A DNA stretch of 64,000 nt from Candidatus Daviesbacteria bacterium. GTDB lineage: Bacteria > Patescibacteriota > Microgenomatia > Daviesbacterales > UBA10151. The translations under genes were made by a program, and so were the position numbers. Positions 1 through 64,000 of the stretch are shown in pieces; positions within the stretch are counted from its first letter, which is position 1, and every line of letters begins with the position of its first letter. The notes beneath the pieces are model-generated. The model was given only the letters and a program-made list of their open reading frames with translations, was not told the origin of the DNA and searched no databases. The stretch is from positions 34,021 through 98,020 of the forward strand of contig JAKFWZ010000080.1 of NCBI GenBank assembly GCA_021731695.1. The letters are read 5' to 3'.

Positions 1-120
1 TCCGGCTCTGTAAATTCTGCCTGTATCAATAAACTGGTAACCTATTTTTTGAGAGAAAAGGAATCCGACGGAAGATTTTCCGGAAGAAGTAGGACCATCA
101 ATGGTTATAACATTCGGCAC
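1..120 (-). CDS. cmk: cytidylate kinase, N-terminal fragment (gene continues beyond window edge)
   Basis: minus-strand translation from GTG at 120: MPNVITIDGPTSSGKSSVGFLFSQKIGYQFIDTGRIYRAG, a P-loop matching Cmk N-terminus; not in the ORF track because it runs off the window. Confidence 0.5.
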   Translation of the reverse strand, partial: MPNVITIDGPTSSGKSSVGFLFSQKIGYQFIDTGRIYRAG

Positions 121-172
121 TAAAGAGAGATTATATTTGTTCTGGATTAATGTATCAAGTCGAATGATTTAA

Positions 173-655
173 TTAGGGATTTCTAAGTGTAACCCTTACT
201 TGATTTACTGGACCAGTACTATTTGTATGAAACACCCTACCCGCCCCTTTTACACCGCCAGCTCTTCTTCTTTCTCTTAAAACTGCTTCTTCAATAGAAT
301 CAACATTCCACCGGATCATTCTCGCTGAATTATTAAAAGAACTCCTTAAAACTGAATGCAAAACTCCCGATTTTATGTCTCCTGCTTCCATAACCCTCCT
401 CCTTACATCTTTAGCTAACTGCTCTCGCTCTAATGATCCTTCGGGGTCATTCACATTATAAAGATAAAAATCGTTATACCTTTTATCTCCCCAATGACCC
501 CGCGTAACTTCATCTGCTTTTTGAACTAATTCCAGTGCGCCCGTCCTTATCGCATCCTGAATAGGCGCATCTAATGTTTGAAATCTATTTATAGGTTGCG
601 TGGATTTTCCCACAACCCTTGTTAAATATTCTTCTCTATCAGCCTCATTTACCAT
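173..655 (-). CDS. hypothetical protein (160 aa)
   Basis: complete ORF, no family recognised. Confidence 0.35.
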   Translation of the reverse strand: MVNEADREEYLTRVVGKSTQPINRFQTLDAPIQDAIRTGALELVQKADEVTRGHWGDKRYNDFYLYNVNDPEGSLEREQLAKDVRRRVMEAGDIKSGVLHSVLRSSFNNSARMIRWNVDSIEEAVLRERRRAGGVKGAGRVFHTNSTGPVNQVRVTLRNP

Positions 656-685
656 AACCAGATTATACAGAAATTATTACTATTA

Positions 686-2107
686 TCAACTTTTTTCATA
701 ATACTTTTTTCCTTTTAATTTCTCCGGCAGAAAGTCTTCATCACCATACATTTGATATCCTTTTCCATAATCCAATTCCTTCATTAATTTCGTCGGCGCA
801 TTTCTCAAATTTAGGGGAATCGGTAGATGACCGTACTGCTTTACGTCCTCTAAGGCTTTAAAATATGCATCATAAGATCTGCGGTCCTTTTTAGCTGAGG
901 CCAAATAAACTACACCGTGGGCTAAATTAATCTGGCATTCAGGTAGCCCTATTGTTTCACAAGCTCTAAATACTTCATTTGCCACAACTAAAGCAGGCTG
1001 TGCCATTCCGATATCTTCTGAGGCAAAAATGACCATTCGTCTGGCAATAAACAAAGCATCTTCACCTGCATCAACCATCCTTGCAAGATAATACAAAGCC
1101 GCGTCAATATTAGAAGCCCGCATTGATTTTATAAACGCAGAAATTGTGTTGTAGTGGTCTTCACCCGCTTTATCATAAGAAAGTGCTTTTTTCTGAATCG
1201 CTTCCTCGATCAACTCTTTCGAGATAATACCCCTCATCCTAACCTTCTCCCTTAAGGGAGAAGGAACTAATGCACTCCCCTCTCTTTTGAGGGCTGAAGC
1301 AGTGAATCCTGCTTCAGCGGGTTCGACCCTTCGAGGGTCAGGGAGAGGTGGATGCGACTCAGGATTTAAGCCCTGTGCAGCTATCTCAAGCGTATTTAAA
1401 ATCATTCTGCCGTCGCCGTTTGATATCTGGATTAAAAGTTTTTTAGCATCTGGCATAATCTTCGCTTTTAATTCTTTAAGTCCTTTAACAATCATCAAAT
1501 TTAAATCTTCTTCGGTCAATTGCTCTAAAACAAAAACTCTTGATCTTGATAAAAGCGGATTTATAATTTCAAACGACGGGTTTTCTGTCGTGGCGCCAAT
1601 TAAAATTATTGTCCCGTTTTCTACGAAAGGCAAAAATGCATCCTGTTGAGCTTTATTAAATCTGTGAATTTCATCGATAAATATCACTACCTTGTCATCG
1701 CGTAGCGAGATCGCGGAGGCGTCATTACGAGCAAACAACGTTTGCGTAGTAATCTTAAAGATCGAAGGATCGCAAGCTTTGCTTATTTCACCAAGATCGC
1801 GACGTCTACTCGAAAGTCCAATGGACTTTCTCCCTCCTCGCGATGACTCAACTTGTTCAAATATCTTTTTTAACTCTGCAATTCCGGTCGTTACCGCAGA
1901 AAATTCCATAAATTCAGCTTCAATTTCACTCGCAATAATCCGCGCTAAAGTTGTTTTACCAACTCCGGGAGGTCCCCAAAAAATCATGGAAAAAATATTG
2001 CCGGATTTGATTGCTTTATAAAGTAATTTATCTTCGCCGATAATATGCTTTTGTCCAATAAATTCTGAAAGTTTTGAAGGTCTTAACCTGTCCGCCAGTG
2101 GATTCAT
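686..2107 (-). CDS. rarA: replication-associated recombination protein A (AAA+ ATPase) carrying two in-frame palindromic element insertions
   Basis: Walker [21 protein letters not shown] box, MgsA C-terminal domain; inserts 1694-1825 and about 1243-1352. Confidence 0.9.
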
Positions 2108-2225
2108 AATAGTCTCCTAACCATAAGCCGCGAACTCCGTGCCATACGCAATCCAATATATCCGAAAATTAAACGAATATCAAGAAATTTGATTATGAAA
2201 TTAGGATGGATTACACTTCTTAAAT

Positions 2226-2594
2226 ATGGAAAATCCATTCGCAAAAATACTTGATGCACTTGAGCAAAAAGCAGCCAAATGCCAAAAGGTAAGGCGTGCT
2301 CGGAGGGCTAACAGAATATCTTACAAATTGTTTCTTCGTCAGATGACTGAAGTAGGCAGGGACAAACTTTTAATCAAACTAACTGATCCAGTTACAGACA
2401 TACAACATGCGAGGGAAGTAGCAAAAATAATGAGGGTTGATGATCCGTCCGGTATCATGCCTGAACTTAGATGGATGCAACACAACGGATTACTAGTCAT
2501 GCACGGTCCTGAAAATCCGCCTGACTTAGACAGTATTATTATACCAACAGTTCCTGCTTTGCATCTAAGAACACTGCTTCTGCATCAAAAATGA
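2226..2594 (+). CDS. hypothetical protein (122 aa)
   Basis: ORF on opposite strand between rarA and cysS; no recognisable domain. Confidence 0.3.
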   Translation: MENPFAKILDALEQKAAKCQKVRRARRANRISYKLFLRQMTEVGRDKLLIKLTDPVTDIQHAREVAKIMRVDDPSGIMPELRWMQHNGLLVMHGPENPPDLDSIIIPTVPALHLRTLLLHQK

Positions 2595-3992
2595 TCAGGA
2601 AATTATCTTCACTTTAACTCCGTTAACAAAATCCTCTATTTCATACCCCATCTTCTTAATTTCTTTCCTTAATTCATCAGATTTTTCAAAATCTTTTTCT
2701 TCTCTCGCCTTTTCTCTTTGATTTAGCAGTTTTTGAACTTCCGCAGGTATCTCAATTTTTTTACCTACGTAATCAGAAAGTCCTAATCCCAAAACTTTAT
2801 CCATTTCTAAAATTGTTGCGGCTTTTTCGCCGGATGCAAAATCAGACTTCACCATTTCCCAAACAACAGCTAATGCTTTTGAAGTATTTAAATCCTCACC
2901 CAATGCATTAAGAAATTTCTCTGAAACATCCTTCGACACCTTCGACTCCTCCGACACATTCGAATTCCAATCCCTAACAATTTCTCTTAAATTATTTAGA
3001 GCAGTTTGACCGGCTTGCAAAGAATCCCAGGAAAAGTTTAGTTCTTCCCTATAATGAGCTGTTAAAAATAAATATCTTAGCGCTAGAGGATCAAACCCTT
3101 TAGCTCTTATATCATCAATAGTATAGAGATTTTTAAGAGATTTGCTCATTTTAACTTGATCAATTCTCAGGAAATTATGATGAACCCAATATCTGACAAA
3201 TTGCTCTCCGGTCGCTGCCTCTGATTGTGCTATCTCATTAGTATGATGGACAGGAATATGGTCTATTCCACCGGTGTGAATATCTAACGTATTGCCCAAA
3301 TACTCCATGCTCATAGCAGAACACTCTATATGCCAGCCGGGAAAACCTTCTCCCCACGGAGAATTCCATCTCATGACATGATCTTTGAAATGACCCACGG
3401 TAAAAAACCAAAGAGCAAAATCCGCAGGGTTTTTCTTTTTTGGATCAACTCTAACATCCTGTCTCACGCCAACAGTTTTTTCCTCTAATTTCTGACCTGT
3501 CAATTTTCCGTAGTTGGGAAATTTGGAAACATCAAAATAAATTGCCTGCTCTGTTTGATAAATAAAGCCTTTTTTTTCTAGAATTTGTATTAACTTGATC
3601 TGTTCTTTAATGTGATCTGTGGCTTTGACTAAATTATCAGGTGGATAAATATTTAAAGCTAAGGTAGATTTTATGAAATAATCAGTGAAATATTTGGCAA
3701 CTTCCCAAACCGATTCATTTCTTTCCTTAGCACCTTTTTCTAACTTATCATCTCCTTGATCTTCATCTGAAGTTAAATGCCCAACATCAGTTATGTTCAT
3801 CACATGTTTTACTTCATAACCATAAGCGACTAAAACTCTGACCAAAATATCATCGCTTGTATATTTTCTTAAATGACCAATATGGGTGTAGCCGTAAACA
3901 GTCGGTCCGCAGGTATACATTCCGACCTTCCTAGATTCCAGGGAAATAAATTCTTCAAGTTTACGGGATAAAGTGTTGTAAATCTTTAACAT
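2595..3992 (-). CDS. cysS: cysteinyl-tRNA synthetase
   Basis: class I HIGH motif (TCGPTVYGYTHIGH) and KMSKS motif; in-frame CGACTC-type short tandem repeat at 2931-2970. Confidence 0.92.
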   Translation of the reverse strand: MLKIYNTLSRKLEEFISLESRKVGMYTCGPTVYGYTHIGHLRKYTSDDILVRVLVAYGYEVKHVMNITDVGHLTSDEDQGDDKLEKGAKERNESVWEVAKYFTDYFIKSTLALNIYPPDNLVKATDHIKEQIKLIQILEKKGFIYQTEQAIYFDVSKFPNYGKLTGQKLEEKTVGVRQDVRVDPKKKNPADFALWFFTVGHFKDHVMRWNSPWGEGFPGWHIECSAMSMEYLGNTLDIHTGGIDHIPVHHTNEIAQSEAATGEQFVRYWVHHNFLRIDQVKMSKSLKNLYTIDDIRAKGFDPLALRYLFLTAHYREELNFSWDSLQAGQTALNNLREIVRDWNSNVSEESKVSKDVSEKFLNALGEDLNTSKALAVVWEMVKSDFASGEKAATILEMDKVLGLGLSDYVGKKIEIPAEVQKLLNQREKAREEKDFEKSDELRKEIKKMGYEIEDFVNGVKVKIIS

Positions 3993-4121
3993 GGGATGAT
4001 TTTAGTAAATGAGGATTACTTTTACCATATGGAAAATCGTCATTGCGATATCATGAAATGAAGAAGCAATCTCAGTACACTCTGGGATTGCCGCGTCGCA
4101 AGCTCCTCGCAATGACGCAAA

Positions 4122-4628
4122 CTAACCCCCAACTCCCAATTTTCTCTCTGCTTTTGTTTGCTCGGCTTTAATATGTTCTTCCTGAAAACTTTGCTCCTTA
4201 TCCTGCTTTTTCACTTGCTCTTCCTGCTTCTTTTGTTCTTCAACCTGAAGTGTTTCCTGTTTCTTTTGTTCTTCTTCGTGCTTCTTTTGCTTATATCTTT
4301 GCTCATCTTCAGCCATTTGATTTAGGAATTGTTTAACATTGGCTAATTTTTTCTGATCTTCTGCTTTACTCTTTGCTTCATTCATTTGCTGCTGCTGATT
4401 TTGTGCAGGGTCAGAAGACGCGGTAAAAGCCTGAGCTGCAGTTTCTAATATATTCCCCATTTCATCTTTTAGATTAAAAGTTTCCTGAGGTTTTTGCGCA
4501 GGCTGTTGAGGTTGTGCCTGAGCTTGCGGATCCAGTGTTTGTTGAGGCTGTTGAATTGGTTGATTTGTCTCAACATCTTCAAATTCATTGGACTCTTCTG
4601 TTGTTGGTGATTTTGTAGTATCAAACAT
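4122..4628 (-). CDS. Q/E/K-rich low-complexity coiled-coil protein
   Basis: ORF with PQQ and EEQKKQ repeats; may be fast-evolving or spurious. Confidence 0.4.
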   Translation of the reverse strand: MFDTTKSPTTEESNEFEDVETNQPIQQPQQTLDPQAQAQPQQPAQKPQETFNLKDEMGNILETAAQAFTASSDPAQNQQQQMNEAKSKAEDQKKLANVKQFLNQMAEDEQRYKQKKHEEEQKKQETLQVEEQKKQEEQVKKQDKEQSFQEEHIKAEQTKAERKLGVGG

Positions 4629-4659
4629 AATATGAATAAACCAATAAACAAATATAACA

Positions 4660-4794
4660 AATGAAGCACCACGGGCTTACGCCCGTGGTTTCTTCTAGCT
4701 TCAAGCGGCTAAGGTCGCTTGTCCTCACACTACGTGTTCGGAAAATCTTCATCCGCGAGCTAATGCTCGTGGTTTTAAGATTTGTCGCTATAAA
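4660..4794 (+). repeat. 135-bp structured element, copy 1 (100% identical to 46761-46895)
   Basis: direct comparison of both loci; contains hairpins ccacgggc-ttac-gcccgtgg and cgcgagc-taat-gctcgtg. Confidence 0.9.
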
Positions 4795-4858
4795 CCAATT
4801 CCCAATGTTTTTTAATTGGAAATTTGAAATTGGCTTTATTGGTTTATTGGCTTTATTT
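4795..4858. repeat. CCAAT/ATTGG-rich intergenic palindromic element
   Basis: aaaccaattcccaat ... aattggctttattggtttattgg; same family at 12132, 34625, 39888, 60233. Confidence 0.6.
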
Positions 4859-4861
4859 TAA

Positions 4862-5458
4862 TCAGTATTCCTTTCGTCCTTCTAGGGCTCTTCTGAGCGT
4901 TGTCTCATCAGCATACTCCAAATCTCCTCCTACAGGAAGCCCGCGGGCAATTCTTGTGACCTTAATTCCAAGAGGCTTTATCAGCCTTTCAATATACATC
5001 GCCGTCGCTTCCCCTTCCATTGTCGGATTTGTGGCTACGATTATTTCAATAACTTCTTCTGATTTTAAACGGGGTAAAAGTTGTTTAATATAGAGCTCTT
5101 CCGGACCGATATTATCTAAAGGAGAAATTACGCCATGCAAGACATGATAAAGTCCTTTAAAATTTGCCCGTTCCATAGCGAGGACATCTAAGGGATCTTC
5201 AACAATCGCAATTAAAGTCCTGTCCCGACTGCCGTCTTGGTCAATTTCACAGGGATCAGTTTCTGAAATATTAAAACAAGTCTGACAAAGAACAGTTTTT
5301 TCCTTTAAAGCAATAGCAGCAGTTGCAAGCATTTCAGCTTCTTCTTTTGGTGCGTGAAGTAAATGATAAGTTAATCGTTGTGCAGATTTGGGACCAATGC
5401 CGGGGAGCCTTTCAAAAGCCTCAATTAAATCTCGAACAACTCGAGGTATAGTAGCCAT
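4862..5458 (-). CDS. recR: recombination protein RecR
   Basis: HhH N-terminus, C4 zinc finger (CQTCFNISETDPCEIC-like), Toprim domain. Confidence 0.9.
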   Translation of the reverse strand: MATIPRVVRDLIEAFERLPGIGPKSAQRLTYHLLHAPKEEAEMLATAAIALKEKTVLCQTCFNISETDPCEIDQDGSRDRTLIAIVEDPLDVLAMERANFKGLYHVLHGVISPLDNIGPEELYIKQLLPRLKSEEVIEIIVATNPTMEGEATAMYIERLIKPLGIKVTRIARGLPVGGDLEYADETTLRRALEGRKEY

Positions 5459-5540
5459 AACAAAATGTATTATGTATCAGGTATTATGTATTATGCAATC
5501 ATGCTACCACGATTAAAGATTAATGATTTATGATTAAAGA

Positions 5541-5921
5541 ATGAAGAACGGCAAGATCGAAACTTTTACAGATTTGAATGTCTGGAGAGAGGGGCATAAA
5601 TTAGTAATCATGATTTATGCAATTACAAAAGGATTTCCCAGAGAAGAAGTTTATTCGTTAGTAGATCAGATGCGTAGAGCAGCAGCTTCAATTACTGCAA
5701 ATATAGCAGAGGGTTTCGGGAGACAAGGCTATAAAGAAAAAGTTCAGTTTTATTATCTGTCAAAAGGATCTTTAGCGGAATTAAAAAATTTCATTCTAAT
5801 CTCAAAGGATGTAGGGTATCTATCAGAAAAAGATTTTAATTTACTTGTAAGTCAAGCAAATTTGGTAGATCAAATCCTTTCGGGCTTTATCAGAAAAAGC
5901 AAAACATTCATTAATCGTTAA
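5541..5921 (+). CDS. four-helix-bundle protein (TIGR02436 / 23S rRNA IVS protein, Avd-like)
   Basis: typical 120-aa family signature (EGFGRQ, SKGSLAEL); flanked by ATTAATC-type inverted repeats. Confidence 0.75.
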   Translation: MKNGKIETFTDLNVWREGHKLVIMIYAITKGFPREEVYSLVDQMRRAAASITANIAEGFGRQGYKEKVQFYYLSKGSLAELKNFILISKDVGYLSEKDFNLLVSQANLVDQILSGFIRKSKTFINR

Positions 5922-5942
5922 TCTATAATCATTAATCGACGA

Positions 5943-6221
5943 TTACATTCCCGGCAAACCCATACCGCCCATTAACCCGCGCATTTCTTCAGCTGCAATT
6001 TTTTGAGATTGTTTCAATGCCTCATTAACTGCTTCAGTAACTTTTGAAGGCTCCATATCGCCATCGATTGAAACAACTTTTTGATCTGCTGTTAAAACAA
6101 CTGTCACACCTTTATGCTCAACTGTGATTTTTATTGCAGATAGTTTTTTCTGAACTTCCATGGCCTGATCTCTCATCTTTTTGAGATCGCCCATTTGTTT
6201 CATTGAATCCATGAATCCCAT
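5943..6221 (-). CDS. ybaB: nucleoid-associated protein YbaB/EbfC
   Basis: 92 aa with conserved GGMGLPGM C-terminus and the recR-ybaB-dnaX neighbourhood. Confidence 0.85.
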   Translation of the reverse strand: MGFMDSMKQMGDLKKMRDQAMEVQKKLSAIKITVEHKGVTVVLTADQKVVSIDGDMEPSKVTEAVNEALKQSQKIAAEEMRGLMGGMGLPGM

Positions 6222-6281
6222 ATGAAAAGTATTATAAACAAATCATCCGCAAAAAGCGAGCCTGTTTCTGTTTTAAAACTG

Positions 6282-6465
6282 CGAGCTTAGAAACAAAGAC
6301 CGTAAAGATTTTGCGAAGGAGCTATCAGGGGAAAAGCGGACTCTGACGATTAGTCAGATGTCCGAAGGGGCAACCTCCCCGATTAGCGACTGAGAAAAAT
6401 TAGGCCGACTTTCCAGCGAGCAGAGTTTTGGTACTTTTGCGGTCAAAAGTACAAAGAAAGAATTT
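6282..6465 (+). repeat. Family-2 about 200-bp repeat element, copy A (TTTTGCGGTCAAAAG hairpin family)
   Basis: shares the tcagggga core and terminal hairpin gtacttttg-cggt-caaaagtac with copies at 9986, 10201, 27355, 42484. Confidence 0.8.
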
Positions 6466-6505
6466 TGCCATCAAAAGTGGCTAAAAAATATAACTGGATC
6501 CCAGA

Positions 6506-7186
6506 TCAAGTCTGGGATGACAAAGTTATTGCCTCTGCTTTCACTTCATCCAATATCCCAAACTCTTCTTCTCTGATAACTCTCTCCGTTCTTTGAATCG
6601 GCACAAGCTCCCCAGATCTCTCAACCCCAGCCCAAAACTCTGCATTCACATTCCGCTCTATTTCTTTTGCTCTTTCTTGCAAACTTTCTGGTGTGTCATC
6701 TTTTAAAATATCAAATGGTTTGTATATGACTAAATCTCCTTTGTCAAACTCTGGCGAAACTAAATGAATACATATTTCACTATTGAATTCACGGTTTACT
6801 CTTTTAGAAAAATTGAGCACTGCAACATGAACCGCTAGACCTTTCATCCCTTTGCCCCCAAAGTCTGGATGACCGGGATCCAGAGGAGCAGAATGACTAT
6901 TCGTCATTTTGCCTTGATATTTATTCACAACATTTAAAGGAGTCAACAATTCCCAGCCATTATGAGAAATAAAGTCAACCTTATATTTATTAAAGATTGT
7001 AAGTAGCTCCTCACCAAATGCTTCAGATTCCTTACCCTGCCGCAGAACAATTTCGACCGGTACTCCTGCATTTTTTGCTCTTTGAATTATTCCTGCCTGA
7101 GGATTATTCGTTACAACAACCGCCGCATATTTAAACAGAACTTCTGCAGTTGTTCCCTGACCTGATGCTAAAATTGCTAATTTCAT
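6506..7186 (-). CDS. purN: formyltransferase, PurN-like (phosphoribosylglycinamide formyltransferase family)
   Basis: Formyl_trans_N fold (MKLAILASGQGT ...); divergent around the catalytic loop; clustered with folD and glyA. Confidence 0.6.
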   Translation of the reverse strand: MKLAILASGQGTTAEVLFKYAAVVVTNNPQAGIIQRAKNAGVPVEIVLRQGKESEAFGEELLTIFNKYKVDFISHNGWELLTPLNVVNKYQGKMTNSHSAPLDPGHPDFGGKGMKGLAVHVAVLNFSKRVNREFNSEICIHLVSPEFDKGDLVIYKPFDILKDDTPESLQERAKEIERNVNAEFWAGVERSGELVPIQRTERVIREEEFGILDEVKAEAITLSSQT

Positions 7187-7191
7187 ATGAC

Positions 7192-7271
7192 GTCATTCCC
7201 GCGGAGGCGGGAATCCAATAAATAATACTTGGTCGGAATAATCAAGATTGCGACGCTTCGCTCGCAATGAC
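7192..7271. repeat. Family-1 palindromic element (GTCATT...AATGAC modules), intergenic copy
   Basis: gtcattcccgcggaggcgggaat ... aatcaagattgcgacgcttcgctcgcaatgac; begins 6 nt after the purN start codon. Confidence 0.8.
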
Positions 7272-7300
7272 ATGCTTTAGCAATAAAACAATTTAGCAAT

Positions 7301-8224
7301 TTAACCATTTTTTGACGCCTCCAGTATATTTTCCATCAAAGAATAAATAGTCATTGGTCCGACTCCGCCGAATTTAGGGGTATACATTTTAGCTTTTTCA
7401 TAAGTACTGGGGTCAAAATCCCCTAGGCCTACATCTATTAATATTGCACCCTCTTTTATCATTTCGGAATTAACCAGACTCTGAACTCCGGTGCAGGAAA
7501 TAACCACATCTGCTTCCTGCAAATCATCAAAATTGCAGTCAGGATTTCTTTTATCGAGGCGCAGGATTTTATGGGCATTTTTCATACTTAATTGCTCAAC
7601 TAAAGGTTTTCCCACTTCGCCTTCTGAACCGACAACCCCAAAAACTGTTTCTTTATACCAATTTTCGTCATCGCGAAGCGAGATCGCGGAGGCGTCATCG
7701 CGAAGCGAGATCGCGGAGGCGTCATCGCGAGGTGCTTTCTCCGAAGCAATCTCAGAGCTTACGGGGATTGCTTCTTCACTTCGTGATATCGCAATGACTT
7801 CTTCCAGAATCTTCATAACACCCAAAACAGTCGCTGAGACAAATGGGCTGTCTTCTTTCATTCCGTCAATATCTTTTTTCGAATCAATTAAATTAATCAA
7901 ATCCCATTTTGTTTTATCTTTCAAAAAGTCTCTGCTCAGAGGAAGTTGAATCATTATCCCCTTAACCTCGTCGGTTTCGTTTAAACTCCGAATCTTTTTA
8001 GCAACATTTTCAAAGGAAGTATTAACAGAAAATTTCATAGGCAAAAAGTCGATGTAAAATTCATCGGCTTTTTTCTGCTTCATTTGGGTATATAAAAGAG
8101 AATTGGGATCACTGCCGATTAAAATGCTCACTACAAGAGGCCGTTCCTTTAAGGCACCTAATTTAGTTTTTAATTTGTCACCCAGCCTATCAGCTAAAGC
8201 TTTTCCGTCAATAATTTGAGACAT
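7301..8224 (-). CDS. folD: bifunctional methylenetetrahydrofolate dehydrogenase/cyclohydrolase with tandem in-frame element insertion
   Basis: FolD signature (IIDGKALA, QLPLP-like, GVGPMT); insert 7666-7803 encodes AIPVSSEIAS...[20 protein letters not shown]. Confidence 0.85.
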   Translation of the reverse strand: MSQIIDGKALADRLGDKLKTKLGALKERPLVVSILIGSDPNSLLYTQMKQKKADEFYIDFLPMKFSVNTSFENVAKKIRSLNETDEVKGIMIQLPLSRDFLKDKTKWDLINLIDSKKDIDGMKEDSPFVSATVLGVMKILEEVIAISRSEEAIPVSSEIASEKAPRDDASAISLRDDASAISLRDDENWYKETVFGVVGSEGEVGKPLVEQLSMKNAHKILRLDKRNPDCNFDDLQEADVVISCTGVQSLVNSEMIKEGAILIDVGLGDFDPSTYEKAKMYTPKFGGVGPMTIYSLMENILEASKNG

Positions 8225-8278
8225 TACTATTAGTATATCTTATTGACACAGGAAAATTAAGCCTTATAATATTATATT

Positions 8279-8551
8279 ATGTCAAAAGAAAGCCCTGAGG
8301 GGAATAAAATCGTTAAGAGAATGGTTTCAAGCGGTCTTGCGATTTTCTTATTAACTCTTGCAACCTATACAGTGGATTCCGAAGTGAATTACAGGGAGAA
8401 TCCTAATGCAGGCTTTGCTAAAGGTGACAGATTAACAGGTCACCCCCAGTCTTATTTATTCGGATTATATGGAGGTTTGGGACTTGCAACTCTTGGTGTT
8501 GCAGCAGGAATTGCTGAATCAAGAAGAAGAATTGTTAGGGCTGCCGGTTAG
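8279..8551 (+). CDS. small membrane protein, hypothetical
   Basis: 90 aa, two predicted TM helices. Confidence 0.35.
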   Translation: MSKESPEGNKIVKRMVSSGLAIFLLTLATYTVDSEVNYRENPNAGFAKGDRLTGHPQSYLFGLYGGLGLATLGVAAGIAESRRRIVRAAG

Positions 8552-9873
8552 TCTATCCCGGGAACCGGGAACTTCTCTGTAAATTTCGCAATTTCCTTTT
8601 TAATTCTCAAAAGTTTTTTATTTCCGGCAATTTCCTTTTTAAAATTCCTAATATATTCAGCTCTTTGCTCTTTTTCTTTTGGAGTATCATGTCCTCTAAT
8701 CTCTTCCAAAGCCTCTTTAATCCAGGCTGCAATTTGCACCATTTCTTTTTCTTTCATTCCTCTTGTAGTCAGCGCCGGAGTACCGAGCCTTATTCCTGAA
8801 GGATAAAAAGGTGAAACCGGCTCGTTTGGAATGCTGTTTTTATTAACAGTAATTCCTGCAGTCTCAAGCGCGTACTGCCCCTGATAACCCATTCCGTAGC
8901 CATAATCTGTAAGACTCAAAAGTACAAGGTGAGTTTCGGAAATCGTTCCTAATTCTTTTGCCAGAACCGCAGCATTCTTTGCAATTTGTTCACCGTATTT
9001 CTTAAACGATGGCTTTAGCGCTTCCTCCAAACAAACTGCAATCGCAGCTGTTGTATGGTTATGAGGACCACCCTGCGCGCCCGGAATTAACGCCCTTTCG
9101 AGTTTGGTTTTAAGTTCAGGATCTTTTTTCATTCCGCGATCCGTAACCATAATCATCGCGCCTCTTGGACCTCTTAGCGTTTTATGCGTCGTAGTCATAA
9201 TAATGTCAACATATGGAACAGGTGATTCGTGTGCGCCGGCAATAATTAAACCGGTTATATGCGAACAATCTGCAACTAAAACTGCTCCGACTTTATCAGC
9301 AATTTTTCTGAATTTTTTATAATCAAGCTTAAAAGGGTATGCAGTTGTTCCGGCCCAAATTAACTTTGGCTTATGTTTAATCGCTAATTTTTCAAGTGCA
9401 TCAAAATCAATCTTCCAGTCCTTTCCAACCTCATAGTTCACGGCCTTATAAAAAATGCTTGAAAAACTTAAGTTCGCACCATGGGTTAAGTGGCCTCCAG
9501 ATGCAAGCGAAAGCCCCATAACCACATCTTTTGGTTCGCAAACTGCCATAGTGATGATTAAATTAGCCGGAGAACCTGAATATGGCTGAACAATTGCCGC
9601 GGGAACACTAAATAACTTCTTTGCTAAATCAATCGCATAATTTTCAATTTCATCAATAACCTCATTTCCGCCGTAATATCTTCTTCCCGGGAATCCTTCA
9701 GAATATTTATTAGTTAGAATTGAGCCTAAAGCCTGTAAGACTTCCGCTGAAACATAATTTTCAGAAGGTATCATTTCCAAGCCTTCTTTCTGACGGATTT
9801 CTTCTTTTTTGATAAGCGAATAGATCTTTGGGGAATTTTTCTTTAAAGCCGAATAGTTTATCGGGTTAGCCAT
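8548..9873 (-). CDS. glyA: serine hydroxymethyltransferase
   Basis: SHMT PLP-lysine motif TTTHKTLRGPRG and full-length homology. Confidence 0.92.
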   Translation of the reverse strand: MANPINYSALKKNSPKIYSLIKKEEIRQKEGLEMIPSENYVSAEVLQALGSILTNKYSEGFPGRRYYGGNEVIDEIENYAIDLAKKLFSVPAAIVQPYSGSPANLIITMAVCEPKDVVMGLSLASGGHLTHGANLSFSSIFYKAVNYEVGKDWKIDFDALEKLAIKHKPKLIWAGTTAYPFKLDYKKFRKIADKVGAVLVADCSHITGLIIAGAHESPVPYVDIIMTTTHKTLRGPRGAMIMVTDRGMKKDPELKTKLERALIPGAQGGPHNHTTAAIAVCLEEALKPSFKKYGEQIAKNAAVLAKELGTISETHLVLLSLTDYGYGMGYQGQYALETAGITVNKNSIPNEPVSPFYPSGIRLGTPALTTRGMKEKEMVQIAAWIKEALEEIRGHDTPKEKEQRAEYIRNFKKEIAGNKKLLRIKKEIAKFTEKFPVPGID

Positions 9874-9985
9874 TATGACTAGTGTAATTTACATTGAAGT
9901 TGATAAAGTGTCAATATGCGAGATAAGAGATACGTAAAACGAGATACGCTAACTCAAAGATGAATAGAATTTCCAAATAATTTTC

Positions 9986-10160
9986 CTTCCACTTTTGACG
10001 CAAAAGTGGAGCAAAACATACTCGCTGGAAAGTCGACCTAATTTTATTCAGTCGCTAATCGGGGAACCTTACCCCTTCGGCTTTTTTGCTAATCACAAAA
10101 AACCGAAATCCCCTGATAGCTCCTTCATAAAATCTTCACGGTCTTTGTTTCTAAGCTCGT
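9986..10160 (-). repeat. Family-2 repeat element, copy B (inverted orientation)
   Basis: reverse complement matches copies A/D/E; hairpin variant ccacttttg-acgc-caaaagtgg shows compensatory changes. Confidence 0.8.
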
Positions 10161-10200
10161 CTTTAAAAGGCTTTGATTTATTTGAACACAAAAATAAATT

Positions 10201-10450
10201 GCGAGCATGAACGCAGCACCGTTGCTTTGCGAAGCAAAGGGCGTATTAGAATTCTTGAGTGAGCTGTCAGGGAGTGTCGGCTTCAGTTTACTGAAGACCG
10301 AAGTGGGCTCTGCACGAAGTGCGAGCGGGAGTCTAAATGACTCCCCGGAATGTCCCGACAAGTGAACGAAAGAATTTAGGCGACCGTTCCTGTCTCGCAG
10401 AGTTTTGCTTCTTTTGCGGTCAAAAGAAGAAAGAAAGAATTTTGTGATCA
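10201..10450 (+). repeat. Family-2 repeat element, copy C
   Basis: core tagaattcttgagtgagctgtcaggg and hairpin cttcttttg-cggt-caaaagaag. Confidence 0.8.
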
Positions 10451-10466
10451 AAGTAACAAGTAAGAA

Positions 10467-12122
10467 TTAACTATTAAAAATTTCTGAAGCTATTTTTATA
10501 ATTTCATCATCAGCTGCAACTTCCACATTCGCCACTTCCTCAATCCCAACCAATCTTTTGCCCAACCTTGTTGAAACTTTCACAGGCTTTCCTAAGACTT
10601 CAGCTAAAATTGACTCAAGTAAATTTCTTGATTTAGGCGCCTCCAGAATCCTTTGATGAAATGAATAGGGAACTTCGAGAATAACATTCGAACCATCACA
10701 ATTTACAACTTTTGTTTGTTTTAAAAGAGCCTCAAGCGAATAATTATAAGGCTTAATTGTTTCCAATATATAGGTCCATTTATCACTGATTACAATTACA
10801 TCGTCAGTCGACTGCATATCATCAACTGAAGGAATTGGCTCGGATTTGGACGATGGAGGATTGATGATAGAAAATGGGTTTTTGGGAATAGAAGGCTGAG
10901 AATAGACTTCTTTTTCTATTCTTCCAACTTCTACCTTCAAAACACTATCTTCCATCCTACTATATTCGACCTTCGGTTGTTCCTTTGATATGCTTTTCAC
11001 AACCGCAACTTCCAGAGGTAAAACTGCAAGAGTTGTGTACTTAAGTTGTTCTAAAACAGCCTGGAAATTTTCAATGTATGAAACAATTTGTCCGATCTCA
11101 GATTTATCCGCAAAACCCTTAACTTCTTCCCACTTTGCAGTTCCAAGTTCAGATTTAATTGGTTCAACAACTCCATTTTTAGTAAGCATCACAGACCTTA
11201 AAGTCTTCAAAACCAGGTTCGTGAATTCCTTTATATTCGCACCCTTTTCGCTCAAGCTATTAATCAATACTAAGCATTCAGTAGATTTTTTTTGCTGAAT
11301 TAAATTAAGTAAGTTCATAATCTCAGAAAAATCATTTGCTTTAAGCAATGCGCGAACTTCTTCCGGAGTTTTAACGCCTGATGAAGCTATCTGATCAAGA
11401 TTTTTAACAGCATCCCTGAAACTGCCTTCACTTCTTTCGGATATTAAGCTTAAGATTTCATCATTCAATTCCAATTTTTCTTTTTCTGCAATATCTTTAA
11501 GCACTGATTTAATTTGATCACCGGAAGCTAAATTGAAATCAAATCTTTGCACACGGGATAAAATTGTCTGAGGGATTTTTCGATCCTCAGTTGTGGCTAA
11601 AATAAACAAAACGTGTGCAGGCGGTTCTTCTAAAGTTTTCAGAAGCGCATTGAATGCTTCAGGAGTAAGCATATGAACTTCATCGATAATATAAACTTTC
11701 ATCCTCGCTGAGCTCGGAGAAAGTTTGATCTTTTCGCGCAAGTCACGGATATCATCAATTCCCCGGTTTGAAGCGGCATCAATTTCGATCAAGTCCATGT
11801 TAGAACCGTCGGTTATTGAGATGCAGGCTGAGCATTTATTGCAGGGAATCTTTAAGTCGCTAGAATCTAGAGTCGAGAGTCTAGGGGTTTCCTTTTTTTC
11901 ACTAGATTCTAGACTCTGGCGACTAGACTCCTGCGCTTCACAATTTACAAGCTTTGCCAGAATCCGGGCTGTTGAAGTTTTTCCTGATCCTCTTGGGCCG
12001 ACAAATAAGTATGCATGTCCTAATTTTCCCAGGCTAAATGCATTTAAAAGAGTTTTTTTAACATGATCCTGCCCGATAAGTTGTTCAAAATTTTGAGGTC
12101 GGTACTTGCGATAAAAAACCAT
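10467..12122 (-). CDS. dnaX: DNA polymerase III subunit gamma/tau
   Basis: MVFYRKYRPQ start, Walker A GPRGSGKTS, zinc module; in-frame palindrome at 11859-11932. Confidence 0.9.
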   Translation of the reverse strand: MVFYRKYRPQNFEQLIGQDHVKKTLLNAFSLGKLGHAYLFVGPRGSGKTSTARILAKLVNCEAQESSRQSLESSEKKETPRLSTLDSSDLKIPCNKCSACISITDGSNMDLIEIDAASNRGIDDIRDLREKIKLSPSSARMKVYIIDEVHMLTPEAFNALLKTLEEPPAHVLFILATTEDRKIPQTILSRVQRFDFNLASGDQIKSVLKDIAEKEKLELNDEILSLISERSEGSFRDAVKNLDQIASSGVKTPEEVRALLKANDFSEIMNLLNLIQQKKSTECLVLINSLSEKGANIKEFTNLVLKTLRSVMLTKNGVVEPIKSELGTAKWEEVKGFADKSEIGQIVSYIENFQAVLEQLKYTTLAVLPLEVAVVKSISKEQPKVEYSRMEDSVLKVEVGRIEKEVYSQPSIPKNPFSIINPPSSKSEPIPSVDDMQSTDDVIVISDKWTYILETIKPYNYSLEALLKQTKVVNCDGSNVILEVPYSFHQRILEAPKSRNLLESILAEVLGKPVKVSTRLGKRLVGIEEVANVEVAADDEIIKIASEIFNS

Positions 12123-12131
12123 AAGTTGGAA

Positions 12132-12227
12132 ATAAAACCAATTCCCAATATAACAAATAAAACCAATTCCCAATAATCGTTTTCATTGGGCATTTGGCAT
12201 TGGTTTATTGGATTTATTGGTTTATTA
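12132..12227. repeat. CCAAT/ATTGG-rich intergenic palindromic element
   Basis: aaaccaattcccaata x2 ... attgggcatttggcattggtttattgg. Confidence 0.6.
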
Positions 12228-12238
12228 AGTTAAAGAGA

Positions 12239-12670
12239 TTAGTCATGATGGATGCCTAGGAGATGACGGGTTCCGTGTTCAACCAAAAACCTTAATTCCT
12301 CTTCAATTGAAACTCCTTCGATCGCTGCATCTTTGATGATTTGAGGATATGAAATCAAAATATCTCCAAGCCTTAAAACTTTATCCGGCGCTTTTACGAA
12401 TCCTACTTTTGGAATATGTTGAAGGCTTGATGTTGTTGAAGGATCTTCGAGCGGAAAAGATAAAATATTTGTGGTTGCATCCTGACCGCGGAATTTTTTA
12501 TTGATCTCATGCATTTTGCGGTCGCCAACAACTGCGACACCTATTTCTAGATTTCCATGAACATGATGCTGTTTTAAAATCTCTAAAACTGTTGCCTGAA
12601 TTCCTAATTTATTAACCGGATACTTTGGATCTGAATTAACGACGATATTAATCATATATAAAAGCGTCAT
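12239..12670 (-). CDS. ybeY: rRNA maturation RNase YbeY
   Basis: HGTRHLLGIHHD zinc-binding motif near C-terminus; start codon overlaps a Family-1 element. Confidence 0.75.
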   Translation of the reverse strand: MTLLYMINIVVNSDPKYPVNKLGIQATVLEILKQHHVHGNLEIGVAVVGDRKMHEINKKFRGQDATTNILSFPLEDPSTTSSLQHIPKVGFVKAPDKVLRLGDILISYPQIIKDAAIEGVSIEEELRFLVEHGTRHLLGIHHD

Positions 12671-12744
12671 TGCGAGGAGTGAAACGACGTGGCAATCTTG
12701 ATTAAATCAGGATTCCTACGCGCATTTCATGCGCTCTGAATGAC
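12666..12744. repeat. Family-1 palindromic element, intergenic copy
   Basis: gtcattgcgagg ... ggcaatcttgatt ... aggattcctacgcgc-atttcat-gcgctctgaatgac. Confidence 0.8.
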
Positions 12745-12750
12745 AAAACA

Positions 12751-13194
12751 CTAACTCTGTAACTTCCCCCTTACCATTGAACTAACCCTTGCGCCTTCAA
12801 CACGTTGACCGGCCTTCTCCATTACTAAACCTATTACCTTACCCATATCTGCCAAAGACGCAGCCCCTGTCTCAGTTATAGACTCCTCAACAATTTTAGT
12901 CAACTCCTCATCTGAGATCTGTTCTGGCAAGTAAGTTTCCAAGATCTTAAGTTCAGCCTCTTCTTTCGAAGCGAGTTCAGGCCTGTTACCCTTTGTAAAG
13001 CTTTCAATTGACTCTTTCCGTTTTTTAGCTTCTTTTTGAATAGCAGAAATTACATCTTCATCAGACAAATTTTCTGTTTGTTTAGCAACCTTCGCGTAAG
13101 TGAGTTCGGATATCAAAAGTCGCAAGGTCGCAACTTTAACTTCATCTTTTGCAAGTTGAGCCTGTTTTAAATCTTCGCGTAATTTATTTTCCAT
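12751..13194 (-). CDS. yqeY: GatB/YqeY domain protein
   Basis: YqeY-family N-terminal motif and size (147 aa). Confidence 0.75.
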   Translation of the reverse strand: MENKLREDLKQAQLAKDEVKVATLRLLISELTYAKVAKQTENLSDEDVISAIQKEAKKRKESIESFTKGNRPELASKEEAELKILETYLPEQISDEELTKIVEESITETGAASLADMGKVIGLVMEKAGQRVEGARVSSMVRGKLQS

Positions 13195-13203
13195 TTTATA
13201 AGC

Positions 13204-13308
13204 GTCATTGCGAGGAACGACCTGCCTACCGTCAGGCAGGAGTGACGTGGCAATCTTGATTAAAGCAAAATCAGGATTCCTACGCGCACTCTGTGCGCTC
13301 TGAATGAC
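13204..13308. repeat. Family-1 palindromic element, intergenic copy
   Basis: gtcattgcgaggaacgacctgcctaccgtcaggcagg ... gcgctctgaatgac. Confidence 0.8.
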
Positions 13309-13313
13309 AAACC

Positions 13314-13517
13314 TTAAGCATTAGCTAAACGTTTTGCTCTCCTGATTTTTCGGTCTCTTTCAGCAAGCTTTTCTTTTCTTTTCTCTGAGTTCTTTTTATG
13401 GAACATCATATCGCGGTATTCCTGAACAACTTTATCCATAACAACCCTTTTTTGGAATTTACGGATTACAGCGTCAGAATTATCATTTGGTCCGGCTTTT
13501 ACTATAATTGATGACAT
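13314..13517 (-). CDS. rpsU: 30S ribosomal protein S21
   Basis: 67 aa, basic C-terminus, S21 pattern FQKRVV ... RRAKRL. Confidence 0.85.
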   Translation of the reverse strand: MSSIIVKAGPNDNSDAVIRKFQKRVVMDKVVQEYRDMMFHKKNSEKRKEKLAERDRKIRRAKRLANA

Positions 13518-13690
13518 TTGGTTGGGTTATGAGTAATGAGTTCGGAGTTATGAGAATTAAACTCATAACAAATAACTCAAGCAGCTTTGCTGCGTACTCA
13601 TAACTTAAATAACACCTCCTTTAAGACTAGTTATTATATTACATTTAAAGACCGACCGCAATTTAGGGAAAATATATAGAAGTAGATCAA

Positions 13691-14200
13691 TTAATAGGCC
13701 GGTTTTTCTGTTGACAATCTGGATGCAACTCTGAAGACTCTTTGTAGTTTATCTCTATCAACTCCATAACTAGCGAATTGATTCAAAATCGGATTTTGCT
13801 CTTGATTAACTAAAAGACCAAGCATTAAATGACTAGTATTAAAAAACGCTACACCCGCGCGAGCTCTCCGGGCTATTTGTATTCCGTTTCTGACCGCACC
13901 TTTTGCTCTGGCAGTAAAAGGAACTCCATCGATTTGTTCCCAATCGCCTTCATTAATCGGTTTATGCACAATAACAGAATCTAAGCTTAGTCTCATTTTA
14001 TCTGGATCAATACCTAAGCCCACAACCAATGCTCGCACATTCGCGTTATTGTCCAAAGCAGCTCGTGCGATATCAACTGTAGTAACGGGTTTTCCCGTAT
14101 CTCTTAATCTGGCAATTTCGGCTGTAGTATCCAATACACGAATTACTTCGAAAGTTGGTGCTTTACTGTAAGCTCGAGAAAAATGCTCTAAGGTAATCAT
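13691..14200 (-). CDS. Clp N-terminal repeat domain protein (putative adaptor)
   Basis: two Clp_N-like repeats (NVRALVVGLGID / NPILNQFASYGVD). Confidence 0.45.
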   Translation of the reverse strand: MITLEHFSRAYSKAPTFEVIRVLDTTAEIARLRDTGKPVTTVDIARAALDNNANVRALVVGLGIDPDKMRLSLDSVIVHKPINEGDWEQIDGVPFTARAKGAVRNGIQIARRARAGVAFFNTSHLMLGLLVNQEQNPILNQFASYGVDRDKLQRVFRVASRLSTEKPAY

Positions 14201-14237
14201 GGTGGATATTATCTAATATTTAATACTATAAGTCAAA

Positions 14238-15287
14238 TTACTTAACTATAGTTTTGAGGAGATTTAGAGTCTTTGTTTGTCTTAATGCATGTCTTAAATG
14301 CATCTGTGGTTCTTGCTGGGTAAATTGCTGCTTTACTTTATTATCTTGAATTTTATCAATCTCAGCTTGTAACTCAGCATCATTTATATTCACATTCTCC
14401 TGTCGCGCAACTTCAGATAATCCAAGCTCCATGCGCACATTTCTCTCAGCCTGCGGCCTCCATTCAGCTTTTAACTGATCAATCGTTTTTTTCTGTCCTT
14501 TTAAATATTCCTCCATTAAGAGTCCGCGGTCTGAAACATTTCTTTGTAAAGATAAAAGCATTCGGGCAAGCTCATCTGCAACTAAAACTTCTGGAATATC
14601 TACCTGAGTTATTTTTTCAACTTCCTGCAAAATCGATTCTTCGTAATCCAGTTCATTATTATATTTTGCGTCAGCTTCTAAATCTGCCTGTATTTTTGTG
14701 CGCAGTTCTGAAAGAGATCCAACCCCCATTTGTTTTGCGAATTCATCATTCGGAACTGCAGTTTGCGGCACTTGCGGCATTGCCGGATTTGCAGGATTTC
14801 CCGCAGTATTACCGGGCTGAACCGGCTGTCTTAATTTCCATCTGTTAAAAAGATCAGCTACAACTTTATTAACATCATCTTCAGTTGCTGTTTTTATTTG
14901 AGGTCTTTTTGCATTTAGGATTTTATAATTTCCAACTTTAACTTCCGGCTTAACAGTAACTCTGGCATTAAATTTTAATTCTCCACCCTGTGCAAAAGCG
15001 GTTACATTATATTGAGGATAATCGATTGGAACATATGTTGATCCCTGAAGAGCCTGGATTAACGCAGCAGGCATAATCTGCTTTAGAGCTTCCTGCTGAA
15101 CCTGAGGCAATATTCTTGGTCCAACAATATTTGCCGGTGCCTGACCTTTTCTAAATCCTGGAATTTCAACTTCTGAAGCTAAATGATTGTAAACCTCATC
15201 CCATTTAGGCTGTAAATCCGCCCATTGCAAAGTAATCTGGATATCAATCTGGGATTTAGGTAATTTAACAATATTCTTAGTTAGCAT
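14238..15287 (-). CDS. tig: trigger factor
   Basis: N-terminal ribosome-binding motif GFRKGQAP, PPIase-like middle, length. Confidence 0.85.
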   Translation of the reverse strand: MLTKNIVKLPKSQIDIQITLQWADLQPKWDEVYNHLASEVEIPGFRKGQAPANIVGPRILPQVQQEALKQIMPAALIQALQGSTYVPIDYPQYNVTAFAQGGELKFNARVTVKPEVKVGNYKILNAKRPQIKTATEDDVNKVVADLFNRWKLRQPVQPGNTAGNPANPAMPQVPQTAVPNDEFAKQMGVGSLSELRTKIQADLEADAKYNNELDYEESILQEVEKITQVDIPEVLVADELARMLLSLQRNVSDRGLLMEEYLKGQKKTIDQLKAEWRPQAERNVRMELGLSEVARQENVNINDAELQAEIDKIQDNKVKQQFTQQEPQMHLRHALRQTKTLNLLKTIVK

Positions 15288-15339
15288 ATATTTTTATCGG
15301 GCAATGGGTAAGGATACCAAATTTGAGCGTGTAAATCAA

Positions 15340-15636
15340 TTAATCAGATCGCGGGGGACGGTTGGCATCACGCCGCTTTTCAAATCTTATTATTGATTCA
15401 ATATTTTGCCATAAGAATGGAGAAGGTGTCATAGGAGGAATACCGCTTAAGAGTGCTTTCATTAAAGGGAATTCAATAACTGAACCTCTTTCTTCGCAAG
15501 ACCATTTTCTTTCAACCGGTTTAGCAGATCGCCTGACTTCTCCCATCGTCCAAATTTTTGTAGAGCCACAAGACCCTTTTAACATCCTTTCCCGATATCC
15601 TTCACCCTCACCTTCCAAAAATTTTATTATAGCCAT
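15340..15636 (-). CDS. hypothetical small protein, start overlaps proS stop (TAATG)
   Basis: ATG/TAA overlap suggests translational coupling; no homology recognised. Confidence 0.3.
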   Translation of the reverse strand: MAIIKFLEGEGEGYRERMLKGSCGSTKIWTMGEVRRSAKPVERKWSCEERGSVIEFPLMKALLSGIPPMTPSPFLWQNIESIIRFEKRRDANRPPRSD

Positions 15637-16862
15637 TATTTTATTTTAGCCAGGAGAGTTTTTAAACTCATGAACTCAGTTTCTTTTTCATTTCTTTTTT
15701 TAACTTCAATCTTCTCCCCTGTTTTTTTGGAGACAACAATACGAGTTGGAATTCCGATTAAATCTGCATCTGCGAATTTTTCTCCAGCGCGGGCGTCGCG
15801 ATCATCATATAAAACTTCTATTCCTGCAGCCTGTAACTGATTATAAACATCCTCAACTTTGGCCTTAATTTCTTTATCCTCGAGATCTAAGCCAACTAAA
15901 TGAACTTGATATGGCGCCACCGTTTCAGGCCAAATAATCCCCTTTTCATCATTAAACACTTCAACAATCGTACCCATAACTCGTGAGATTCCTAAACCAT
16001 AACAGCCTGCAGAAACAATTTGTTCTTCGCCTTTTTCATCCTGAAAAGTTAATTTAAAAGTTTCGGCAAAGGCAGATTTTAAAGGGAAAATATTTGCAAC
16101 TTCAATTGCTTTTTCCTCATCCACTTCCCCTCCGCATTCAGGGCATTTTCCGGAATTGTCGTAGATTTCAGTATTTATTGCATGAGAGCATTTTTTGCAG
16201 ATATAAACTATATCTTCCCCGCTAGGAGTCAGCGTCTGGAATTCTTGGGAAATATCTGAGAATGTTCCACCTCCAGCTTTAGTTTCTACTACAGGGAGTC
16301 CGATTCTCTTAAAAATTTTCAAGTATGCTTCGCGGACTTTTTCATAATATTTATTTCTGTCTTCATCGCTAGTATGAAATGAATACAAATCCTTCATTAA
16401 AAACTCTCTTCCACGAAGCAATCCAGCTTTCGCTCTTAGTTCATTTCTGAATTTGATTTGAATCTGATATAGAGCGAGCGGCAAATCTCTATATGAAGAA
16501 ACGAATTCTGCAGCTAAAGGATAAATAATTTCCTCGTGCGTTGGACCTAAAACAAAATCAGAATCCTGCGCGCCTTTTAATTTAAATAAAACATCAAATG
16601 AATCAAATCTGCCTGTCTTTTTCCAGTTATCTCCAGGATGAAGCGCAGGCATAACAATTTCCTGTCCTCCTACTGCAGTCATTTCCTCCCTAACAATATC
16701 TGATATTTTATTCAAAACTCTCCAGCCTAAAGGCAAAAATGAATAAACTCCAGCCATCTCCTGATGAATAAAACCGGCTCTTGTTAAAAGCTGCGAGTTT
16801 ACAGACTCCGCACCTGCCGGCGATGCTTTTTGAGTTTTTGGAAATAATTTACTATATTTCAT
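15636..16862 (-). CDS. proS: prolyl-tRNA synthetase (short form lacking editing insertion)
   Basis: class II aaRS motifs, bacterial ProS N-terminus (SQLLTRAGFI), C-terminal Cys cluster. Confidence 0.9.
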   Translation of the reverse strand: MKYSKLFPKTQKASPAGAESVNSQLLTRAGFIHQEMAGVYSFLPLGWRVLNKISDIVREEMTAVGGQEIVMPALHPGDNWKKTGRFDSFDVLFKLKGAQDSDFVLGPTHEEIIYPLAAEFVSSYRDLPLALYQIQIKFRNELRAKAGLLRGREFLMKDLYSFHTSDEDRNKYYEKVREAYLKIFKRIGLPVVETKAGGGTFSDISQEFQTLTPSGEDIVYICKKCSHAINTEIYDNSGKCPECGGEVDEEKAIEVANIFPLKSAFAETFKLTFQDEKGEEQIVSAGCYGLGISRVMGTIVEVFNDEKGIIWPETVAPYQVHLVGLDLEDKEIKAKVEDVYNQLQAAGIEVLYDDRDARAGEKFADADLIGIPTRIVVSKKTGEKIEVKKRNEKETEFMSLKTLLAKIK

Positions 16863-16930
16863 ATTTATTACTATTCAAGATTATATATCATTTGTTTGGG
16901 TAAGTACTTTTTAATTTAAAACCCAAACAT

Positions 16931-17488
16931 TTAGTTATTTTGTGCTCTTTCAATTAAAGCAACTAATCCGTGCTTAATTACCTCATTACCCAATTGCTTT
17001 CTAATTCCATAGTAATTATGTTTACTTCCATGATGCACATAATACCTTCTGCATAATCGTCTATCCCTTAAAATTGCCAAATCCACTAAAGATTTTAATG
17101 AGTCAGCTTCAGATCGTAATACTCCACTATAAAACGACCCATCTTCATAGGTAAAATCGCCAGCTAAGTATTTCACTGCAACTATTGAAGAACGTTGTCT
17201 TTCCTCTCTTCTTTCTTGTTGGTAAGCTGCTTGCATCTCCGATTCAGTTAAACCACTCCACATATAGTCATATAAAAAGTGCAGCCGTTTCCAATTAAAT
17301 TCTAATTTAACTTTTACTCTTCTATCCTGAGCTCTTTCTGCAGTACCATTCAGCCAATGATTCATAATCATTGCTAAATGATTTCTTTGTTGTGCCATAA
17401 CTTGTTCATAGGTTTGGTGCTCGTCTTTCCATCGTAGCGTCTGCAACATTCCCTTCTGTGTTTCCTGTTCATATAATCTATCTAACAT
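16931..17488 (-). CDS. hypothetical protein with atypical composition (Q/R/W-rich)
   Basis: complete ORF; composition differs from neighbours; no family recognised. Confidence 0.35.
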   Translation of the reverse strand: MLDRLYEQETQKGMLQTLRWKDEHQTYEQVMAQQRNHLAMIMNHWLNGTAERAQDRRVKVKLEFNWKRLHFLYDYMWSGLTESEMQAAYQQERREERQRSSIVAVKYLAGDFTYEDGSFYSGVLRSEADSLKSLVDLAILRDRRLCRRYYVHHGSKHNYYGIRKQLGNEVIKHGLVALIERAQNN

Positions 17489-17848
17489 ATTCTCACCTCC
17501 TTTCGGGCATAAAAAAGCCCTTGCAAGCTCACTATTTATCTGGATTCCAGATCAAGTCTGGAATGACAATAGTAAACTCACAAGGGCCTTGAATAGGCGG
17601 TACCACCTTGTACTAATTATCTATGAATGCTAATCGCAATTCTTGCTTTTAGCAATAAAAAACCACCTCGCGGTGGAAGACTCAAAGATAATTCTCATTG
17701 AGCGCTCCGTTACCGACACGCTTTGCAGTACTTTTACGGTTAGCTCCCGTCATAGTTATTAGCTATGCAGCTTGTTTGGTAGGATGCCAAACTCAAATGC
17801 TTTTCTAAACTTAATAAATTATAGCAAAATTAGCGGAAAAGTCAAAAT

Positions 17849-19006
17849 TTAGTGCGGGAGTAATTTCGCGATGTCGGAAATTGAGATCAAAATAATTAAT
17901 GCAATCAGGAAAAATAATCCGAATGTATGAATATATCTTTCAACATTCGCATGAGTCTTCTTTCTGGTTACAGCTTCGATTGCTAAAAACAGGAAGCGTC
18001 CTCCGTCTAAACCGGGGAAAGGCAAAATGTTTACAATGGCAAGATTTAGCGAGAGAGCTGCAACAAAGTCTAAATATTTGAGGACAGGATTCTCTCCTCC
18101 CAAAATTTGATTCGCAACCGCAACGATACCTATTGGACCGGCTACGGCCTGACTAACAGGTTCTATATTTCTTTCTTTAACTGAAATATCGATCAGTTGT
18201 CCCAAAACAACTCCTGAGTATCCCAGTAAGTTATAACTATAAATTGGGCCGGCAAAAAATCTTTGTATTGGAGTGTCAAAACCTAAGTAAGCATCCCTAA
18301 CAAAGCCCAATGAAACCCCCAGAGCTCCTTGATCTTTAGGTGGATTTATACGAGGAATCATTGTTACTTTCCTGCTGTTATCTCCTTGTATGTCCGTTAC
18401 ATCAAGCGTAACAGGTGTTCCTGCACTTTTTTTAATATCGTCAATAAATTTCTGACTGTCGGCTATTTGCTGACCATTCAAGGTAATTAATCTGTCTCCG
18501 TCTTTTAAACCAGCCTGTGCTGCAGGAGAATCTGGCTGTATATTGCCTACAATGATGGCAGATTTAACAGTCTCATTAACTCCCACAAAATCATAATCAA
18601 AATAGAGAGGTAACTTTGTCTTAAATCCCTGAACTCCTAAAACGATATAAAACAATCCCCAGGCCAAAAGAAGATTCATTACAACACCGGCAACAACAAC
18701 TGAGATCCTTTGCCAGACTGGCTTTGCAGCGAAAGATCTTTTGTTATCTAAAACATTTTTATCAACCTCATCTTCACCTAAAAGACGCACAAATCCTCCT
18801 AAAGGCAACCAGTTTAAGCTCCAGATTGTTTCTCCGATTTTTTTACCCCAGGCTCTCGGTGGAATTCCGAAACCAAATTCTAAAACCTTGATATCGAATT
18901 TTTTGGCCGCGAAGAAATGACCGAATTCGTGAATAACAACGAGAACCAGAAGGGTGATGATGAAGACTATGATGACAAATACGAGGAAAAGGAAATCATT
19001 AAACAT
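17849..19006 (-). CDS. rseP: RIP metalloprotease RseP (site-2 protease, M50 with PDZ)
   Basis: HEFGHF HExxH motif in TM1, PDZ domain, LDGG motif. Confidence 0.85.
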   Translation of the reverse strand: MFNDFLFLVFVIIVFIITLLVLVVIHEFGHFFAAKKFDIKVLEFGFGIPPRAWGKKIGETIWSLNWLPLGGFVRLLGEDEVDKNVLDNKRSFAAKPVWQRISVVVAGVVMNLLLAWGLFYIVLGVQGFKTKLPLYFDYDFVGVNETVKSAIIVGNIQPDSPAAQAGLKDGDRLITLNGQQIADSQKFIDDIKKSAGTPVTLDVTDIQGDNSRKVTMIPRINPPKDQGALGVSLGFVRDAYLGFDTPIQRFFAGPIYSYNLLGYSGVVLGQLIDISVKERNIEPVSQAVAGPIGIVAVANQILGGENPVLKYLDFVAALSLNLAIVNILPFPGLDGGRFLFLAIEAVTRKKTHANVERYIHTFGLFFLIALIILISISDIAKLLPH

Positions 19007-19045
19007 GAATTAAGATTTTATAGGAAATTCATCAAAAAAGCGAGT

Positions 19046-19693
19046 ATGTCTTCATTATCTAATCTAGACAAAACTATAGGATTATTATATAATACCCACA
19101 TGTTACCTACGTTTGATAGAGCCAATGTACTTGTAAATCATGCACTTAATAACGGTGAATTCCAGAGGTGGCTTACTGGTGTTAATTTAAGTACACCACA
19201 CCCGCTCCTTGAGCGGGCAACCGAATTGCTTCAAGCATTATCATTAACAGATGAGCAACGTGAAATTTTGAATGCATGGGGTGTGGGAAAGTTGACAACA
19301 ACCAGAAGACTAGCTCAGATCACTTATGGATCCACAGAACCTTACTTTTTAGGTCGAATCCATGACACAAGCTCGCAAATTCGAAGAAAGTTAGGAAAAT
19401 ACGATCCTAAAGCGAAACCATTGTTTAAGTTTCAAGGGGTGATCAAAGGAATTGGCGTAACCACCCGTTTACAACCTAATCAACTCGCAGCGATATTTGA
19501 GTTGAGAAGAGCTAATGAAAAATTTTATCCGAAAGAATTATTATCTGAAAAATTAACTGGTCGCCAGGATAAGACAGGAATCCATCATACAGTTGCTGTG
19601 ATTTGCCGAGCTCAGGCTATTTTACCTCCAAACCTAAAAATTGAGTCAGCAACTCATTTTTCAGCCTATAGACTGGTTAGTATCGGATCTTAA
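19046..19693 (+). CDS. hypothetical protein
   Basis: plus-strand ORF between rseP and frr; start moved to first ATG not overlapping rseP. Confidence 0.35.
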   Translation: MSSLSNLDKTIGLLYNTHMLPTFDRANVLVNHALNNGEFQRWLTGVNLSTPHPLLERATELLQALSLTDEQREILNAWGVGKLTTTRRLAQITYGSTEPYFLGRIHDTSSQIRRKLGKYDPKAKPLFKFQGVIKGIGVTTRLQPNQLAAIFELRRANEKFYPKELLSEKLTGRQDKTGIHHTVAVICRAQAILPPNLKIESATHFSAYRLVSIGS

Positions 19694-20244
19694 ATCTGCA
19701 TCAGATCTTCCTGCTTCTGTTTAACTAAAGAATCAAACTCCAGATTAGCTTTATCAACAATTTCCTGCATTAATTTTTCTCTTCTATACAATTCATCTTC
19801 CCCTATTTCCCCGGCAGTTTTTTCCTTTGCCCATTCATCTTTTTGATCCTGACGATGCTGCCTTATTGAAATTTTTGCTTCCTCGCCTTTAGTATGCGCA
19901 ACTTTTACAAATTCCTGGCGTCTTTCCTCAGTTAGGGGCGGAATCGGAACCCGTACAACTTGTCCTTCTGTTGAAGGAGTTAAACCTAAATTTGCACTCA
20001 TAATCGCTTTCTCAACATCACGGGTTAAGCCACCATCCCAAACTTGAATAGTTAAAAGTGCTGGTTGAGGTGTTGTAATAGTTCCAACTTCCATAAGTTT
20101 CATCTGGGCACCATAAGCATTAATCGGAATGTTTTCTATGAGTGAAGGGTTTGCACGGCCTGCACGAATTGCAGACAATTCTTTTTGAAGGTGTTCTAAC
20201 GAATCCTGAATTTTTTGTGAAAAGGTTAAAAGATTTGGGTCCAT
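19690..20244 (-). CDS. frr: ribosome recycling factor
   Basis: full-length RRF homology (LTEERRQE ... KISIRQHRQD). Confidence 0.9.
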   Translation of the reverse strand: MDPNLLTFSQKIQDSLEHLQKELSAIRAGRANPSLIENIPINAYGAQMKLMEVGTITTPQPALLTIQVWDGGLTRDVEKAIMSANLGLTPSTEGQVVRVPIPPLTEERRQEFVKVAHTKGEEAKISIRQHRQDQKDEWAKEKTAGEIGEDELYRREKLMQEIVDKANLEFDSLVKQKQEDLMQI

Positions 20245-20435
20245 TTTGAATTAAGTTTCCAAGAAATAAGCAGAGCTTGCGATTCTACGAATCTAAAGCA
20301 TAGCTTGCGAGCTTGCGCTCTTAAGATACAAGTATTCCAAACAATAATCAATATTAAAACTTTCAAATCTAAAATATTTGATTATTGAAAATTGTTATTT
20401 GGAGCTTGTTTGTTTCTTGCGTCTTGGACACTTGG

Positions 20436-20891
20436 TTATTGACCTAAGGCTATTCTTGAGAATTTGCCGATTTTAATATTTTCACCAAGCTTGGCAATTG
20501 CTGATTTAATTAAATCACCAACTTTTTGAGAAGGATCACGGACATAATCCTGGTCCATTAATTCATCAGCATCTTTAGGATTCATGGAAGCGATTTGCAA
20601 AGCGAGTTCGTGTGCTAAAGTTTTAAAATCTTCAGTTTTTGCAACAAAATCTGTTTCGCATAAAACTTCAACCAAAACTCCAACTCTTCCGCTGTGAGAA
20701 TAGGTTTCAACAACACCAGCACCAGTTTCTCTGTCTGATTTTTCGCCTGCTTTATCTAAACCTTTTTTATGGAGAATTTCTTTTGCTTTTTCGATATCAC
20801 CTTTGGATTCTTCAAGTGCATTTCTGCAGGCTGCAATTCCTGCGCCTGTTTGATTTCTAAGCTCTTTAACTAAATCAACTGATATTGTCAT
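20436..20891 (-). CDS. tsf: elongation factor Ts (short form)
   Basis: UBA-like N-terminus LVKELRNQTGAGIAACRNAL; conserved tsf-rpsB synteny. Confidence 0.85.
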   Translation of the reverse strand: MTISVDLVKELRNQTGAGIAACRNALEESKGDIEKAKEILHKKGLDKAGEKSDRETGAGVVETYSHSGRVGVLVEVLCETDFVAKTEDFKTLAHELALQIASMNPKDADELMDQDYVRDPSQKVGDLIKSAIAKLGENIKIGKFSRIALGQ

Positions 20892-21000
20892 AATTTGAAA
20901 TTCGAAATTTTAAATTTGAATTCAATATCAAATATTTTAAAATTTAAATTTTAAAATTAGTATTTGATTTAAAATTTCAAACTGAAAATTTAAAATTATT

Positions 21001-21861
21001 CTACCTTTCTCGAGCTCTCTTCAACAACTTTTTCTCAACTTCTTCCTCAATAGCTGCAGCTTCCTGCGCCAATTCTTCATCTAAAACCTCTTCTTTTGCG
21101 CTTGTCTCAGTTTCCTTAGTCGCTTTAGTTGCCTTAGTCTCCTTAGTTACCACTTCTCCTACCTTTATTCCGGCATCTTTTTTGCCCTGAGCATAAGCTC
21201 TTAAAACTGTTTCACAAATTATCTTAATAGCTTTAATACCATCATCGTTTGAGGCAACCGGCCAGTCAAACCATGTCGGATCAGCGTTTGTATCGCAAAG
21301 GCCAAAAACTTTAACTCCGGTTTTGTTTGCTTCTCTAACGGCAATATTATCTCCGACTGCATCAACTACGAAAATCGCATCAGGCATCTTAGCCATATCG
21401 ACGATTCCACCCATATCCTTATCGAATTTGATAAGTTTTTTACCTATCAGCATCTGTTCTCTTTTGGTGTATCGGGAAAGTGTGCCTTTTTCCTGTTCAG
21501 TTTTTAACTCTGAGAGTTTTTTGATATTTTTTCTGATTTCGTCAAAGTTAGTTAAAATTCCACCAGCCCATTTGTGCGCAAGAAAATAAGTATCAGCTTC
21601 TTTTGCTAAGGATTCAACTAATTCCTGAGCCTGTTTTTTAGTTCCTACGATTAACATGACTCCACCTGCTTTTCCTAAATCGTAGGCCGCCTGAGTTGCT
21701 TCTTTAAGTTGAGATTCTGAAACTGCGAGGTCAATAATATGAACTCCATCTCTCGCGCCGAAGATATACCTTTTCATTTTAGGATGACCACGGGAGATCT
21801 TGTGTCCGAAGTGGACACCAGCTCCGAGTAATTCCTGCATATCAGGTGTTTTAATTGTCAT
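21001..21861 (-). CDS. rpsB: 30S ribosomal protein S2
   Basis: S2 N-terminus MQELLGAGVHFGH; K/E-rich C-terminal extension. Confidence 0.92.
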   Translation of the reverse strand: MTIKTPDMQELLGAGVHFGHKISRGHPKMKRYIFGARDGVHIIDLAVSESQLKEATQAAYDLGKAGGVMLIVGTKKQAQELVESLAKEADTYFLAHKWAGGILTNFDEIRKNIKKLSELKTEQEKGTLSRYTKREQMLIGKKLIKFDKDMGGIVDMAKMPDAIFVVDAVGDNIAVREANKTGVKVFGLCDTNADPTWFDWPVASNDDGIKAIKIICETVLRAYAQGKKDAGIKVGEVVTKETKATKATKETETSAKEEVLDEELAQEAAAIEEEVEKKLLKRARER

Positions 21862-22140
21862 AAATGTTATTGGTTAGTTGGTTATTGGTTCATAGTACCC
21901 CAAACAAAAATATGTTTTAGTTGGCGATGAACCAACTAACTATGAACAAATCACAAAAAAGGAAAAAACCTAATGATTCCTTAACCTCTTCAGTACTAGT
22001 GAATTCAGGAATCTAAAGTACTGAATGTGTGATTTGGGTAGTTTATATTAATCTGAGCCTAAAAGTCAACCACAATCATGCGAACTGATTGTGGTCAACG
22101 ATCTTTATTAATTTAATAATTTTGTTATTATGGGATCTTA

Positions 22141-22608
22141 ATGATAGACAGAGCAGCCAACTCAGGAATCAACCCACTTCAGGAACGGGTAATTGTGCCT
22201 GTTGAAAAAGTTAACGGTTCCGCAAATCTGTATTTCAAAGACGAGGATTATCCGGTTTTAAAAACAGCACTTCATGCACGATCCGGAGGATGCGAACACC
22301 CTGAAGGATGTCCCATATCGAGCATGGACAGACTCACAATTGATCATTTCACACCCAGATGTATCGCTGCGATATTGGGTTGGACTTACGAAGAAGCTAA
22401 TCGTTTAGATAACTTGCAGTTGCTTTGCGTACCTCATCATATGGAAAAAGATGAGACAACTGAATCAAGACTAAGACAGCTCATGCGACAAACTGGGGGT
22501 GGTTTTGTGGGAAGAGATTTCTTCGACATAATGGAAGAAAAATATGGAATTACAAGACCTAAGGCTTTTTTTCAAACAATCCCCCAGCCACAGTTAACTC
22601 GCCCTTAA
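22141..22608 (+). CDS. HNH endonuclease (free-standing)
   Basis: HNH core DHFTPRC ... NLQLLCVPHH; 3' end overlaps thyA on the opposite strand. Confidence 0.7.
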   Translation: MIDRAANSGINPLQERVIVPVEKVNGSANLYFKDEDYPVLKTALHARSGGCEHPEGCPISSMDRLTIDHFTPRCIAAILGWTYEEANRLDNLQLLCVPHHMEKDETTESRLRQLMRQTGGGFVGRDFFDIMEEKYGITRPKAFFQTIPQPQLTRP

Positions 22609-23527
22609 GTCCCGGATGCGGATCGTAGCCGATAAGCTCAACGGAATCAGCCTTAAAATCATCAATGTCTTTAACTGTTTTATCAATCTTTACCTCAGGA
22701 AACTTTTTCGGTTTTCTTTTTAATTGCTCCTTAACCTGATCAATATGATTTTCATAAATATGCGCGTCACCGAATGTATGCACGAATTCTCCGGGCTTCA
22801 CTTTCAGGATTTGAGCCAGAACAATAGTTAACAATGCATAAGAAGCAATGTTAAACGGAACTCCTAAGAATAAATCAGCGCTTCTTTGATAAAGCTGGAG
22901 ATATAATTTCCCGTCTTTAATCGACATCTGGAACATGTTGTGGCAAATCGGGAAACGCGAAGCATCATCAAGCCGCGCCATGTTATATAAATATTCAGGA
23001 TTCCATGAATTGACTATCGCGTTGCGGGCATAAGGATCCTCGCGAAGTTCAGAAACTGCCCATTTTAACTGGTCAATTCCCTTACCATACCTCGTAGGCC
23101 AACTTCTCCACATCTCCCCGTAAATCCTGGGTAATTCCCCCCATTTTTTAGCAAACTTCGGATCCCCCGCAATCTTTTCAATAAACTCCTCTTTTGTGAT
23201 TATTTGTTTCTTGTTACTTGTATCTTGTTTCTTAGCGAAGATCTTATAAGGATAATCGTCCCAAATATGGACATTATTATCGACGAGATATTTTATATTT
23301 GTGTCCCCTTTCATGAACCAGACAAGCTCATGAATCACCCCTTTCCAGTAAACCTTTTTTGTAGTGAGAATAGGGAAGCCTTTTGAAAGATCATAACGGG
23401 TTTGACGGCCGAATAAAGAAAGTGATCTCACGCCCGTTCCACGATCAATATTCCAAACCCCGTCCTTTAAAACTTCTTTGAGTAAATCGAGGTATTGATA
23501 TTCGGGGTGTTTAGTAGATTGCTTCAT
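22559..23527 (-). CDS. thyA: thymidylate synthase
   Basis: catalytic PICH-NMFQ, LYQRSADLFLGVPFNIASYALL (Asn gives dUMP specificity), C-terminal GYDPHPG. Confidence 0.9.
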   Translation of the reverse strand: MKQSTKHPEYQYLDLLKEVLKDGVWNIDRGTGVRSLSLFGRQTRYDLSKGFPILTTKKVYWKGVIHELVWFMKGDTNIKYLVDNNVHIWDDYPYKIFAKKQDTSNKKQIITKEEFIEKIAGDPKFAKKWGELPRIYGEMWRSWPTRYGKGIDQLKWAVSELREDPYARNAIVNSWNPEYLYNMARLDDASRFPICHNMFQMSIKDGKLYLQLYQRSADLFLGVPFNIASYALLTIVLAQILKVKPGEFVHTFGDAHIYENHIDQVKEQLKRKPKKFPEVKIDKTVKDIDDFKADSVELIGYDPHPGLKGELTVAGGLFEKKP

Positions 23528-23551
23528 TGCTGAATTGCTAAATTGTTATTC

Positions 23552-23650
23552 GTCATTGCGATATCACGTAGTGAAGAAGCAATCTCAGTCTCTCTGGGAT
23601 TGCCGCGTCAGCCAGAGGCTTCCTCGCAATGACGCTTCGCTCGCAATGAC
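23552..23650. repeat. Family-1 palindromic element in thyA 5' leader
   Basis: gtcattgcgatatcacg ... gaagcaatctcag ... cctcgcaatgac gcttcgctcgcaatgac. Confidence 0.8.
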
Positions 23651-23665
23651 AGAAACGGAACAATC

Positions 23666-23708
23666 ATTATATGAGCTATTTTGAAGTAAGTGTCAAGAAG
23701 GAAAAATT
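23666..23708 (-). promoter_or_regulatory. sigma70-like promoter (TTGACA-19nt-TATAAT) inside a 26-bp direct repeat, reading toward thyA
   Basis: reverse complement of 23666-23696 reads ttgacacttacttcaaaatagctcatataat; the DR gaagtaagtgtcaagaaggaaaaatt recurs at 24131-24156. Confidence 0.5.
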
Positions 23709-23921
23709 GACTATATTTCAATGCGTTGGTAAAGTTTCTTTATGTTTACCATAACAAGATCCCAAATAAAAGTTCTTTCTACAATCTCATCTAATTTTGC
23801 AGTTGTTTGGATTGTGGCTTCTTTCGCTTCACCCGGTATTTTTTCGTTGATCTTAAATCTTTTATCGGCTATAATATCATTAATTATTGCAGTAAAATCA
23901 GAAGAAATCTTGGAGGAACTA

Positions 23922-24031
23922 TGACTAATCTTGAACAAATTTTCACACTGGGTAATATTGCTACAGCTCTCTTCGCAATTGCATTCTTTTTAGCATACTT
24001 GTCTTTTCGCAAAAAACCCCGCAAACACTAA
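23922..24031 (+). CDS. small membrane peptide (36 aa), putative
   Basis: GGAGG SD 7 nt upstream of ATG; single TM helix MTNLEQIFTLGNIATALFAIAFFLAYL. Confidence 0.3.
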
Positions 24032-24130
24032 TAATTCTAGTCCAGATTTCCGCAGGTTTATGGCGGATTTACACAGAAATTCTTATCCGCGGACATCAGT
24101 AATAAATCCGTGATTATCTTGCGATTTTTA

Positions 24131-24156
24131 GAAGTAAGTGTCAAGAAGGAAAAATT
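24131..24156 (-). promoter_or_regulatory. second copy of 26-bp promoter-like direct repeat (TTGACA box)
   Basis: identical to 23683-23708; the -10 element is less good (GATAAT at 20 nt). Confidence 0.4.
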
Positions 24157-24161
24157 AAGCT

Positions 24162-25010
24162 TTAATTCGTTTCTGTAAATTCATGCACAACAGAACTAGC
24201 ATCCATAAATTCAATTAGTCGTTCCCCAAACTCTGTTATAAACTGAACAGTACCACTACCACCATTAAATGTTCCGATCGCAGGATCATTGCCCTGTTTA
24301 AATATTCCGCGTGAGTTATATTCAGCCCAATATTCGCCGAACTGAAATCTTTTTTTCTCTTCTTCTGCACCGAATAAATCAAACGCTTTTCTGCTTTCTT
24401 CGTTTTTATTTCTATTAAACTCTTTTTCCACCCTCTGCTTTTCTTGTTGATACCAAGAATTGTAGTCATGACTAATTGGACTAGTTTTTTTAAGAAAGCC
24501 TCTGTATTCCGTATCTGTAAAACCCAGTTTTTGAGATTTTTCTGGCTTACCCCTTAAATTCAATTCTCTAATAGGAAAAATTTCTGTTTTTATAAAGGCT
24601 AAATGCTGAATCGCAGGCAACGACATAGCTAATGCAGTCTCCTGCAATCTTTCCAAATTATCTTTTGCGTATTCATCAGCATTTAAATAGGCACCAATAA
24701 AAGCTTTTTTGATTACTTCTTGCCGCTCGCTCTCTTTAGCATAGATTAGGTTCATTAACGTTGATCCTAAAGCCTGCTGAAATTCAGCACTCTGTATAAC
24801 TTTCTGAGTAACTTTATCAAATTCAAAAACTTCTTTAGCAAATTTCTCTGTTTCCGAAGGAACTAATTCTAGCAACATATAGTATGGAACTTTGACTGCC
24901 AGTGATGCTGTTGAAAGGTAAACTCTTAGCCCTGGATCTGGAATCTGAGCAATAGCATGATCAATAAGGGAAATTGCTGCCCCCGCCATCGCTTTTTTTA
25001 ACTTGCCCAT
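24162..25010 (-). CDS. hypothetical protein (282 aa) embedded in the pyrimidine-nucleotide cluster
   Basis: complete ORF, no family recognised. Confidence 0.45.
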   Translation of the reverse strand: MGKLKKAMAGAAISLIDHAIAQIPDPGLRVYLSTASLAVKVPYYMLLELVPSETEKFAKEVFEFDKVTQKVIQSAEFQQALGSTLMNLIYAKESERQEVIKKAFIGAYLNADEYAKDNLERLQETALAMSLPAIQHLAFIKTEIFPIRELNLRGKPEKSQKLGFTDTEYRGFLKKTSPISHDYNSWYQQEKQRVEKEFNRNKNEESRKAFDLFGAEEEKKRFQFGEYWAEYNSRGIFKQGNDPAIGTFNGGSGTVQFITEFGERLIEFMDASSVVHEFTETN

Positions 25011-25013
25011 ATG

Positions 25014-25583
25014 TTAAACTTGCTTCTCAACTTTTTCTGCTGTGACTCTTCCACCCTGGTTCTGACCCCTGTACATTACCGTCTCACCTTCTATTTTAAA
25101 GAAAACCATATTGCAGATTCTCGCACCCATTTGGAGCTTTACGGGAAACGGGGATAAATTAACCATTCCGAAAATTAATTTCCCTTTATAACCAGGATCA
25201 GTTTTTGAATTGAGCATTAATATTCCGGCTCTGAAAAGTGAGGAGCGGGGATAAACCACAGGCATTAAATCGTGAGGAGTGTTAACTGTTTCAACGGTTT
25301 GAGCTAAGTAATACTGCCCAGGCTTCAGACTCACACTCTTTTGTGTGACAGCTGACGACTGATAGCTCGCAATCTCCTTTGTCTCCACCCCTTTTCTTTT
25401 TCCTAATCCAGCTTCCCCGTCAGCTTCAATAAACGCCCCACCTTTTTTAATTTGAAAAAGCGCTCCTAATCTAAAATCAACTCCAACACCTTCAGGGTTT
25501 TTAAGCTCACGCTCGCCAAGGTCTTCGATCAAACCTTCTTCCTGAATACGTATCAATATTTGATTAATTCCTAAAACAGGCAT
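25014..25583 (-). CDS. dCTP deaminase/dUTPase superfamily protein (divergent paralog)
   Basis: beta-barrel dUTPase-like motifs (DFRLG, TDPGYKGKL). Confidence 0.6.
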   Translation of the reverse strand: MPVLGINQILIRIQEEGLIEDLGERELKNPEGVGVDFRLGALFQIKKGGAFIEADGEAGLGKRKGVETKEIASYQSSAVTQKSVSLKPGQYYLAQTVETVNTPHDLMPVVYPRSSLFRAGILMLNSKTDPGYKGKLIFGMVNLSPFPVKLQMGARICNMVFFKIEGETVMYRGQNQGGRVTAEKVEKQV

Positions 25584-25591
25584 AGATTTTT

Positions 25592-25826
25592 GTCATTACG
25601 AGGAACGACCTGCCTGACGGCAGGCAGGAGCGACGTAGTAATCTTGATTCTGTCATTCCGGTGAAAACCTGCCTGACGGCAGACAGGCCGGAATCCAGGC
25701 AAAAACATCTGGATCCCAGATCTCCCCTTGTCAAAATGCTTTGCATTTTGCAAGCGACCTCCTGGCTACGCCAGTCCGGTAGTCTGGGATGACAATCGAG
25801 ATTGCGACGCTAACGCTCGCAATGAC
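25592..25826. repeat. Family-1 composite palindromic element (5 nested modules)
   Basis: gtcattacgagg ... ctgcctgacggcaggcagg ... gtcattccgg ... ccggaatccagg ... ctgggatgac ... ctcgcaatgac. Confidence 0.8.
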
Positions 25827-25832
25827 ACAGCG

Positions 25833-26480
25833 TTACTTTTTCTTTTTATTCTTAACAGCTTTTTTGCCCATAATATTCGAAACATCTGGTCTATCAGACC
25901 CGCCATACCTATTATTCGGATTATCATCATAAGATCTCTCAACAGGCGCCGGAAGTTTTTCAAAAGAAAACGCGCAAATCGGCGCTCCTTCATAAATAAT
26001 AATTTTTTTGCCTCTTAAAAAGGTTCCGAATTCGAGCACTGGACAACCATCCCATCCCGGATCAAATCTCGCAGCTGTTGAATGAACAACAACTCCGATA
26101 CGGGCGAGTGATGATTTTCCGTGAAGATGACCGATCATATCATCAGGCAATGTTAAGCGCTCAGCTGTTGTAGCAATCACAAATTGATCATCAGTCAAAA
26201 TAAACGGCTGGCCGGGTTTAAGTTCAACATATTCCATCATCGACTCCATTTCCTCTTTTGAAGTATGCAAAGTATCAATCGTTTCCCAGCCCTGTTTCTT
26301 AAAAACCTTTAAGTGTTTACCGAGATGGAAATCAATCGTAACTTCATCAACAACAGAATCTAAATCTACAGGCATTGGATCGATTTTAATTTCCCCGCTT
26401 TTAATTGCTTCCTTAATCGCCCAATCCGGAAGTGTTCCTATCATGCCTTGTATATTTCTTTTAGCCATATGCTTAGTCAT
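25833..26480 (-). CDS. dcd: dCTP deaminase
   Basis: canonical Dcd motifs (IDFHLG, HGKSSLARIG, FDPGWDG). Confidence 0.85.
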   Translation of the reverse strand: MTKHMAKRNIQGMIGTLPDWAIKEAIKSGEIKIDPMPVDLDSVVDEVTIDFHLGKHLKVFKKQGWETIDTLHTSKEEMESMMEYVELKPGQPFILTDDQFVIATTAERLTLPDDMIGHLHGKSSLARIGVVVHSTAARFDPGWDGCPVLEFGTFLRGKKIIIYEGAPICAFSFEKLPAPVERSYDDNPNNRYGGSDRPDVSNIMGKKAVKNKKKK

Positions 26481-26643
26481 TCAGAGCGCATGTAATGCGC
26501 GTAGGAATCCTGATTATTTTTGTCATTCCGGTGAAAACCGGAATCCAGGCTTTGTTTTTCTGGATCCCGAATCAAGTTCGGGATGACAACAATCAAGATT
26601 GCTCTTTCGAAAGTCGTTCAGACTTTCTCACGCTCGCAATGAC
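26476..26643. repeat. Family-1 composite palindromic element; first module overlaps dcd start codon
   Basis: gtcattcagagcgc-atgtaat-gcgcgtaggaatcct ... gtcattccggtgaaaaccggaatccagg ... gttcgggatgac ... ctcgcaatgac. Confidence 0.8.
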
Positions 26644-26675
26644 AGCTAATAACTTATCCGAAAAGGGTGTTTTTA

Positions 26676-27326
26676 TCAAGAGGGAGATTGCAAAAGCTTT
26701 GTTTCAACTTCTTTCCAAATCTCAGCCTGGATTTCTTCCCTAGTTTTAGCTCCATCCATAATCACAGCATCATCCATTTCCTCAAACACTTCCAAAAACC
26801 CTTCTCGCCGAGTTCGCAAAACATCAATTTCAAAACTGTTGTAGGCATGAATTTCAGTTCCCCTTCCTTCGTTTTCGCGTTTTAAAATCTCCTCTGCAGG
26901 AACATCAATCAAAATCGAAAGATCTGGTTTTAAATGCTGCGAGGCTTTTTCGCCCTGAGTTTTGATCATATTTTTATCAAGCCCTTCCTGATAGCCCTGA
27001 TAAACGATAGCTGAAGCTATAAATCTCGTTAAAATAATCCATTTTCCTGAGGCTAAAGATGGGATTATTAATTCATCAACAAGAGATTTAAGAGCTTTAA
27101 ACAAAAAATCCAATTCCTCATCAGGTGTTAAAACTCCGGCTTCTTTTTTCTCCAAAAGCTGCTGACGCATTTTCTCTGCAAAATCAGTCCCTCCGGGATG
27201 TCTTAAAGAAATCGTCTCAATGCCTTTCTCGTTTAAAACCTGGGCTAACATATTAGCCTGCGTAGTTTTACCCGTAAACCCCTGCCCTTCAATAACGATG
27301 AAACGTCCGTTCATAATAACCAACAT
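26676..27326 (-). CDS. tmk: thymidylate kinase
   Basis: P-loop IVIEGQGFTGKTT, DRF-like motif, LID region. Confidence 0.85.
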   Translation of the reverse strand: MLVIMNGRFIVIEGQGFTGKTTQANMLAQVLNEKGIETISLRHPGGTDFAEKMRQQLLEKKEAGVLTPDEELDFLFKALKSLVDELIIPSLASGKWIILTRFIASAIVYQGYQEGLDKNMIKTQGEKASQHLKPDLSILIDVPAEEILKRENEGRGTEIHAYNSFEIDVLRTRREGFLEVFEEMDDAVIMDGAKTREEIQAEIWKEVETKLLQSPS

Positions 27327-27354
27327 ACAAGTTTTCCAAGTAAATCACAATATT

Positions 27355-27530
27355 GCGAGCTTGAAACAAAGCGCGTATAGAATTTTTGAGCGAGTTATCA
27401 GGGGATTTCGGTTTTTTGCGATTAGCAAAAAAGCCGAAGGGGTAAGGTTCCCCGATTAGCGAACGAAAAAATTTAGCGCGACTTTCCGCGAGTAGAGTTT
27501 TGCTACTTTTGCGGTCAAAAGTAGGAAGAA
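27355..27530 (+). repeat. Family-2 repeat element, copy D
   Basis: tagaatttttgagcgagttatcagggga ... gctacttttg-cggt-caaaagtag; followed by a Family-1 module at 27541-27589. Confidence 0.8.
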
Positions 27531-27581
27531 AAATAAACAAAATCAAGATTGCCACGCCACTTCGTGGTCTCGCAATGACAA

Positions 27582-29216
27582 CTATTTGGATTTCTGAGAG
27601 GATGCTTCTATGAAGCCTAAGAACATTGGGTGTGGATTTAAAGGCCTTGATTTTAACTCCGGATGGAACTGAGAACCCGCAAAGAACGGATGATCCGCGA
27701 GCTCGATCACTTCAACTAATTTTCCATCAGGCGATGTACCAACAATATTAAATCCATTTTTCTCAAAATCAGCTCTGAAATTATTATTAAACTCATATCT
27801 GTGTCTGTGACGCTCTGAAGTCTGCCTGCCGGCAGGCAGGTTTCCCCATTTTTTATAAAGTTCTCCAACTTTCGATCCTTCTTTTAGAACACAATCCCAG
27901 GCTCCAAGTCTCATTGATGCACCGTAATCTTTATCCAAAAGCTTTTTAATTTGATCTGGCATAATATGAATTATCGGATTTTTAGTTTTCTCATCAACCT
28001 CAGTTGTATGAGCATCTTTCAAGCCTAAAACATTGCGGGCAAATTCAATCGAAGCCAGCTGCATTCCGTAACATAATCCAAGATATGGAATTTTATTTTC
28101 CCGTACATATCGAACAGCTTTAATTTTTCCTTCAACATCTCTTGAACCAAATCCTCCCGGGACAATAATTCCGTCAAATTTCGAAAGCTGCTCGACACTA
28201 TGTTCAAGCTTAGAGGCATCAATCCAGGTTATCTCAGGCTTAACCTTTAGCTTATAGGAGGCATGTTTTATCGCCTCAATAACCGAAATATACGAATCCA
28301 TTAATGTAAAATCACCGGTAGTGAAATATTTGCCTACAATTCCAATTTTGACGGGCCTGTCAGTAGTTTCACTAGAATCAACAAACGCTCTCCATTCTTT
28401 TAAATCAGTATTTTTTCTCTCAAGTCCAAGTTTACCCAGGATTCTATCCGTTAAACCCTGATCCTCGAACTTTAATGGAACAGAGTAAACATTTTTAACA
28501 TCCGGAGCGGAGATTATATACTCAGGCTCAAGACCTGTTGAAATTGACAGCTTTTTAATTCTTGATTGATCTAAAGGTCTTTCTGCACGGGCCAATATAA
28601 TATCAGGTTGAATTCCTACAGCATTTAAGTCACGCACTGACATTTGTGCAGGTTTTGACTTCATCTCACCGAGCGAACCGGGGATTGGTAAATAAGTTAC
28701 GTGAATATGGAGCACATCATCGTGTTTCTTAAGTTTTAACTGACGATTAGCCTCGAGAAACAGAACATTTTGATATTCTCCTGCAGTTCCACCAATTTCA
28801 ATTAAAACTATATCTGCATTTTTACTTTTTCCGGCTTCTTTTATTCTGCCGATAATTTCTTCGGTGATATAAGTTACGACGTCAATTGATGCTCCGTCAT
28901 ATTCTAAATTTCTTTCTTTTTGAATAACAGATAAATAAATTGAACCTTGAGTAGCGATATTCGAATTATTTAAAGATTCTCCTAAATATCTTTCATAATG
29001 TCCGAGGTCTTGGTCTGTTTCCGTTCCGTCATCAAGCACGAAAACTTCTCCGTGTTCTATCGGATTCATAGTTCCAGCATCGACATTAAGATAAGGGTCC
29101 ATTTTCATGGGGGAAACTTTATATCCCGCAGCTTTTAAGAGGAGAGCAATCGAGGCAGTTGCAATGCCTTTTCCAATTCCTGATATAACACCACCGCTAA
29201 CAAATATGTACTTCAC
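27582..29216 (-). CDS. pyrG: CTP synthase
   Basis: N-terminal synthetase domain (FVSGGVISGIGKG), C-terminal GATase (GLCYGMQ, HRHRYE). Confidence 0.92.
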   Translation of the reverse strand: MKYIFVSGGVISGIGKGIATASIALLLKAAGYKVSPMKMDPYLNVDAGTMNPIEHGEVFVLDDGTETDQDLGHYERYLGESLNNSNIATQGSIYLSVIQKERNLEYDGASIDVVTYITEEIIGRIKEAGKSKNADIVLIEIGGTAGEYQNVLFLEANRQLKLKKHDDVLHIHVTYLPIPGSLGEMKSKPAQMSVRDLNAVGIQPDIILARAERPLDQSRIKKLSISTGLEPEYIISAPDVKNVYSVPLKFEDQGLTDRILGKLGLERKNTDLKEWRAFVDSSETTDRPVKIGIVGKYFTTGDFTLMDSYISVIEAIKHASYKLKVKPEITWIDASKLEHSVEQLSKFDGIIVPGGFGSRDVEGKIKAVRYVRENKIPYLGLCYGMQLASIEFARNVLGLKDAHTTEVDEKTKNPIIHIMPDQIKKLLDKDYGASMRLGAWDCVLKEGSKVGELYKKWGNLPAGRQTSERHRHRYEFNNNFRADFEKNGFNIVGTSPDGKLVEVIELADHPFFAGSQFHPELKSRPLNPHPMFLGFIEASSQKSK

Positions 29217-29422
29217 TTTTTTAAACTTTCTTTACGCAGTTAGGCAAGCTTAAAAAAGCATGATTTTTAAACTTCTAACCGCTCGCTATCAATAATTAAC
29301 TTTTTTACCAAAAGAGTCAATATCGAAAATTACTACAGGGGGTTTTCTAAACTTCGGCCTACGAAGGTATTTTAAGGCCCTCAATATAATACCAAATCAG
29401 GCGTAAATTTGCAAGAAATTAA

Positions 29423-29689
29423 TTATTTTTCAGATGATGGCGGAGTATTAATGCTAGATAATAAGTTTTGCGCCTCAACCCCTTTGCCTAAGGCAACCAA
29501 ATCACGATATGTGAGCTCTAAAGCATAGTCCAGTAACTTAGAGTGCGGAGGATTATCGCTCCTGAATTGTTGACCTAAAGTGCGTCTTTGTTTTATAAAT
29601 CTTGCCATTCTGGCTTCAAAAAAATCCGCTTTCACCGTACCCCGATCCAACGGTTCATTATTCCCACTTGGTTCTTTATTAACGGCCAT
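29423..29689 (-). CDS. hypothetical protein (88 aa)
   Basis: ORF upstream of topA; no family recognised. Confidence 0.35.
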   Translation of the reverse strand: MAVNKEPSGNNEPLDRGTVKADFFEARMARFIKQRRTLGQQFRSDNPPHSKLLDYALELTYRDLVALGKGVEAQNLLSSINTPPSSEK

Positions 29690-29713
29690 ATTAAAATTGA
29701 TTTTACTCTTTTT

Positions 29714-31921
29714 TTATGCGTTGGCAATAGCCGGATCTTTAGGTTTGGTCCACGAAGCATATTTGCAATTAGGATAATTTTTACATCCGAAAAATGTCTT
29801 GCCTCTTTTAGTTTTTCTTACTACAACGTCCCCTCCGTCATCCGGACATTTTACATCAAGTATTTGTTCAATTCGCTCGGTGTGTTTGCAATCGGGGAAT
29901 CCTGAACAGGCAAGGAATTTACCAAATTTTCCAGTTCTAACAATTAATTGCTTTCCGCATTTTGGACAATTTTTATCAACAGTTTCAACTTCAAGCACTA
30001 CCCTTTCTGCAGTTTCTTCAATAGTTCCGAGCTTTGCTGAAAGAGGCTTAAAATAAGTTGCTACAGTTTCTTTCCATTCCTTTTCTCCTCTTGAAATATC
30101 ATCCAATGAATCCTCCATTTGAGCCGTAAATTGATAATCAAATAGTTCAGGAAAATGCTTCATTAAGAAATCATTAACGGTCATTCCGAGAGAAGTCGGA
30201 TTAAATTTACGCTCAGTTTTTTCAACATAATACCGATCCTGAATTGTTGAAAGAATCGGAGCATAAGTCGATGGGCGACCAATTCCCAGTTCTTCAAGTT
30301 TTTTAACAAGTGAGGCTTCGGTAAATCTGGGAGGAGGTTGAGTGAAATGCTGAAGTGGCTTAATTTCTTTTTGTTCTAAAGCTTCACCTTCTGTTAAATT
30401 AGGAATCTTTTGATCTTCAGCTTTATTTTTTTCTTCGCCTTCAACCTTTTCCTCTTCCTCTTCTTCTTTATCAATTCCGTAAACTTTAAGCCATCCGGGA
30501 AATTTTAATTGTGAACCAGTTGCTCTTAAATTGTATTCGTCATCGCGAAGCGAGATCGCGGAGGCGTCATTGCGAGCCGCAGGCGAAGCAATCTCAGAGC
30601 TTACTGGGATTGCTTCTCCACTTCGTGGTATCGCAATGACGTCAACTGAAGTTTGATCAAATACCGCATCATTAACTTGCGAAGCAACTGTTCTCTTGAA
30701 TATGAGGTCATAAAGTCTTTTGTGATCACGGGTAAAATTATCTCCTTTTAGCTTTTCAGAATTTAAATTCACATCTGTAGGCCTGATTGCTTCGTGAGCT
30801 TCCTGTGCATTTTTTGATTTAGCTTTGTAGAAGCGCGCTTGAGCTGGCAAATATTCTGCCCCTAAATTTGCAGAAATATAATCTCGTGCCATTCCCAAAG
30901 CTAAAGTTGAAAGATTGACGGAATCAGTTCTCATGTAGGTTATATATCCCTGCTCATAAAGGTTTTGAGCAATCATCATAGTTTTTTTCGCAGACATACC
31001 TAGTTTATTGCCTGAAGTTTGCTGCAAGGTTGAAGTGGTAAATGGCGGAGCAGGAGACCGTTTAACTTCTTTTTTAGTAATGGCTCTAACTGAATAAGCA
31101 CTTTGCTTAAGGTTTCCAACGATTTTTTCAGCCTCATCACTATTGTTTATAACTGCCTTTTCCCTGTTGATTTCCGTAAGTTGGGCTGTAAAAACCTTCG
31201 ACTCTTTCGACCCCTCCGACTCCTTCGAATCTAGCAATACTTCTATACTCCAATATTCGTTAGCTTTAAACGCTTCGATCTCGCGCTCACGCTCTACGAT
31301 TAAACGCAAAGCCACAGATTGTACACGACCCGCAGACAGACCTCTTTTTATTTTTTTCCATAATACCGGAGAAAGTTTATAACCGACTAAACGATCCAAA
31401 ACTCTGCGTGCTTGTTGAGCATCGACCAGCTGCAGATTAATTTCGCGCGGATGCTCAAAAGCTTCCATAATTGCGTTCTTTGTAATTTCATGGAATTCAA
31501 CACGCCGAATGGACGGTAGATGACCGATGATAGAAGATGGTTTTTTGAGAGTAGAAGATTGAGAATTGATTTTCTTATCTACTTTCAATCCTCCATTTTC
31601 CGCCCCTACCTTCAATTTTCTATTTTCCATCGTCATAATCTGAGCTAAATGCCAGGCAATTGCTTCTCCTTCACGATCAGGGTCGGTGGCCAGATATAAA
31701 ACATCTGCACCCTCCATCATCTTTTTTAATTCATTAACTTTCTTCTTTTTATCTCGCGGGATTATATATTTAGGCTCAAATGTTTCCTCGTCAACTCCGA
31801 TTTCAGCTTTTGGCAGATCACGGATATGACCCATCGAAGCTTCGATTTTATAATTCTTACCTAAAAATTTTGAAAGTGTTCTCGCTTTTGTAGGCGATTC
31901 GACGATTACAACGTTTTGCAT
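29714..31921 (-). CDS. topA: DNA topoisomerase I with in-frame element insertions
   Basis: Toprim (IVESPTKA), catalytic Tyr region, C-terminal C4 zinc ribbons; inserts at 30538-30641 and 31196-31233. Confidence 0.92.
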   Translation of the reverse strand: MQNVVIVESPTKARTLSKFLGKNYKIEASMGHIRDLPKAEIGVDEETFEPKYIIPRDKKKKVNELKKMMEGADVLYLATDPDREGEAIAWHLAQIMTMENRKLKVGAENGGLKVDKKINSQSSTLKKPSSIIGHLPSIRRVEFHEITKNAIMEAFEHPREINLQLVDAQQARRVLDRLVGYKLSPVLWKKIKRGLSAGRVQSVALRLIVEREREIEAFKANEYWSIEVLLDSKESEGSKESKVFTAQLTEINREKAVINNSDEAEKIVGNLKQSAYSVRAITKKEVKRSPAPPFTTSTLQQTSGNKLGMSAKKTMMIAQNLYEQGYITYMRTDSVNLSTLALGMARDYISANLGAEYLPAQARFYKAKSKNAQEAHEAIRPTDVNLNSEKLKGDNFTRDHKRLYDLIFKRTVASQVNDAVFDQTSVDVIAIPRSGEAIPVSSEIASPAARNDASAISLRDDEYNLRATGSQLKFPGWLKVYGIDKEEEEEEKVEGEEKNKAEDQKIPNLTEGEALEQKEIKPLQHFTQPPPRFTEASLVKKLEELGIGRPSTYAPILSTIQDRYYVEKTERKFNPTSLGMTVNDFLMKHFPELFDYQFTAQMEDSLDDISRGEKEWKETVATYFKPLSAKLGTIEETAERVVLEVETVDKNCPKCGKQLIVRTGKFGKFLACSGFPDCKHTERIEQILDVKCPDDGGDVVVRKTKRGKTFFGCKNYPNCKYASWTKPKDPAIANA

Positions 31922-32073
31922 GTTTTTATATAGTACCAGACAAATTGTGGCCTAGGAATTCTACACTAGCTGTCAAGTGTCGGATTGTTAAATTGCTCAA
32001 TTGTTAGATTGTTGAATTGTTAAAAAACAATTGAACAATGAGTGAGCGTAGCGAACGATAACAATGAAACAAT

Positions 32074-34617
32074 TTAATCTAAGTAGCTTTCGTCAATAGA
32101 AATCGGCTCGCCTTTGGGCATACTTCCTTCAAGAATTTTTTTAGATAATTTAGCCTCAAGCGTATCCTGCATAACTCTCTTTAAAGGACGCGCGCCAAGC
32201 ATCGGATCATATCCTTTTTCAGCTAATTTTGAAACTAAGCCTTCATTAAACTCAATCAAATAGCCTTCTTTTTTCATCACCTGTTTTAACCATTCCAATT
32301 TCAAACGAACTATTTTTTCCAAATCTTCCTCACTTAAAGGCTTAAAGGCGACAACTGCATCAAAACGATTAACAAGTTCCGGCCTATACACCCTTAATAA
32401 TTCTTCACGAATATCTTTATCAAGATCCTCGATACTCTTACCGGATTTCAAACCATCAGCAATCAAAAGCGAACCCGCATTTGAAGTTGCAATGATAATT
32501 GTTTGTGTGAAATCAGTTGTTACACCGTCTGCATCTGTTAAGCGACCATCATCAAGAACCTGAAGGAATAAATTCAGAATCTTAGGCTCCGCCTTTTCAA
32601 ATTCATCAAGAAGCAGCAAACAATATGGTCTGTTACGCACAGATTCCGTTAACTCACCAGGGTTTTCACTTGTTCCGATCAACCGGTCAATTGAGCTTAA
32701 AGTCTGATATTCAGACATATCAAACCTAATAAATGCGTCTGCATTACTAAAATATACTTCAGCTAAAGTTTTCGCCAGTTCTGTTTTACCTACACCTGTT
32801 GGCCCGACAAAAAGAAATGATCCAATCGGACGGTTTTTATCACGTATCTGAGCTGAAGCCCGTCTTAAAGTATCTGAAACTTTTTTAACAGCTTCTTCCT
32901 GATCAATCATTCTTTCGTGAATTTTTCCTTCAAGATTGAGAAGCGTTTGTTTCTGCTCACCCTCGAATTCCCCCACAGGCATTTTGATATCCCTCGAAAG
33001 AACTTCTTTTATAATCGCGGAATTCACAGCCGGATTTGCTCCGCGGGATACAGCCTCAGTCAAACACTCTTCATAAACCATCAGCGCACTATCAGGCAAA
33101 ACCCTCGTATGTATAAGTTCAGAGCATTTTTCAACAAGAAATTTTATTGCGAGGTAAGTAGTTGAAATATGATTAAAACGTGCCTCATCGATCGCGTGAT
33201 TAATCAAAATCTTTACAGTATCATTGATTTTGGCCGGACCTAATTCAATTTTATGGAAAATTCGCGCAAAGCTACTATTTTTTTCGATAATTTTTGCATA
33301 ATTTCTGGGTTCAGTTGTGGCGATAAACTGGAAACGGTCTGATTCTAAATAAGGCAAAAGTAGGGAATATAAATTAAAACTTTTTCCGGCATCGCCAATT
33401 CCTAATTCGTGAATTTCATCAATGAAAATAATAATATCTTCAACAAATTCAACTTCTTCAAAGGCTTTCTTAATTTTTTCAGCTAACTCCCCCTCCGTCC
33501 TAACGGCGGACAAAAGACGCGCAGCCTCGAGCTTCACCACCCTTTTTGTAGCCAGCGAATCAGGCGCATCACCTCTTAAAATCATTTTCGCCAGATAACT
33601 TACTAATGTAGATTTACCGGCCCCGGGCTCACCAACAAGCATTACATTCCTATCACGAGCCTGCGATAAAACAGTAATCACTTCCGTCACAATATCCTGC
33701 CTACCTGCAAATTCCGCTGTTCTTGATCTGCTTATTTCTCTTGTAACATCAACCGAAATCGCATCAAGATCAGGTGTTGGCGCGCCTAACCAACCTCTGT
33801 TTATTCCGCTTAAGTGTCTGATCCCGAAATCTTCATCCCAAATATAAATGCGTCTCCAGCGGTTTCTGTTTGTTTCTAAATAAAGAAGTGCTCCTTCGAA
33901 ATCTTCTTTTTTAAGATTTATTTTCATCAGCTCATTATCAATCCCGCTTAGATCCTCCAGCATTGCTACCCAAAAGTAAGCTTCAGTTAAAAATCTGGCT
34001 TCTGAATTTTTTGCCAGTTCAAATGCCCTTACAGCTATTTCATTAGTTAGTAAAACATCCTGATTCGAGAAATTTTTGGTCTCAAGTTCTAAACTCGCTA
34101 AGTACATTTTTAATTCTTCGCTTTCCAAAAGATCTTTCCACCGCACATCATTTTTATTCAAAGGCGTAGCTTTCCAAATTTCTTCAGCTGAATTCACTTT
34201 CCAGACAGGTTTAATGTTTTTATGCAACTCACGATTTAGAAAAATCGCCAGCCCTAAAAGTATTATTGTGATGTTACTAATCAGGAAAAAGTCAAAATAA
34301 GGCAAAACTAAAACATTAAAAATAAGTAAAAATATCGTTATTGGTGCGCTAAACCAAATCAAAGCCACAAAAAATATCAAAACAACCGCGCATAAAAATC
34401 CAAAAATTCCGATTAAAACTCTACTTAATCTAAAAAGGAAGCTTAAAACCCGTCCGACAATACTGGAATCATGAAATAGAGGAACAAACAATAGTTTGAA
34501 CATTAATCCGACAGCCAAATCTTCCTCTAAAATTAGCAGGATATTTTTTAATGAGCGCTCAAAAACAACAGCAGCTGTTGGATACCAGAATAATAGTAGA
34601 TGTAATGGAAGTAACAT
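32074..34617 (-). CDS. membrane-anchored Clp/Hsp100-family AAA+ ATPase (ClpB/ClpC-like, two NBDs)
   Basis: about 130-aa N-terminal multi-TM region, NBD1 GEPGAGKST, NBD2 GPTGVGKTELAK, sensor motifs. Confidence 0.8.
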   Translation of the reverse strand: MLLPLHLLLFWYPTAAVVFERSLKNILLILEEDLAVGLMFKLLFVPLFHDSSIVGRVLSFLFRLSRVLIGIFGFLCAVVLIFFVALIWFSAPITIFLLIFNVLVLPYFDFFLISNITIILLGLAIFLNRELHKNIKPVWKVNSAEEIWKATPLNKNDVRWKDLLESEELKMYLASLELETKNFSNQDVLLTNEIAVRAFELAKNSEARFLTEAYFWVAMLEDLSGIDNELMKINLKKEDFEGALLYLETNRNRWRRIYIWDEDFGIRHLSGINRGWLGAPTPDLDAISVDVTREISRSRTAEFAGRQDIVTEVITVLSQARDRNVMLVGEPGAGKSTLVSYLAKMILRGDAPDSLATKRVVKLEAARLLSAVRTEGELAEKIKKAFEEVEFVEDIIIFIDEIHELGIGDAGKSFNLYSLLLPYLESDRFQFIATTEPRNYAKIIEKNSSFARIFHKIELGPAKINDTVKILINHAIDEARFNHISTTYLAIKFLVEKCSELIHTRVLPDSALMVYEECLTEAVSRGANPAVNSAIIKEVLSRDIKMPVGEFEGEQKQTLLNLEGKIHERMIDQEEAVKKVSDTLRRASAQIRDKNRPIGSFLFVGPTGVGKTELAKTLAEVYFSNADAFIRFDMSEYQTLSSIDRLIGTSENPGELTESVRNRPYCLLLLDEFEKAEPKILNLFLQVLDDGRLTDADGVTTDFTQTIIIATSNAGSLLIADGLKSGKSIEDLDKDIREELLRVYRPELVNRFDAVVAFKPLSEEDLEKIVRLKLEWLKQVMKKEGYLIEFNEGLVSKLAEKGYDPMLGARPLKRVMQDTLEAKLSKKILEGSMPKGEPISIDESYLD

Positions 34618-34624
34618 GATTTAA

Positions 34625-34765
34625 ATAAACCAATAACCCAATATACAAATAAACCAATTCCCAATGGAATTGTCTTGGGACGTTGTCTAAAACCAATTCC
34701 CAATTTTACTTTTTAAATTTTATTGGGCATTTGGCATTGGGTTATTTGTTTATTGGTTTATTCAT
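34625..34765. repeat. CCAAT/ATTGG-rich intergenic palindromic element
   Basis: aaaccaattcccaatgg ... aaaccaattcccaat ... attgggcatttggcattgggttatttgtttattgg. Confidence 0.6.
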
Positions 34766-35151
34766 TTGACTCTAATAACTTCTCCCTCTAAATCAAGTTC
34801 AACAAAATGGGTCGCCCTTCCTTCTATAAAAGCCGGACATTGATTTTCAGGAAAATCGTCTAAATCCTGTCTCGGATTATGAGCCAAATCTGCAACCCAA
34901 TCCTGATCTAAATCATTTGTTAAACAGGGACCCGTTGAAAAATCTATTCCAATTGCTTTTCGATCCCCGTAAAGTTTTTGCGCCCGGCCAACCATATTAT
35001 CAATTTCATCCGAAAGTCCGGGTTTATATGTTCCTCTTACTGCAGAATTAAATGGATTTGTTTCGTGAACGTAAACAATTAATAGAGAAACAATAGCAAT
35101 TACAGAAAGCACTAATATAAGTAGCTTAGCCCTTGAAACCATATAGACCAA
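34762..35151 (-). CDS. hypothetical protein with N-terminal signal/TM
   Basis: 129 aa; hydrophobic N-terminus LLILVLSVIAIVSLLIV. Confidence 0.4.
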   Translation of the reverse strand: MVYMVSRAKLLILVLSVIAIVSLLIVYVHETNPFNSAVRGTYKPGLSDEIDNMVGRAQKLYGDRKAIGIDFSTGPCLTNDLDQDWVADLAHNPRQDLDDFPENQCPAFIEGRATHFVELDLEGEVIRVK

Positions 35152-35226
35152 TTATCGGTGATCAGTTAACAATTATCAATTGTATCTGGCTTCGCAAAAA
35201 GCCCATTATTAATCTCAAATAACATT

Positions 35227-36306
35227 TCAGATTCTCGTGTAATTTCCCCCACCCAAATTTTTTACGATTCCGGCAATTTCAAGTTTTAATAATAATCCAG
35301 AGATTTCAGCTACAGGTGTTTTAAAATTTCTCGCAATTTCATCAATATGTTTTGGTTCATTTTTAATAAAATCCAAAATTTCTTTTTCAGATTCCGAAAG
35401 ATTTGATGTTGTAACAGGATCTGACACAACAGTTTTTACACCTAATTCATCTAAAATATCAGAAGCATTCATAACCAATTTTGCACCTTCCTTAAGCAAT
35501 GACGAAGTCCCCATAGACATATCAGAGGTTATCGGTCCCGGGACTGCAAAAACTTCTCTGTTTTGTTCTAAAGCAAGCCTTGCAGTAATTAAAGAACCTG
35601 AATCTTCTGCTGCTTCTGTGACCAAAATTCCTTTTGATAAACCAGAAATTATTCTATTTCTCGCGGGGAAATTACCTGCAAGGTGAGGATAATTTGGAGG
35701 GAATTCAGTAATTACGGCGCCGAATCCCGAAGCAATTTTTTCTGCTAAGTGAATATTTTCTGGAGGAAATATTTTAGAAAGTCCTCCGCCTAAAACTGCA
35801 ATCGTTTTTCCATTTTCTTCAATAGTTGTTGCATGCGCGATTGTGTCGACACCACGGGCTAAACCTGAAACTATTGTTAACCCGGCGCAGGCCAGTTCTC
35901 TTGTCAATTTTTCAGTTACGAGTCTTCCGTAACCCGTTGGCATTCTTGTCCCGACTACCCCGAAACATTTTTCTAAAATTTCATCATTCAAATTCCCTTT
36001 GTAATAAAGAATCATCGGAGCGCCGTGAATTTCTTTTAAAAGCTCAGGATAATTTTCATCAAAAATTGTTAAAACACTAATTCCTTTTTTGATTAGGGTT
36101 TCATAATAATCTTGCGGATCCAGTTCTTTCTTCGCGGTTTTAAAATTATCTAACGCTTTTGGCAAAGGCTTAAATTTTGCAATTTCATTAATCGGCGCAT
36201 TCCAAATTGCCTCAAAACTTCCATAATAATCAAAGAGTTTTTGTAACGCCGAGGGACCGAGATATTCAACAGAATGAAGAGCCAAAAGATAATGAAGATC
36301 TTTCAT
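35227..36306 (-). CDS. dprA: DNA processing protein DprA (Smf)
   Basis: Rossmann-like DprA core GVVGTRMPTGYG ... GLARGVDTIAH; C-terminal wHTH. Confidence 0.88.
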   Translation of the reverse strand: MKDLHYLLALHSVEYLGPSALQKLFDYYGSFEAIWNAPINEIAKFKPLPKALDNFKTAKKELDPQDYYETLIKKGISVLTIFDENYPELLKEIHGAPMILYYKGNLNDEILEKCFGVVGTRMPTGYGRLVTEKLTRELACAGLTIVSGLARGVDTIAHATTIEENGKTIAVLGGGLSKIFPPENIHLAEKIASGFGAVITEFPPNYPHLAGNFPARNRIISGLSKGILVTEAAEDSGSLITARLALEQNREVFAVPGPITSDMSMGTSSLLKEGAKLVMNASDILDELGVKTVVSDPVTTSNLSESEKEILDFIKNEPKHIDEIARNFKTPVAEISGLLLKLEIAGIVKNLGGGNYTRI

Positions 36307-36313
36307 ATGCTGA

Positions 36314-36655
36314 TTACTTTAGTTTTATACCATCTTTTGAATAAATCGCAACAAATGGTTTTTTCTTTCTTTTTAAACCTTTGATTGCCGAAATAATTGC
36401 ATCCAAGAAAGGGAAAATTTCTTTGAAATTTGTGTTAGGAAAATCTATGATCATCACACTTACTGATTCCTGGCTTTCAGCAATAAAACCCTTATCAAAA
36501 GTGACAATGACTCTGTTTTCTTTTTGCGCAAGTTCCCGAACTTTGTTGTCAGTCACGCTTTTTGAAGACAATTGGATTTTCTTAATATTAAGTTTCTTTT
36601 TCTGCCAGTAAGAGGCAAGCGGCTGAGGAAAATTTTCATCTATAAGCAGTTTCAC
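36314..36655 (-). CDS. DUF5615/Mut7-C PIN-like putative toxin
   Basis: MKLLIDENFP N-terminus typical of DUF5615; paired and overlapping with a DUF433 gene. Confidence 0.55.
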   Translation of the reverse strand: MKLLIDENFPQPLASYWQKKKLNIKKIQLSSKSVTDNKVRELAQKENRVIVTFDKGFIAESQESVSVMIIDFPNTNFKEIFPFLDAIISAIKGLKRKKKPFVAIYSKDGIKLK

Positions 36656-36915
36656 TAAGTTGGATTAATAAAAGAAATATTTCCATCTTCATCTGAAACC
36701 GGACGAATTTTGGCCTTTGAAACCATTTTTGCTGCGTATGATATAGCAGCCTGAATTTCCTCTCTCTCGAGTTCAGGATATCCCTCGTTTATCTCCTCAA
36801 TAGACATTCCTGCGGCTATAAAATTCATAATTACTTCAACCGAAATTCTGGTGCCTTTTATCACCGGTTTTCCTCCAAGTATTTCAGGATCGGAAATTAT
36901 TTTATACTTTGCCAT
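36655..36915 (-). CDS. DUF433 putative antitoxin
   Basis: GGKPVIKGTRISVEVI motif typical of DUF433. Confidence 0.6.
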   Translation of the reverse strand: MAKYKIISDPEILGGKPVIKGTRISVEVIMNFIAAGMSIEEINEGYPELEREEIQAAISYAAKMVSKAKIRPVSDEDGNISFINPT

Positions 36916-37027
36916 AAATTGATTATATCACCCCGAAAAAGCCCGTAGCATCATTAGATATTCAACAGAATGAAGAGCAAGAAGATAAGCTAAGTTATTT
37001 TTTGGGAGGTCAGTTCCCATATATTAT

Positions 37028-37513
37028 TTATACTCTCATTGCAGGCAATGAGGACATTGGTCTTCTGAGATCTTCTCTGAACCTAGCAAGCTTAGTATGT
37101 AGCGAGTATAAACTATCACTAATAGGCTCTGCTAAGTTCATTAAACCAACTAAATACTGCACATCATCTAGCACAATCGCTCTCCCTTGTTGCGAGGGTA
37201 TAGTTACAGAACTATGTAAATCATCAGGATTAATATGAGCAACTACTAGAGGGTATTTAGCTGGTTGAAGATACTGAGAAATCCATAAATCATAATTTGA
37301 TTCAGGCCTATCAATATTATTGGTAGCAATAGACATAACAACTCCATCATCTCTTGAAGAAAAAGTTGTAAAGGCACGCAAGCCTCTCTCTACACCACTC
37401 TGATTAAATCTTGCCATAGCTTCAGTTGCTGCAGATCTGATTCTAAGGGAATCTGCTGTACCTAATAATACATTTGTAGCTCTGGACTGTGCTAATCTTT
37501 CACTTAATAACAT
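37028..37513 (-). CDS. hypothetical protein (161 aa)
   Basis: complete ORF, no family recognised. Confidence 0.35.
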   Translation of the reverse strand: MLLSERLAQSRATNVLLGTADSLRIRSAATEAMARFNQSGVERGLRAFTTFSSRDDGVVMSIATNNIDRPESNYDLWISQYLQPAKYPLVVAHINPDDLHSSVTIPSQQGRAIVLDDVQYLVGLMNLAEPISDSLYSLHTKLARFREDLRRPMSSLPAMRV

Positions 37514-37554
37514 CTTAAATGAATTATATTTTATGAAATCTCATAGTCAATATA

Positions 37555-39399
37555 CTATTCTCCTAAAGTCCTTGCCGATTCAGTTGCCACAAAACCAATA
37601 TCCTTAAGTAAGTTAGACTTATCCTCAGAGAAATACCATCTAAAAATTTCTTTAACTACAGGTGAGGCGTTTGTTGAACCCTCCCCTCCTCCTTCAAGTA
37701 ATACTGTTGCAGTGATCTTAGGATTATCAGCCGGCGCGTAGGCCGTATACCATGCATGCGTTTTATTTGGTTCCCCATATTCCGCAGTTCCTGTTTTTCC
37801 TGCAGTTTTAATTGGGAAGGTGAAGAACGGCCAGGCGGTTCCGCCGTCTTTCGGCACTTCTTCTAAACCAACCTTAATTAAATTAATAAATTGAGGATCT
37901 GCTCCCTGATTCAGTGGATCATATTTAAATTCCTTAACAGCTCCTTTTCTAGAGTCTTCAATCGCGAGACCTAAATGAGGGGGGAATTGTTTTCCGTTTG
38001 AAGCTATATATGAAATTAAATTGGAAACCTGAAGTGGAGTTGCAAGTAAAAATCCCTGACCAATTGACATATGCAGCGTGTCTCCCGGATACCAGACTTC
38101 GCCTATTTCTTTATCTTTCCAATCGGGAGTAGGAACCAAACCTGCTTCCTCTCCTAAAATATCAATTCCTATTTTTTTACCAAAACCTAATTTAGTAGCC
38201 TCATTAGCAATTGCTTTTTCTCCGACTAAAGCGCCGAGCTGATAAAAATAAATATCATTTGATCGTTTTAAAGCCCGAACCAAATCAACCGGTTCAGGTT
38301 CTTTCCTTCCATACTGAGTAAAATACCAATTCGCAAAAGAATACGGACCTAAATTCATCACACCTGTGTCTTCAAATTTTGTTTCAGGAGTAATTTTTCC
38401 GGATTCTAAACCAGCAAGCCCTGAGGCAATTTTAAAAGTTGAAGCCGGTGGATAAACACCTGCAATTGCTCTGTTTAAAAGCGGAGAATTCAGTGCAGTT
38501 AATGCTTCTGCTAAATTATCAGGATTATACGAAGGTATAGAAACCATAGCCAAAACTTCACCATTATTTGGGTCAGTTACAACCGCAGCCCCGCAGCAAC
38601 TGCCTGATTTTTGAAGAGTCTCCAGTAGTTTTTGATATGTCACTTCCTGTAGCGCAATATCAATTGTCAGTCTTAAATTTTGCCCTGGAACAGCCTCCTT
38701 TTTACGCAATGTTCGTAATTTCCTACCCGAAGCATCTACTTCAATAATTTCTCCGCCATCAATGCCTCTTAACGTTTTTTCGTAGGCTTCCTCAACTCCA
38801 CCTCTGCCGATTTTATCTCCACCTTTGTAGTTTATATATTTTTCACTGGTAAGTTCCTCTTCCGTTATTTCCCCCATATATCCTAAAACATGACTGGATT
38901 TTTCTTTGTGTGGGTATGTTCTGAGCGAGTCTATTTCAAGATTTGCGAGTCTCGGATCATTATTTACTTCCATATTTATCGCTTCCTCCCTTGTTATATA
39001 CAAAGCTTTCGCAGATCCGCTGGCGTTTAGCATTCGAAATCCCGGAGCATTTGCTGCAACTATTTTTCCGTTTCGATCATAGATAACTCCACGGGGTGCA
39101 TGAATAACTTTAATCTGAATTCGATTTGAATCAGCCAATTCGAGGTTTTCTTTTCCGCGGGCAATTTGAAGATGAAATGCCCTTCCAAAAAGCAAAGCAA
39201 AACCCGTAATAAAAACCAAAACAAGAATTGTTTTTATCCACGGACTCATCTGATGAGTGACAATTTCTTCAGTATCAGAAAAGAACAAATTATCAGAGAT
39301 ATTAAAAGTGTTTAATTTTTTATTATGGAAATGACCCGAGGCACGGGCAGTTTTTTTTAGTTCATCATTAAATGCTTTGCCAAATTTAAGTTTAGCCAT
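37555..39399 (-). CDS. mrdA: penicillin-binding protein 2 (peptidoglycan D,D-transpeptidase)
   Basis: N-terminal TM and dimerisation domain, transpeptidase STFK, SxN and KTG motifs. Confidence 0.88.
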   Translation of the reverse strand: MAKLKFGKAFNDELKKTARASGHFHNKKLNTFNISDNLFFSDTEEIVTHQMSPWIKTILVLVFITGFALLFGRAFHLQIARGKENLELADSNRIQIKVIHAPRGVIYDRNGKIVAANAPGFRMLNASGSAKALYITREEAINMEVNNDPRLANLEIDSLRTYPHKEKSSHVLGYMGEITEEELTSEKYINYKGGDKIGRGGVEEAYEKTLRGIDGGEIIEVDASGRKLRTLRKKEAVPGQNLRLTIDIALQEVTYQKLLETLQKSGSCCGAAVVTDPNNGEVLAMVSIPSYNPDNLAEALTALNSPLLNRAIAGVYPPASTFKIASGLAGLESGKITPETKFEDTGVMNLGPYSFANWYFTQYGRKEPEPVDLVRALKRSNDIYFYQLGALVGEKAIANEATKLGFGKKIGIDILGEEAGLVPTPDWKDKEIGEVWYPGDTLHMSIGQGFLLATPLQVSNLISYIASNGKQFPPHLGLAIEDSRKGAVKEFKYDPLNQGADPQFINLIKVGLEEVPKDGGTAWPFFTFPIKTAGKTGTAEYGEPNKTHAWYTAYAPADNPKITATVLLEGGGEGSTNASPVVKEIFRWYFSEDKSNLLKDIGFVATESARTLGE

Positions 39400-39434
39400 T
39401 TTAAACGCAGTTTTTAAAAGAGGCGTTGCCTCAT

Positions 39435-39878
39435 CTAAATCTTAAGCTTAATATTTCTTTTAACAATAAATCTTCCCTCCCAGACTCTAATTAAATAAAA
39501 CGCCGGAATAATAAGTAGTGTTTCAATTAAAGCCGGAACGAATTCAAAATTTGTGTGCATAAAAATCATATTTAAAAATTCAAGGGAAAAAATAATAATT
39601 CCCGCCCAAAGGGTTACAGTAAAAGGCGTCAAAGATATCGGCAGCTTAGAAATCATATAGCAAATTTTAACAGTCAAAAGTAAAATCAGAGGCCAATAAC
39701 CCATATTATCCTGAGTCAAAAAAGACAAGATTAAACCACCAAAAAATGCCAGATAATAATTAGAACTATCCTGAATAAGTAAGCTCCTTGCGATAAGACA
39801 AATTAAAATAAGATTAACCGGCAAAAATGCACTTTGTAAAAAGGCAAAAAGTATTAGCACTAATAAAAATATCTTCAT
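39435..39878 (-). CDS. mreD: rod shape-determining protein MreD
   Basis: polytopic 147-aa membrane protein downstream of mreC and upstream of mrdA. Confidence 0.6.
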   Translation of the reverse strand: MKIFLLVLILFAFLQSAFLPVNLILICLIARSLLIQDSSNYYLAFFGGLILSFLTQDNMGYWPLILLLTVKICYMISKLPISLTPFTVTLWAGIIIFSLEFLNMIFMHTNFEFVPALIETLLIIPAFYLIRVWEGRFIVKRNIKLKI

Positions 39879-39887
39879 TATTTAATA

Positions 39888-39990
39888 AAACCAATAAACA
39901 AATAACCCAATAAAACCAATTCCCAATTTATTTTTCCTGCCTTTTATTTGGCATTGGTTTTATTTGCATATTGGCTTCATTGGTTTATTC
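39888..39990. repeat. CCAAT/ATTGG-rich intergenic palindromic element
   Basis: aaaccaataaacaaataacccaataaaaccaattcccaat ... ttggcattggttttatttgcatattggcttcattgg. Confidence 0.6.
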
Positions 39991-39995
39991 CTTAT

Positions 39996-40787
39996 TTACT
40001 CACCCACAATAAACACTAAATCCAAGTCTCCTATATTAAAAACTGGCTTAACCTTTGCCTGCTTGAATGCCTCCTCGTCTTTTTCAATAATTTCTGTCAC
40101 CTGACCTAAAACTAAACCTCTCGGGATTTCAATTTCCTGACCTTCTGAATAAACTAAATTATTTACCTCAATCGGCTCTTCGTGCAAAATTTTATCGAGT
40201 AACATTTCAGAACCAAACTGTCCGACTAGTAGTCCCTTTGCTCTGCCTGCATCAGATTGAGAAAAGGCAGTTAGCCTGGAGTCGGGGTCTGATGCTAAAA
40301 CTACTTTTGATCTTTTTGGATCAACCTCGAACACTTTTCCAATATAGCTATCTTTAAAAACAACAGCCTGATTAACTTTTATTCCATCATCGCTGCCTTT
40401 ATCTATAAGAAGAAATCTTGAAAATCCAATCGGCCGTGCCGGAATTAAATTAAAAACCTCATCACTCAAAGCTTTGTCCTGATCCAAAAACGCTTGTGTT
40501 TCGGCAAGTTTTTTTCTTAAACTCGCATTTTCAGAAAGCACCAGCGCAAGCTGTTCGCTCAATGCTTTATTTTCCTGACTCGCTTTTCTGGCGTTAACAA
40601 TATATCCAAACTGACCGGAAACATTTAAATAGCTCCTAAAAAGACCATATTGAATCGGAACTGTGACATTTTGGACCAAAGATTTTGGCAGATTCAGGAA
40701 TTTAAAACTGTCTAAAAAAATCAACACAACTGCGATAAAAAGCAACAATCCATATACTTTTATATCTTCAAGGATTAGCTTCACCAT
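39996..40787 (-). CDS. mreC: rod shape-determining protein MreC
   Basis: N-terminal TM, coiled coil, beta-barrel domain; start moved to internal ATG (MVKLILED) to avoid overlapping pyrF. Confidence 0.8.
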   Translation of the reverse strand: MVKLILEDIKVYGLLLFIAVVLIFLDSFKFLNLPKSLVQNVTVPIQYGLFRSYLNVSGQFGYIVNARKASQENKALSEQLALVLSENASLRKKLAETQAFLDQDKALSDEVFNLIPARPIGFSRFLLIDKGSDDGIKVNQAVVFKDSYIGKVFEVDPKRSKVVLASDPDSRLTAFSQSDAGRAKGLLVGQFGSEMLLDKILHEEPIEVNNLVYSEGQEIEIPRGLVLGQVTEIIEKDEEAFKQAKVKPVFNIGDLDLVFIVGE

Positions 40788-40833
40788 TAGGTTGTTAATG
40801 TAGCATAAATATGGTACTCTTTGACAGGACAAA

Positions 40834-41664
40834 ATGGCCGATTCATTCATAGAAAAGCTAAAACAAAAATGGAATGAAGACCGTTTTATTTGTATCGGCT
40901 TAGATTCAGATTTCTCCAAAATCCCTCAAAGTTTCAAAGATCAAAGTTCAGATTCAGAAGTTCCAATCGAAGGAGCCATTTATGAGTTCAATAAATCAAT
41001 CATTGATTCAACTCATGACCTAGTCTGCGCCTATAAAATCAACAGTGCATTTTATGAAGCAGATGCTCAAACCTGGGAAGCAATGCTAAATACCTTTTAT
41101 TACATCCAAAGAACATATCCTGAAATTCCGGTTATCTTAGATGCAAAACGCGGAGATATCGGAAATACGAATCAGGGTTACGTAAAAATGGCTTTTGAAA
41201 CTATAAAAGCTGATGCAATTACAATTCACCCATATTTAGGACAGGAAGCAAATCAGCCGTTTTTAGATCAAAAAGACAAAGGCATAATTGTTTTAGTTAG
41301 AACTTCGAATGAAGGCGCAGGAGAATTTCAGGACCTTCCAGTTAGTGGTCGCCCGCTTTATGAGATAGTTGCAGAAAATGTTGCAACGAAGTGGAATACA
41401 AACGGAAACTGCGCAGTTGTTGTTGGAGCAACTTATCCGGAAGAGTTAAAGAAAGTTAGGGAAATTGTCGGAGATATGCCTATTTTAGTGCCTGGAATTG
41501 GAGCCCAAGGCGGAGATTTAGAAGGAGTTTTAGCAAATGGACTTAATAAAGAAAAGCAGGGATTGATAATAAGTTCCTCAAGGGCAATAATCTACGCAGA
41601 TGATCCGAGAATGGCTGCGCAGGATTTGGACCAGAAAATTTCGTCATTCCACCGGACCAAGTGA
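40834..41664 (+). CDS. pyrF: orotidine 5'-phosphate decarboxylase (type 2)
   Basis: long-form OMPdecase motifs (ICIGLD, DAKRGDIGNT). Confidence 0.85.
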   Translation: MADSFIEKLKQKWNEDRFICIGLDSDFSKIPQSFKDQSSDSEVPIEGAIYEFNKSIIDSTHDLVCAYKINSAFYEADAQTWEAMLNTFYYIQRTYPEIPVILDAKRGDIGNTNQGYVKMAFETIKADAITIHPYLGQEANQPFLDQKDKGIIVLVRTSNEGAGEFQDLPVSGRPLYEIVAENVATKWNTNGNCAVVVGATYPEELKKVREIVGDMPILVPGIGAQGGDLEGVLANGLNKEKQGLIISSSRAIIYADDPRMAAQDLDQKISSFHRTK

Positions 41665-41772
41665 AACTTGGGAGGTCGCTTGCAAAAAATGTCTAAACGA
41701 CAATTTTTGACAAGGGGGCGAAGTCTGGAATCCAGGCAAATCACACTGGATCCCAAATCAAGTTTGGGATGA
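41643..41772. repeat. Family-1 palindromic element between pyrF and pyrE
   Basis: gtcattccaccggaccaagtgaaacttgggaggtcgcttgc ... ggaatccagg ... ctggatcccaaatcaagtttgggatgac. Confidence 0.8.
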
Positions 41773-41783
41773 CAGGAGAAAAT

Positions 41784-42434
41784 ATGAACACAGAAACATC
41801 TAAACAAGTTGCAAAAATATTACTTGAACTTAAAGCTATAACGCTTAAGCCAAACGAGCCTTTTAAATATGCTTCAGGAATTTTATCGCCTGTTTATACA
41901 GACTGCAGAGTGATTATTGCCTATCCTGAAAAAAGAAAAGAAATCAGGGATTTATATATAGAAGCTATTGAGGAATCAGGTGTTGAATTTGATATCGTCG
42001 CAGGAACTGCCACTGCCGGAATTCCTCATGCCGCCTGGATTGCAGATAAATTAGAGTTGCCGATGATTTATGTTCGGGGCAAAGCGAAAGATCACGGTAA
42101 AGGAAATACTGTCGAAGGAATAATCGAAGAAGGGCAATCAGCAGTAGTTATTGAGGATTTAGTTTCAACCGGAGAAAGTTCGATCAATAGTGTTAAAGCA
42201 ATCGAAGAAGCCGGCGGAAAAGTCTCGCACGTTTTTTCAATCATTCAATATGGTTTAGATAAAGGAAAAAATAATTTTAGCGAGAATAATATAGAACTTA
42301 TATCGCTGACAGATTTCAAAACAGTTGTCGAAGAAGCGCAAAAAATGGGTTATATAAATGAAGAGGAAATTGAAGTGGTTATGGATTGGATCGCGGATCC
42401 CGAAGGCTGGGGCAAAAAACACGGGTTTGAATAG
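41784..42434 (+). CDS. pyrE: orotate phosphoribosyltransferase
   Basis: PRPP-binding motif VVIEDLVSTGESS; AGGAG SD upstream. Confidence 0.88.
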   Translation: MNTETSKQVAKILLELKAITLKPNEPFKYASGILSPVYTDCRVIIAYPEKRKEIRDLYIEAIEESGVEFDIVAGTATAGIPHAAWIADKLELPMIYVRGKAKDHGKGNTVEGIIEEGQSAVVIEDLVSTGESSINSVKAIEEAGGKVSHVFSIIQYGLDKGKNNFSENNIELISLTDFKTVVEEAQKMGYINEEEIEVVMDWIADPEGWGKKHGFE

Positions 42435-42483
42435 ATTTAATGAAGCGAGCTATGAAAGCAGCTCTCTTTTAGTAGGCGAGTCC

Positions 42484-42700
42484 TGAACGCAGCGCCGTTT
42501 GAGTTTAAAGTTTTTGTCTAAGAACAAAGCGCGTTTAGAATTTTTGAGTGAGTTGTCAGGGGATTTCGGTTTTTTGTGATTAGCAAAAAAGCCGAAGGGG
42601 CAGCCTCCCCGACTAACGAACAAAAAAATTTAGCGCGACTTCTCGACAAAAAGAGTTTTGCTACTTTTGCGGTCAAAAGTAGAAGAAAGAAAAGAAAAAA
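42484..42700 (+). repeat. Family-2 repeat element, copy E
   Basis: tagaatttttgagtgagttgtcagggga ... gctacttttg-cggt-caaaagtag; Family-1 module 42701-42739 follows. Confidence 0.8.
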
Positions 42701-42747
42701 ATCGAGATTGCCACGTCGCCTTTGGCTCCTCGCAATGACAAACATTT

Positions 42748-43959
42748 ATGACTAACATTATTAAACTTCCTGGACTAATCGATACTCACGTCCATTTACG
42801 CGAACCCGGTCTTACGCATAAAGAAGACTTTGAGTCAGGCACAAAAGCTGCAATTGCAGGCGGATACACAGTTGTTTTAGATATGCCCAACAACCCAAAC
42901 CCAATTACCAATCCCGAAGCTTTAGCTGAGAAAATAAAATTAGCTGAGGGCGTCATTGCGATATCACGCAATGAAGAAGCAATCCCAGCAAGCTCTGAGA
43001 TTGCCGCGTCGCCACGTTCAGTTAACATGAATGTGGCTCCTCGCAATGACGATACAAATACCCTCGCCCTCAAGGGAGAGGGCCAGGGTGAGGGGTATTC
43101 CAGAATCTACTGTGACTTAGGTTTTCATTTCGGCGCCTCAGAAGAAGCAATTAAATATTTCGGGGATGTTCAGGAAAAAGTCTTTGGTTTAAAGGTTTAT
43201 ATGAACCACACAACCGGTGAACTATTGATAGAAGACAAAAAATTACTTAATGAGATATTTGAAGCCTGGCCCAAAGATAAAGTATTAATGGTTCATGCAG
43301 AAACAGAAACTTTAGCTATGGCTATAGAACTGGCGAAAAAACATGGCAACACTCTTCACGTTTGCCACGTTGCGAGGAAAATTGAACTGGAATTAATTAA
43401 GCAGGCAAAATCAGAAGGGCTTCCAATCACTTGCGAAGTTTCTCTTCATCATCTTTATTTAACCCACGAAGATGAGGAAAGACTCAGGCATTTCGGAATG
43501 ATGCGCCCACCCTTAGCCTCGCCTGAAGATGTGCAATATCTTTGGGATAATATTGATTCAATCGATACGATAGCTTCGGATCACGCACCTCACACAAAGG
43601 AAGAAAAGGAAAGCGAGAAAGTTGTAAATGGTGTGCCAGGATTAGAAACCAGTCTTCCTCTATTACTTAACGCGATTAATGATGAAAGATTAACGATTAA
43701 TGATTTAATCAGACTAACTTCTGAAAATCCCAGAAAGATATTTAATATCCCTAAACAGCAGGATACATATGTAGAGGTTGATCTCGACGCAGAATGGACA
43801 ATTTCTAATGACGGATTATTTACAAAAGCGGGCTGGACACCTTTCGCAGGAATGAAAATAAAAGGAAAAATCCTAAAAACAGTTTTAAGAGGAGAGACAG
43901 TTTTTGAGAATGGTGAAATTAAAAATGCTCCTTCAGGAAAAGTTATTTTCCCAAAATGA
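42748..43959 (+). CDS. pyrC: dihydroorotase with in-frame element insertion
   Basis: metal ligands DTHVHLREPG, amidohydrolase fold; insert 42952-43100 encodes GVIAISRNEEAIPASSEIAAS ... APRND ... LALKGEGQGEG. Confidence 0.85.
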   Translation: MTNIIKLPGLIDTHVHLREPGLTHKEDFESGTKAAIAGGYTVVLDMPNNPNPITNPEALAEKIKLAEGVIAISRNEEAIPASSEIAASPRSVNMNVAPRNDDTNTLALKGEGQGEGYSRIYCDLGFHFGASEEAIKYFGDVQEKVFGLKVYMNHTTGELLIEDKKLLNEIFEAWPKDKVLMVHAETETLAMAIELAKKHGNTLHVCHVARKIELELIKQAKSEGLPITCEVSLHHLYLTHEDEERLRHFGMMRPPLASPEDVQYLWDNIDSIDTIASDHAPHTKEEKESEKVVNGVPGLETSLPLLLNAINDERLTINDLIRLTSENPRKIFNIPKQQDTYVEVDLDAEWTISNDGLFTKAGWTPFAGMKIKGKILKTVLRGETVFENGEIKNAPSGKVIFPK

Positions 43960-44111
43960 AAACAAGCACAGAAGATATAACAGATAAAATAGTTGATAAA
44001 CTTAACCGAATACTTACCGAGCTCAGGGAAGCCCGCCTGGAGATGGCAGAATCGAACAGGAAGTATCAGGAATCTAAAAGATTGAGAGATTACGACAAAC
44101 TCAATATTTAA
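43956..44111 (+). CDS. small coiled-coil ORF (51 aa), ATGA overlap with pyrC stop
   Basis: overlapping start/stop; charged helical sequence; not in ORF track (under 60 aa). Confidence 0.2.
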   Translation: MKTSTEDITDKIVDKLNRILTELREARLEMAESNRKYQESKRLRDYDKLNI

Positions 44112-44160
44112 CGGGCAAAGTAATTTATCCTAAATCTTAAATCAATAAATTTATCTAATT

Positions 44161-44724
44161 TTACTTGGGTGGTTGTTTTGCAAAAGAAGCTTTCGCTAAT
44201 TCTCTACCTAATACTACTCCTTGGTTAAAAAAGTTCTTATACACTCCGATTGGAAACAATCTGGTTGATGCTTTACCTACTAAGGATTTAAGCACTGGCA
44301 AAGTATCCGGAAGTCTTGGGATATTAAGAGCAAGAGACAGCGAATCGGCATCACCAGACACACGAGTTTCTGTTAAACCTGAATTTTCAAAGATTAAACT
44401 AAAATCTTGCTCTGCTAATGCGCCTGTTCCAGAAACAACATCCCGGTCGTGCTCCCTATCATACACCTCAAGCACTAAAGCTGCCCCCTCAAGTAACGGT
44501 TGCTTATAAGCTTTCACCTTATTAGTATAACTGTCAATTCTATCATTAAGTGCTCGAGCTAAAACAGGGTTGGCTTCAACTAAACTGATCATTACCTGGT
44601 TAGTTAGTTCTGTGCTGGCGTGGTGCGGGTTTTTTGAAGCTTCAGCAGATGCGTTAATTCCCATTATCACTGATCGGGTACCATCATTCACATCAATATT
44701 TAGCTCACTTGTCAGTTGCCGCAA
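44161..44724 (-). CDS. hypothetical protein (187 aa)
   Basis: complete ORF, no family recognised. Confidence 0.4.
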   Translation of the reverse strand: MRQLTSELNIDVNDGTRSVIMGINASAEASKNPHHASTELTNQVMISLVEANPVLARALNDRIDSYTNKVKAYKQPLLEGAALVLEVYDREHDRDVVSGTGALAEQDFSLIFENSGLTETRVSGDADSLSLALNIPRLPDTLPVLKSLVGKASTRLFPIGVYKNFFNQGVVLGRELAKASFAKQPPK

Positions 44725-44812
44725 AGATTCCTCACTGATATCTCCTAGAGATGGGGGGGAGTAGGTTCACCTTCTGGACTTCCAAACATGATTTAATTAT
44801 CTAGAAAAACCT

Positions 44813-45883
44813 TCATCCTGTCAATCCTTCTTTTATTTCTTTCACTAAATCTGGATTCCACATTGCGCCTGTTGCAGACATTACCACATCCGCTCCTGCA
44901 TCCCTATATTCTTTATAATCTTCAGGCGTCATTACTCCGCCTACACCCGTTATCGAAAACTTATAACCCTTTTTATCTCTAATCTTTTTCATCCTTTTTA
45001 CAAAATCAATTCCCGCCCATTTTATCCCCGCTCCGCAAATTCCGCTTCTTAATCTGTTTTCCCCAGGCAAAGCCTGCAGACCCTGAGCATCAACCACAGT
45101 TGCCTGCAGAGTATTAATCCCTGCTATATCATCAACAACTGCGTTTGCAATCGAGGCTAATCGCTCCATGTCCTTATCGTCTTGATAGTAACCAACCTTG
45201 ATAATAAAGGGAGTGTCGCCAATAACCTCACGGATTCCTTTAATAATCTTTTCTGTTACTTCAAGGTTATAGCAAACCAATCCTTCATTCCCGATATTTG
45301 GGCATGAAAGGTTGGCTTCAAGAACTTTTGCACCAGTTTCTTTGGCAAGCTTCCCGGCCAATATAAAATCTTTTATAAATTCCTCCTGAGTCTGACCCTT
45401 CCAAACGGTACCCATAAAAGATAAAACCATAACCTGTCCCTTTCCTGCATAAGACATCGCCTTTTTTACATCAGTCTGCCAGACATCAGGGATTTTCGAA
45501 GGCACTCCGAAGGAATTGGTAATTGATAAAGGTTCTTTATAATCGCTAGATGCAGTCAATGGACTTTGGAGTTTTTCAGGCGTTAAATCACCCTCAACTT
45601 CTACAGCTAAAACATTCGGGAAAGGATGCGAAGGATAGGAATTTGCCCTGACTGTTTTATAAACCACAATATCAAACCCCGCCTTAAACGCGGCTTCACA
45701 ATATTTTGAATTTAAAAGGGGACCTGCAGGAATACCGAAAGGCGCGTAAACTTTCTGGCCTAGAAAATCGATTTCAGGCTCGCCTGTTTGTTCAAATTTT
45801 TCTTTACCAAGTTCCCCGGACGGACCTTTTTCATAATTTTCCTCGTAGCTTAGCAGCGGATCGTAAAATGGAGTCTTGAGCAC
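44813..45883 (-). CDS. pyrD: dihydroorotate dehydrogenase (class 1 catalytic subunit)
   Basis: EANLSCPN motif, FMN-binding GGV ... G motif, TIM-barrel length. Confidence 0.85.
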   Translation of the reverse strand: MLKTPFYDPLLSYEENYEKGPSGELGKEKFEQTGEPEIDFLGQKVYAPFGIPAGPLLNSKYCEAAFKAGFDIVVYKTVRANSYPSHPFPNVLAVEVEGDLTPEKLQSPLTASSDYKEPLSITNSFGVPSKIPDVWQTDVKKAMSYAGKGQVMVLSFMGTVWKGQTQEEFIKDFILAGKLAKETGAKVLEANLSCPNIGNEGLVCYNLEVTEKIIKGIREVIGDTPFIIKVGYYQDDKDMERLASIANAVVDDIAGINTLQATVVDAQGLQALPGENRLRSGICGAGIKWAGIDFVKRMKKIRDKKGYKFSITGVGGVMTPEDYKEYRDAGADVVMSATGAMWNPDLVKEIKEGLTG

Positions 45884-45928
45884 GACGTAATGATAGCAAA
45901 ACAGGTTCTAAGAAACAATTTGGGTATC

Positions 45929-46327
45929 TTACCTAGGCAATCCACTACGGTATCTTTCGGGTTTTAACAAAGCATTTCTAAAGTTCCCGGGTAGTGATAC
46001 ATAAGGCACTTTCCATGGTGTTACTCTATTATAATTAATAATTACACCCGTACTCATTTCACCCTGCGGTTCTCCGTATCCTATTACAACTTCTTCTTCC
46101 CTAAACTCAGCAGCAGCTCCGGCAAGGGATTTCATTTCTCCAGATTCTAAATTCACGGTAAAATCCGAACCTCTTTTAGAACTGCTCCATACAATTACAA
46201 ATCTTGGATACCTTACTATCTCTAGCCCTTCTTTATGAATGGGTGGTTCGTGATTTGTGGAGTAAGCAATCTGCAGTGGATTGACCTCACTCCAGGGCAA
46301 CACCTTACGTCTTTCAATACCAAACAT
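45929..46327 (-). CDS. hypothetical protein (132 aa)
   Basis: complete ORF, no family recognised. Confidence 0.35.
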   Translation of the reverse strand: MFGIERRKVLPWSEVNPLQIAYSTNHEPPIHKEGLEIVRYPRFVIVWSSSKRGSDFTVNLESGEMKSLAGAAAEFREEEVVIGYGEPQGEMSTGVIINYNRVTPWKVPYVSLPGNFRNALLKPERYRSGLPR

Positions 46328-46471
46328 ATGTAAATTCTAATCCTCTTTATTTTTTAAATCAAATTTCATAGCTTCTCTTCGTTAAATTAATCCCTACACC
46401 TATGTTTCAATAATCAAACGATCGTCTGTTTTTTGAAACGTTAATGTAGTTAAAACGAATACATACCTTCG

Positions 46472-47104
46472 CTACAAATCTACCTCACCAGATTCAATCA
46501 CCATCACCCAATCTTTTATTCCCAACTGCTTAATGTATTTTCTTAGCGGATCTTTACAATCCCTCTTTGATGCCCAAAGACTTTTCTGCCAAGGTACGAA
46601 CCCCCATTCCCTAAGTCTAAATCTAAGTAAATTCCTGGCTTCTTTCCTTTTTTCCGGAATATCAAACGAAACCAAAGTCCACTTGCCATTCCACTCTTTA
46701 TCGTCTACTTCTTTTAGTTTTGCCCAAATCGCCTTGTCTAAACCTGTATCGCTTAACTTTAATGAAGCACCACGGGCTTACGCCCGTGGTTTCTTCTAGC
46801 TTCAAGCGGCTAAGGTCGCTTGTCCTCACACTACGTGTTCGGAAAATCTTCATCCGCGAGCTAATGCTCGTGGTTTTAAGATTTGTCGCTATAAAAGCTT
46901 TTCTTCGTCAATAAAATCAACTAAACCTTTTTCCCTTAGCCTCTTCAGCGCCTGAGCAAGGAGGGGTTTCTTAATCATTTTGGGATAACCATACAAATAC
47001 TTGTGTGGATGATTGATAAAATCTTCAAATTTTACATAGCCGTCAACAGATTTCTCAAGTGCCAATAAGATTGTATTCGTTAAAGGTTTTTTTGTTCCGC
47101 CCAT
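46472..47104 (-). pseudogene. wHTH plus Cas2-like gene split by insertion of the 135-bp element (paralog of 59025-59570)
   Basis: N-terminal piece 46889-47104 (LLAQALKRLREKGLV) and C-terminal piece 46472-46777 (KWTLVSFDIPEKRKEARNLL ... WQKSLW) are in the same frame; the element introduces TAG/TGA/TAA stops. Confidence 0.6.
46761..46895 (+). repeat. 135-bp structured element, copy 2 (100% identical to 4660-4794)
   Basis: exact identity over 135 bp; length is 45 codons. Confidence 0.9.
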
Positions 47105-47204
47105 ATTTCATTTATACAGCGATCGTTGGAATTTTGAAACAAAGTTCATCCAGGACCCACATCCGTGGTTTTTCGTATGAATTTGAAAGAGTAATTTTAA
47201 AAAC

Positions 47205-47241
47205 CCCCGCGTAAGTTTTATCTCACGCGGGGATATTTTTT
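47205..47241. terminator. bidirectional rho-independent terminator
   Basis: ccccgcgt-aagttttatctc-acgcgggg followed by TTTTTT on the plus strand and TTTTT on the minus strand. Confidence 0.6.
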
Positions 47242-47372
47242 CCGCAAGCCAAATACAAATAGCCTTTGGTTTAATTTTTTGGAGGGAACAAGGAAACTGC
47301 TGCAGATTAAAGGATCGCTTTAAAAAGTTGTTGCAACAAATTACAACAGCTCCGTCCTCACGCTTCCACTAT

Positions 47373-47687
47373 CTAGCGCTTCGGACTAATTCTTCCTCCA
47401 TCTACACTTCTCCCTCGCGGAGCTCCATCATTAACTGATATCTTAGAAGCCCTGCTACTGCCTTCACCAACAGCTGCCAGCAACCTACTTCTATCAATCA
47501 CAACTCCGTCCGGACCCACTACGCCTGAGAATCTTGGTTTTTGTACCATTCTCAACTCATTTGTAACTGATTGAGCTTCCATCTGAACCGGCCCTTCATT
47601 ATTACTGACTCCGGTATAATCTTCCTGGGTCACTACTTCCGGTACAAGTTCAAAACCTTCTTTTCTGTCTATTGCCATTTTTATCAC
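47373..47687 (-). CDS. hypothetical protein (104 aa)
   Basis: complete ORF followed by a terminator hairpin. Confidence 0.4.
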   Translation of the reverse strand: MIKMAIDRKEGFELVPEVVTQEDYTGVSNNEGPVQMEAQSVTNELRMVQKPRFSGVVGPDGVVIDRSRLLAAVGEGSSRASKISVNDGAPRGRSVDGGRISPKR

Positions 47688-47788
47688 CTCCTTTCTTTAC
47701 TGGTTTCAAAATATCACATCAATTTAATCAATTTCAACACCCCCCATTTGACTCTATAGTTTAAAAGTAATAAAATTATAGGCCTAAA

Positions 47789-48436
47789 ATGAATATTGAC
47801 GCAGAAAGAAGCCGGATGATAGCTCAAATATTGGTAAGGCCTGATCCCGGTAATCCACGGGTAACCGCTATCAGTTACCCAAGCAAAGGTCCAGGAGATT
47901 TATTCCCTATTCAGCCTAGATTTAAAGTTCTTGATAGTTACCCGAAGGCAAAGGAAACGATAGTTGACGCATTATTACAAGAAACTACAACTGCACCTAG
48001 CCCGACACTTCTGGTAGCTACAAGACCGTTTGGGGAAAGATTTGCTCTCGATCTGGCCAGGATTCGACAGATGCCTGAAGTTGGCTATGACACTACGGAA
48101 GAAAGATTTCACGATGCAGATATTTTATATGATATGCCGAACAGTAAAGCTGTTGTTGTCGTTGATAGTCTGGGAGGCGGCGGATCGGCAAAAACTATTA
48201 TCAGTCGTCTTGAGGCAGATTACGGCATCAAAACTCCCCTTTTGCTTTGTGTAATGATCAGTGCAATGTCCAAAAGTATGAAAGAGATAGAAGCAATGGG
48301 GACAGAAGTCAGGCCGCTGACCACCGATGAGGAGATTATGCGAAATCTTGATTTTCTTGCTTACGGAAATAACAAAGCGAGAGTCGGGAAAAGAAGGCGA
48401 TACCTTCATGCACACGCAGGTCAACTACCTGGTTAA
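47789..48436 (+). CDS. hypothetical protein, phosphoribosyltransferase-like
   Basis: PRTase-type motif VVVVDSLGGGGSAKTI; assignment weak. Confidence 0.4.
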   Translation: MNIDAERSRMIAQILVRPDPGNPRVTAISYPSKGPGDLFPIQPRFKVLDSYPKAKETIVDALLQETTTAPSPTLLVATRPFGERFALDLARIRQMPEVGYDTTEERFHDADILYDMPNSKAVVVVDSLGGGGSAKTIISRLEADYGIKTPLLLCVMISAMSKSMKEIEAMGTEVRPLTTDEEIMRNLDFLAYGNNKARVGKRRRYLHAHAGQLPG

Positions 48437-49474
48437 TCCCCCCGTAACCCTAACCTTTGCCAATAAATCCAAATCATCTAATAACTTGTAGCAGCCTCTT
48501 ACCACCGTTGTTAATGGATCGTCCGCGACCCAAACCGGAATTTTCGTTTCTTCAGAAATTCTTTTATCAAGCCCGCGGATTAACGCACCTCCGCCGGTAA
48601 TAATAATTCCACGCTCCAAAATATCCGCCAAAAGCTCCGGAGGCGTTTCCTCTAAAACTTCCTGTATTGCGTTGATTATTTGCGCGATTGTCGAAGACAA
48701 CGCTTCCCTTATTTCAACTGAAGTAACTCTAATTGATTTTGGCAAACCTGTAGCTAACTCCCGCCCTCTAACAACCGCTTCTTTTTCTTTAACTAGTTGG
48801 GTCGCTGATCCAAGTTCAATTTTTAAATCCTCTGCAGTTCTCTCACCAATCAACATTCCATATCTCATTCTCATATACGAAATTATGTCTTCGTCGAGTT
48901 CATCGCCTGCAATCCTCAGACTTCGATTTAAAACCATTCCTCCTAAAGAAATAACTGCAATTTCAGTCGTCCCTCCACCAATATCAACAACCATATTCCC
49001 TTCGGGCTCTTCAATATTCATATTAGAACCTATCGCATCAGCCATCGGCTCTTCAATTAAATAAGCTTCGCGCGCGCCTGCAGACATTGCCGCATCCTGA
49101 ACTGCTCTTCGTTCCACTTCTGTGACACCTGAAGGGATTCCAATGACCACACGGGGACGCGGAATTTTGGGAAAACGACTGGGAAGTTGGTGAACTTTTT
49201 GGATAAAATGACGGAGCATTGCTTCTGTAGTATCAAAATCCGATATAACACCATCGCGTAAAGGACGGATTGCCTCAATAATTTGTGGTGTTCTGCCGAT
49301 CATCCTTTTAGCTTCAGTACCGATTGCGAGGACTTGTTTTGTTTTTTTGTGAATTGCTACAACTGAGGGTTCACGGATTAATATTCCCTTACCCCGGACA
49401 GCAACAAGAGTATTAACAGTTCCCAAATCGATACCAATATCATGAGAAATAAGTTGCCAGAGGCGGCTTAGCAT
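48425..49474 (-). CDS. mreB: rod shape-determining protein MreB
   Basis: actin-fold phosphate loops (IGIDLGTVNTLV, DIGGGTTE). Confidence 0.92.
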   Translation of the reverse strand: MLSRLWQLISHDIGIDLGTVNTLVAVRGKGILIREPSVVAIHKKTKQVLAIGTEAKRMIGRTPQIIEAIRPLRDGVISDFDTTEAMLRHFIQKVHQLPSRFPKIPRPRVVIGIPSGVTEVERRAVQDAAMSAGAREAYLIEEPMADAIGSNMNIEEPEGNMVVDIGGGTTEIAVISLGGMVLNRSLRIAGDELDEDIISYMRMRYGMLIGERTAEDLKIELGSATQLVKEKEAVVRGRELATGLPKSIRVTSVEIREALSSTIAQIINAIQEVLEETPPELLADILERGIIITGGGALIRGLDKRISEETKIPVWVADDPLTTVVRGCYKLLDDLDLLAKVRVTGGLTR

Positions 49475-49543
49475 AATGGGTTTGAGTTTAAGGTTTCCCG
49501 GCTAAAAAGGCAAGGATGCCAGAATACTCAAGTTGAATTTAAA

Positions 49544-50962
49544 CTACTGTGAGCAGGTAAACGGGTGATTTAAATCATTTTTTATCATCCCTCCCCACTC
49601 AACTAGTGTAAATCCCTTACGCAAAGGAGTAATTACTTCAGGCGGAGTTGCAGTTCTTGGTTTTTCAAGTTTTTCAAAATATAAACTAAACCTGATTGAG
49701 GAGTCGGGTTTAGGAATAACTGTTAAAGGCTCGATATAATCTTTCATTTTTTGATCTACAATTCCTACGAAATAATAGGGGGAATCAGGCAAATGCTTCG
49801 TCCAATATTCTATAAAATCAGCTTCTTCTTTAGAATTTAAACCCAGCTTCGGCAAAATCTCTTTATAGAAAATAGGCAGATCTTTATATTTCAAAACCCA
49901 ACCTTTTTCAGGCTTTTTAAATGCATCATCACGAATCTTACTTTCGTAATACAAATAATCATATGTGTTAATTGATAATTGATAACTGCTAACTGTTAAC
50001 TGCCCTCCGGGCTCAGCCCAAACTGTCCAACCCTTTTCCATATCATACGGCGGATCAACATATATCAACTCCCCTTTTGGCTTAACCTTAACATTCACAA
50101 GTTGAGTGGTTTGGGGATAAAGATATACCGCGGGCTTACAATGAACGCTGAAGAATGCCCCGCCCGGATTGGTAAATTCAAACCATTCCAGCTGAAGCTG
50201 ACTACTGTCTGTACTAAATTCCTGAGGCGGAACCACAACACTGGCACCTTTACTAAAACCCTCGGCTGTCGGATAAACATCGGCTATAAATCTGGCATTC
50301 GGTGAACACTCGTAGGCCTCCGCATTATCATCATAACTCCGCGCAGGATCATCGTGGATCGATTTCATTTGGTATAAATCCGCAACCTCACCATAAGGCG
50401 GTTCACCGCTATCCGGGTTCGTTGGGTCAAAATCGACTATTATCGGAGATCCCGTATCGGTTAAGTGTTGGGCGAACAAAAAACCTTCCTTATATAAGTT
50501 ATAGACTCTATTACCCCCACCCTGATTACCATCCTCATCAAAATTATAATATCCGGCCACAGCCTGAGAGAACTCATCCCTCAAGCCAAATTCACCCCAA
50601 TCGGTGGCAAAAAGCGGTCGATATAACTTTGTTACACCATCGGGCTTTGTTATCGGCACAGAGGGAGTATTCGGAATTTGTTCCGCGTGCTCCAGAGATC
50701 TGAACATTAATTCCCGTCCCCCAATAATCACATTCTCCCTAACCAAAATATAGTCCACCGTATTTTGTCTATTCCCGGCATTCTCGGGGAATTGCACGAT
50801 AAACTCTTCACCGTAATCCGGAGCATTTCCAACAATCGGACAATCAGACTGCGTTTTTTTAGGAGGCTGGTGGTTATAAGGGTAGAGAACTGCAGAAAGA
50901 AAAATCATGAAGACTAAAATGGTTTCGGCAATATAACCATGTTGGGAAAGTTTAGGCAGCAT
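49544..50962 (-). CDS. hypothetical secreted/membrane-anchored protein (472 aa)
   Basis: N-terminal TM helix; no family recognised. Confidence 0.45.
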   Translation of the reverse strand: MLPKLSQHGYIAETILVFMIFLSAVLYPYNHQPPKKTQSDCPIVGNAPDYGEEFIVQFPENAGNRQNTVDYILVRENVIIGGRELMFRSLEHAEQIPNTPSVPITKPDGVTKLYRPLFATDWGEFGLRDEFSQAVAGYYNFDEDGNQGGGNRVYNLYKEGFLFAQHLTDTGSPIIVDFDPTNPDSGEPPYGEVADLYQMKSIHDDPARSYDDNAEAYECSPNARFIADVYPTAEGFSKGASVVVPPQEFSTDSSQLQLEWFEFTNPGGAFFSVHCKPAVYLYPQTTQLVNVKVKPKGELIYVDPPYDMEKGWTVWAEPGGQLTVSSYQLSINTYDYLYYESKIRDDAFKKPEKGWVLKYKDLPIFYKEILPKLGLNSKEEADFIEYWTKHLPDSPYYFVGIVDQKMKDYIEPLTVIPKPDSSIRFSLYFEKLEKPRTATPPEVITPLRKGFTLVEWGGMIKNDLNHPFTCSQ

Positions 50963-50996
50963 AAGTATATTTTAATATACAGTAGATACACTTGCT

Positions 50997-53174
50997 TTGC
51001 TAACCCCTAAACCTTTAATATTGAAGCTGATTATGCTTCTTAAAATTTTGAAGGCGGGTTTTATTCTCCTTTTTTGCTTAACACCATTTGTATTCACAAA
51101 ATTTAACTCCGAGCTTTTTGAGTACAACAAAATGATGCTGGTCTACTTATTAACCGTTATTACGGCGGGAACCTGGATATTAAGAATGATTTCCGAAAAA
51201 AGATTGATCTGGAAGAGGACTATCCTGGACATTCCTTTAGCTTTATTCCTAATAAGCCAACTTATCTCAACTATTATCTCAATCGATATTCACACTTCAA
51301 TTTGGGGCTATTACTCGCGCTCAAACGGCGGACTTCTTTCGGTAATTTCTTTTATTGTTTTGTATTTTGCATTCGTTTCGAATTTTGAAAGCAAAGATGT
51401 TTTGAAGTTTTTAAAAGCTTCGGTTGTAGCCGGAGCATTTGTTGCTTTATATGCAATTCCGGAACACTTCGGTGCCTCCTTTTCCTGTTTAATTTTGGAA
51501 CAAGGACTAACTGTAAGCTGCTGGGTTCAGGATGTTCAGGCAAGAGTTTTCGGAACTCTCGGCCAGCCGAATTGGTTAGCTGCATATCTCTCCATGTTAA
51601 TCTTTCCGGCAATATACTTTTTCATAACAGCCAAAACTGTTTCTAAACGTATCTCGTATTTCGTATTGCTTATTGCGTATTACCTGGCCTTCACTTTCAC
51701 CTACTCAAGAGGCGCAACTTTAGGTTTAATCGCCGGAGCGGCAGTAATGGGACTTGGCGTTTTATATTCTGGAGTAAGATCAAACGATTATAAAAACTTT
51801 AAACTTTACACCATCGTTATCATTGTTCTTTTATTTTTGAGCATGGTTTACGGAACAGCGATCAGCGAATACAGACTATTAAACGATCCTTCAGTTCCTT
51901 TGCGTCCTACACTATCAGAATCAGGCTCAAGCGGAACACAACTGGAAAATGGCGGAACTGAATCAGGAAAAATCAGGCTAATTGTATGGAACGGCGCTTT
52001 AGATATTTTTAGAGCTTTTCCAATATTTGGCTCAGGCGTTGAAACCTTTGCTTATGCTTATTATCAATTCAGACCACCCGAGCATAACATGGTTTCAGAG
52101 TGGGACTTTTTATATAACAAGGCTCATAATGAGTATCTTAATTATTTAGCCACAACAGGAGCTTTTGGGTTTTTAAGTTATATTGCGGTTATTATTGTTT
52201 TTTTGTTATGGGTTATGCGTTATGTGCTGCTCATAAAACCCAAAGAACTCATAACTCATAACTCACTACTCAAGAGCGAAAGCTCGCAAGCTCTGCTTAT
52301 AACGTCCCTTGCTGCAGGTTATATCAGCTTCTTGGTTCAAAATTTCTTCCTTTTCTCCGTAGTTACAGGCTCCTTATTTTTCTATATGTTTCCCGCAATT
52401 CTTTTCGTTTACTTTGACGAAGTCAAAGAGCTTTCGCCTAAAAATATCCTGTCCAGGTCTTTAGAAAAGCTTTTCATATTAATCAGCCGTAATAAGATCT
52501 CTTTGTGGATTGTGCGAATCTTGATTGTTCTCATTATCTTAATTTTTCTGAATAACCTTTTATCACTTTGGGAAGCTGATAAAGCGTATAAAGACGGCTC
52601 TGCGTATAATGACTATGGAAATCCCGGAAGAGCTTACAATTTTTTAATTGAAGCAGTTGGTTTAAACCCAGGTGAACCTCTATATTTAGTAGAACTTGGA
52701 AACGCAGCCGGATCATCAGCAATTGCATTAGCAGAAGAAGATGCAACAACTTCAGCTGAACTTATTGGCGATTCGGAATTTTTTACAGATTTAGGAATAT
52801 CAATCAGTCCAGTTAATACTTCAGTCCTACGAACTGCAATAAGAACTTACTTTCAATTAAGTTTACTCGACCCAAAATATAAAGATAAAACGCTCGAAAT
52901 CGTTAACCAGACAATAGAACTTGCACCAACTGATCCAAAACTTTTAGTTAATAAGGCAGTTATATTAACGCAATTCGAGCAGATTCCTGAGGCAATTGAA
53001 GCGTATAAAAAAGCTGTTGAATTAAAACCCGATTATCGGGAAGCCAGATTGCAGTTGGGGGATTTGTATGTAAAAACAAATCAGAAGGATTTGGCAAAGC
53101 AACAGGCGGATTATGTTTTGGAAAAAATTCCCAATGATCCTGATGCTTTAAAACTTCAGGAAGCGGCAAAATAA
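50997..53174 (+). CDS. polytopic membrane protein, O-antigen ligase/Wzy-like with C-terminal TPR repeats
   Basis: at least 10 TM helices, then TPR-like repeats (AIEAYKKAVELKPDYREARLQLGDLY). Confidence 0.55.
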   Translation: MLTPKPLILKLIMLLKILKAGFILLFCLTPFVFTKFNSELFEYNKMMLVYLLTVITAGTWILRMISEKRLIWKRTILDIPLALFLISQLISTIISIDIHTSIWGYYSRSNGGLLSVISFIVLYFAFVSNFESKDVLKFLKASVVAGAFVALYAIPEHFGASFSCLILEQGLTVSCWVQDVQARVFGTLGQPNWLAAYLSMLIFPAIYFFITAKTVSKRISYFVLLIAYYLAFTFTYSRGATLGLIAGAAVMGLGVLYSGVRSNDYKNFKLYTIVIIVLLFLSMVYGTAISEYRLLNDPSVPLRPTLSESGSSGTQLENGGTESGKIRLIVWNGALDIFRAFPIFGSGVETFAYAYYQFRPPEHNMVSEWDFLYNKAHNEYLNYLATTGAFGFLSYIAVIIVFLLWVMRYVLLIKPKELITHNSLLKSESSQALLITSLAAGYISFLVQNFFLFSVVTGSLFFYMFPAILFVYFDEVKELSPKNILSRSLEKLFILISRNKISLWIVRILIVLIILIFLNNLLSLWEADKAYKDGSAYNDYGNPGRAYNFLIEAVGLNPGEPLYLVELGNAAGSSAIALAEEDATTSAELIGDSEFFTDLGISISPVNTSVLRTAIRTYFQLSLLDPKYKDKTLEIVNQTIELAPTDPKLLVNKAVILTQFEQIPEAIEAYKKAVELKPDYREARLQLGDLYVKTNQKDLAKQQADYVLEKIPNDPDALKLQEAAK

Positions 53175-53177
53175 AAT

Positions 53178-53306
53178 GTCATTCCCACCGGACCATCAAA
53201 GCTGGGAGGTCGCTTGCAAAAATTGTCATTCAGAGCCCCGAAGGGGCGTGGAATCCTGATTTAAATATAATCAAGATTGCGACGTCACTTTGTTCCTCGC
53301 AATGAC
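53178..53306. repeat. Family-1 composite palindromic element
   Basis: gtcattcccaccggaccatcaaagctgggaggtcgcttgc ... gtcattcagagccccgaaggggc ... aatcaagattgcgacg ... cctcgcaatgac. Confidence 0.8.
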
Positions 53307-53315
53307 ATCAATTTT

Positions 53316-53579
53316 ATGAAATCAATATCAGCTATTCTTGATAAAACCAAGGAAACTAAAAGACCCAAGAACATCTCGCAGGAATTTCAATCATATGGAG
53401 TTTATGTAGCTGATACTTTAGGAGACTCGAAACATTATTCACTTTATATAAAACTTGCAAAAACAATGCCGAGAAAAATTTTAGACGAAGCGTTAAGTTA
53501 TGTAAAAGATTATCCAAATCCAAAATCCAAACCTAAGCTGTTTATGTGGAAAATTAAACAGTTGAAAAATCCTACCTGA
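53316..53579 (+). CDS. hypothetical protein (87 aa)
   Basis: ATG just downstream of a Family-1 element; no family recognised. Confidence 0.3.
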   Translation: MKSISAILDKTKETKRPKNISQEFQSYGVYVADTLGDSKHYSLYIKLAKTMPRKILDEALSYVKDYPNPKSKPKLFMWKIKQLKNPT

Positions 53580-53581
53580 TT

Positions 53582-54283
53582 TCATTTATCCCCTAAAAAA
53601 GTAACTGGTGCTCCGGGATAAGATTGCGAAAGCCTCACTCTTAAAGATTGAAGATTTACTAATTTACGGGGAATAAATTTACCAGTTTGAACATCATGAA
53701 CTGTAGCATCGACAAATAAACCTCCTGCTACAGACATTTCTAGCCTACTAACACTAACTTCAGTACCTTGATATTCATCTGGCACGACGATGATCGGATC
53801 CATTATTGGACATATCCTATCCCGATTAGTTGAATAAAAGATTTCCAAACTCAGATCGGCTCTATATGGATCTAACTCCGGTATATGAGGAATACCTAGG
53901 GGATTTAAAGCTATACCTCCATACCTGGAACTGACATGGGTTATCCTTGTGTCTTTAACTAATCTTAGGTCTGATGGATCAATAACCAAGACTATATCAC
54001 CCAATAATTCTGTTCCTTTGGCGTCCCTGCCTTCATACTTCCTTACTTGAATTTCAGGTGTTTCATTTATACTTCTGCCTACCGAAATTCTATGTCCTAA
54101 AGCACATAATTTATCTAGACTAGGGGAGAAAAATTCCCTACTTCTCCTATAATTAGGATCATCAGTATAAAAATGGCCTCTGTTGAACTGAATATTTCTT
54201 GGACTTGAGCTTTGTAATATTCTGCTTGCATCGGATACATATTCAGGGGTTACTTTTACCATACCAGTTTCAAATTCCGTCAT
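53582..54283 (-). CDS. hypothetical protein (233 aa)
   Basis: complete ORF, no family recognised. Confidence 0.4.
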   Translation of the reverse strand: MTEFETGMVKVTPEYVSDASRILQSSSPRNIQFNRGHFYTDDPNYRRSREFFSPSLDKLCALGHRISVGRSINETPEIQVRKYEGRDAKGTELLGDIVLVIDPSDLRLVKDTRITHVSSRYGGIALNPLGIPHIPELDPYRADLSLEIFYSTNRDRICPIMDPIIVVPDEYQGTEVSVSRLEMSVAGGLFVDATVHDVQTGKFIPRKLVNLQSLRVRLSQSYPGAPVTFLGDK

Positions 54284-54358
54284 AATGTCGGGATTATAGG
54301 ACTGATTTGAGAGTAAAGCAAGTAGTGTTTTGCGAAATAAAATGCTAAAATTTCACCC

Positions 54359-54877
54359 ATGATACTGGTAATTGCGCCCGATAATAAATTAAGGGTTCAG
54401 ACAAAGCATATAAAAAAATTCTCGCCCAAATATCAACAGACTATTAAAGATATGGTAAAGCTGACTAAAACTTTCGTTGATCCGGAAGGTGTTGGACTGG
54501 CTTCAACTCAAGTTGGTTTAGACGAGCAATATTTCGTTGCCAAAAAAGACGACGGTAAATTTAAAGCCTACTTTAATCCTAAAATATTAAAGAGTTCAAA
54601 GGTTACAAAAGTTTATACTGAAGGCTGCTTATCGATTCCAAATTATTGGGGTGAAGTTTCAAGACACTTATGGGTTGATGTTGAATATCAGGATATTAAT
54701 GGCAATAAAATTAAAGAAAGATTGAAGGGTTTAGAGGCACATATTTATCAGCATGAATGCGATCATTTAAAAGGCGTTTTATTTATGGATCATATTTTAG
54801 AGAAGAAAACTAAACTGTATAAAGTTGTCGGAAAAGATCAAACAGGAGCGGATGTTTATGAGCAAGTGCCGCTCTAG
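54359..54877 (+). CDS. def: peptide deformylase
   Basis: motifs GVGLASTQVG, EGCLSIP, QHECDHL. Confidence 0.88.
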   Translation: MILVIAPDNKLRVQTKHIKKFSPKYQQTIKDMVKLTKTFVDPEGVGLASTQVGLDEQYFVAKKDDGKFKAYFNPKILKSSKVTKVYTEGCLSIPNYWGEVSRHLWVDVEYQDINGNKIKERLKGLEAHIYQHECDHLKGVLFMDHILEKKTKLYKVVGKDQTGADVYEQVPL

Positions 54878-54993
54878 CTTCGCTAGAGAAATTTCAAGAA
54901 ACAAGTTACAAGTGTCCAATTAATGACCAAATAATAATTTTCAATTTGAATATTTGAATTTGTGATTTGTTTGTTTCTTGTTTCTTGTTTCTT

Positions 54994-55860
54994 ATGAAAA
55001 TTATATTCCTTGGCACTCCTGATTACGTTGATCCAATAATCCAAACTCTTGATGAAAACTTCGAGCTCGTCAAAGTCATTCGCTCTTCCTCCGACTCTTT
55101 CGACTCATTCGACTCTTTGCAGCCTGACCTTTTAGTTGTCGCTTCATTTGGAAAAATAATTCCTCAATCAATTCTGGAAATTCCAAAGTTCGGAGCAATA
55201 AATATTCACCCTTCACTTTTGCCTAAGTACCGCGGTCCTTCACCTCTTCAAAATCAGATTTTAGACGGAGTTACTGATTCTGCAATTTCGTTTATTTTAA
55301 TGGACAGCGAAATGGATCACGGACCGATATTAAAACAAGTGCCTTTTCAGATTTCAGAAAATGACACGTTCCAGAGTCTTTGCGAAAAAATGTTTGCCGA
55401 GTCTGCAAAATATATTTCAGAAGTTGTTCAGAGTTTAGCTGATGGCAGTATTCAAAAAACAGCGCAAAATGAAGAAGACGCAACTGTTACTAAATTAGTT
55501 GAAAAAGAAGACGGATACTTCGATATCGATAACCCTCCGGCTCCAGAAAAATTACAAAAAATGATCCGCGCATATTATCCTTGGCCAGGAACCTGGACAA
55601 AATGGAATGGGAAAATTGTGAAGTTTTTACCTAACCCCTCCGTCATCGCGAAGCGAGATCGCGAAGGCGTCATTGCGAGACCACGAAGTGGCGAAGCAAT
55701 CTCAGAAAGCGAATCCAATAAATCTATCAGCACTGGGATTGCTTCGGAGAAAGCACCTCGCAATGACGCACCTTTCTTAGTGCAAATGGAAGGGAAAAAA
55801 GCCACAGACTTTAAATCATTCCTAAACGGCTACCCTGATTTTCCTCTCAAATCTATTTGA
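54994..55860 (+). CDS. fmt: methionyl-tRNA formyltransferase with in-frame element insertions
   Basis: formyltransferase N-domain (MKIIFLGTPD, NIHPSLLPKYRG); inserts 55087-55118 and 55642-55767 encode SVIAKRDREGVIARPRSGEAISESE ... IASEKAPRNDA. Confidence 0.8.
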   Translation: MKIIFLGTPDYVDPIIQTLDENFELVKVIRSSSDSFDSFDSLQPDLLVVASFGKIIPQSILEIPKFGAINIHPSLLPKYRGPSPLQNQILDGVTDSAISFILMDSEMDHGPILKQVPFQISENDTFQSLCEKMFAESAKYISEVVQSLADGSIQKTAQNEEDATVTKLVEKEDGYFDIDNPPAPEKLQKMIRAYYPWPGTWTKWNGKIVKFLPNPSVIAKRDREGVIARPRSGEAISESESNKSISTGIASEKAPRNDAPFLVQMEGKKATDFKSFLNGYPDFPLKSI

Positions 55861-55934
55861 CTTTAATTATCAAACCGTTATAATTCTAATGTAGAATTAA
55901 TGAGTATAACTTGTTATACGAATATAATTATATT

Positions 55935-56225
55935 ATGAGTAATACTATTTTGCAGGTACCTATGAGCAAAGACTTACGTGATCAGGCAGCTTCTGCTGCT
56001 TCAAAAATGGGCTTTTCCTCCCTGCAGGAAACTGTCCGGGTTTTCTTAAGCCAGTTGGCTTCTAAAGAGGTACGGATTAATTTCGAGACAAATACTGTTA
56101 GGCTTTCTGCTAAAAATGAGAAAAGATATTCAAAAATGATTGAAGATATCGAATCAGGCAAGGCCAAAACTAAAACTTTTACTACTGTAGAGGCTCTAAT
56201 GCAGGATTTAAATAGTGAAGATTGA
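55935..56225 (+). CDS. type II antitoxin (RelB/DinJ-like)
   Basis: small acidic protein immediately upstream of and overlapping a RelE/YafQ-like toxin gene. Confidence 0.55.
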   Translation: MSNTILQVPMSKDLRDQAASAASKMGFSSLQETVRVFLSQLASKEVRINFETNTVRLSAKNEKRYSKMIEDIESGKAKTKTFTTVEALMQDLNSED

Positions 56226-56481
56226 ACGGCACCTAAGCTTTAAAAGATCCTATCAGAAAAGGATTGCTCAAAATCCGAAGCTTTCTGCTCAAACAATTCT
56301 AAGAATTAAACTTTTCTCAGAAAACCCTACCAATCCAGCCTTAAAAGACCATTCACTAAAAGGCAGAAAGTTAGGCTTAAGGGCATTTTCTGTATCCGGA
56401 GATATCAGGATTGTATACATAAAAATTTCAGAAAACCATGTACTATTTCTTGATATCGGAAGCCACAACCAGGTTTACTAA
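56215..56481 (+). CDS. type II toxin, RelE/YafQ family mRNA interferase
   Basis: C-terminal signature GDIRIVYIKISENHVLFLDIGSHNQVY. Confidence 0.7.
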   Translation: MKIERHLSFKRSYQKRIAQNPKLSAQTILRIKLFSENPTNPALKDHSLKGRKLGLRAFSVSGDIRIVYIKISENHVLFLDIGSHNQVY

Positions 56482-56555
56482 CGTCTACCCAATTTTCCTC
56501 TGAAAAATATAGTCCTATAGTTGATGTTTGGGCTTAAATTTGATACACTACAGGC

Positions 56556-57389
56556 ATGATTAGCCTAGATAGAGGTGAGTATTTTGCAGACCACTTTGGC
56601 ATGGTCACTGAACCTCATTTTCAACTTTACTCCCGATTTTTAAATAATTCAGGCCCCGAAAGAGTTGGTGCCAGACTAGCCTTTATGGAAACTCCTTTAG
56701 CTGTTACAAAATTAAAGACCTTATATCGCAAACTTTCTAATACAGTGTGGGATGAATTGGGCCAAGACGTACTGCGACCATGGCGTGAATTTAAAGGTGC
56801 CGCAATCGAAGTGCTTTTAGGAGACTTTATGACTGAAAAAGTTGCGAGAGAAGGAAAACAAATTGTGACCGGAGAAGAGTTGATTAGAGGAATCAGAAAC
56901 AGCATAATGCTGTATTCCGATGTCGAAAGGAACGGACAGCATCTTCACAGTAAGGGTAAGATTTACTCCTGTCCCGATGCCGTAGGAGTGGCAGTAATAC
57001 CAAGAGAAATGGCAATACTTTCGAGCGTATATGAATTTAAAGCAGCAGACGAACAACATGAAAGACAAATTAAACAGGCTGGTATTTTAAGAAGAGACTT
57101 AGAAGACCCCGATTTTGTAACAATTCTTAAAGAGGCCGTTGCGGAACATTTTTTAATTGATGACAGCCGTAATATGTTAGTTGAATCCAGACTAAGTGCT
57201 GAATTAGTTACCGCATCCAACAAAGCCAAAAGAGGCGAAAGACTTTCAGTCTTATATGACAAAGTACATTCACCTGAAATAAACCCTGAATTATTCAGTT
57301 TTTTTGTGCTTAAAATAATGGCCGGAGTAATTCAAAAGCCTGGATTTACATGGGACAATCTTTTTATACCTGTAAAGTCGAAGAAGTAG
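56556..57389 (+). CDS. hypothetical protein (277 aa)
   Basis: complete ORF, no family recognised. Confidence 0.4.
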   Translation: MISLDRGEYFADHFGMVTEPHFQLYSRFLNNSGPERVGARLAFMETPLAVTKLKTLYRKLSNTVWDELGQDVLRPWREFKGAAIEVLLGDFMTEKVAREGKQIVTGEELIRGIRNSIMLYSDVERNGQHLHSKGKIYSCPDAVGVAVIPREMAILSSVYEFKAADEQHERQIKQAGILRRDLEDPDFVTILKEAVAEHFLIDDSRNMLVESRLSAELVTASNKAKRGERLSVLYDKVHSPEINPELFSFFVLKIMAGVIQKPGFTWDNLFIPVKSKK

Positions 57390-57398
57390 AAAATTAGC

Positions 57399-57647
57399 TT
57401 AAACGGAAGCTGGTGCAGGGGTTGCAATAGTTTTTACTTCAATAGCTTTTGGAGTCCACTTTGGCTTAACCATTCTTAAACATTTTGTGCAATACATATT
57501 ACCCTGATATTTATGCAGATTTGGTTTTTGAAGTTTTTTAACAATTTGCGCACGTAAGGGCCACTCGGAAGCGCCTGAAGAGCCCTTCTGGTGTCTTGAC
57601 CAGGTTCTTATATGTGTTTTTTTACTACAAAGTGCACAACTAGACAT
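57399..57647 (-). CDS. rpmB: 50S ribosomal protein L28-like (with internal insertion)
   Basis: CxxC ... KKLQKPNLHKYQ ... CTKC pattern resembling L28 (KRRFLPNL); about 12-aa extra segment. Confidence 0.5.
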   Translation of the reverse strand: MSSCALCSKKTHIRTWSRHQKGSSGASEWPLRAQIVKKLQKPNLHKYQGNMYCTKCLRMVKPKWTPKAIEVKTIATPAPASV

Positions 57648-57731
57648 AATTTTTAACTCCTGCAAACAAGAATACTAAATGTATTTTTAATCTGCATTGC
57701 GGTAGAATACCATTTATTAGTAGCAATTTCA

Positions 57732-58370
57732 ATGGAAGCACAAGTACTGGCGCTCGCTATAGTCATATTAGTTTTCTCGGTCATCGTTCATGAAGTTATG
57801 CATGGATACGTGGCTTTAATGTTCGGCGATCATACTGCCGAAAGAGCTGGCAGATTAACCTTAAATCCAATTCCGCATATTGATCCAATCGGCACAATTT
57901 TAGTCCCCGGACTTTTAATCGTTACCAGTTTGATTACCGGAGGAGCCGGATTTTTAATTGGCTGGGCAAAACCTGTACCTGTAAATCCTTTGAACTTTCA
58001 TGATCTTAGACGTGGAGAAATCATGGTTTCTTTAGCAGGCGTTGGCGCAAATTTTGTTTTAGCCTTACTATTCGCAGTTCTGTATCATATCAGCGGAGCC
58101 TTTTTCCCAAACAGGCTTTTAATACTGGTTTTTGAATTTGCAGTCCAAATTAATTTAGTCTTAGCAGTTTTTAACCTTTTACCGGTTCCTCCTTTGGACG
58201 GCTCGAAAGTTTTAATCGCATTGTTACCATACCAAGCCGCCAAAGCTTTTGAGCAAATTTCATTTCAGTATGGTCTTTTTATCCTTTTGATTCTTTTATA
58301 CTTTAATATCATCGGATTTATCTTTGATTTAGTTATTCCACCTTTAATGCAAATTCTCCAGGTTGGTTGA
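57732..58370 (+). CDS. site-2 protease family (M50) membrane metalloprotease, short form
   Basis: HEVMH HExxH in TM1, multiple TM helices, LDG motif. Confidence 0.75.
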   Translation: MEAQVLALAIVILVFSVIVHEVMHGYVALMFGDHTAERAGRLTLNPIPHIDPIGTILVPGLLIVTSLITGGAGFLIGWAKPVPVNPLNFHDLRRGEIMVSLAGVGANFVLALLFAVLYHISGAFFPNRLLILVFEFAVQINLVLAVFNLLPVPPLDGSKVLIALLPYQAAKAFEQISFQYGLFILLILLYFNIIGFIFDLVIPPLMQILQVG

Positions 58371-58855
58371 CCACATTCAGATGACGTTAACGCGTTTGAT
58401 TTTAGCCTCAAAATAGCATGATTAATCCAGTGCCAAAAGCCTTTCTGTAGTTTGACACTTTTCTCTAAAGTTGTTAGTCTTTAGGTGTTTCCGAAAGGAA
58501 ACAAAGATGGCTAAAAGCCGCCCAAAGGGGCACTTGCCTACTTAGCACGTTTGAAATCTTAAGTTGCATTTTTCTCCACATATTGCAACCTGATAAGGGA
58601 ATACCTTTTAAAAAGAGGTTTTGCTCAAGTTTTCAGGATCTTTGGATCGTGAGGCAGAGCTCCCGTCTTAAAATTTATCGGGGGAAAACGCTTAAGACAC
58701 GGCCGAGTAGGCAGAAATTATCTTTATAAAAGGTAAACAAATTTAAATATGGAAGATTAGTTAAACCAGTTGCTGAAAAGTAGCTGGTTTTTTATACCCT
58801 GAGCTCGTGGTGGATTTTTCAAGCCTGTTAGTTTAAAATTTAACTTCAGTCTTAA

Positions 58856-58929
58856 GCCGATGTAGCTCAGTTGGTTAGAGCGCCACTTTTGTAAAGTGGA
58901 TGTCACGGGTTCGAATCCTGTCATCGGCT
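58856..58929 (+). tRNA. tRNA-Thr (anticodon TGT)
   Basis: cloverleaf: acceptor gccgatg/catcggc, D-arm gctcagttggttagagc, anticodon loop tttgtaa, T-arm ggttcgaatcc; 74 nt. Confidence 0.85.
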
Positions 58930-58991
58930 CCTTACGACAATCTAATCTATATATAAAAACATTTCATCTATAGAGACATTTTTCTGCTATT

Positions 58992-59007
58992 GCAAGATTT
59001 TGTATCA
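58992..59007 (+). repeat. 16-bp direct repeat GCAAGATTTTGTATCA (left copy) flanking the Cas2-like cassette
   Basis: exact second copy at 59609-59624. Confidence 0.7.
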
Positions 59008-59024
59008 AGTAATATTCTGTTCTC

Positions 59025-59570
59025 GTGAACCCAAAGGTTAAGGATATTTTACAGATTCTGGGAATTACAGGCTTTATTGCCGCATCAATATTAATGCCTG
59101 GTCTGCCTAAAGTCCTGACTCCATTCTATAAGAAACAATATAAACGCTGGGGTCATTTTAATAAGCGAATTCTTAAAGCCAATTTAAGAAGGCTTCAAAA
59201 AAGCGGCGTTATTGAGGAGTCAGAAAATGCAGGCGAAATAATTTATAAAATCTCAGAAAAAGGGAAATTTAAGTTATTTAAATATCGGCTTGATGATATG
59301 AATCTAAACAGAACTAGTTGGGATAAAAAGTGGAGGCTTGTTGCATATGATATTCCAAAGGGAAAGAAAAACCAGGCTGAAGCTTTCAGAACACTACTCA
59401 AGAAAATGAATTTTATGCAACTTCAAAAAAGTCTATGGTTAACACCATATTCCTGTAATAATGAGATTGAATTCTTAAAACAAATCTATTACTTAGACAA
59501 TCATGTTTCGATATTAACTGTTTCTGAAATTGAAGGCGAGTCTGAATACAGAAAATATTTCGGAATTTAG
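59025..59570 (+). CDS. wHTH plus Cas2/VapD-like domain protein (possibly PaaX-like) with N-terminal TM segment
   Basis: C-terminal WDKKWRLVAYDIPKGKKNQAEAFRTLLKKMNFMQLQKSLW follows the Cas2 pattern (LVxYDI...R...L..L...G.RVQxSVF); paralog of split gene at 46472-47104. Confidence 0.5.
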   Translation: MNPKVKDILQILGITGFIAASILMPGLPKVLTPFYKKQYKRWGHFNKRILKANLRRLQKSGVIEESENAGEIIYKISEKGKFKLFKYRLDDMNLNRTSWDKKWRLVAYDIPKGKKNQAEAFRTLLKKMNFMQLQKSLWLTPYSCNNEIEFLKQIYYLDNHVSILTVSEIEGESEYRKYFGI

Positions 59571-59608
59571 TTGTTACTAGTCATTCATTGATACAATTCC
59601 TTGCAATG

Positions 59609-59624
59609 GCAAGATTTTGTATCA
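59609..59624 (+). repeat. 16-bp direct repeat GCAAGATTTTGTATCA (right copy), embedded in hairpin gatacaa ... ttgtatc
   Basis: sequence identity with 58992-59007. Confidence 0.7.
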
Positions 59625-59685
59625 TGTGAGTGTCTTCCTTGATCTAGTCCTAAATTAAATTTTTTGGTAAAATGCTGCAACGAGT

Positions 59686-59712
59686 GCCGACATGGCTCAG
59701 GAAGAGCACGTC
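59686..59712 (+). pseudogene. degenerate duplicate of the 5' half of tRNA-Thr(GGT)
   Basis: gccgacatggctcagg-aagagcac matches gccgacatggctcagtggtagagcac of the intact tRNA 61 nt downstream. Confidence 0.5.
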
Positions 59713-59746
59713 AGATTAGGTAGGTGTGTTTTTGAAAGTTTAGATT

Positions 59747-59818
59747 GCCGACATGGCTCAGTGGTAGAGCACCTTCTTGGTAAGAAGGACGTCATGGGTC
59801 CGATTCCCATTGTCGGCT
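59747..59818 (+). tRNA. tRNA-Thr (anticodon GGT)
   Basis: cloverleaf: acceptor gccgaca/tgtcggc, anticodon stem ccttc/gaagg with loop ttggtaa, T-arm gtccgattccc; 72 nt. Confidence 0.85.
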
Positions 59819-60063
59819 CCGAACGAAGTGAGGAGACAACAAGAGCTTTGCTCATTGTCGGCTCATTCATAAAAAATCCGACCCTTGTGGTCGGTATTTT
59901 TTTGAATTAGTCATCAAGGTAGGAATAAGTAAATTCAGCTGATAACCTAACAATTTAGCCTCGTTGGAATTATCGTTAATAGAATCTATGAATCCGACCC
60001 TAACACCGGCTCCCACTCAATTCCTTGCAAATGGACGCCTGCTTAGTGTAAAATTCCAAAGTT

Positions 60064-60234
60064 ATGGCAAAGAAAGACGCAAGAGCAGCAATTGGTTTAG
60101 AATGCACAGAGTGCAAAAGCCGGAATTATGTTACTCAAAAAAACTCAACAAACACCAAGGACAAATTGTCTTTGCAAAAATACTGCAAAAAATGCCGCAA
60201 ATCCACACTTCATCAGGAATACAAACTGAAATAA
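60064..60234 (+). CDS. rpmG: 50S ribosomal protein L33
   Basis: translation [56 protein letters not shown] with L33 zinc-ribbon CxxC ... CxxC; the ORF-track entry 59964-60242 is a different, spurious frame. Confidence 0.85.
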
Positions 60235-60378
60235 ACCAATAAAGCCAATAACCCAATATACAAATGCCCAATGAGCACACGAGCTTCGCTCGTAAAACTT
60301 TAAAGCAAAAAATTGGGAATTGGTTTTAAACAAAGTTGCAAGCTTTGCTTATTTGTATATTTGTTTATTGGTTTATTC
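60233..60378. repeat. CCAAT/ATTGG-rich intergenic palindromic element
   Basis: aaaccaataaagccaataacccaat ... attgggaattggtttt ... tttgtttattggtttattc. Confidence 0.6.
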
Positions 60379-60379
60379 A

Positions 60380-60664
60380 ATGTATATTGTAGTTATGGAT
60401 TTTAAATCCCTGTCCGATCCTGTAGTTATTGTTGGAGATAATGAAAACAAGCCTTCATTTTTAAGCAAAATCCGTCCCCCTAAAACTGATCCTAAAAAAT
60501 TTATGGGTGCAGGGCTCACTGTACTTTTACTTTTTGCGGTTGGGATAGGGGTTTATGTTGCACAAAGACCTACGAATATAGTTCCGCGCGCGGATGAAGT
60601 TCAGCCTTCCTCTGATTTAAGGACTGCTTCCCCATCTGCTTCACTAAATCCGATTAACGATTAA
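60380..60664 (+). CDS. hypothetical single-pass membrane protein
   Basis: one TM helix (GAGLTVLLLFAVGIGVYVA); start chosen at internal ATG. Confidence 0.35.
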   Translation: MYIVVMDFKSLSDPVVIVGDNENKPSFLSKIRPPKTDPKKFMGAGLTVLLLFAVGIGVYVAQRPTNIVPRADEVQPSSDLRTASPSASLNPIND

Positions 60665-60728
60665 GCAAAGCTTGCGAGCTTGCGCTCTAAACGACTAACA
60701 ATCACACACCCCTCCTTCGGAGGCAACG

Positions 60729-60801
60729 ATTTTTTATGCACGGGTGGTAGGAATCGAACCTACAACCTACGGTTTTGGAGACCGTTGCGCTACCAATTGC
60801 G
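60729..60801 (-). tRNA. tRNA-Trp (anticodon CCA)
   Basis: minus-strand cloverleaf: acceptor acgggtg/cacccgt, anticodon loop ctccaaa, T-arm ggttcgattcc; 73 nt. Confidence 0.85.
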
Positions 60802-61046
60802 CCACACCCGTATTTAAACACCCCGTGATTCCTGGGTTAACAATCTATTATATTCCTGCATTCGCAGGTAAAAGGAAGTTAACCCGCTTTGCTTGCATTT
60901 AGCAACCAAAGCCCATTTCACCATACACGTATGAAGCAAATTCTACCTTTTGCAAAGCAAACAGGCAAGACTTGCTTACATTGTCAAGCGCGCCTGCGCG
61001 AGCTTAGCTCATTCTAAATTGTCCATTTTTATAGTATGCTAAATAT

Positions 61047-61715
61047 ATGTCTGTCCCTGAAATCATTCATCGTTTTTCGTTCATCGTTGGTCAGAAAAAA
61101 CAAAAAATATCTTCAGAAAATAACGAACAGCGAACTACGAACCGATCCGGTTTTACTTTAATAAACCGTGGGACTATTAAAGCTAGCCCTACAGGCTTCA
61201 CTTTAATTGAATTAATGATTGCAATTACTATTATTGCCGTCCTTTCAACTGTGGCATTCGTTTCCTATTCTAAAGCCCAGCAGCTTGGTCGGGATGCAAA
61301 AAGAAAACAGGATTTAAGAACCATAGCAATATCATTGGAACTCTATAAACAAAGAAACGGCAGATATCCATGCGCAGAACCATGGCAGGATAGTAATGAT
61401 ACTCAACCCTGGATAAGAGACTCATTACTATCGCCAAATACAATTTGTGATAACTTAAAGCCCGCTTTTGATACTAACTATATAAGCGCCCTACCTAAAG
61501 ATCCTAGGAGCACAGGTTCGAGTCCATCCGCTGGTGGAAATTTTGTTTACGGATATAGAGCTTTCGAGTGCGGAACGGACGGTTCGCATTATATTCTTAT
61601 AGCTGAACTTGAAAATACTAGTGATCCTGACAGAGCTATTTTAACTACACCATGGTGCGGAGGAACCTATGCCGATATCACTAGTGCCACTAATAAATTC
61701 ATCATTGCCAATTAA
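61047..61715 (+). CDS. type IV pilin/pseudopilin-like protein (prepilin N-terminal methylation domain)
   Basis: G-FTLIELMIAITIIAVL class-III signal motif; unusually long leader if ATG 61047 is the start. Confidence 0.6.
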   Translation: MSVPEIIHRFSFIVGQKKQKISSENNEQRTTNRSGFTLINRGTIKASPTGFTLIELMIAITIIAVLSTVAFVSYSKAQQLGRDAKRKQDLRTIAISLELYKQRNGRYPCAEPWQDSNDTQPWIRDSLLSPNTICDNLKPAFDTNYISALPKDPRSTGSSPSAGGNFVYGYRAFECGTDGSHYILIAELENTSDPDRAILTTPWCGGTYADITSATNKFIIAN

Positions 61716-61717
61716 TC

Positions 61718-63040
61718 ATGGATGAAATCCCAAAAGCAAAGCACGACCACGGCCCTTTAAAATTCCCTGAACATTTTCTGTGGGGGACTGCAACCAGCGC
61801 CCACCAGGTTGAAGGAAATAATACCAATAGTGATTGGTGGGAATGGGAACAAAGAAAGCCTTTGGATAAACAGAGCGGAAAAGCGGCGGATGAATACAAC
61901 CGTTATGATGAGGATTTTGAAATTGCAAAATCCCTTAGTTTAAACTCCCAAAGGATTTCTATTGAGTGGGCCAGAATCGAACCTGTAGAGGGACAATTCG
62001 ATCAATCAGCAATAGATCACTACAAACTAGTTTTAAAATCCCTAAAAGCAAAACATTTTAAGGTTATGTTAACTCTCTGGCATTTTACACTGCCAAAGTG
62101 GATTGCAGATATTGGCGGCTGGGAAAATGCTCAAACAACAGATTATTTTCTGAGATTTATCGAAAGAGTCGTACCGGAATTTGACGATTACGTTGATTTT
62201 TGGGTGACTTTAAACGAACCGGGTGTATACGCATTTATGTCATACCTGCAAGGTTTTTGGCCCCCTCAGAAAAAAAGCCGCTGGGCAGCTTTAAGGGTCC
62301 AGTGGAATTTAGCAAAAGCGCATCAAAAAGCTTATAAACTTTTAAAAATGCAATCCCGCCACCCGGTTGGAATCGCCCAAAATATGCAGTCATTTCACTC
62401 AAGTCATAAGCATTCTATAATAGAGCTTGCATCGGTTTACGTCAGTGATATCATCACTAATCATGCCTTCTACAAATTAACCGGCTACGACACTCATGAT
62501 TTTTTGGGAATTAACTATTACTTTCATCACAGGTTTAATAGAAGAGATAAATTTTTACCCACCGTGGAGGATGCAAGAGAGCAGCACAGAGACATTTCGG
62601 ATTTAGGCTGGGAGGTTTTTCCGGAAGGAATTTATGATGTCTTAATGGATATTTCTAATCACAAGCCAATTTATATAACTGAGTGCGGAATTGCTTCAAC
62701 CAACGATGACCGCAGAACCAGATTTCTAATTCAATACTTGTCCGAAGTTTTTCGGGCGGTAGAATCCGGAGTTAGAGTTAAAGGATTTTTCTACTGGAGC
62801 TTAATTGATAATTTCGAATGGGATAAAGGATTTGATCCGAGATTTGGGTTGGTCGCGATTGATTATAAAGATCAGCAGAGGACAGTGAGAGCTTCGGCTT
62901 ATGTTTATTCAGAAATTGCCAAACATAATCAAATGCCTCATTCGCTGCTTCGGCTTTTGGGTCATACTGTAAGAGTTGAGGAAGTATTATGCTACATGCA
63001 TGACAAGCCAAAAGCGCTTTGCCAGCATTTTAATACGTGA
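61718..63040 (+). CDS. glycoside hydrolase family 1 (beta-glucosidase-like)
   Basis: GH1 signatures FLWGTATSAHQVEG, TLNEP (acid/base), ITECG (nucleophile region). Confidence 0.85.
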   Translation: MDEIPKAKHDHGPLKFPEHFLWGTATSAHQVEGNNTNSDWWEWEQRKPLDKQSGKAADEYNRYDEDFEIAKSLSLNSQRISIEWARIEPVEGQFDQSAIDHYKLVLKSLKAKHFKVMLTLWHFTLPKWIADIGGWENAQTTDYFLRFIERVVPEFDDYVDFWVTLNEPGVYAFMSYLQGFWPPQKKSRWAALRVQWNLAKAHQKAYKLLKMQSRHPVGIAQNMQSFHSSHKHSIIELASVYVSDIITNHAFYKLTGYDTHDFLGINYYFHHRFNRRDKFLPTVEDAREQHRDISDLGWEVFPEGIYDVLMDISNHKPIYITECGIASTNDDRRTRFLIQYLSEVFRAVESGVRVKGFFYWSLIDNFEWDKGFDPRFGLVAIDYKDQQRTVRASAYVYSEIAKHNQMPHSLLRLLGHTVRVEEVLCYMHDKPKALCQHFNT

Positions 63041-63121
63041 TATGCAAAACGTGATATGTAAAACGACTATATATTACGCAATTTTTTCCATATAACGTAT
63101 GCCGTATTACATATCACTTAT

Positions 63122-64000
63122 AACCTAACCTATGAACTATTTAGTACTTGCTACAATTGCATATCTACTTAATGCTGTCGCAATTACCATCGACAAAATT
63201 TTACTTGTCAAAAGATTGCCAAACCCTGCACTTTATGTTTTTTATATTTCTGTTTTTAGCTTAATTGTTTTTTTCGGAATTCCATTTGCAACATTTCCTG
63301 ATCAATGGGCTTTTATAAATGGCTCAATTTCTACAATACTTTGGACATTAGGCGCCTATTTTATGTTCAAAGCCCTAAAAGATGGCGAGGCGGTTCGTGT
63401 TGTTCCGATAATCGGAACTCTTATTCCGTTAATTCTATTTGCCATGGCCGCGGTTTCAGATACGATAAATTTAAACGAGATATGGGCGGTTGTATTTTTA
63501 CTTATTGGTTTAATTTTTCTAATTCTTCCTTATTTAAAAGGCAAATTTTCTAAAGTAGAAATTTACTACGAAATAATTTCAGCTCTTTTATTTGCTAATT
63601 CATATTTTCTTTTAAAGGTCGCTTATGACACCAGCAACTTTTTATCTGTCATGGTTTATTCGAGAGTTGTTTTAGTTCCGATTCTTTTAGCAATTTTAAT
63701 CATTCCGTTTTTGCGAAAAAAAGTTTTCAGCAGCGACTCCCCCCGAGAAAAAATAAATCTATGGAGCAAAACCGGTTTTATTCTTTTAATCGGCCAGGCT
63801 TGTGGAGGATTTTCAGGTTTACTCCTAACCTTTTCAATCTCTCTGGCAAATCCAGCCGTAATCAATTCAATTCAGGGAATTCAATATGTCTTCTTATTCA
63901 TTTTAGGTTTAACTGTCGCTAAAAAATTCCCCGCTGCCTTCAATGAGAAATTAACAAAGTCTCATTTCGGAGCAAAGATTATTGGAATTATTTTTATATT
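63122..64000 (+). CDS. DMT/EamA-like polytopic membrane transporter (3' end beyond window)
   Basis: ATG at 63122; continuous hydrophobic translation (MNYLVLATIAYLLNAV ...) to the window edge; not in ORF track because no stop. Confidence 0.5.

Follow-up and report, generated by a model that had tools for sequence, protein, structure and literature searches.

The question raised by this locus is whether two short ORFs that lie one behind the other on the minus strand, at positions 46472-47104 of a 64-kb stretch of DNA from Candidatus Daviesbacteria (the whole stretch analysed, hereafter the window), are two small genes or the remains of one, and what kind of DNA lies between them. The original prediction held that a winged-helix-turn-helix (wHTH) plus Cas2-like gene had been split by a perfectly conserved 135-bp element. 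Self-comparison of the window matched 4660-4794 and 46761-46895 at 135 of 135 positions, both in + orientation, just as predicted, and a match of this length between the two was reached in 0 of 100 shuffles. A third copy was not detected within the 64-kb window, low stringency included. The features needed to follow the disrupted gene are:

46892..47104, minus strand: 5′ host fragment, 71 codons, the wHTH part, to ...DFIDEEKLL
46762..46890, minus strand: copy 2 of the element (a probable palindrome-associated transposable element, PATE, see below), inside the PaaX_M-like gene, with codons Leu71 and Leu115 on either side; top strand AGCGAC...GCTTCAT
46472..46761, minus strand: 3′ host fragment, LKLSDTG... 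to the stop, holding the entire PaaX_M/Cas2-like domain, in the same frame as the 5′ fragment
4661..4789, minus strand: copy 1 of the element, identical to copy 2, intergenic; its neighbours are recR (4862-5458, minus strand) and a 168-aa gene (4122-4628, minus strand)
59025..59570, plus strand: intact 181-aa paralog of the PaaX_M family, 26% identical, the comparator of the original prediction

From 47104 down to 46472, the minus strand reads as one frame of 211 codons, in agreement with the claim that both ORF pieces share a frame. In-frame stops occur at codons 72, 85, 93, 101, 103 and 109 (TAG, TGA, TGA, TGA, TAG and TAA, respectively), and all six lie within the element, as had been proposed. 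The TAG that ends the 5′ fragment arises at the junction itself, its T supplied by the host (base 46891, which closes a TTAT) and its AG by the first two bases of the element. When the halves are rejoined, the 167-aa protein matches the Pfam family PaaX_M (PF20803, “central Cas2-like domain”) at 3e-19 with 69.2 bits, compared with 3e-17 and 62.9 bits for the paralog (cut-off 24), which bears out the predicted nature of the host gene. Homology of the joined halves to the paralog was likewise found (E = 8e-14, 26% identity), but the alignment is local, residues 46-166 against 47-170, and not end to end as originally described; an end-to-end alignment is true for the orthologs, which are the proper comparison for the gene halves.

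We found 120 such orthologs, all intact and 164-195 aa long, the best with 79% identity over 98% of its length. All 120 are gap-free over the junction (...EEKL[LIV][LI]KLTD...), and because they show no length variation there, the disrupted gene carries exactly 129 extra nucleotides; joining codons 71 and 115 recovers an ortholog-like sequence exactly. The locus of the 79%-identical ortholog (L002) reads CTT CTT CTA AAA at the site and holds no element. Taken together with the gap-free orthologs, this means a gain of 129 nt without a target-site duplication; the empty site reads CTTTTAT|TAAAG (GAAGAAAAGCTTTTAT|TAAAGTTAAGCGAT at greater length). The stretch of identity had thus been reported correctly, whereas the element itself is 129 nt (46762-46890 and 4661-4789) and not 135, the remaining six identical bases being the TTAT target and one chance T per side. 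The empty site alone locates the boundary to within 1 nt; the boundaries (AGCGAC...GCTTCAT on the minus strand) were set by seven aligned copies and two protein-database ORFs that read through the element, and the register within the 1-nt ambiguity was picked to yield TTAT/TCAT. That 129 is divisible by three is most simply chance (1 in 3).

Because the host frame of the element holds six stops, the gene is truncated after 71 residues and most likely non-functional, and with orthologs that are intact and collinear across the junction the predicted splitting of the gene stands. For the same six stops, an in-frame coding repeat of the Rickettsia palindromic type was rejected for the PaaX_M-like gene. 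A TTG-initiated ORF of 67 codons (46472-46675) still spans the greater part of the Cas2-like domain, and its expression is conceivable. The gene halves are without other defects, and since they are undamaged in this way and the two copies in the window are identical, the insertion is very recent, as had been claimed. Exact-protein look-ups of MreB, RecR and a 132-aa neighbour returned no record, and no empty-site variant from the population was retrieved by them. In annotation, the two ORFs at 46472-47104 ought to be recorded as a single PaaX_M-like gene that was disrupted recently, in place of two small genes.

Undamaged halves would also be expected if the gene were still functional, with the 129 nt spliced out of the transcript or bypassed by a ribosome that leaves the UUA ahead of the UAG and lands on the UUA beyond the element. 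The insert measures exactly 43 codons, and identical UUA codons flank it with a stop right after the first, which formally resembles the layout of take-off and landing codons in gene 60 of phage T4. The gap in gene 60 is, however, 50 nt as against 129 nt here, and UUA-UUA is simply the ancestral Leu-Leu of the gene. Three more UUA codons stand in frame inside the gap (codons 76, 81 and 98), the first of them unpaired and only 12 nt after the stop, and a scanning ribosome would land too soon and run into a UGA. For splicing, Rfam gives no sign of a group I or group II intron. The element is also intergenic elsewhere, and recent insertion already accounts for the undamaged halves; we consider a functional gene of this kind extremely improbable.

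Equally improbable, in our judgment, is that the insertion is an assembly artefact in which a repeat was misplaced or collapsed, even though the two copies are identical over 135 nt, beyond the usual assembly k-mers, and the related contig L001 departs from the window exactly at the right end of the element while contig L008 breaks inside it. Against this, L001, from an NCBI metagenome assembly, contains the left junction of copy 2, and L008, from a Logan assembly of another run, contains the right junction of copy 1, each at 99.9% identity, which gives two of the four junctions reproduced in independent assemblies. The DNA flanking copy 2 consists of the halves of one gene, collinear with the orthologs, as a chimera would not give, and the flanking genes (MreB-like and DHO_dh-family) are common to L002, although there the strand of the DHO_dh-family gene is opposite to that of the PaaX-like gene. 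What L001 and L008 illustrate is that short-read contigs are broken and mis-joined by the element.

With a real insertion at hand, further copies and empty sites were sought as the original prediction had proposed, and in addition to the empty L002 locus the element was found in at least nine unrelated contexts in other contigs. Among them are:

L001: copy with a right flank different from the window
L003: copy 62-65 nt upstream of another PaaX_M gene
L004: copy at the 3′ terminus of the gene for a 506-aa membrane protein; an ORF reads through it
L005: truncated copy at a contig end
L006: copy without a clear neighbouring gene
L007: copy immediately behind the stop of a small gene, which by eye only we take to be hicA-like
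P0121 and P0122: protein-database ORFs running through the element

The copies or junctions in other contigs (n = 6) and the two read-through ORFs are 84-99% identical to the element, complete copies are all 128-129 nt, and the orientation of the element relative to neighbouring genes varies between contexts. The element is mobile across contexts. PaaX_M/Cas2-like genes figure in two of the approximately nine known contexts, as the interrupted gene here and as the downstream gene in L003. Copy number is apparently low, with 2 in 64 kb and few database matches; scans of public genome and metagenome contigs returned short copies only, phage and plasmid collections left the element unmatched, and viral contig scans with three patterns gave nothing, or one chance match without a hairpin.

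One frame per element strand is fully open, and a HMMER scan of 1.84 billion representatives with the ORF of the +1 frame gave two matches, both of them the read-through ORFs P0121 and P0122. A contig location was not found for P0121, whose cluster contains just one NCBI entry, on a contig of 26.9 kb. The joined open frames had no match in a 5.8-billion-protein index, which also missed the known read-through ORFs. An ATG-initiated ORF (MKHHGLTPVV...) was rejected as a real small protein, as compensatory changes in the hairpins rewrite its sequence between copies. The element is non-coding: its open frames change freely where the hairpins covary.

The anatomy of the ends speaks most directly to how such a non-coding element could move. 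The features below are named after their presumed counterparts in IS608:

46891..46894, minus strand: TTAT target, putative left cleavage motif (C_L, TAM), directly 5′ of copy 2; host sequence (codon 71 TTA + T)
4790..4793, minus strand: TTAT target motif 5′ of copy 1
46874-46877, minus strand: putative guide AAAA, preceding IP_L; AT stands after IP_L
46854..46873, minus strand: IP_L, left subterminal palindrome, CCACGAGC-ATTA-GCTCGCGG, its foot 17 nt from the left end
46806..46848 (approximate), minus strand: two inner hairpins between IP_L and IP_R
46790-46793, minus strand: putative guide GAAA, preceding IP_R
46770..46789, minus strand: IP_R, right subterminal palindrome, CCACGGGC-GTAA-GCCCGTGG, 8 nt from the right end
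46762-46765, minus strand: putative right cleavage motif TCAT; after IP_R come TGCT and then TCAT

On the minus strand the full element reads 5'-TTAT^AGCGACAAATCTT-AAAA-[CCACGAGCATTAGCTCGCGG]-AT...two inner hairpins...GAAA-[CCACGGGCGTAAGCCCGTGG]-TGCT-TCAT^-3', with a left-end motif AGCGAC-N7-TAAAA-CCNCGNG... and a right-end motif ...GCCCGTGG-NGCTTCAT. Terminal inverted repeats are absent: when the first 25 nt are compared with the reverse complement of the last 25, only 3 of 25 positions agree. The 5′ flank of the complete copies is TTAT in five of seven (ATAT in L003, TTAG in L007), and back-translation of P0121 likewise gives ...TTTAT before the element; the 3′ flank differs among copies. 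TCAT, GAAA, AAAA and the AT after IP_L are invariant across copies, and IP_R is the same in every copy except L006, which has one substitution. IP_L and IP_R are similar and in direct orientation, with same-strand loops of GTAA in IP_R and GTAA, GTTA or ATTA in IP_L. Target duplications of TA, TT, TTA and TTT were each inconsistent across all copies and were dropped. A classical MITE (e.g., Correia, IS630- or Tc1-derived) was rejected on the lack of both terminal inverted repeats and a duplication.

The element folds far more stably than shuffled sequence (z = -6.1 as RNA and -7.3 as DNA), which agrees with the original description of stable hairpins, though not with their number, since the fold consists of four separate hairpins instead of two. 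An outer stem AAATCT/AGATTT brackets IP_L. The inner hairpin that adjoins IP_L is TCC..ACAC-GTA-GTGT..GGA, with two covarying pairs, and the other is CAAGCGAC-CTTA-GCCGCTTG. Compensatory double changes occur in three base pairs of IP_L among copies, and five base pairs in IP_L and the second hairpin are changed on both sides. Paired cells amount to 97%, compared with 30-40% when partners are slid, and the covariation score, drawn from only 6-8 sequences, is 0.135 vs. 0.077 for shuffles and was matched by 0 of 500 of them. The hairpins are under selection. Counts of G:U and A:C are tied at 5 vs. 5 and do not indicate the selected strand.

Such folding and covariation might also suggest a functional RNA (a small RNA, terminator or attenuator) carried on a mobile cassette, with selection on the hairpins acting through the RNA instead of through transposition and with the insertion into the gene as a side effect of spread by recombination. 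On the + strand, T-runs follow both GC-rich hairpins, one of which was called terminator-like, and some bacterial (Geobacillus) PATEs have been reported to encode TnpB guide RNAs (PMC10055086). However, no Rfam family was found for the element, E up to 10 included; in the window only three tRNAs reach the gathering score, and the best hit on the element has 19.6 bits against a cut-off of 114. A promoter-like site is absent in and beside the element, and contexts and orientations to neighbouring genes vary. The exact 129-nt boundaries and the fixed 5′ tetranucleotide are, moreover, a signature of transposition and not of recombination, and we hold this reading to be very unlikely.

PATEs are defined as elements without terminal inverted repeats, with similar palindromes near the termini, no target duplication, a length too short for a transposase, a conserved 5′ targeting oligonucleotide and a longer distance on the 5′ side (PMC3119063). 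Here, the element lacks terminal inverted repeats and a target duplication and is too short for a transposase; its subterminal palindromes are similar and on the same strand, the 5′ one farther from its end; and its left end lies 3′ of a fixed tetranucleotide. Complementarity of guide and cleavage motifs in the IS608 code is also present, in a register chosen within the 1-nt ambiguity and with an ordinary stem GAAG/CTTC as an alternative: in both AAAA/TTAT and GAAA/TCAT, Watson-Crick pairs form at G1:C2, G2:C1 and G4:C4, with A at the two non-pairing positions. The chance of six such pairings is roughly 0.003 by an estimate that allows for register choices. A:T complementarity at the left end comes cheaply in AT-rich DNA, and it is the G_R/C_R bases that can alternatively form the extended stem. 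The element is probably a non-autonomous IS200/IS605-type PATE, moved in trans by a Y1 TnpA.

A crude regular expression for Y1 transposases (HUH...YxxxQ) found none in six frames of the 64-kb window and the fetched loci, and neither TnpB nor a full-length parent element with these ends was seen in the window and loci. This lack of a cognate transposase in the motif scan counts in favour of a mobile repeat of another class, either REP/BIME-like with a REP-associated tyrosine transposase (RAYT) or Rickettsia-palindromic-like, which would leave the gene disrupted all the same but make the likeness to IS608 superficial. The element is indeed mobile, hairpin-rich and without a protein gene, and the window is rich in other hairpin repeat families, several small ones being clearly tolerated, some inside intact ORFs. 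RAYTs belong among the homologs of IS200 TnpA, and what they recognise is likewise a palindrome with a tetranucleotide beside it (PMC8266576, PMC2817692). In REPINs, on the other hand, two inverted REPs make one long hairpin (PMC3337134), while the palindromes of the element are direct and its four hairpins separate; the apparently low copy number is also unlike REPs. Asymmetric ends, a conserved 5′ target and no duplication fit IS200/IS605 specifically. We regard membership in another class as possible but rather unlikely.

For a PATE of the IS200/IS605 type, we infer a TnpA-mediated single-strand mechanism from the end anatomy. The active (top) strand would be the minus strand of the window, and a Y1 HUH transposase (TnpA) from elsewhere in the genome would bind both subterminal hairpins on single-stranded DNA. 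The tetranucleotides just 5′ of the hairpin feet (AAAA left, GAAA right) would base-pair with their cleavage motifs, the flanking TTAT and the TCAT that ends the element. The element would then leave as a single-stranded circle, whose junction should read ...GCTTCAT|AGCGACAAAT..., and join 3′ of another TTAT without duplicating the target. One such event would have put a copy after the TTAT of codons CTT-TTA-TTA in the PaaX_M/Cas2-like winged-helix gene, in sense orientation. Since excision of this type is seamless, the gene would be made whole again if the element left precisely. On the + strand, GC skew is -0.10 and about -0.2 at the two copies (n = 2, and confounded with gene orientation); the top strand of IS608 is the lagging-strand template (PMC5027513), and negative skew would place the top strand of the element on the presumed lagging-strand template in the same way.

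A bolder proposal, which we deem quite unlikely as a whole, is that CPR bacteria with very small genomes keep an active IS200/IS605-type system in which the 129-nt element turns genes on and off seamlessly and reversibly, since its excision leaves TTAT|TAAAG and with it an intact ORF. A top-strand transcript might guide a TnpB-type nuclease to cut the empty site, thereby retaining the element, and the PaaX_M/Cas2-like contexts might point to a functional link of the element with that protein family.

What we describe is an ordinary gene disruption by an element family hitherto undescribed in this lineage, a precisely bounded and apparently active small transposon family in Candidatus Daviesbacteria, where mobile elements are hardly described; literature searches turned up no work on elements of this kind in Patescibacteria. 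Should the proposed mechanism be correct, a Y1 transposase is to be expected in the genome, and work on IS200/IS605 and TnpB would gain a compact new set of left end, right end and target (TTAT). Beyond these points it is an ordinary transposon insertion.

Several known systems resemble the element in part. Rickettsia palindromic elements are structured repeats of approximately 100-150 nt in protein-coding genes, with a length that is a multiple of three. Like them, the element lies in a coding gene, has one open frame per strand and is read through in L004 and P0121; unlike them, it truncates the PaaX_M-like protein by six stops instead of adding a peptide segment, and its ends point to a defined transposition mechanism. 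With REP/REPIN and RAYT systems it has in common GC-rich palindromes and a short conserved motif, and probably the use of a Y1 HUH enzyme on single-stranded DNA, but its palindromes are direct and not inverted, its ends are asymmetric and defined, and its copy number is apparently low.

The likeness to IS608 and ISDra2, single-strand transposons of the “peel and paste” type in the IS200/IS605 family, goes further. All lack terminal inverted repeats and target duplications, and the element inserts 3′ of a tetranucleotide, TTAT as compared with TTAC in IS608. Similar same-strand palindromes, the left one farther in, stand 17 and 8 nt from the ends, against 19 and 10 nt in IS608 (PMC3201880). The putative guides occupy the same positions, with AAAA/TTAT and GAAA/TCAT in place of the IS608 pairs, in which G_L AAAG pairs with C_L TTAC (A16:T-3, A17:T-4) and G_R GAAT with C_R TCAA (PMC5934647, PMC3201880). 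AT follows directly 3′ of the left palindrome as in IS608 and ISDra2, and so does a second hairpin, reported at the left end of IS608, ISDra2 and IS605 (PMC5934647). The element differs in being 129 nt long without tnpA or tnpB, in its host, a Candidate Phyla Radiation bacterium, and in having a transposase partner that is only presumed; compared with IS608, its palindrome sequences are unrelated and the outer stem AAATCT/AGATTT surrounds the left one. Finally, from the PATEs of Haloquadratum walsbyi and Geobacillus stearothermophilus the element is set apart by phylum, by the lack of any common sequence and by having no related full-length IS605-type element known, yet it agrees with the whole published definition drawn up for them (PMC3119063), and with copies that are 84-100% identical it resembles the “homogeneous” PATEs.

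The original prediction paired 4660-4794 with 46761-46895, and these stretches indeed agree at all 135 positions, each in + orientation. Shuffles of the window sequence gave no such match, and no third copy was found within the 64 kb, even at low stringency. The repeat does fold into stable hairpins, although these number four, two of them GC-rich, rather than the two described; its folding departs from shuffled sequence with z = -6.1 as RNA and z = -7.3 as DNA. Beyond the 129-nt element, the copies have six flanking bases in common, TTTAT before one end and T next to the opposite end.

4661-4789, minus strand: copy 1 of the element
46762-46890, minus strand: copy 2, within the host gene
47104-46472, minus strand: host gene, PaaX_M/Cas2-like with a winged helix
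59025-59570, plus strand: intact paralog of 181 aa

The host gene is one 211-codon frame broken, as had been noticed, by stops, of which there are six (codons 72, 85, 93, 101, 103 and 109), all within the repeat. When rejoined, its protein matches Pfam PaaX_M (“central Cas2-like domain”) at 3e-19, and the paralog does so at 3e-17. The two are homologous over ~120 residues (26% identity, E = 8e-14), but this alignment is local, not end to end as claimed; that extent excepted, the earlier description was correct. Intact homologs of the rejoined protein exceed 120 in a protein search (148-195 aa, mostly 164-167 aa), the best ortholog reaching 79% identity over 98% of the length, and those with names belong to Candidatus Daviesbacteria or the Patescibacteria group. 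The junction region ...EEKL[LIV][LI]KLTD... is gap-free in 120 of 120 aligned orthologs and is restored by fusing codon 71 (TTA) to codon 115 (TTA), so the extra sequence is exactly 43 codons, or 129 nt, without duplication. The empty site in the host gene was CTT-TTA-TTA-AAG. At the closest ortholog locus (contig L002), which has MreB-like and DHO_dh-family neighbours in common with the window, the same point reads CTT CTT CTA AAA, without the element. The window copies do not differ at all, and apart from the insertion both gene halves remain intact and collinear with orthologs; the event is therefore very recent, as had been proposed.

The paralog is flanked by two tRNA genes (58856-58929 and 59747-59818; window 58856-59818) with a direct repeat of 47 nt on either side (58964-59010 and 59581-59627, 77% identical), and the region looks like a small inserted cassette or a duplicated tRNA-flanking sequence.

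Could the split gene be a simple assembly artefact? Two contigs from other assemblies, L001 and L008, each 99.9% identical to the window, make this unlikely. L001 (NCBI assembly GCA_021733385.1; 996-1156) matches the window in the 5′ gene fragment and the element, apart from one substitution within the last 10 nt of the latter, and departs into non-window DNA exactly where the element ends on the right. The contig represents a third copy or insertion site reached via a chimeric join, or else a real recombinant. L008 holds copy 1's right junction, and its sequence breaks off within the hairpin. As both contigs show, short-read assembly is disturbed by the element.

Public genome and metagenome contigs were scanned with exact patterns, and proteins were scanned without profiles using the ORF that runs through the element. 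Further copies, at 84-99% identity, lie in unrelated surroundings, and the element is mobile.

L003, contig of a Candidatus Daviesbacteria MAG, 3415-4112: copy ahead of another intact PaaX_M gene, 62-65 nt before its start
L004, contig: copy at the 3′ end of a 506-aa membrane protein
L005, contig: copy cut off by the contig end
L006, contig: copy without a clear neighbouring gene
L007, contig: copy immediately 3′ of the stop codon of a small gene, hicA-like by eye
P0121, NCBI protein of 160 aa: C-terminus is the element in another frame
P0122, JGI: ORF of 57 aa

PaaX_M-family genes occur in two of the ~9 known contexts (the host gene and L003), which may come from coincidence, from a preference for AT-rich targets or from a functional link. 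L004 (CAYMUB010000023.1), with the 84%-identical copy, is labelled “uncultured Gammaproteobacteria”, whereas for all other copies, and for the orthologs of the host gene, the indicated source is Daviesbacteria or Patescibacteria; mis-binning or horizontal spread may explain the label.

Alignment of the seven complete copies (128-129 nt) defines the anatomy. On the minus strand, the left end reads TTAT, then AGCGAC(A/T)AATCTT AAAA [CCNCGNG...CNCGNGG] AT, and the right end GAAA [CCACGGGCGTAAGCCCGTGG] (T/A)GCT TCAT, then variable flank; between them lie 57-58 nt that include two further hairpins. Five copies are preceded on the 5′ side by TTAT, L003 by ATAT and L007 by TTAG. Terminal inverted repeats are absent (3/25 end positions match), and a classical MITE is excluded, with neither inverted repeats nor duplication. 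The two GC-rich palindromes, separated from the left and right ends by 17 and 8 nt respectively, are alike and in the same orientation; since they are thus direct repeats, a REPIN is disfavoured. Across copies, five base pairs, three in the left palindrome and two in the neighbouring hairpin, have changed on both sides and remain paired. Pairing holds in 97% of hairpin cells, against 30-40% with partners slid; covariation scores 0.135, compared with 0.077 in shuffles, none of 500 attaining the observed value. The right palindrome and its surrounding 39 nt are nearly invariant, and wobble counts (5 vs 5) do not tell the selected strand apart. Rfam returned no match to a known RNA family. The element's ORF starting with ATG was rejected as the source of a real small protein, because the hairpin covariation alters its sequence between copies.

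Since copy 2 lies in sense orientation with a stop-rich frame, host translation ends after 71 residues, before the winged-helix wing and the Cas2-like domain. Ribosomal bypass across the 129 nt, suggested by the flanking UUA codons and the UAG, is unlikely, for the UUA pair is ancestral and the gap contains three in-frame UUA codons, the first just 12 nt past the stop. An ORF of 67 codons starting with TTG (46472-46675) retains most of the Cas2-like domain and may be expressed.

The window also holds a second hairpin repeat family, distinct from the 129-nt element, with the core GTCATTGCGA...TCGCAATGAC (40-130 nt), and a third repeat family of ~125-190 nt.

7664-7801, 30536-30643, 42946-43012, 55639-55769: second family, inside long ORFs
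7304-8239 (-), 29717-31951 (-), 42739-43956 (+), 54958-55857 (+): the uninterrupted ORFs with these four copies
4033-4118, 23546-23612, 53250-53306, 12666-12707, 13204-13261, 25592-25649: second family, additional positions
6282-6475, 10021-10159 (inverted), 27363-27547, 42523-42705: third family, four copies, 87-95% identity, mostly intergenic

The four ORF-internal copies appear to be read through in frame, in likeness to Rickettsia palindromic elements, and the remaining ones are intergenic; this is probably the “Family-1” of the original prediction. The + strand has negative GC skew (-0.07 to -0.20) all across 1-52000, the stretch near 40-44 kb excepted. The minus strand encodes almost every gene between 1 and 40 kb, and orientations are mixed past ~40.8 kb.

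We favour, with moderate confidence, a recent insertion of a 129-nt IS200/IS605-type palindrome-associated transposable element (PATE) into a PaaX_M-like gene of Candidatus Daviesbacteria; the finding is real and its first interpretation essentially right. No literature description of such elements in Patescibacteria was found. That a small transposon disrupts a gene is ordinary; the useful part is the precise definition of the ends and the TTAT target. From the IS608-like guides and cleavage motifs, the AT, the second hairpin and the PATE features, we infer that a Y1 HUH transposase (TnpA) would mobilise the element in trans, through a single-stranded circle inserted 3′ of TTAT; if so, excision would be seamless and restore the host gene. 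A crude HUH...Y motif scan found no transposase in the 64 kb or the fetched loci. GC skew on the + strand is negative at both window copies, and the top strand (the window minus strand) would lie on the presumed lagging-strand template, which agrees with the model, as weak evidence.

The element shares the features by which PATEs were defined: it has near-terminal palindromes and lacks inverted repeats at its termini, leaves the target unduplicated, is not long enough to encode a transposase, carries a short targeting sequence on the 5′ side and has the greater palindrome distance at that end (PMC3119063). Its ends match those of IS200/IS605 elements. IS608 inserts its left end 3′ of TTAC, and cleavage falls 19 nt before the left palindrome (5′) and 10 nt after the right one (3′). 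Four-base guides (AAAG, GAAT) 5′ of each hairpin foot read the cleavage motifs TTAC and TCAA, with pairs A16:T-3 and A17:T-4 and one guide A inserted into the protein (PMC3201880, PMC5934647, PMC5027513). In our element AAAA/TTAT and GAAA/TCAT show Watson-Crick pairing, at each end in the same three positions as in IS608, with A in the non-pairing positions; this pairing depends on a register chosen within a 1-nt ambiguity, such A:T complementarity is cheap in AT-rich DNA, and GAAG/CTTC may also form an ordinary stem. The element further shares with IS608 the AT 3′ of the left palindrome, which there forms base triplets, and the second hairpin that follows (PMC3201880, PMC5934647, PMC5027513).
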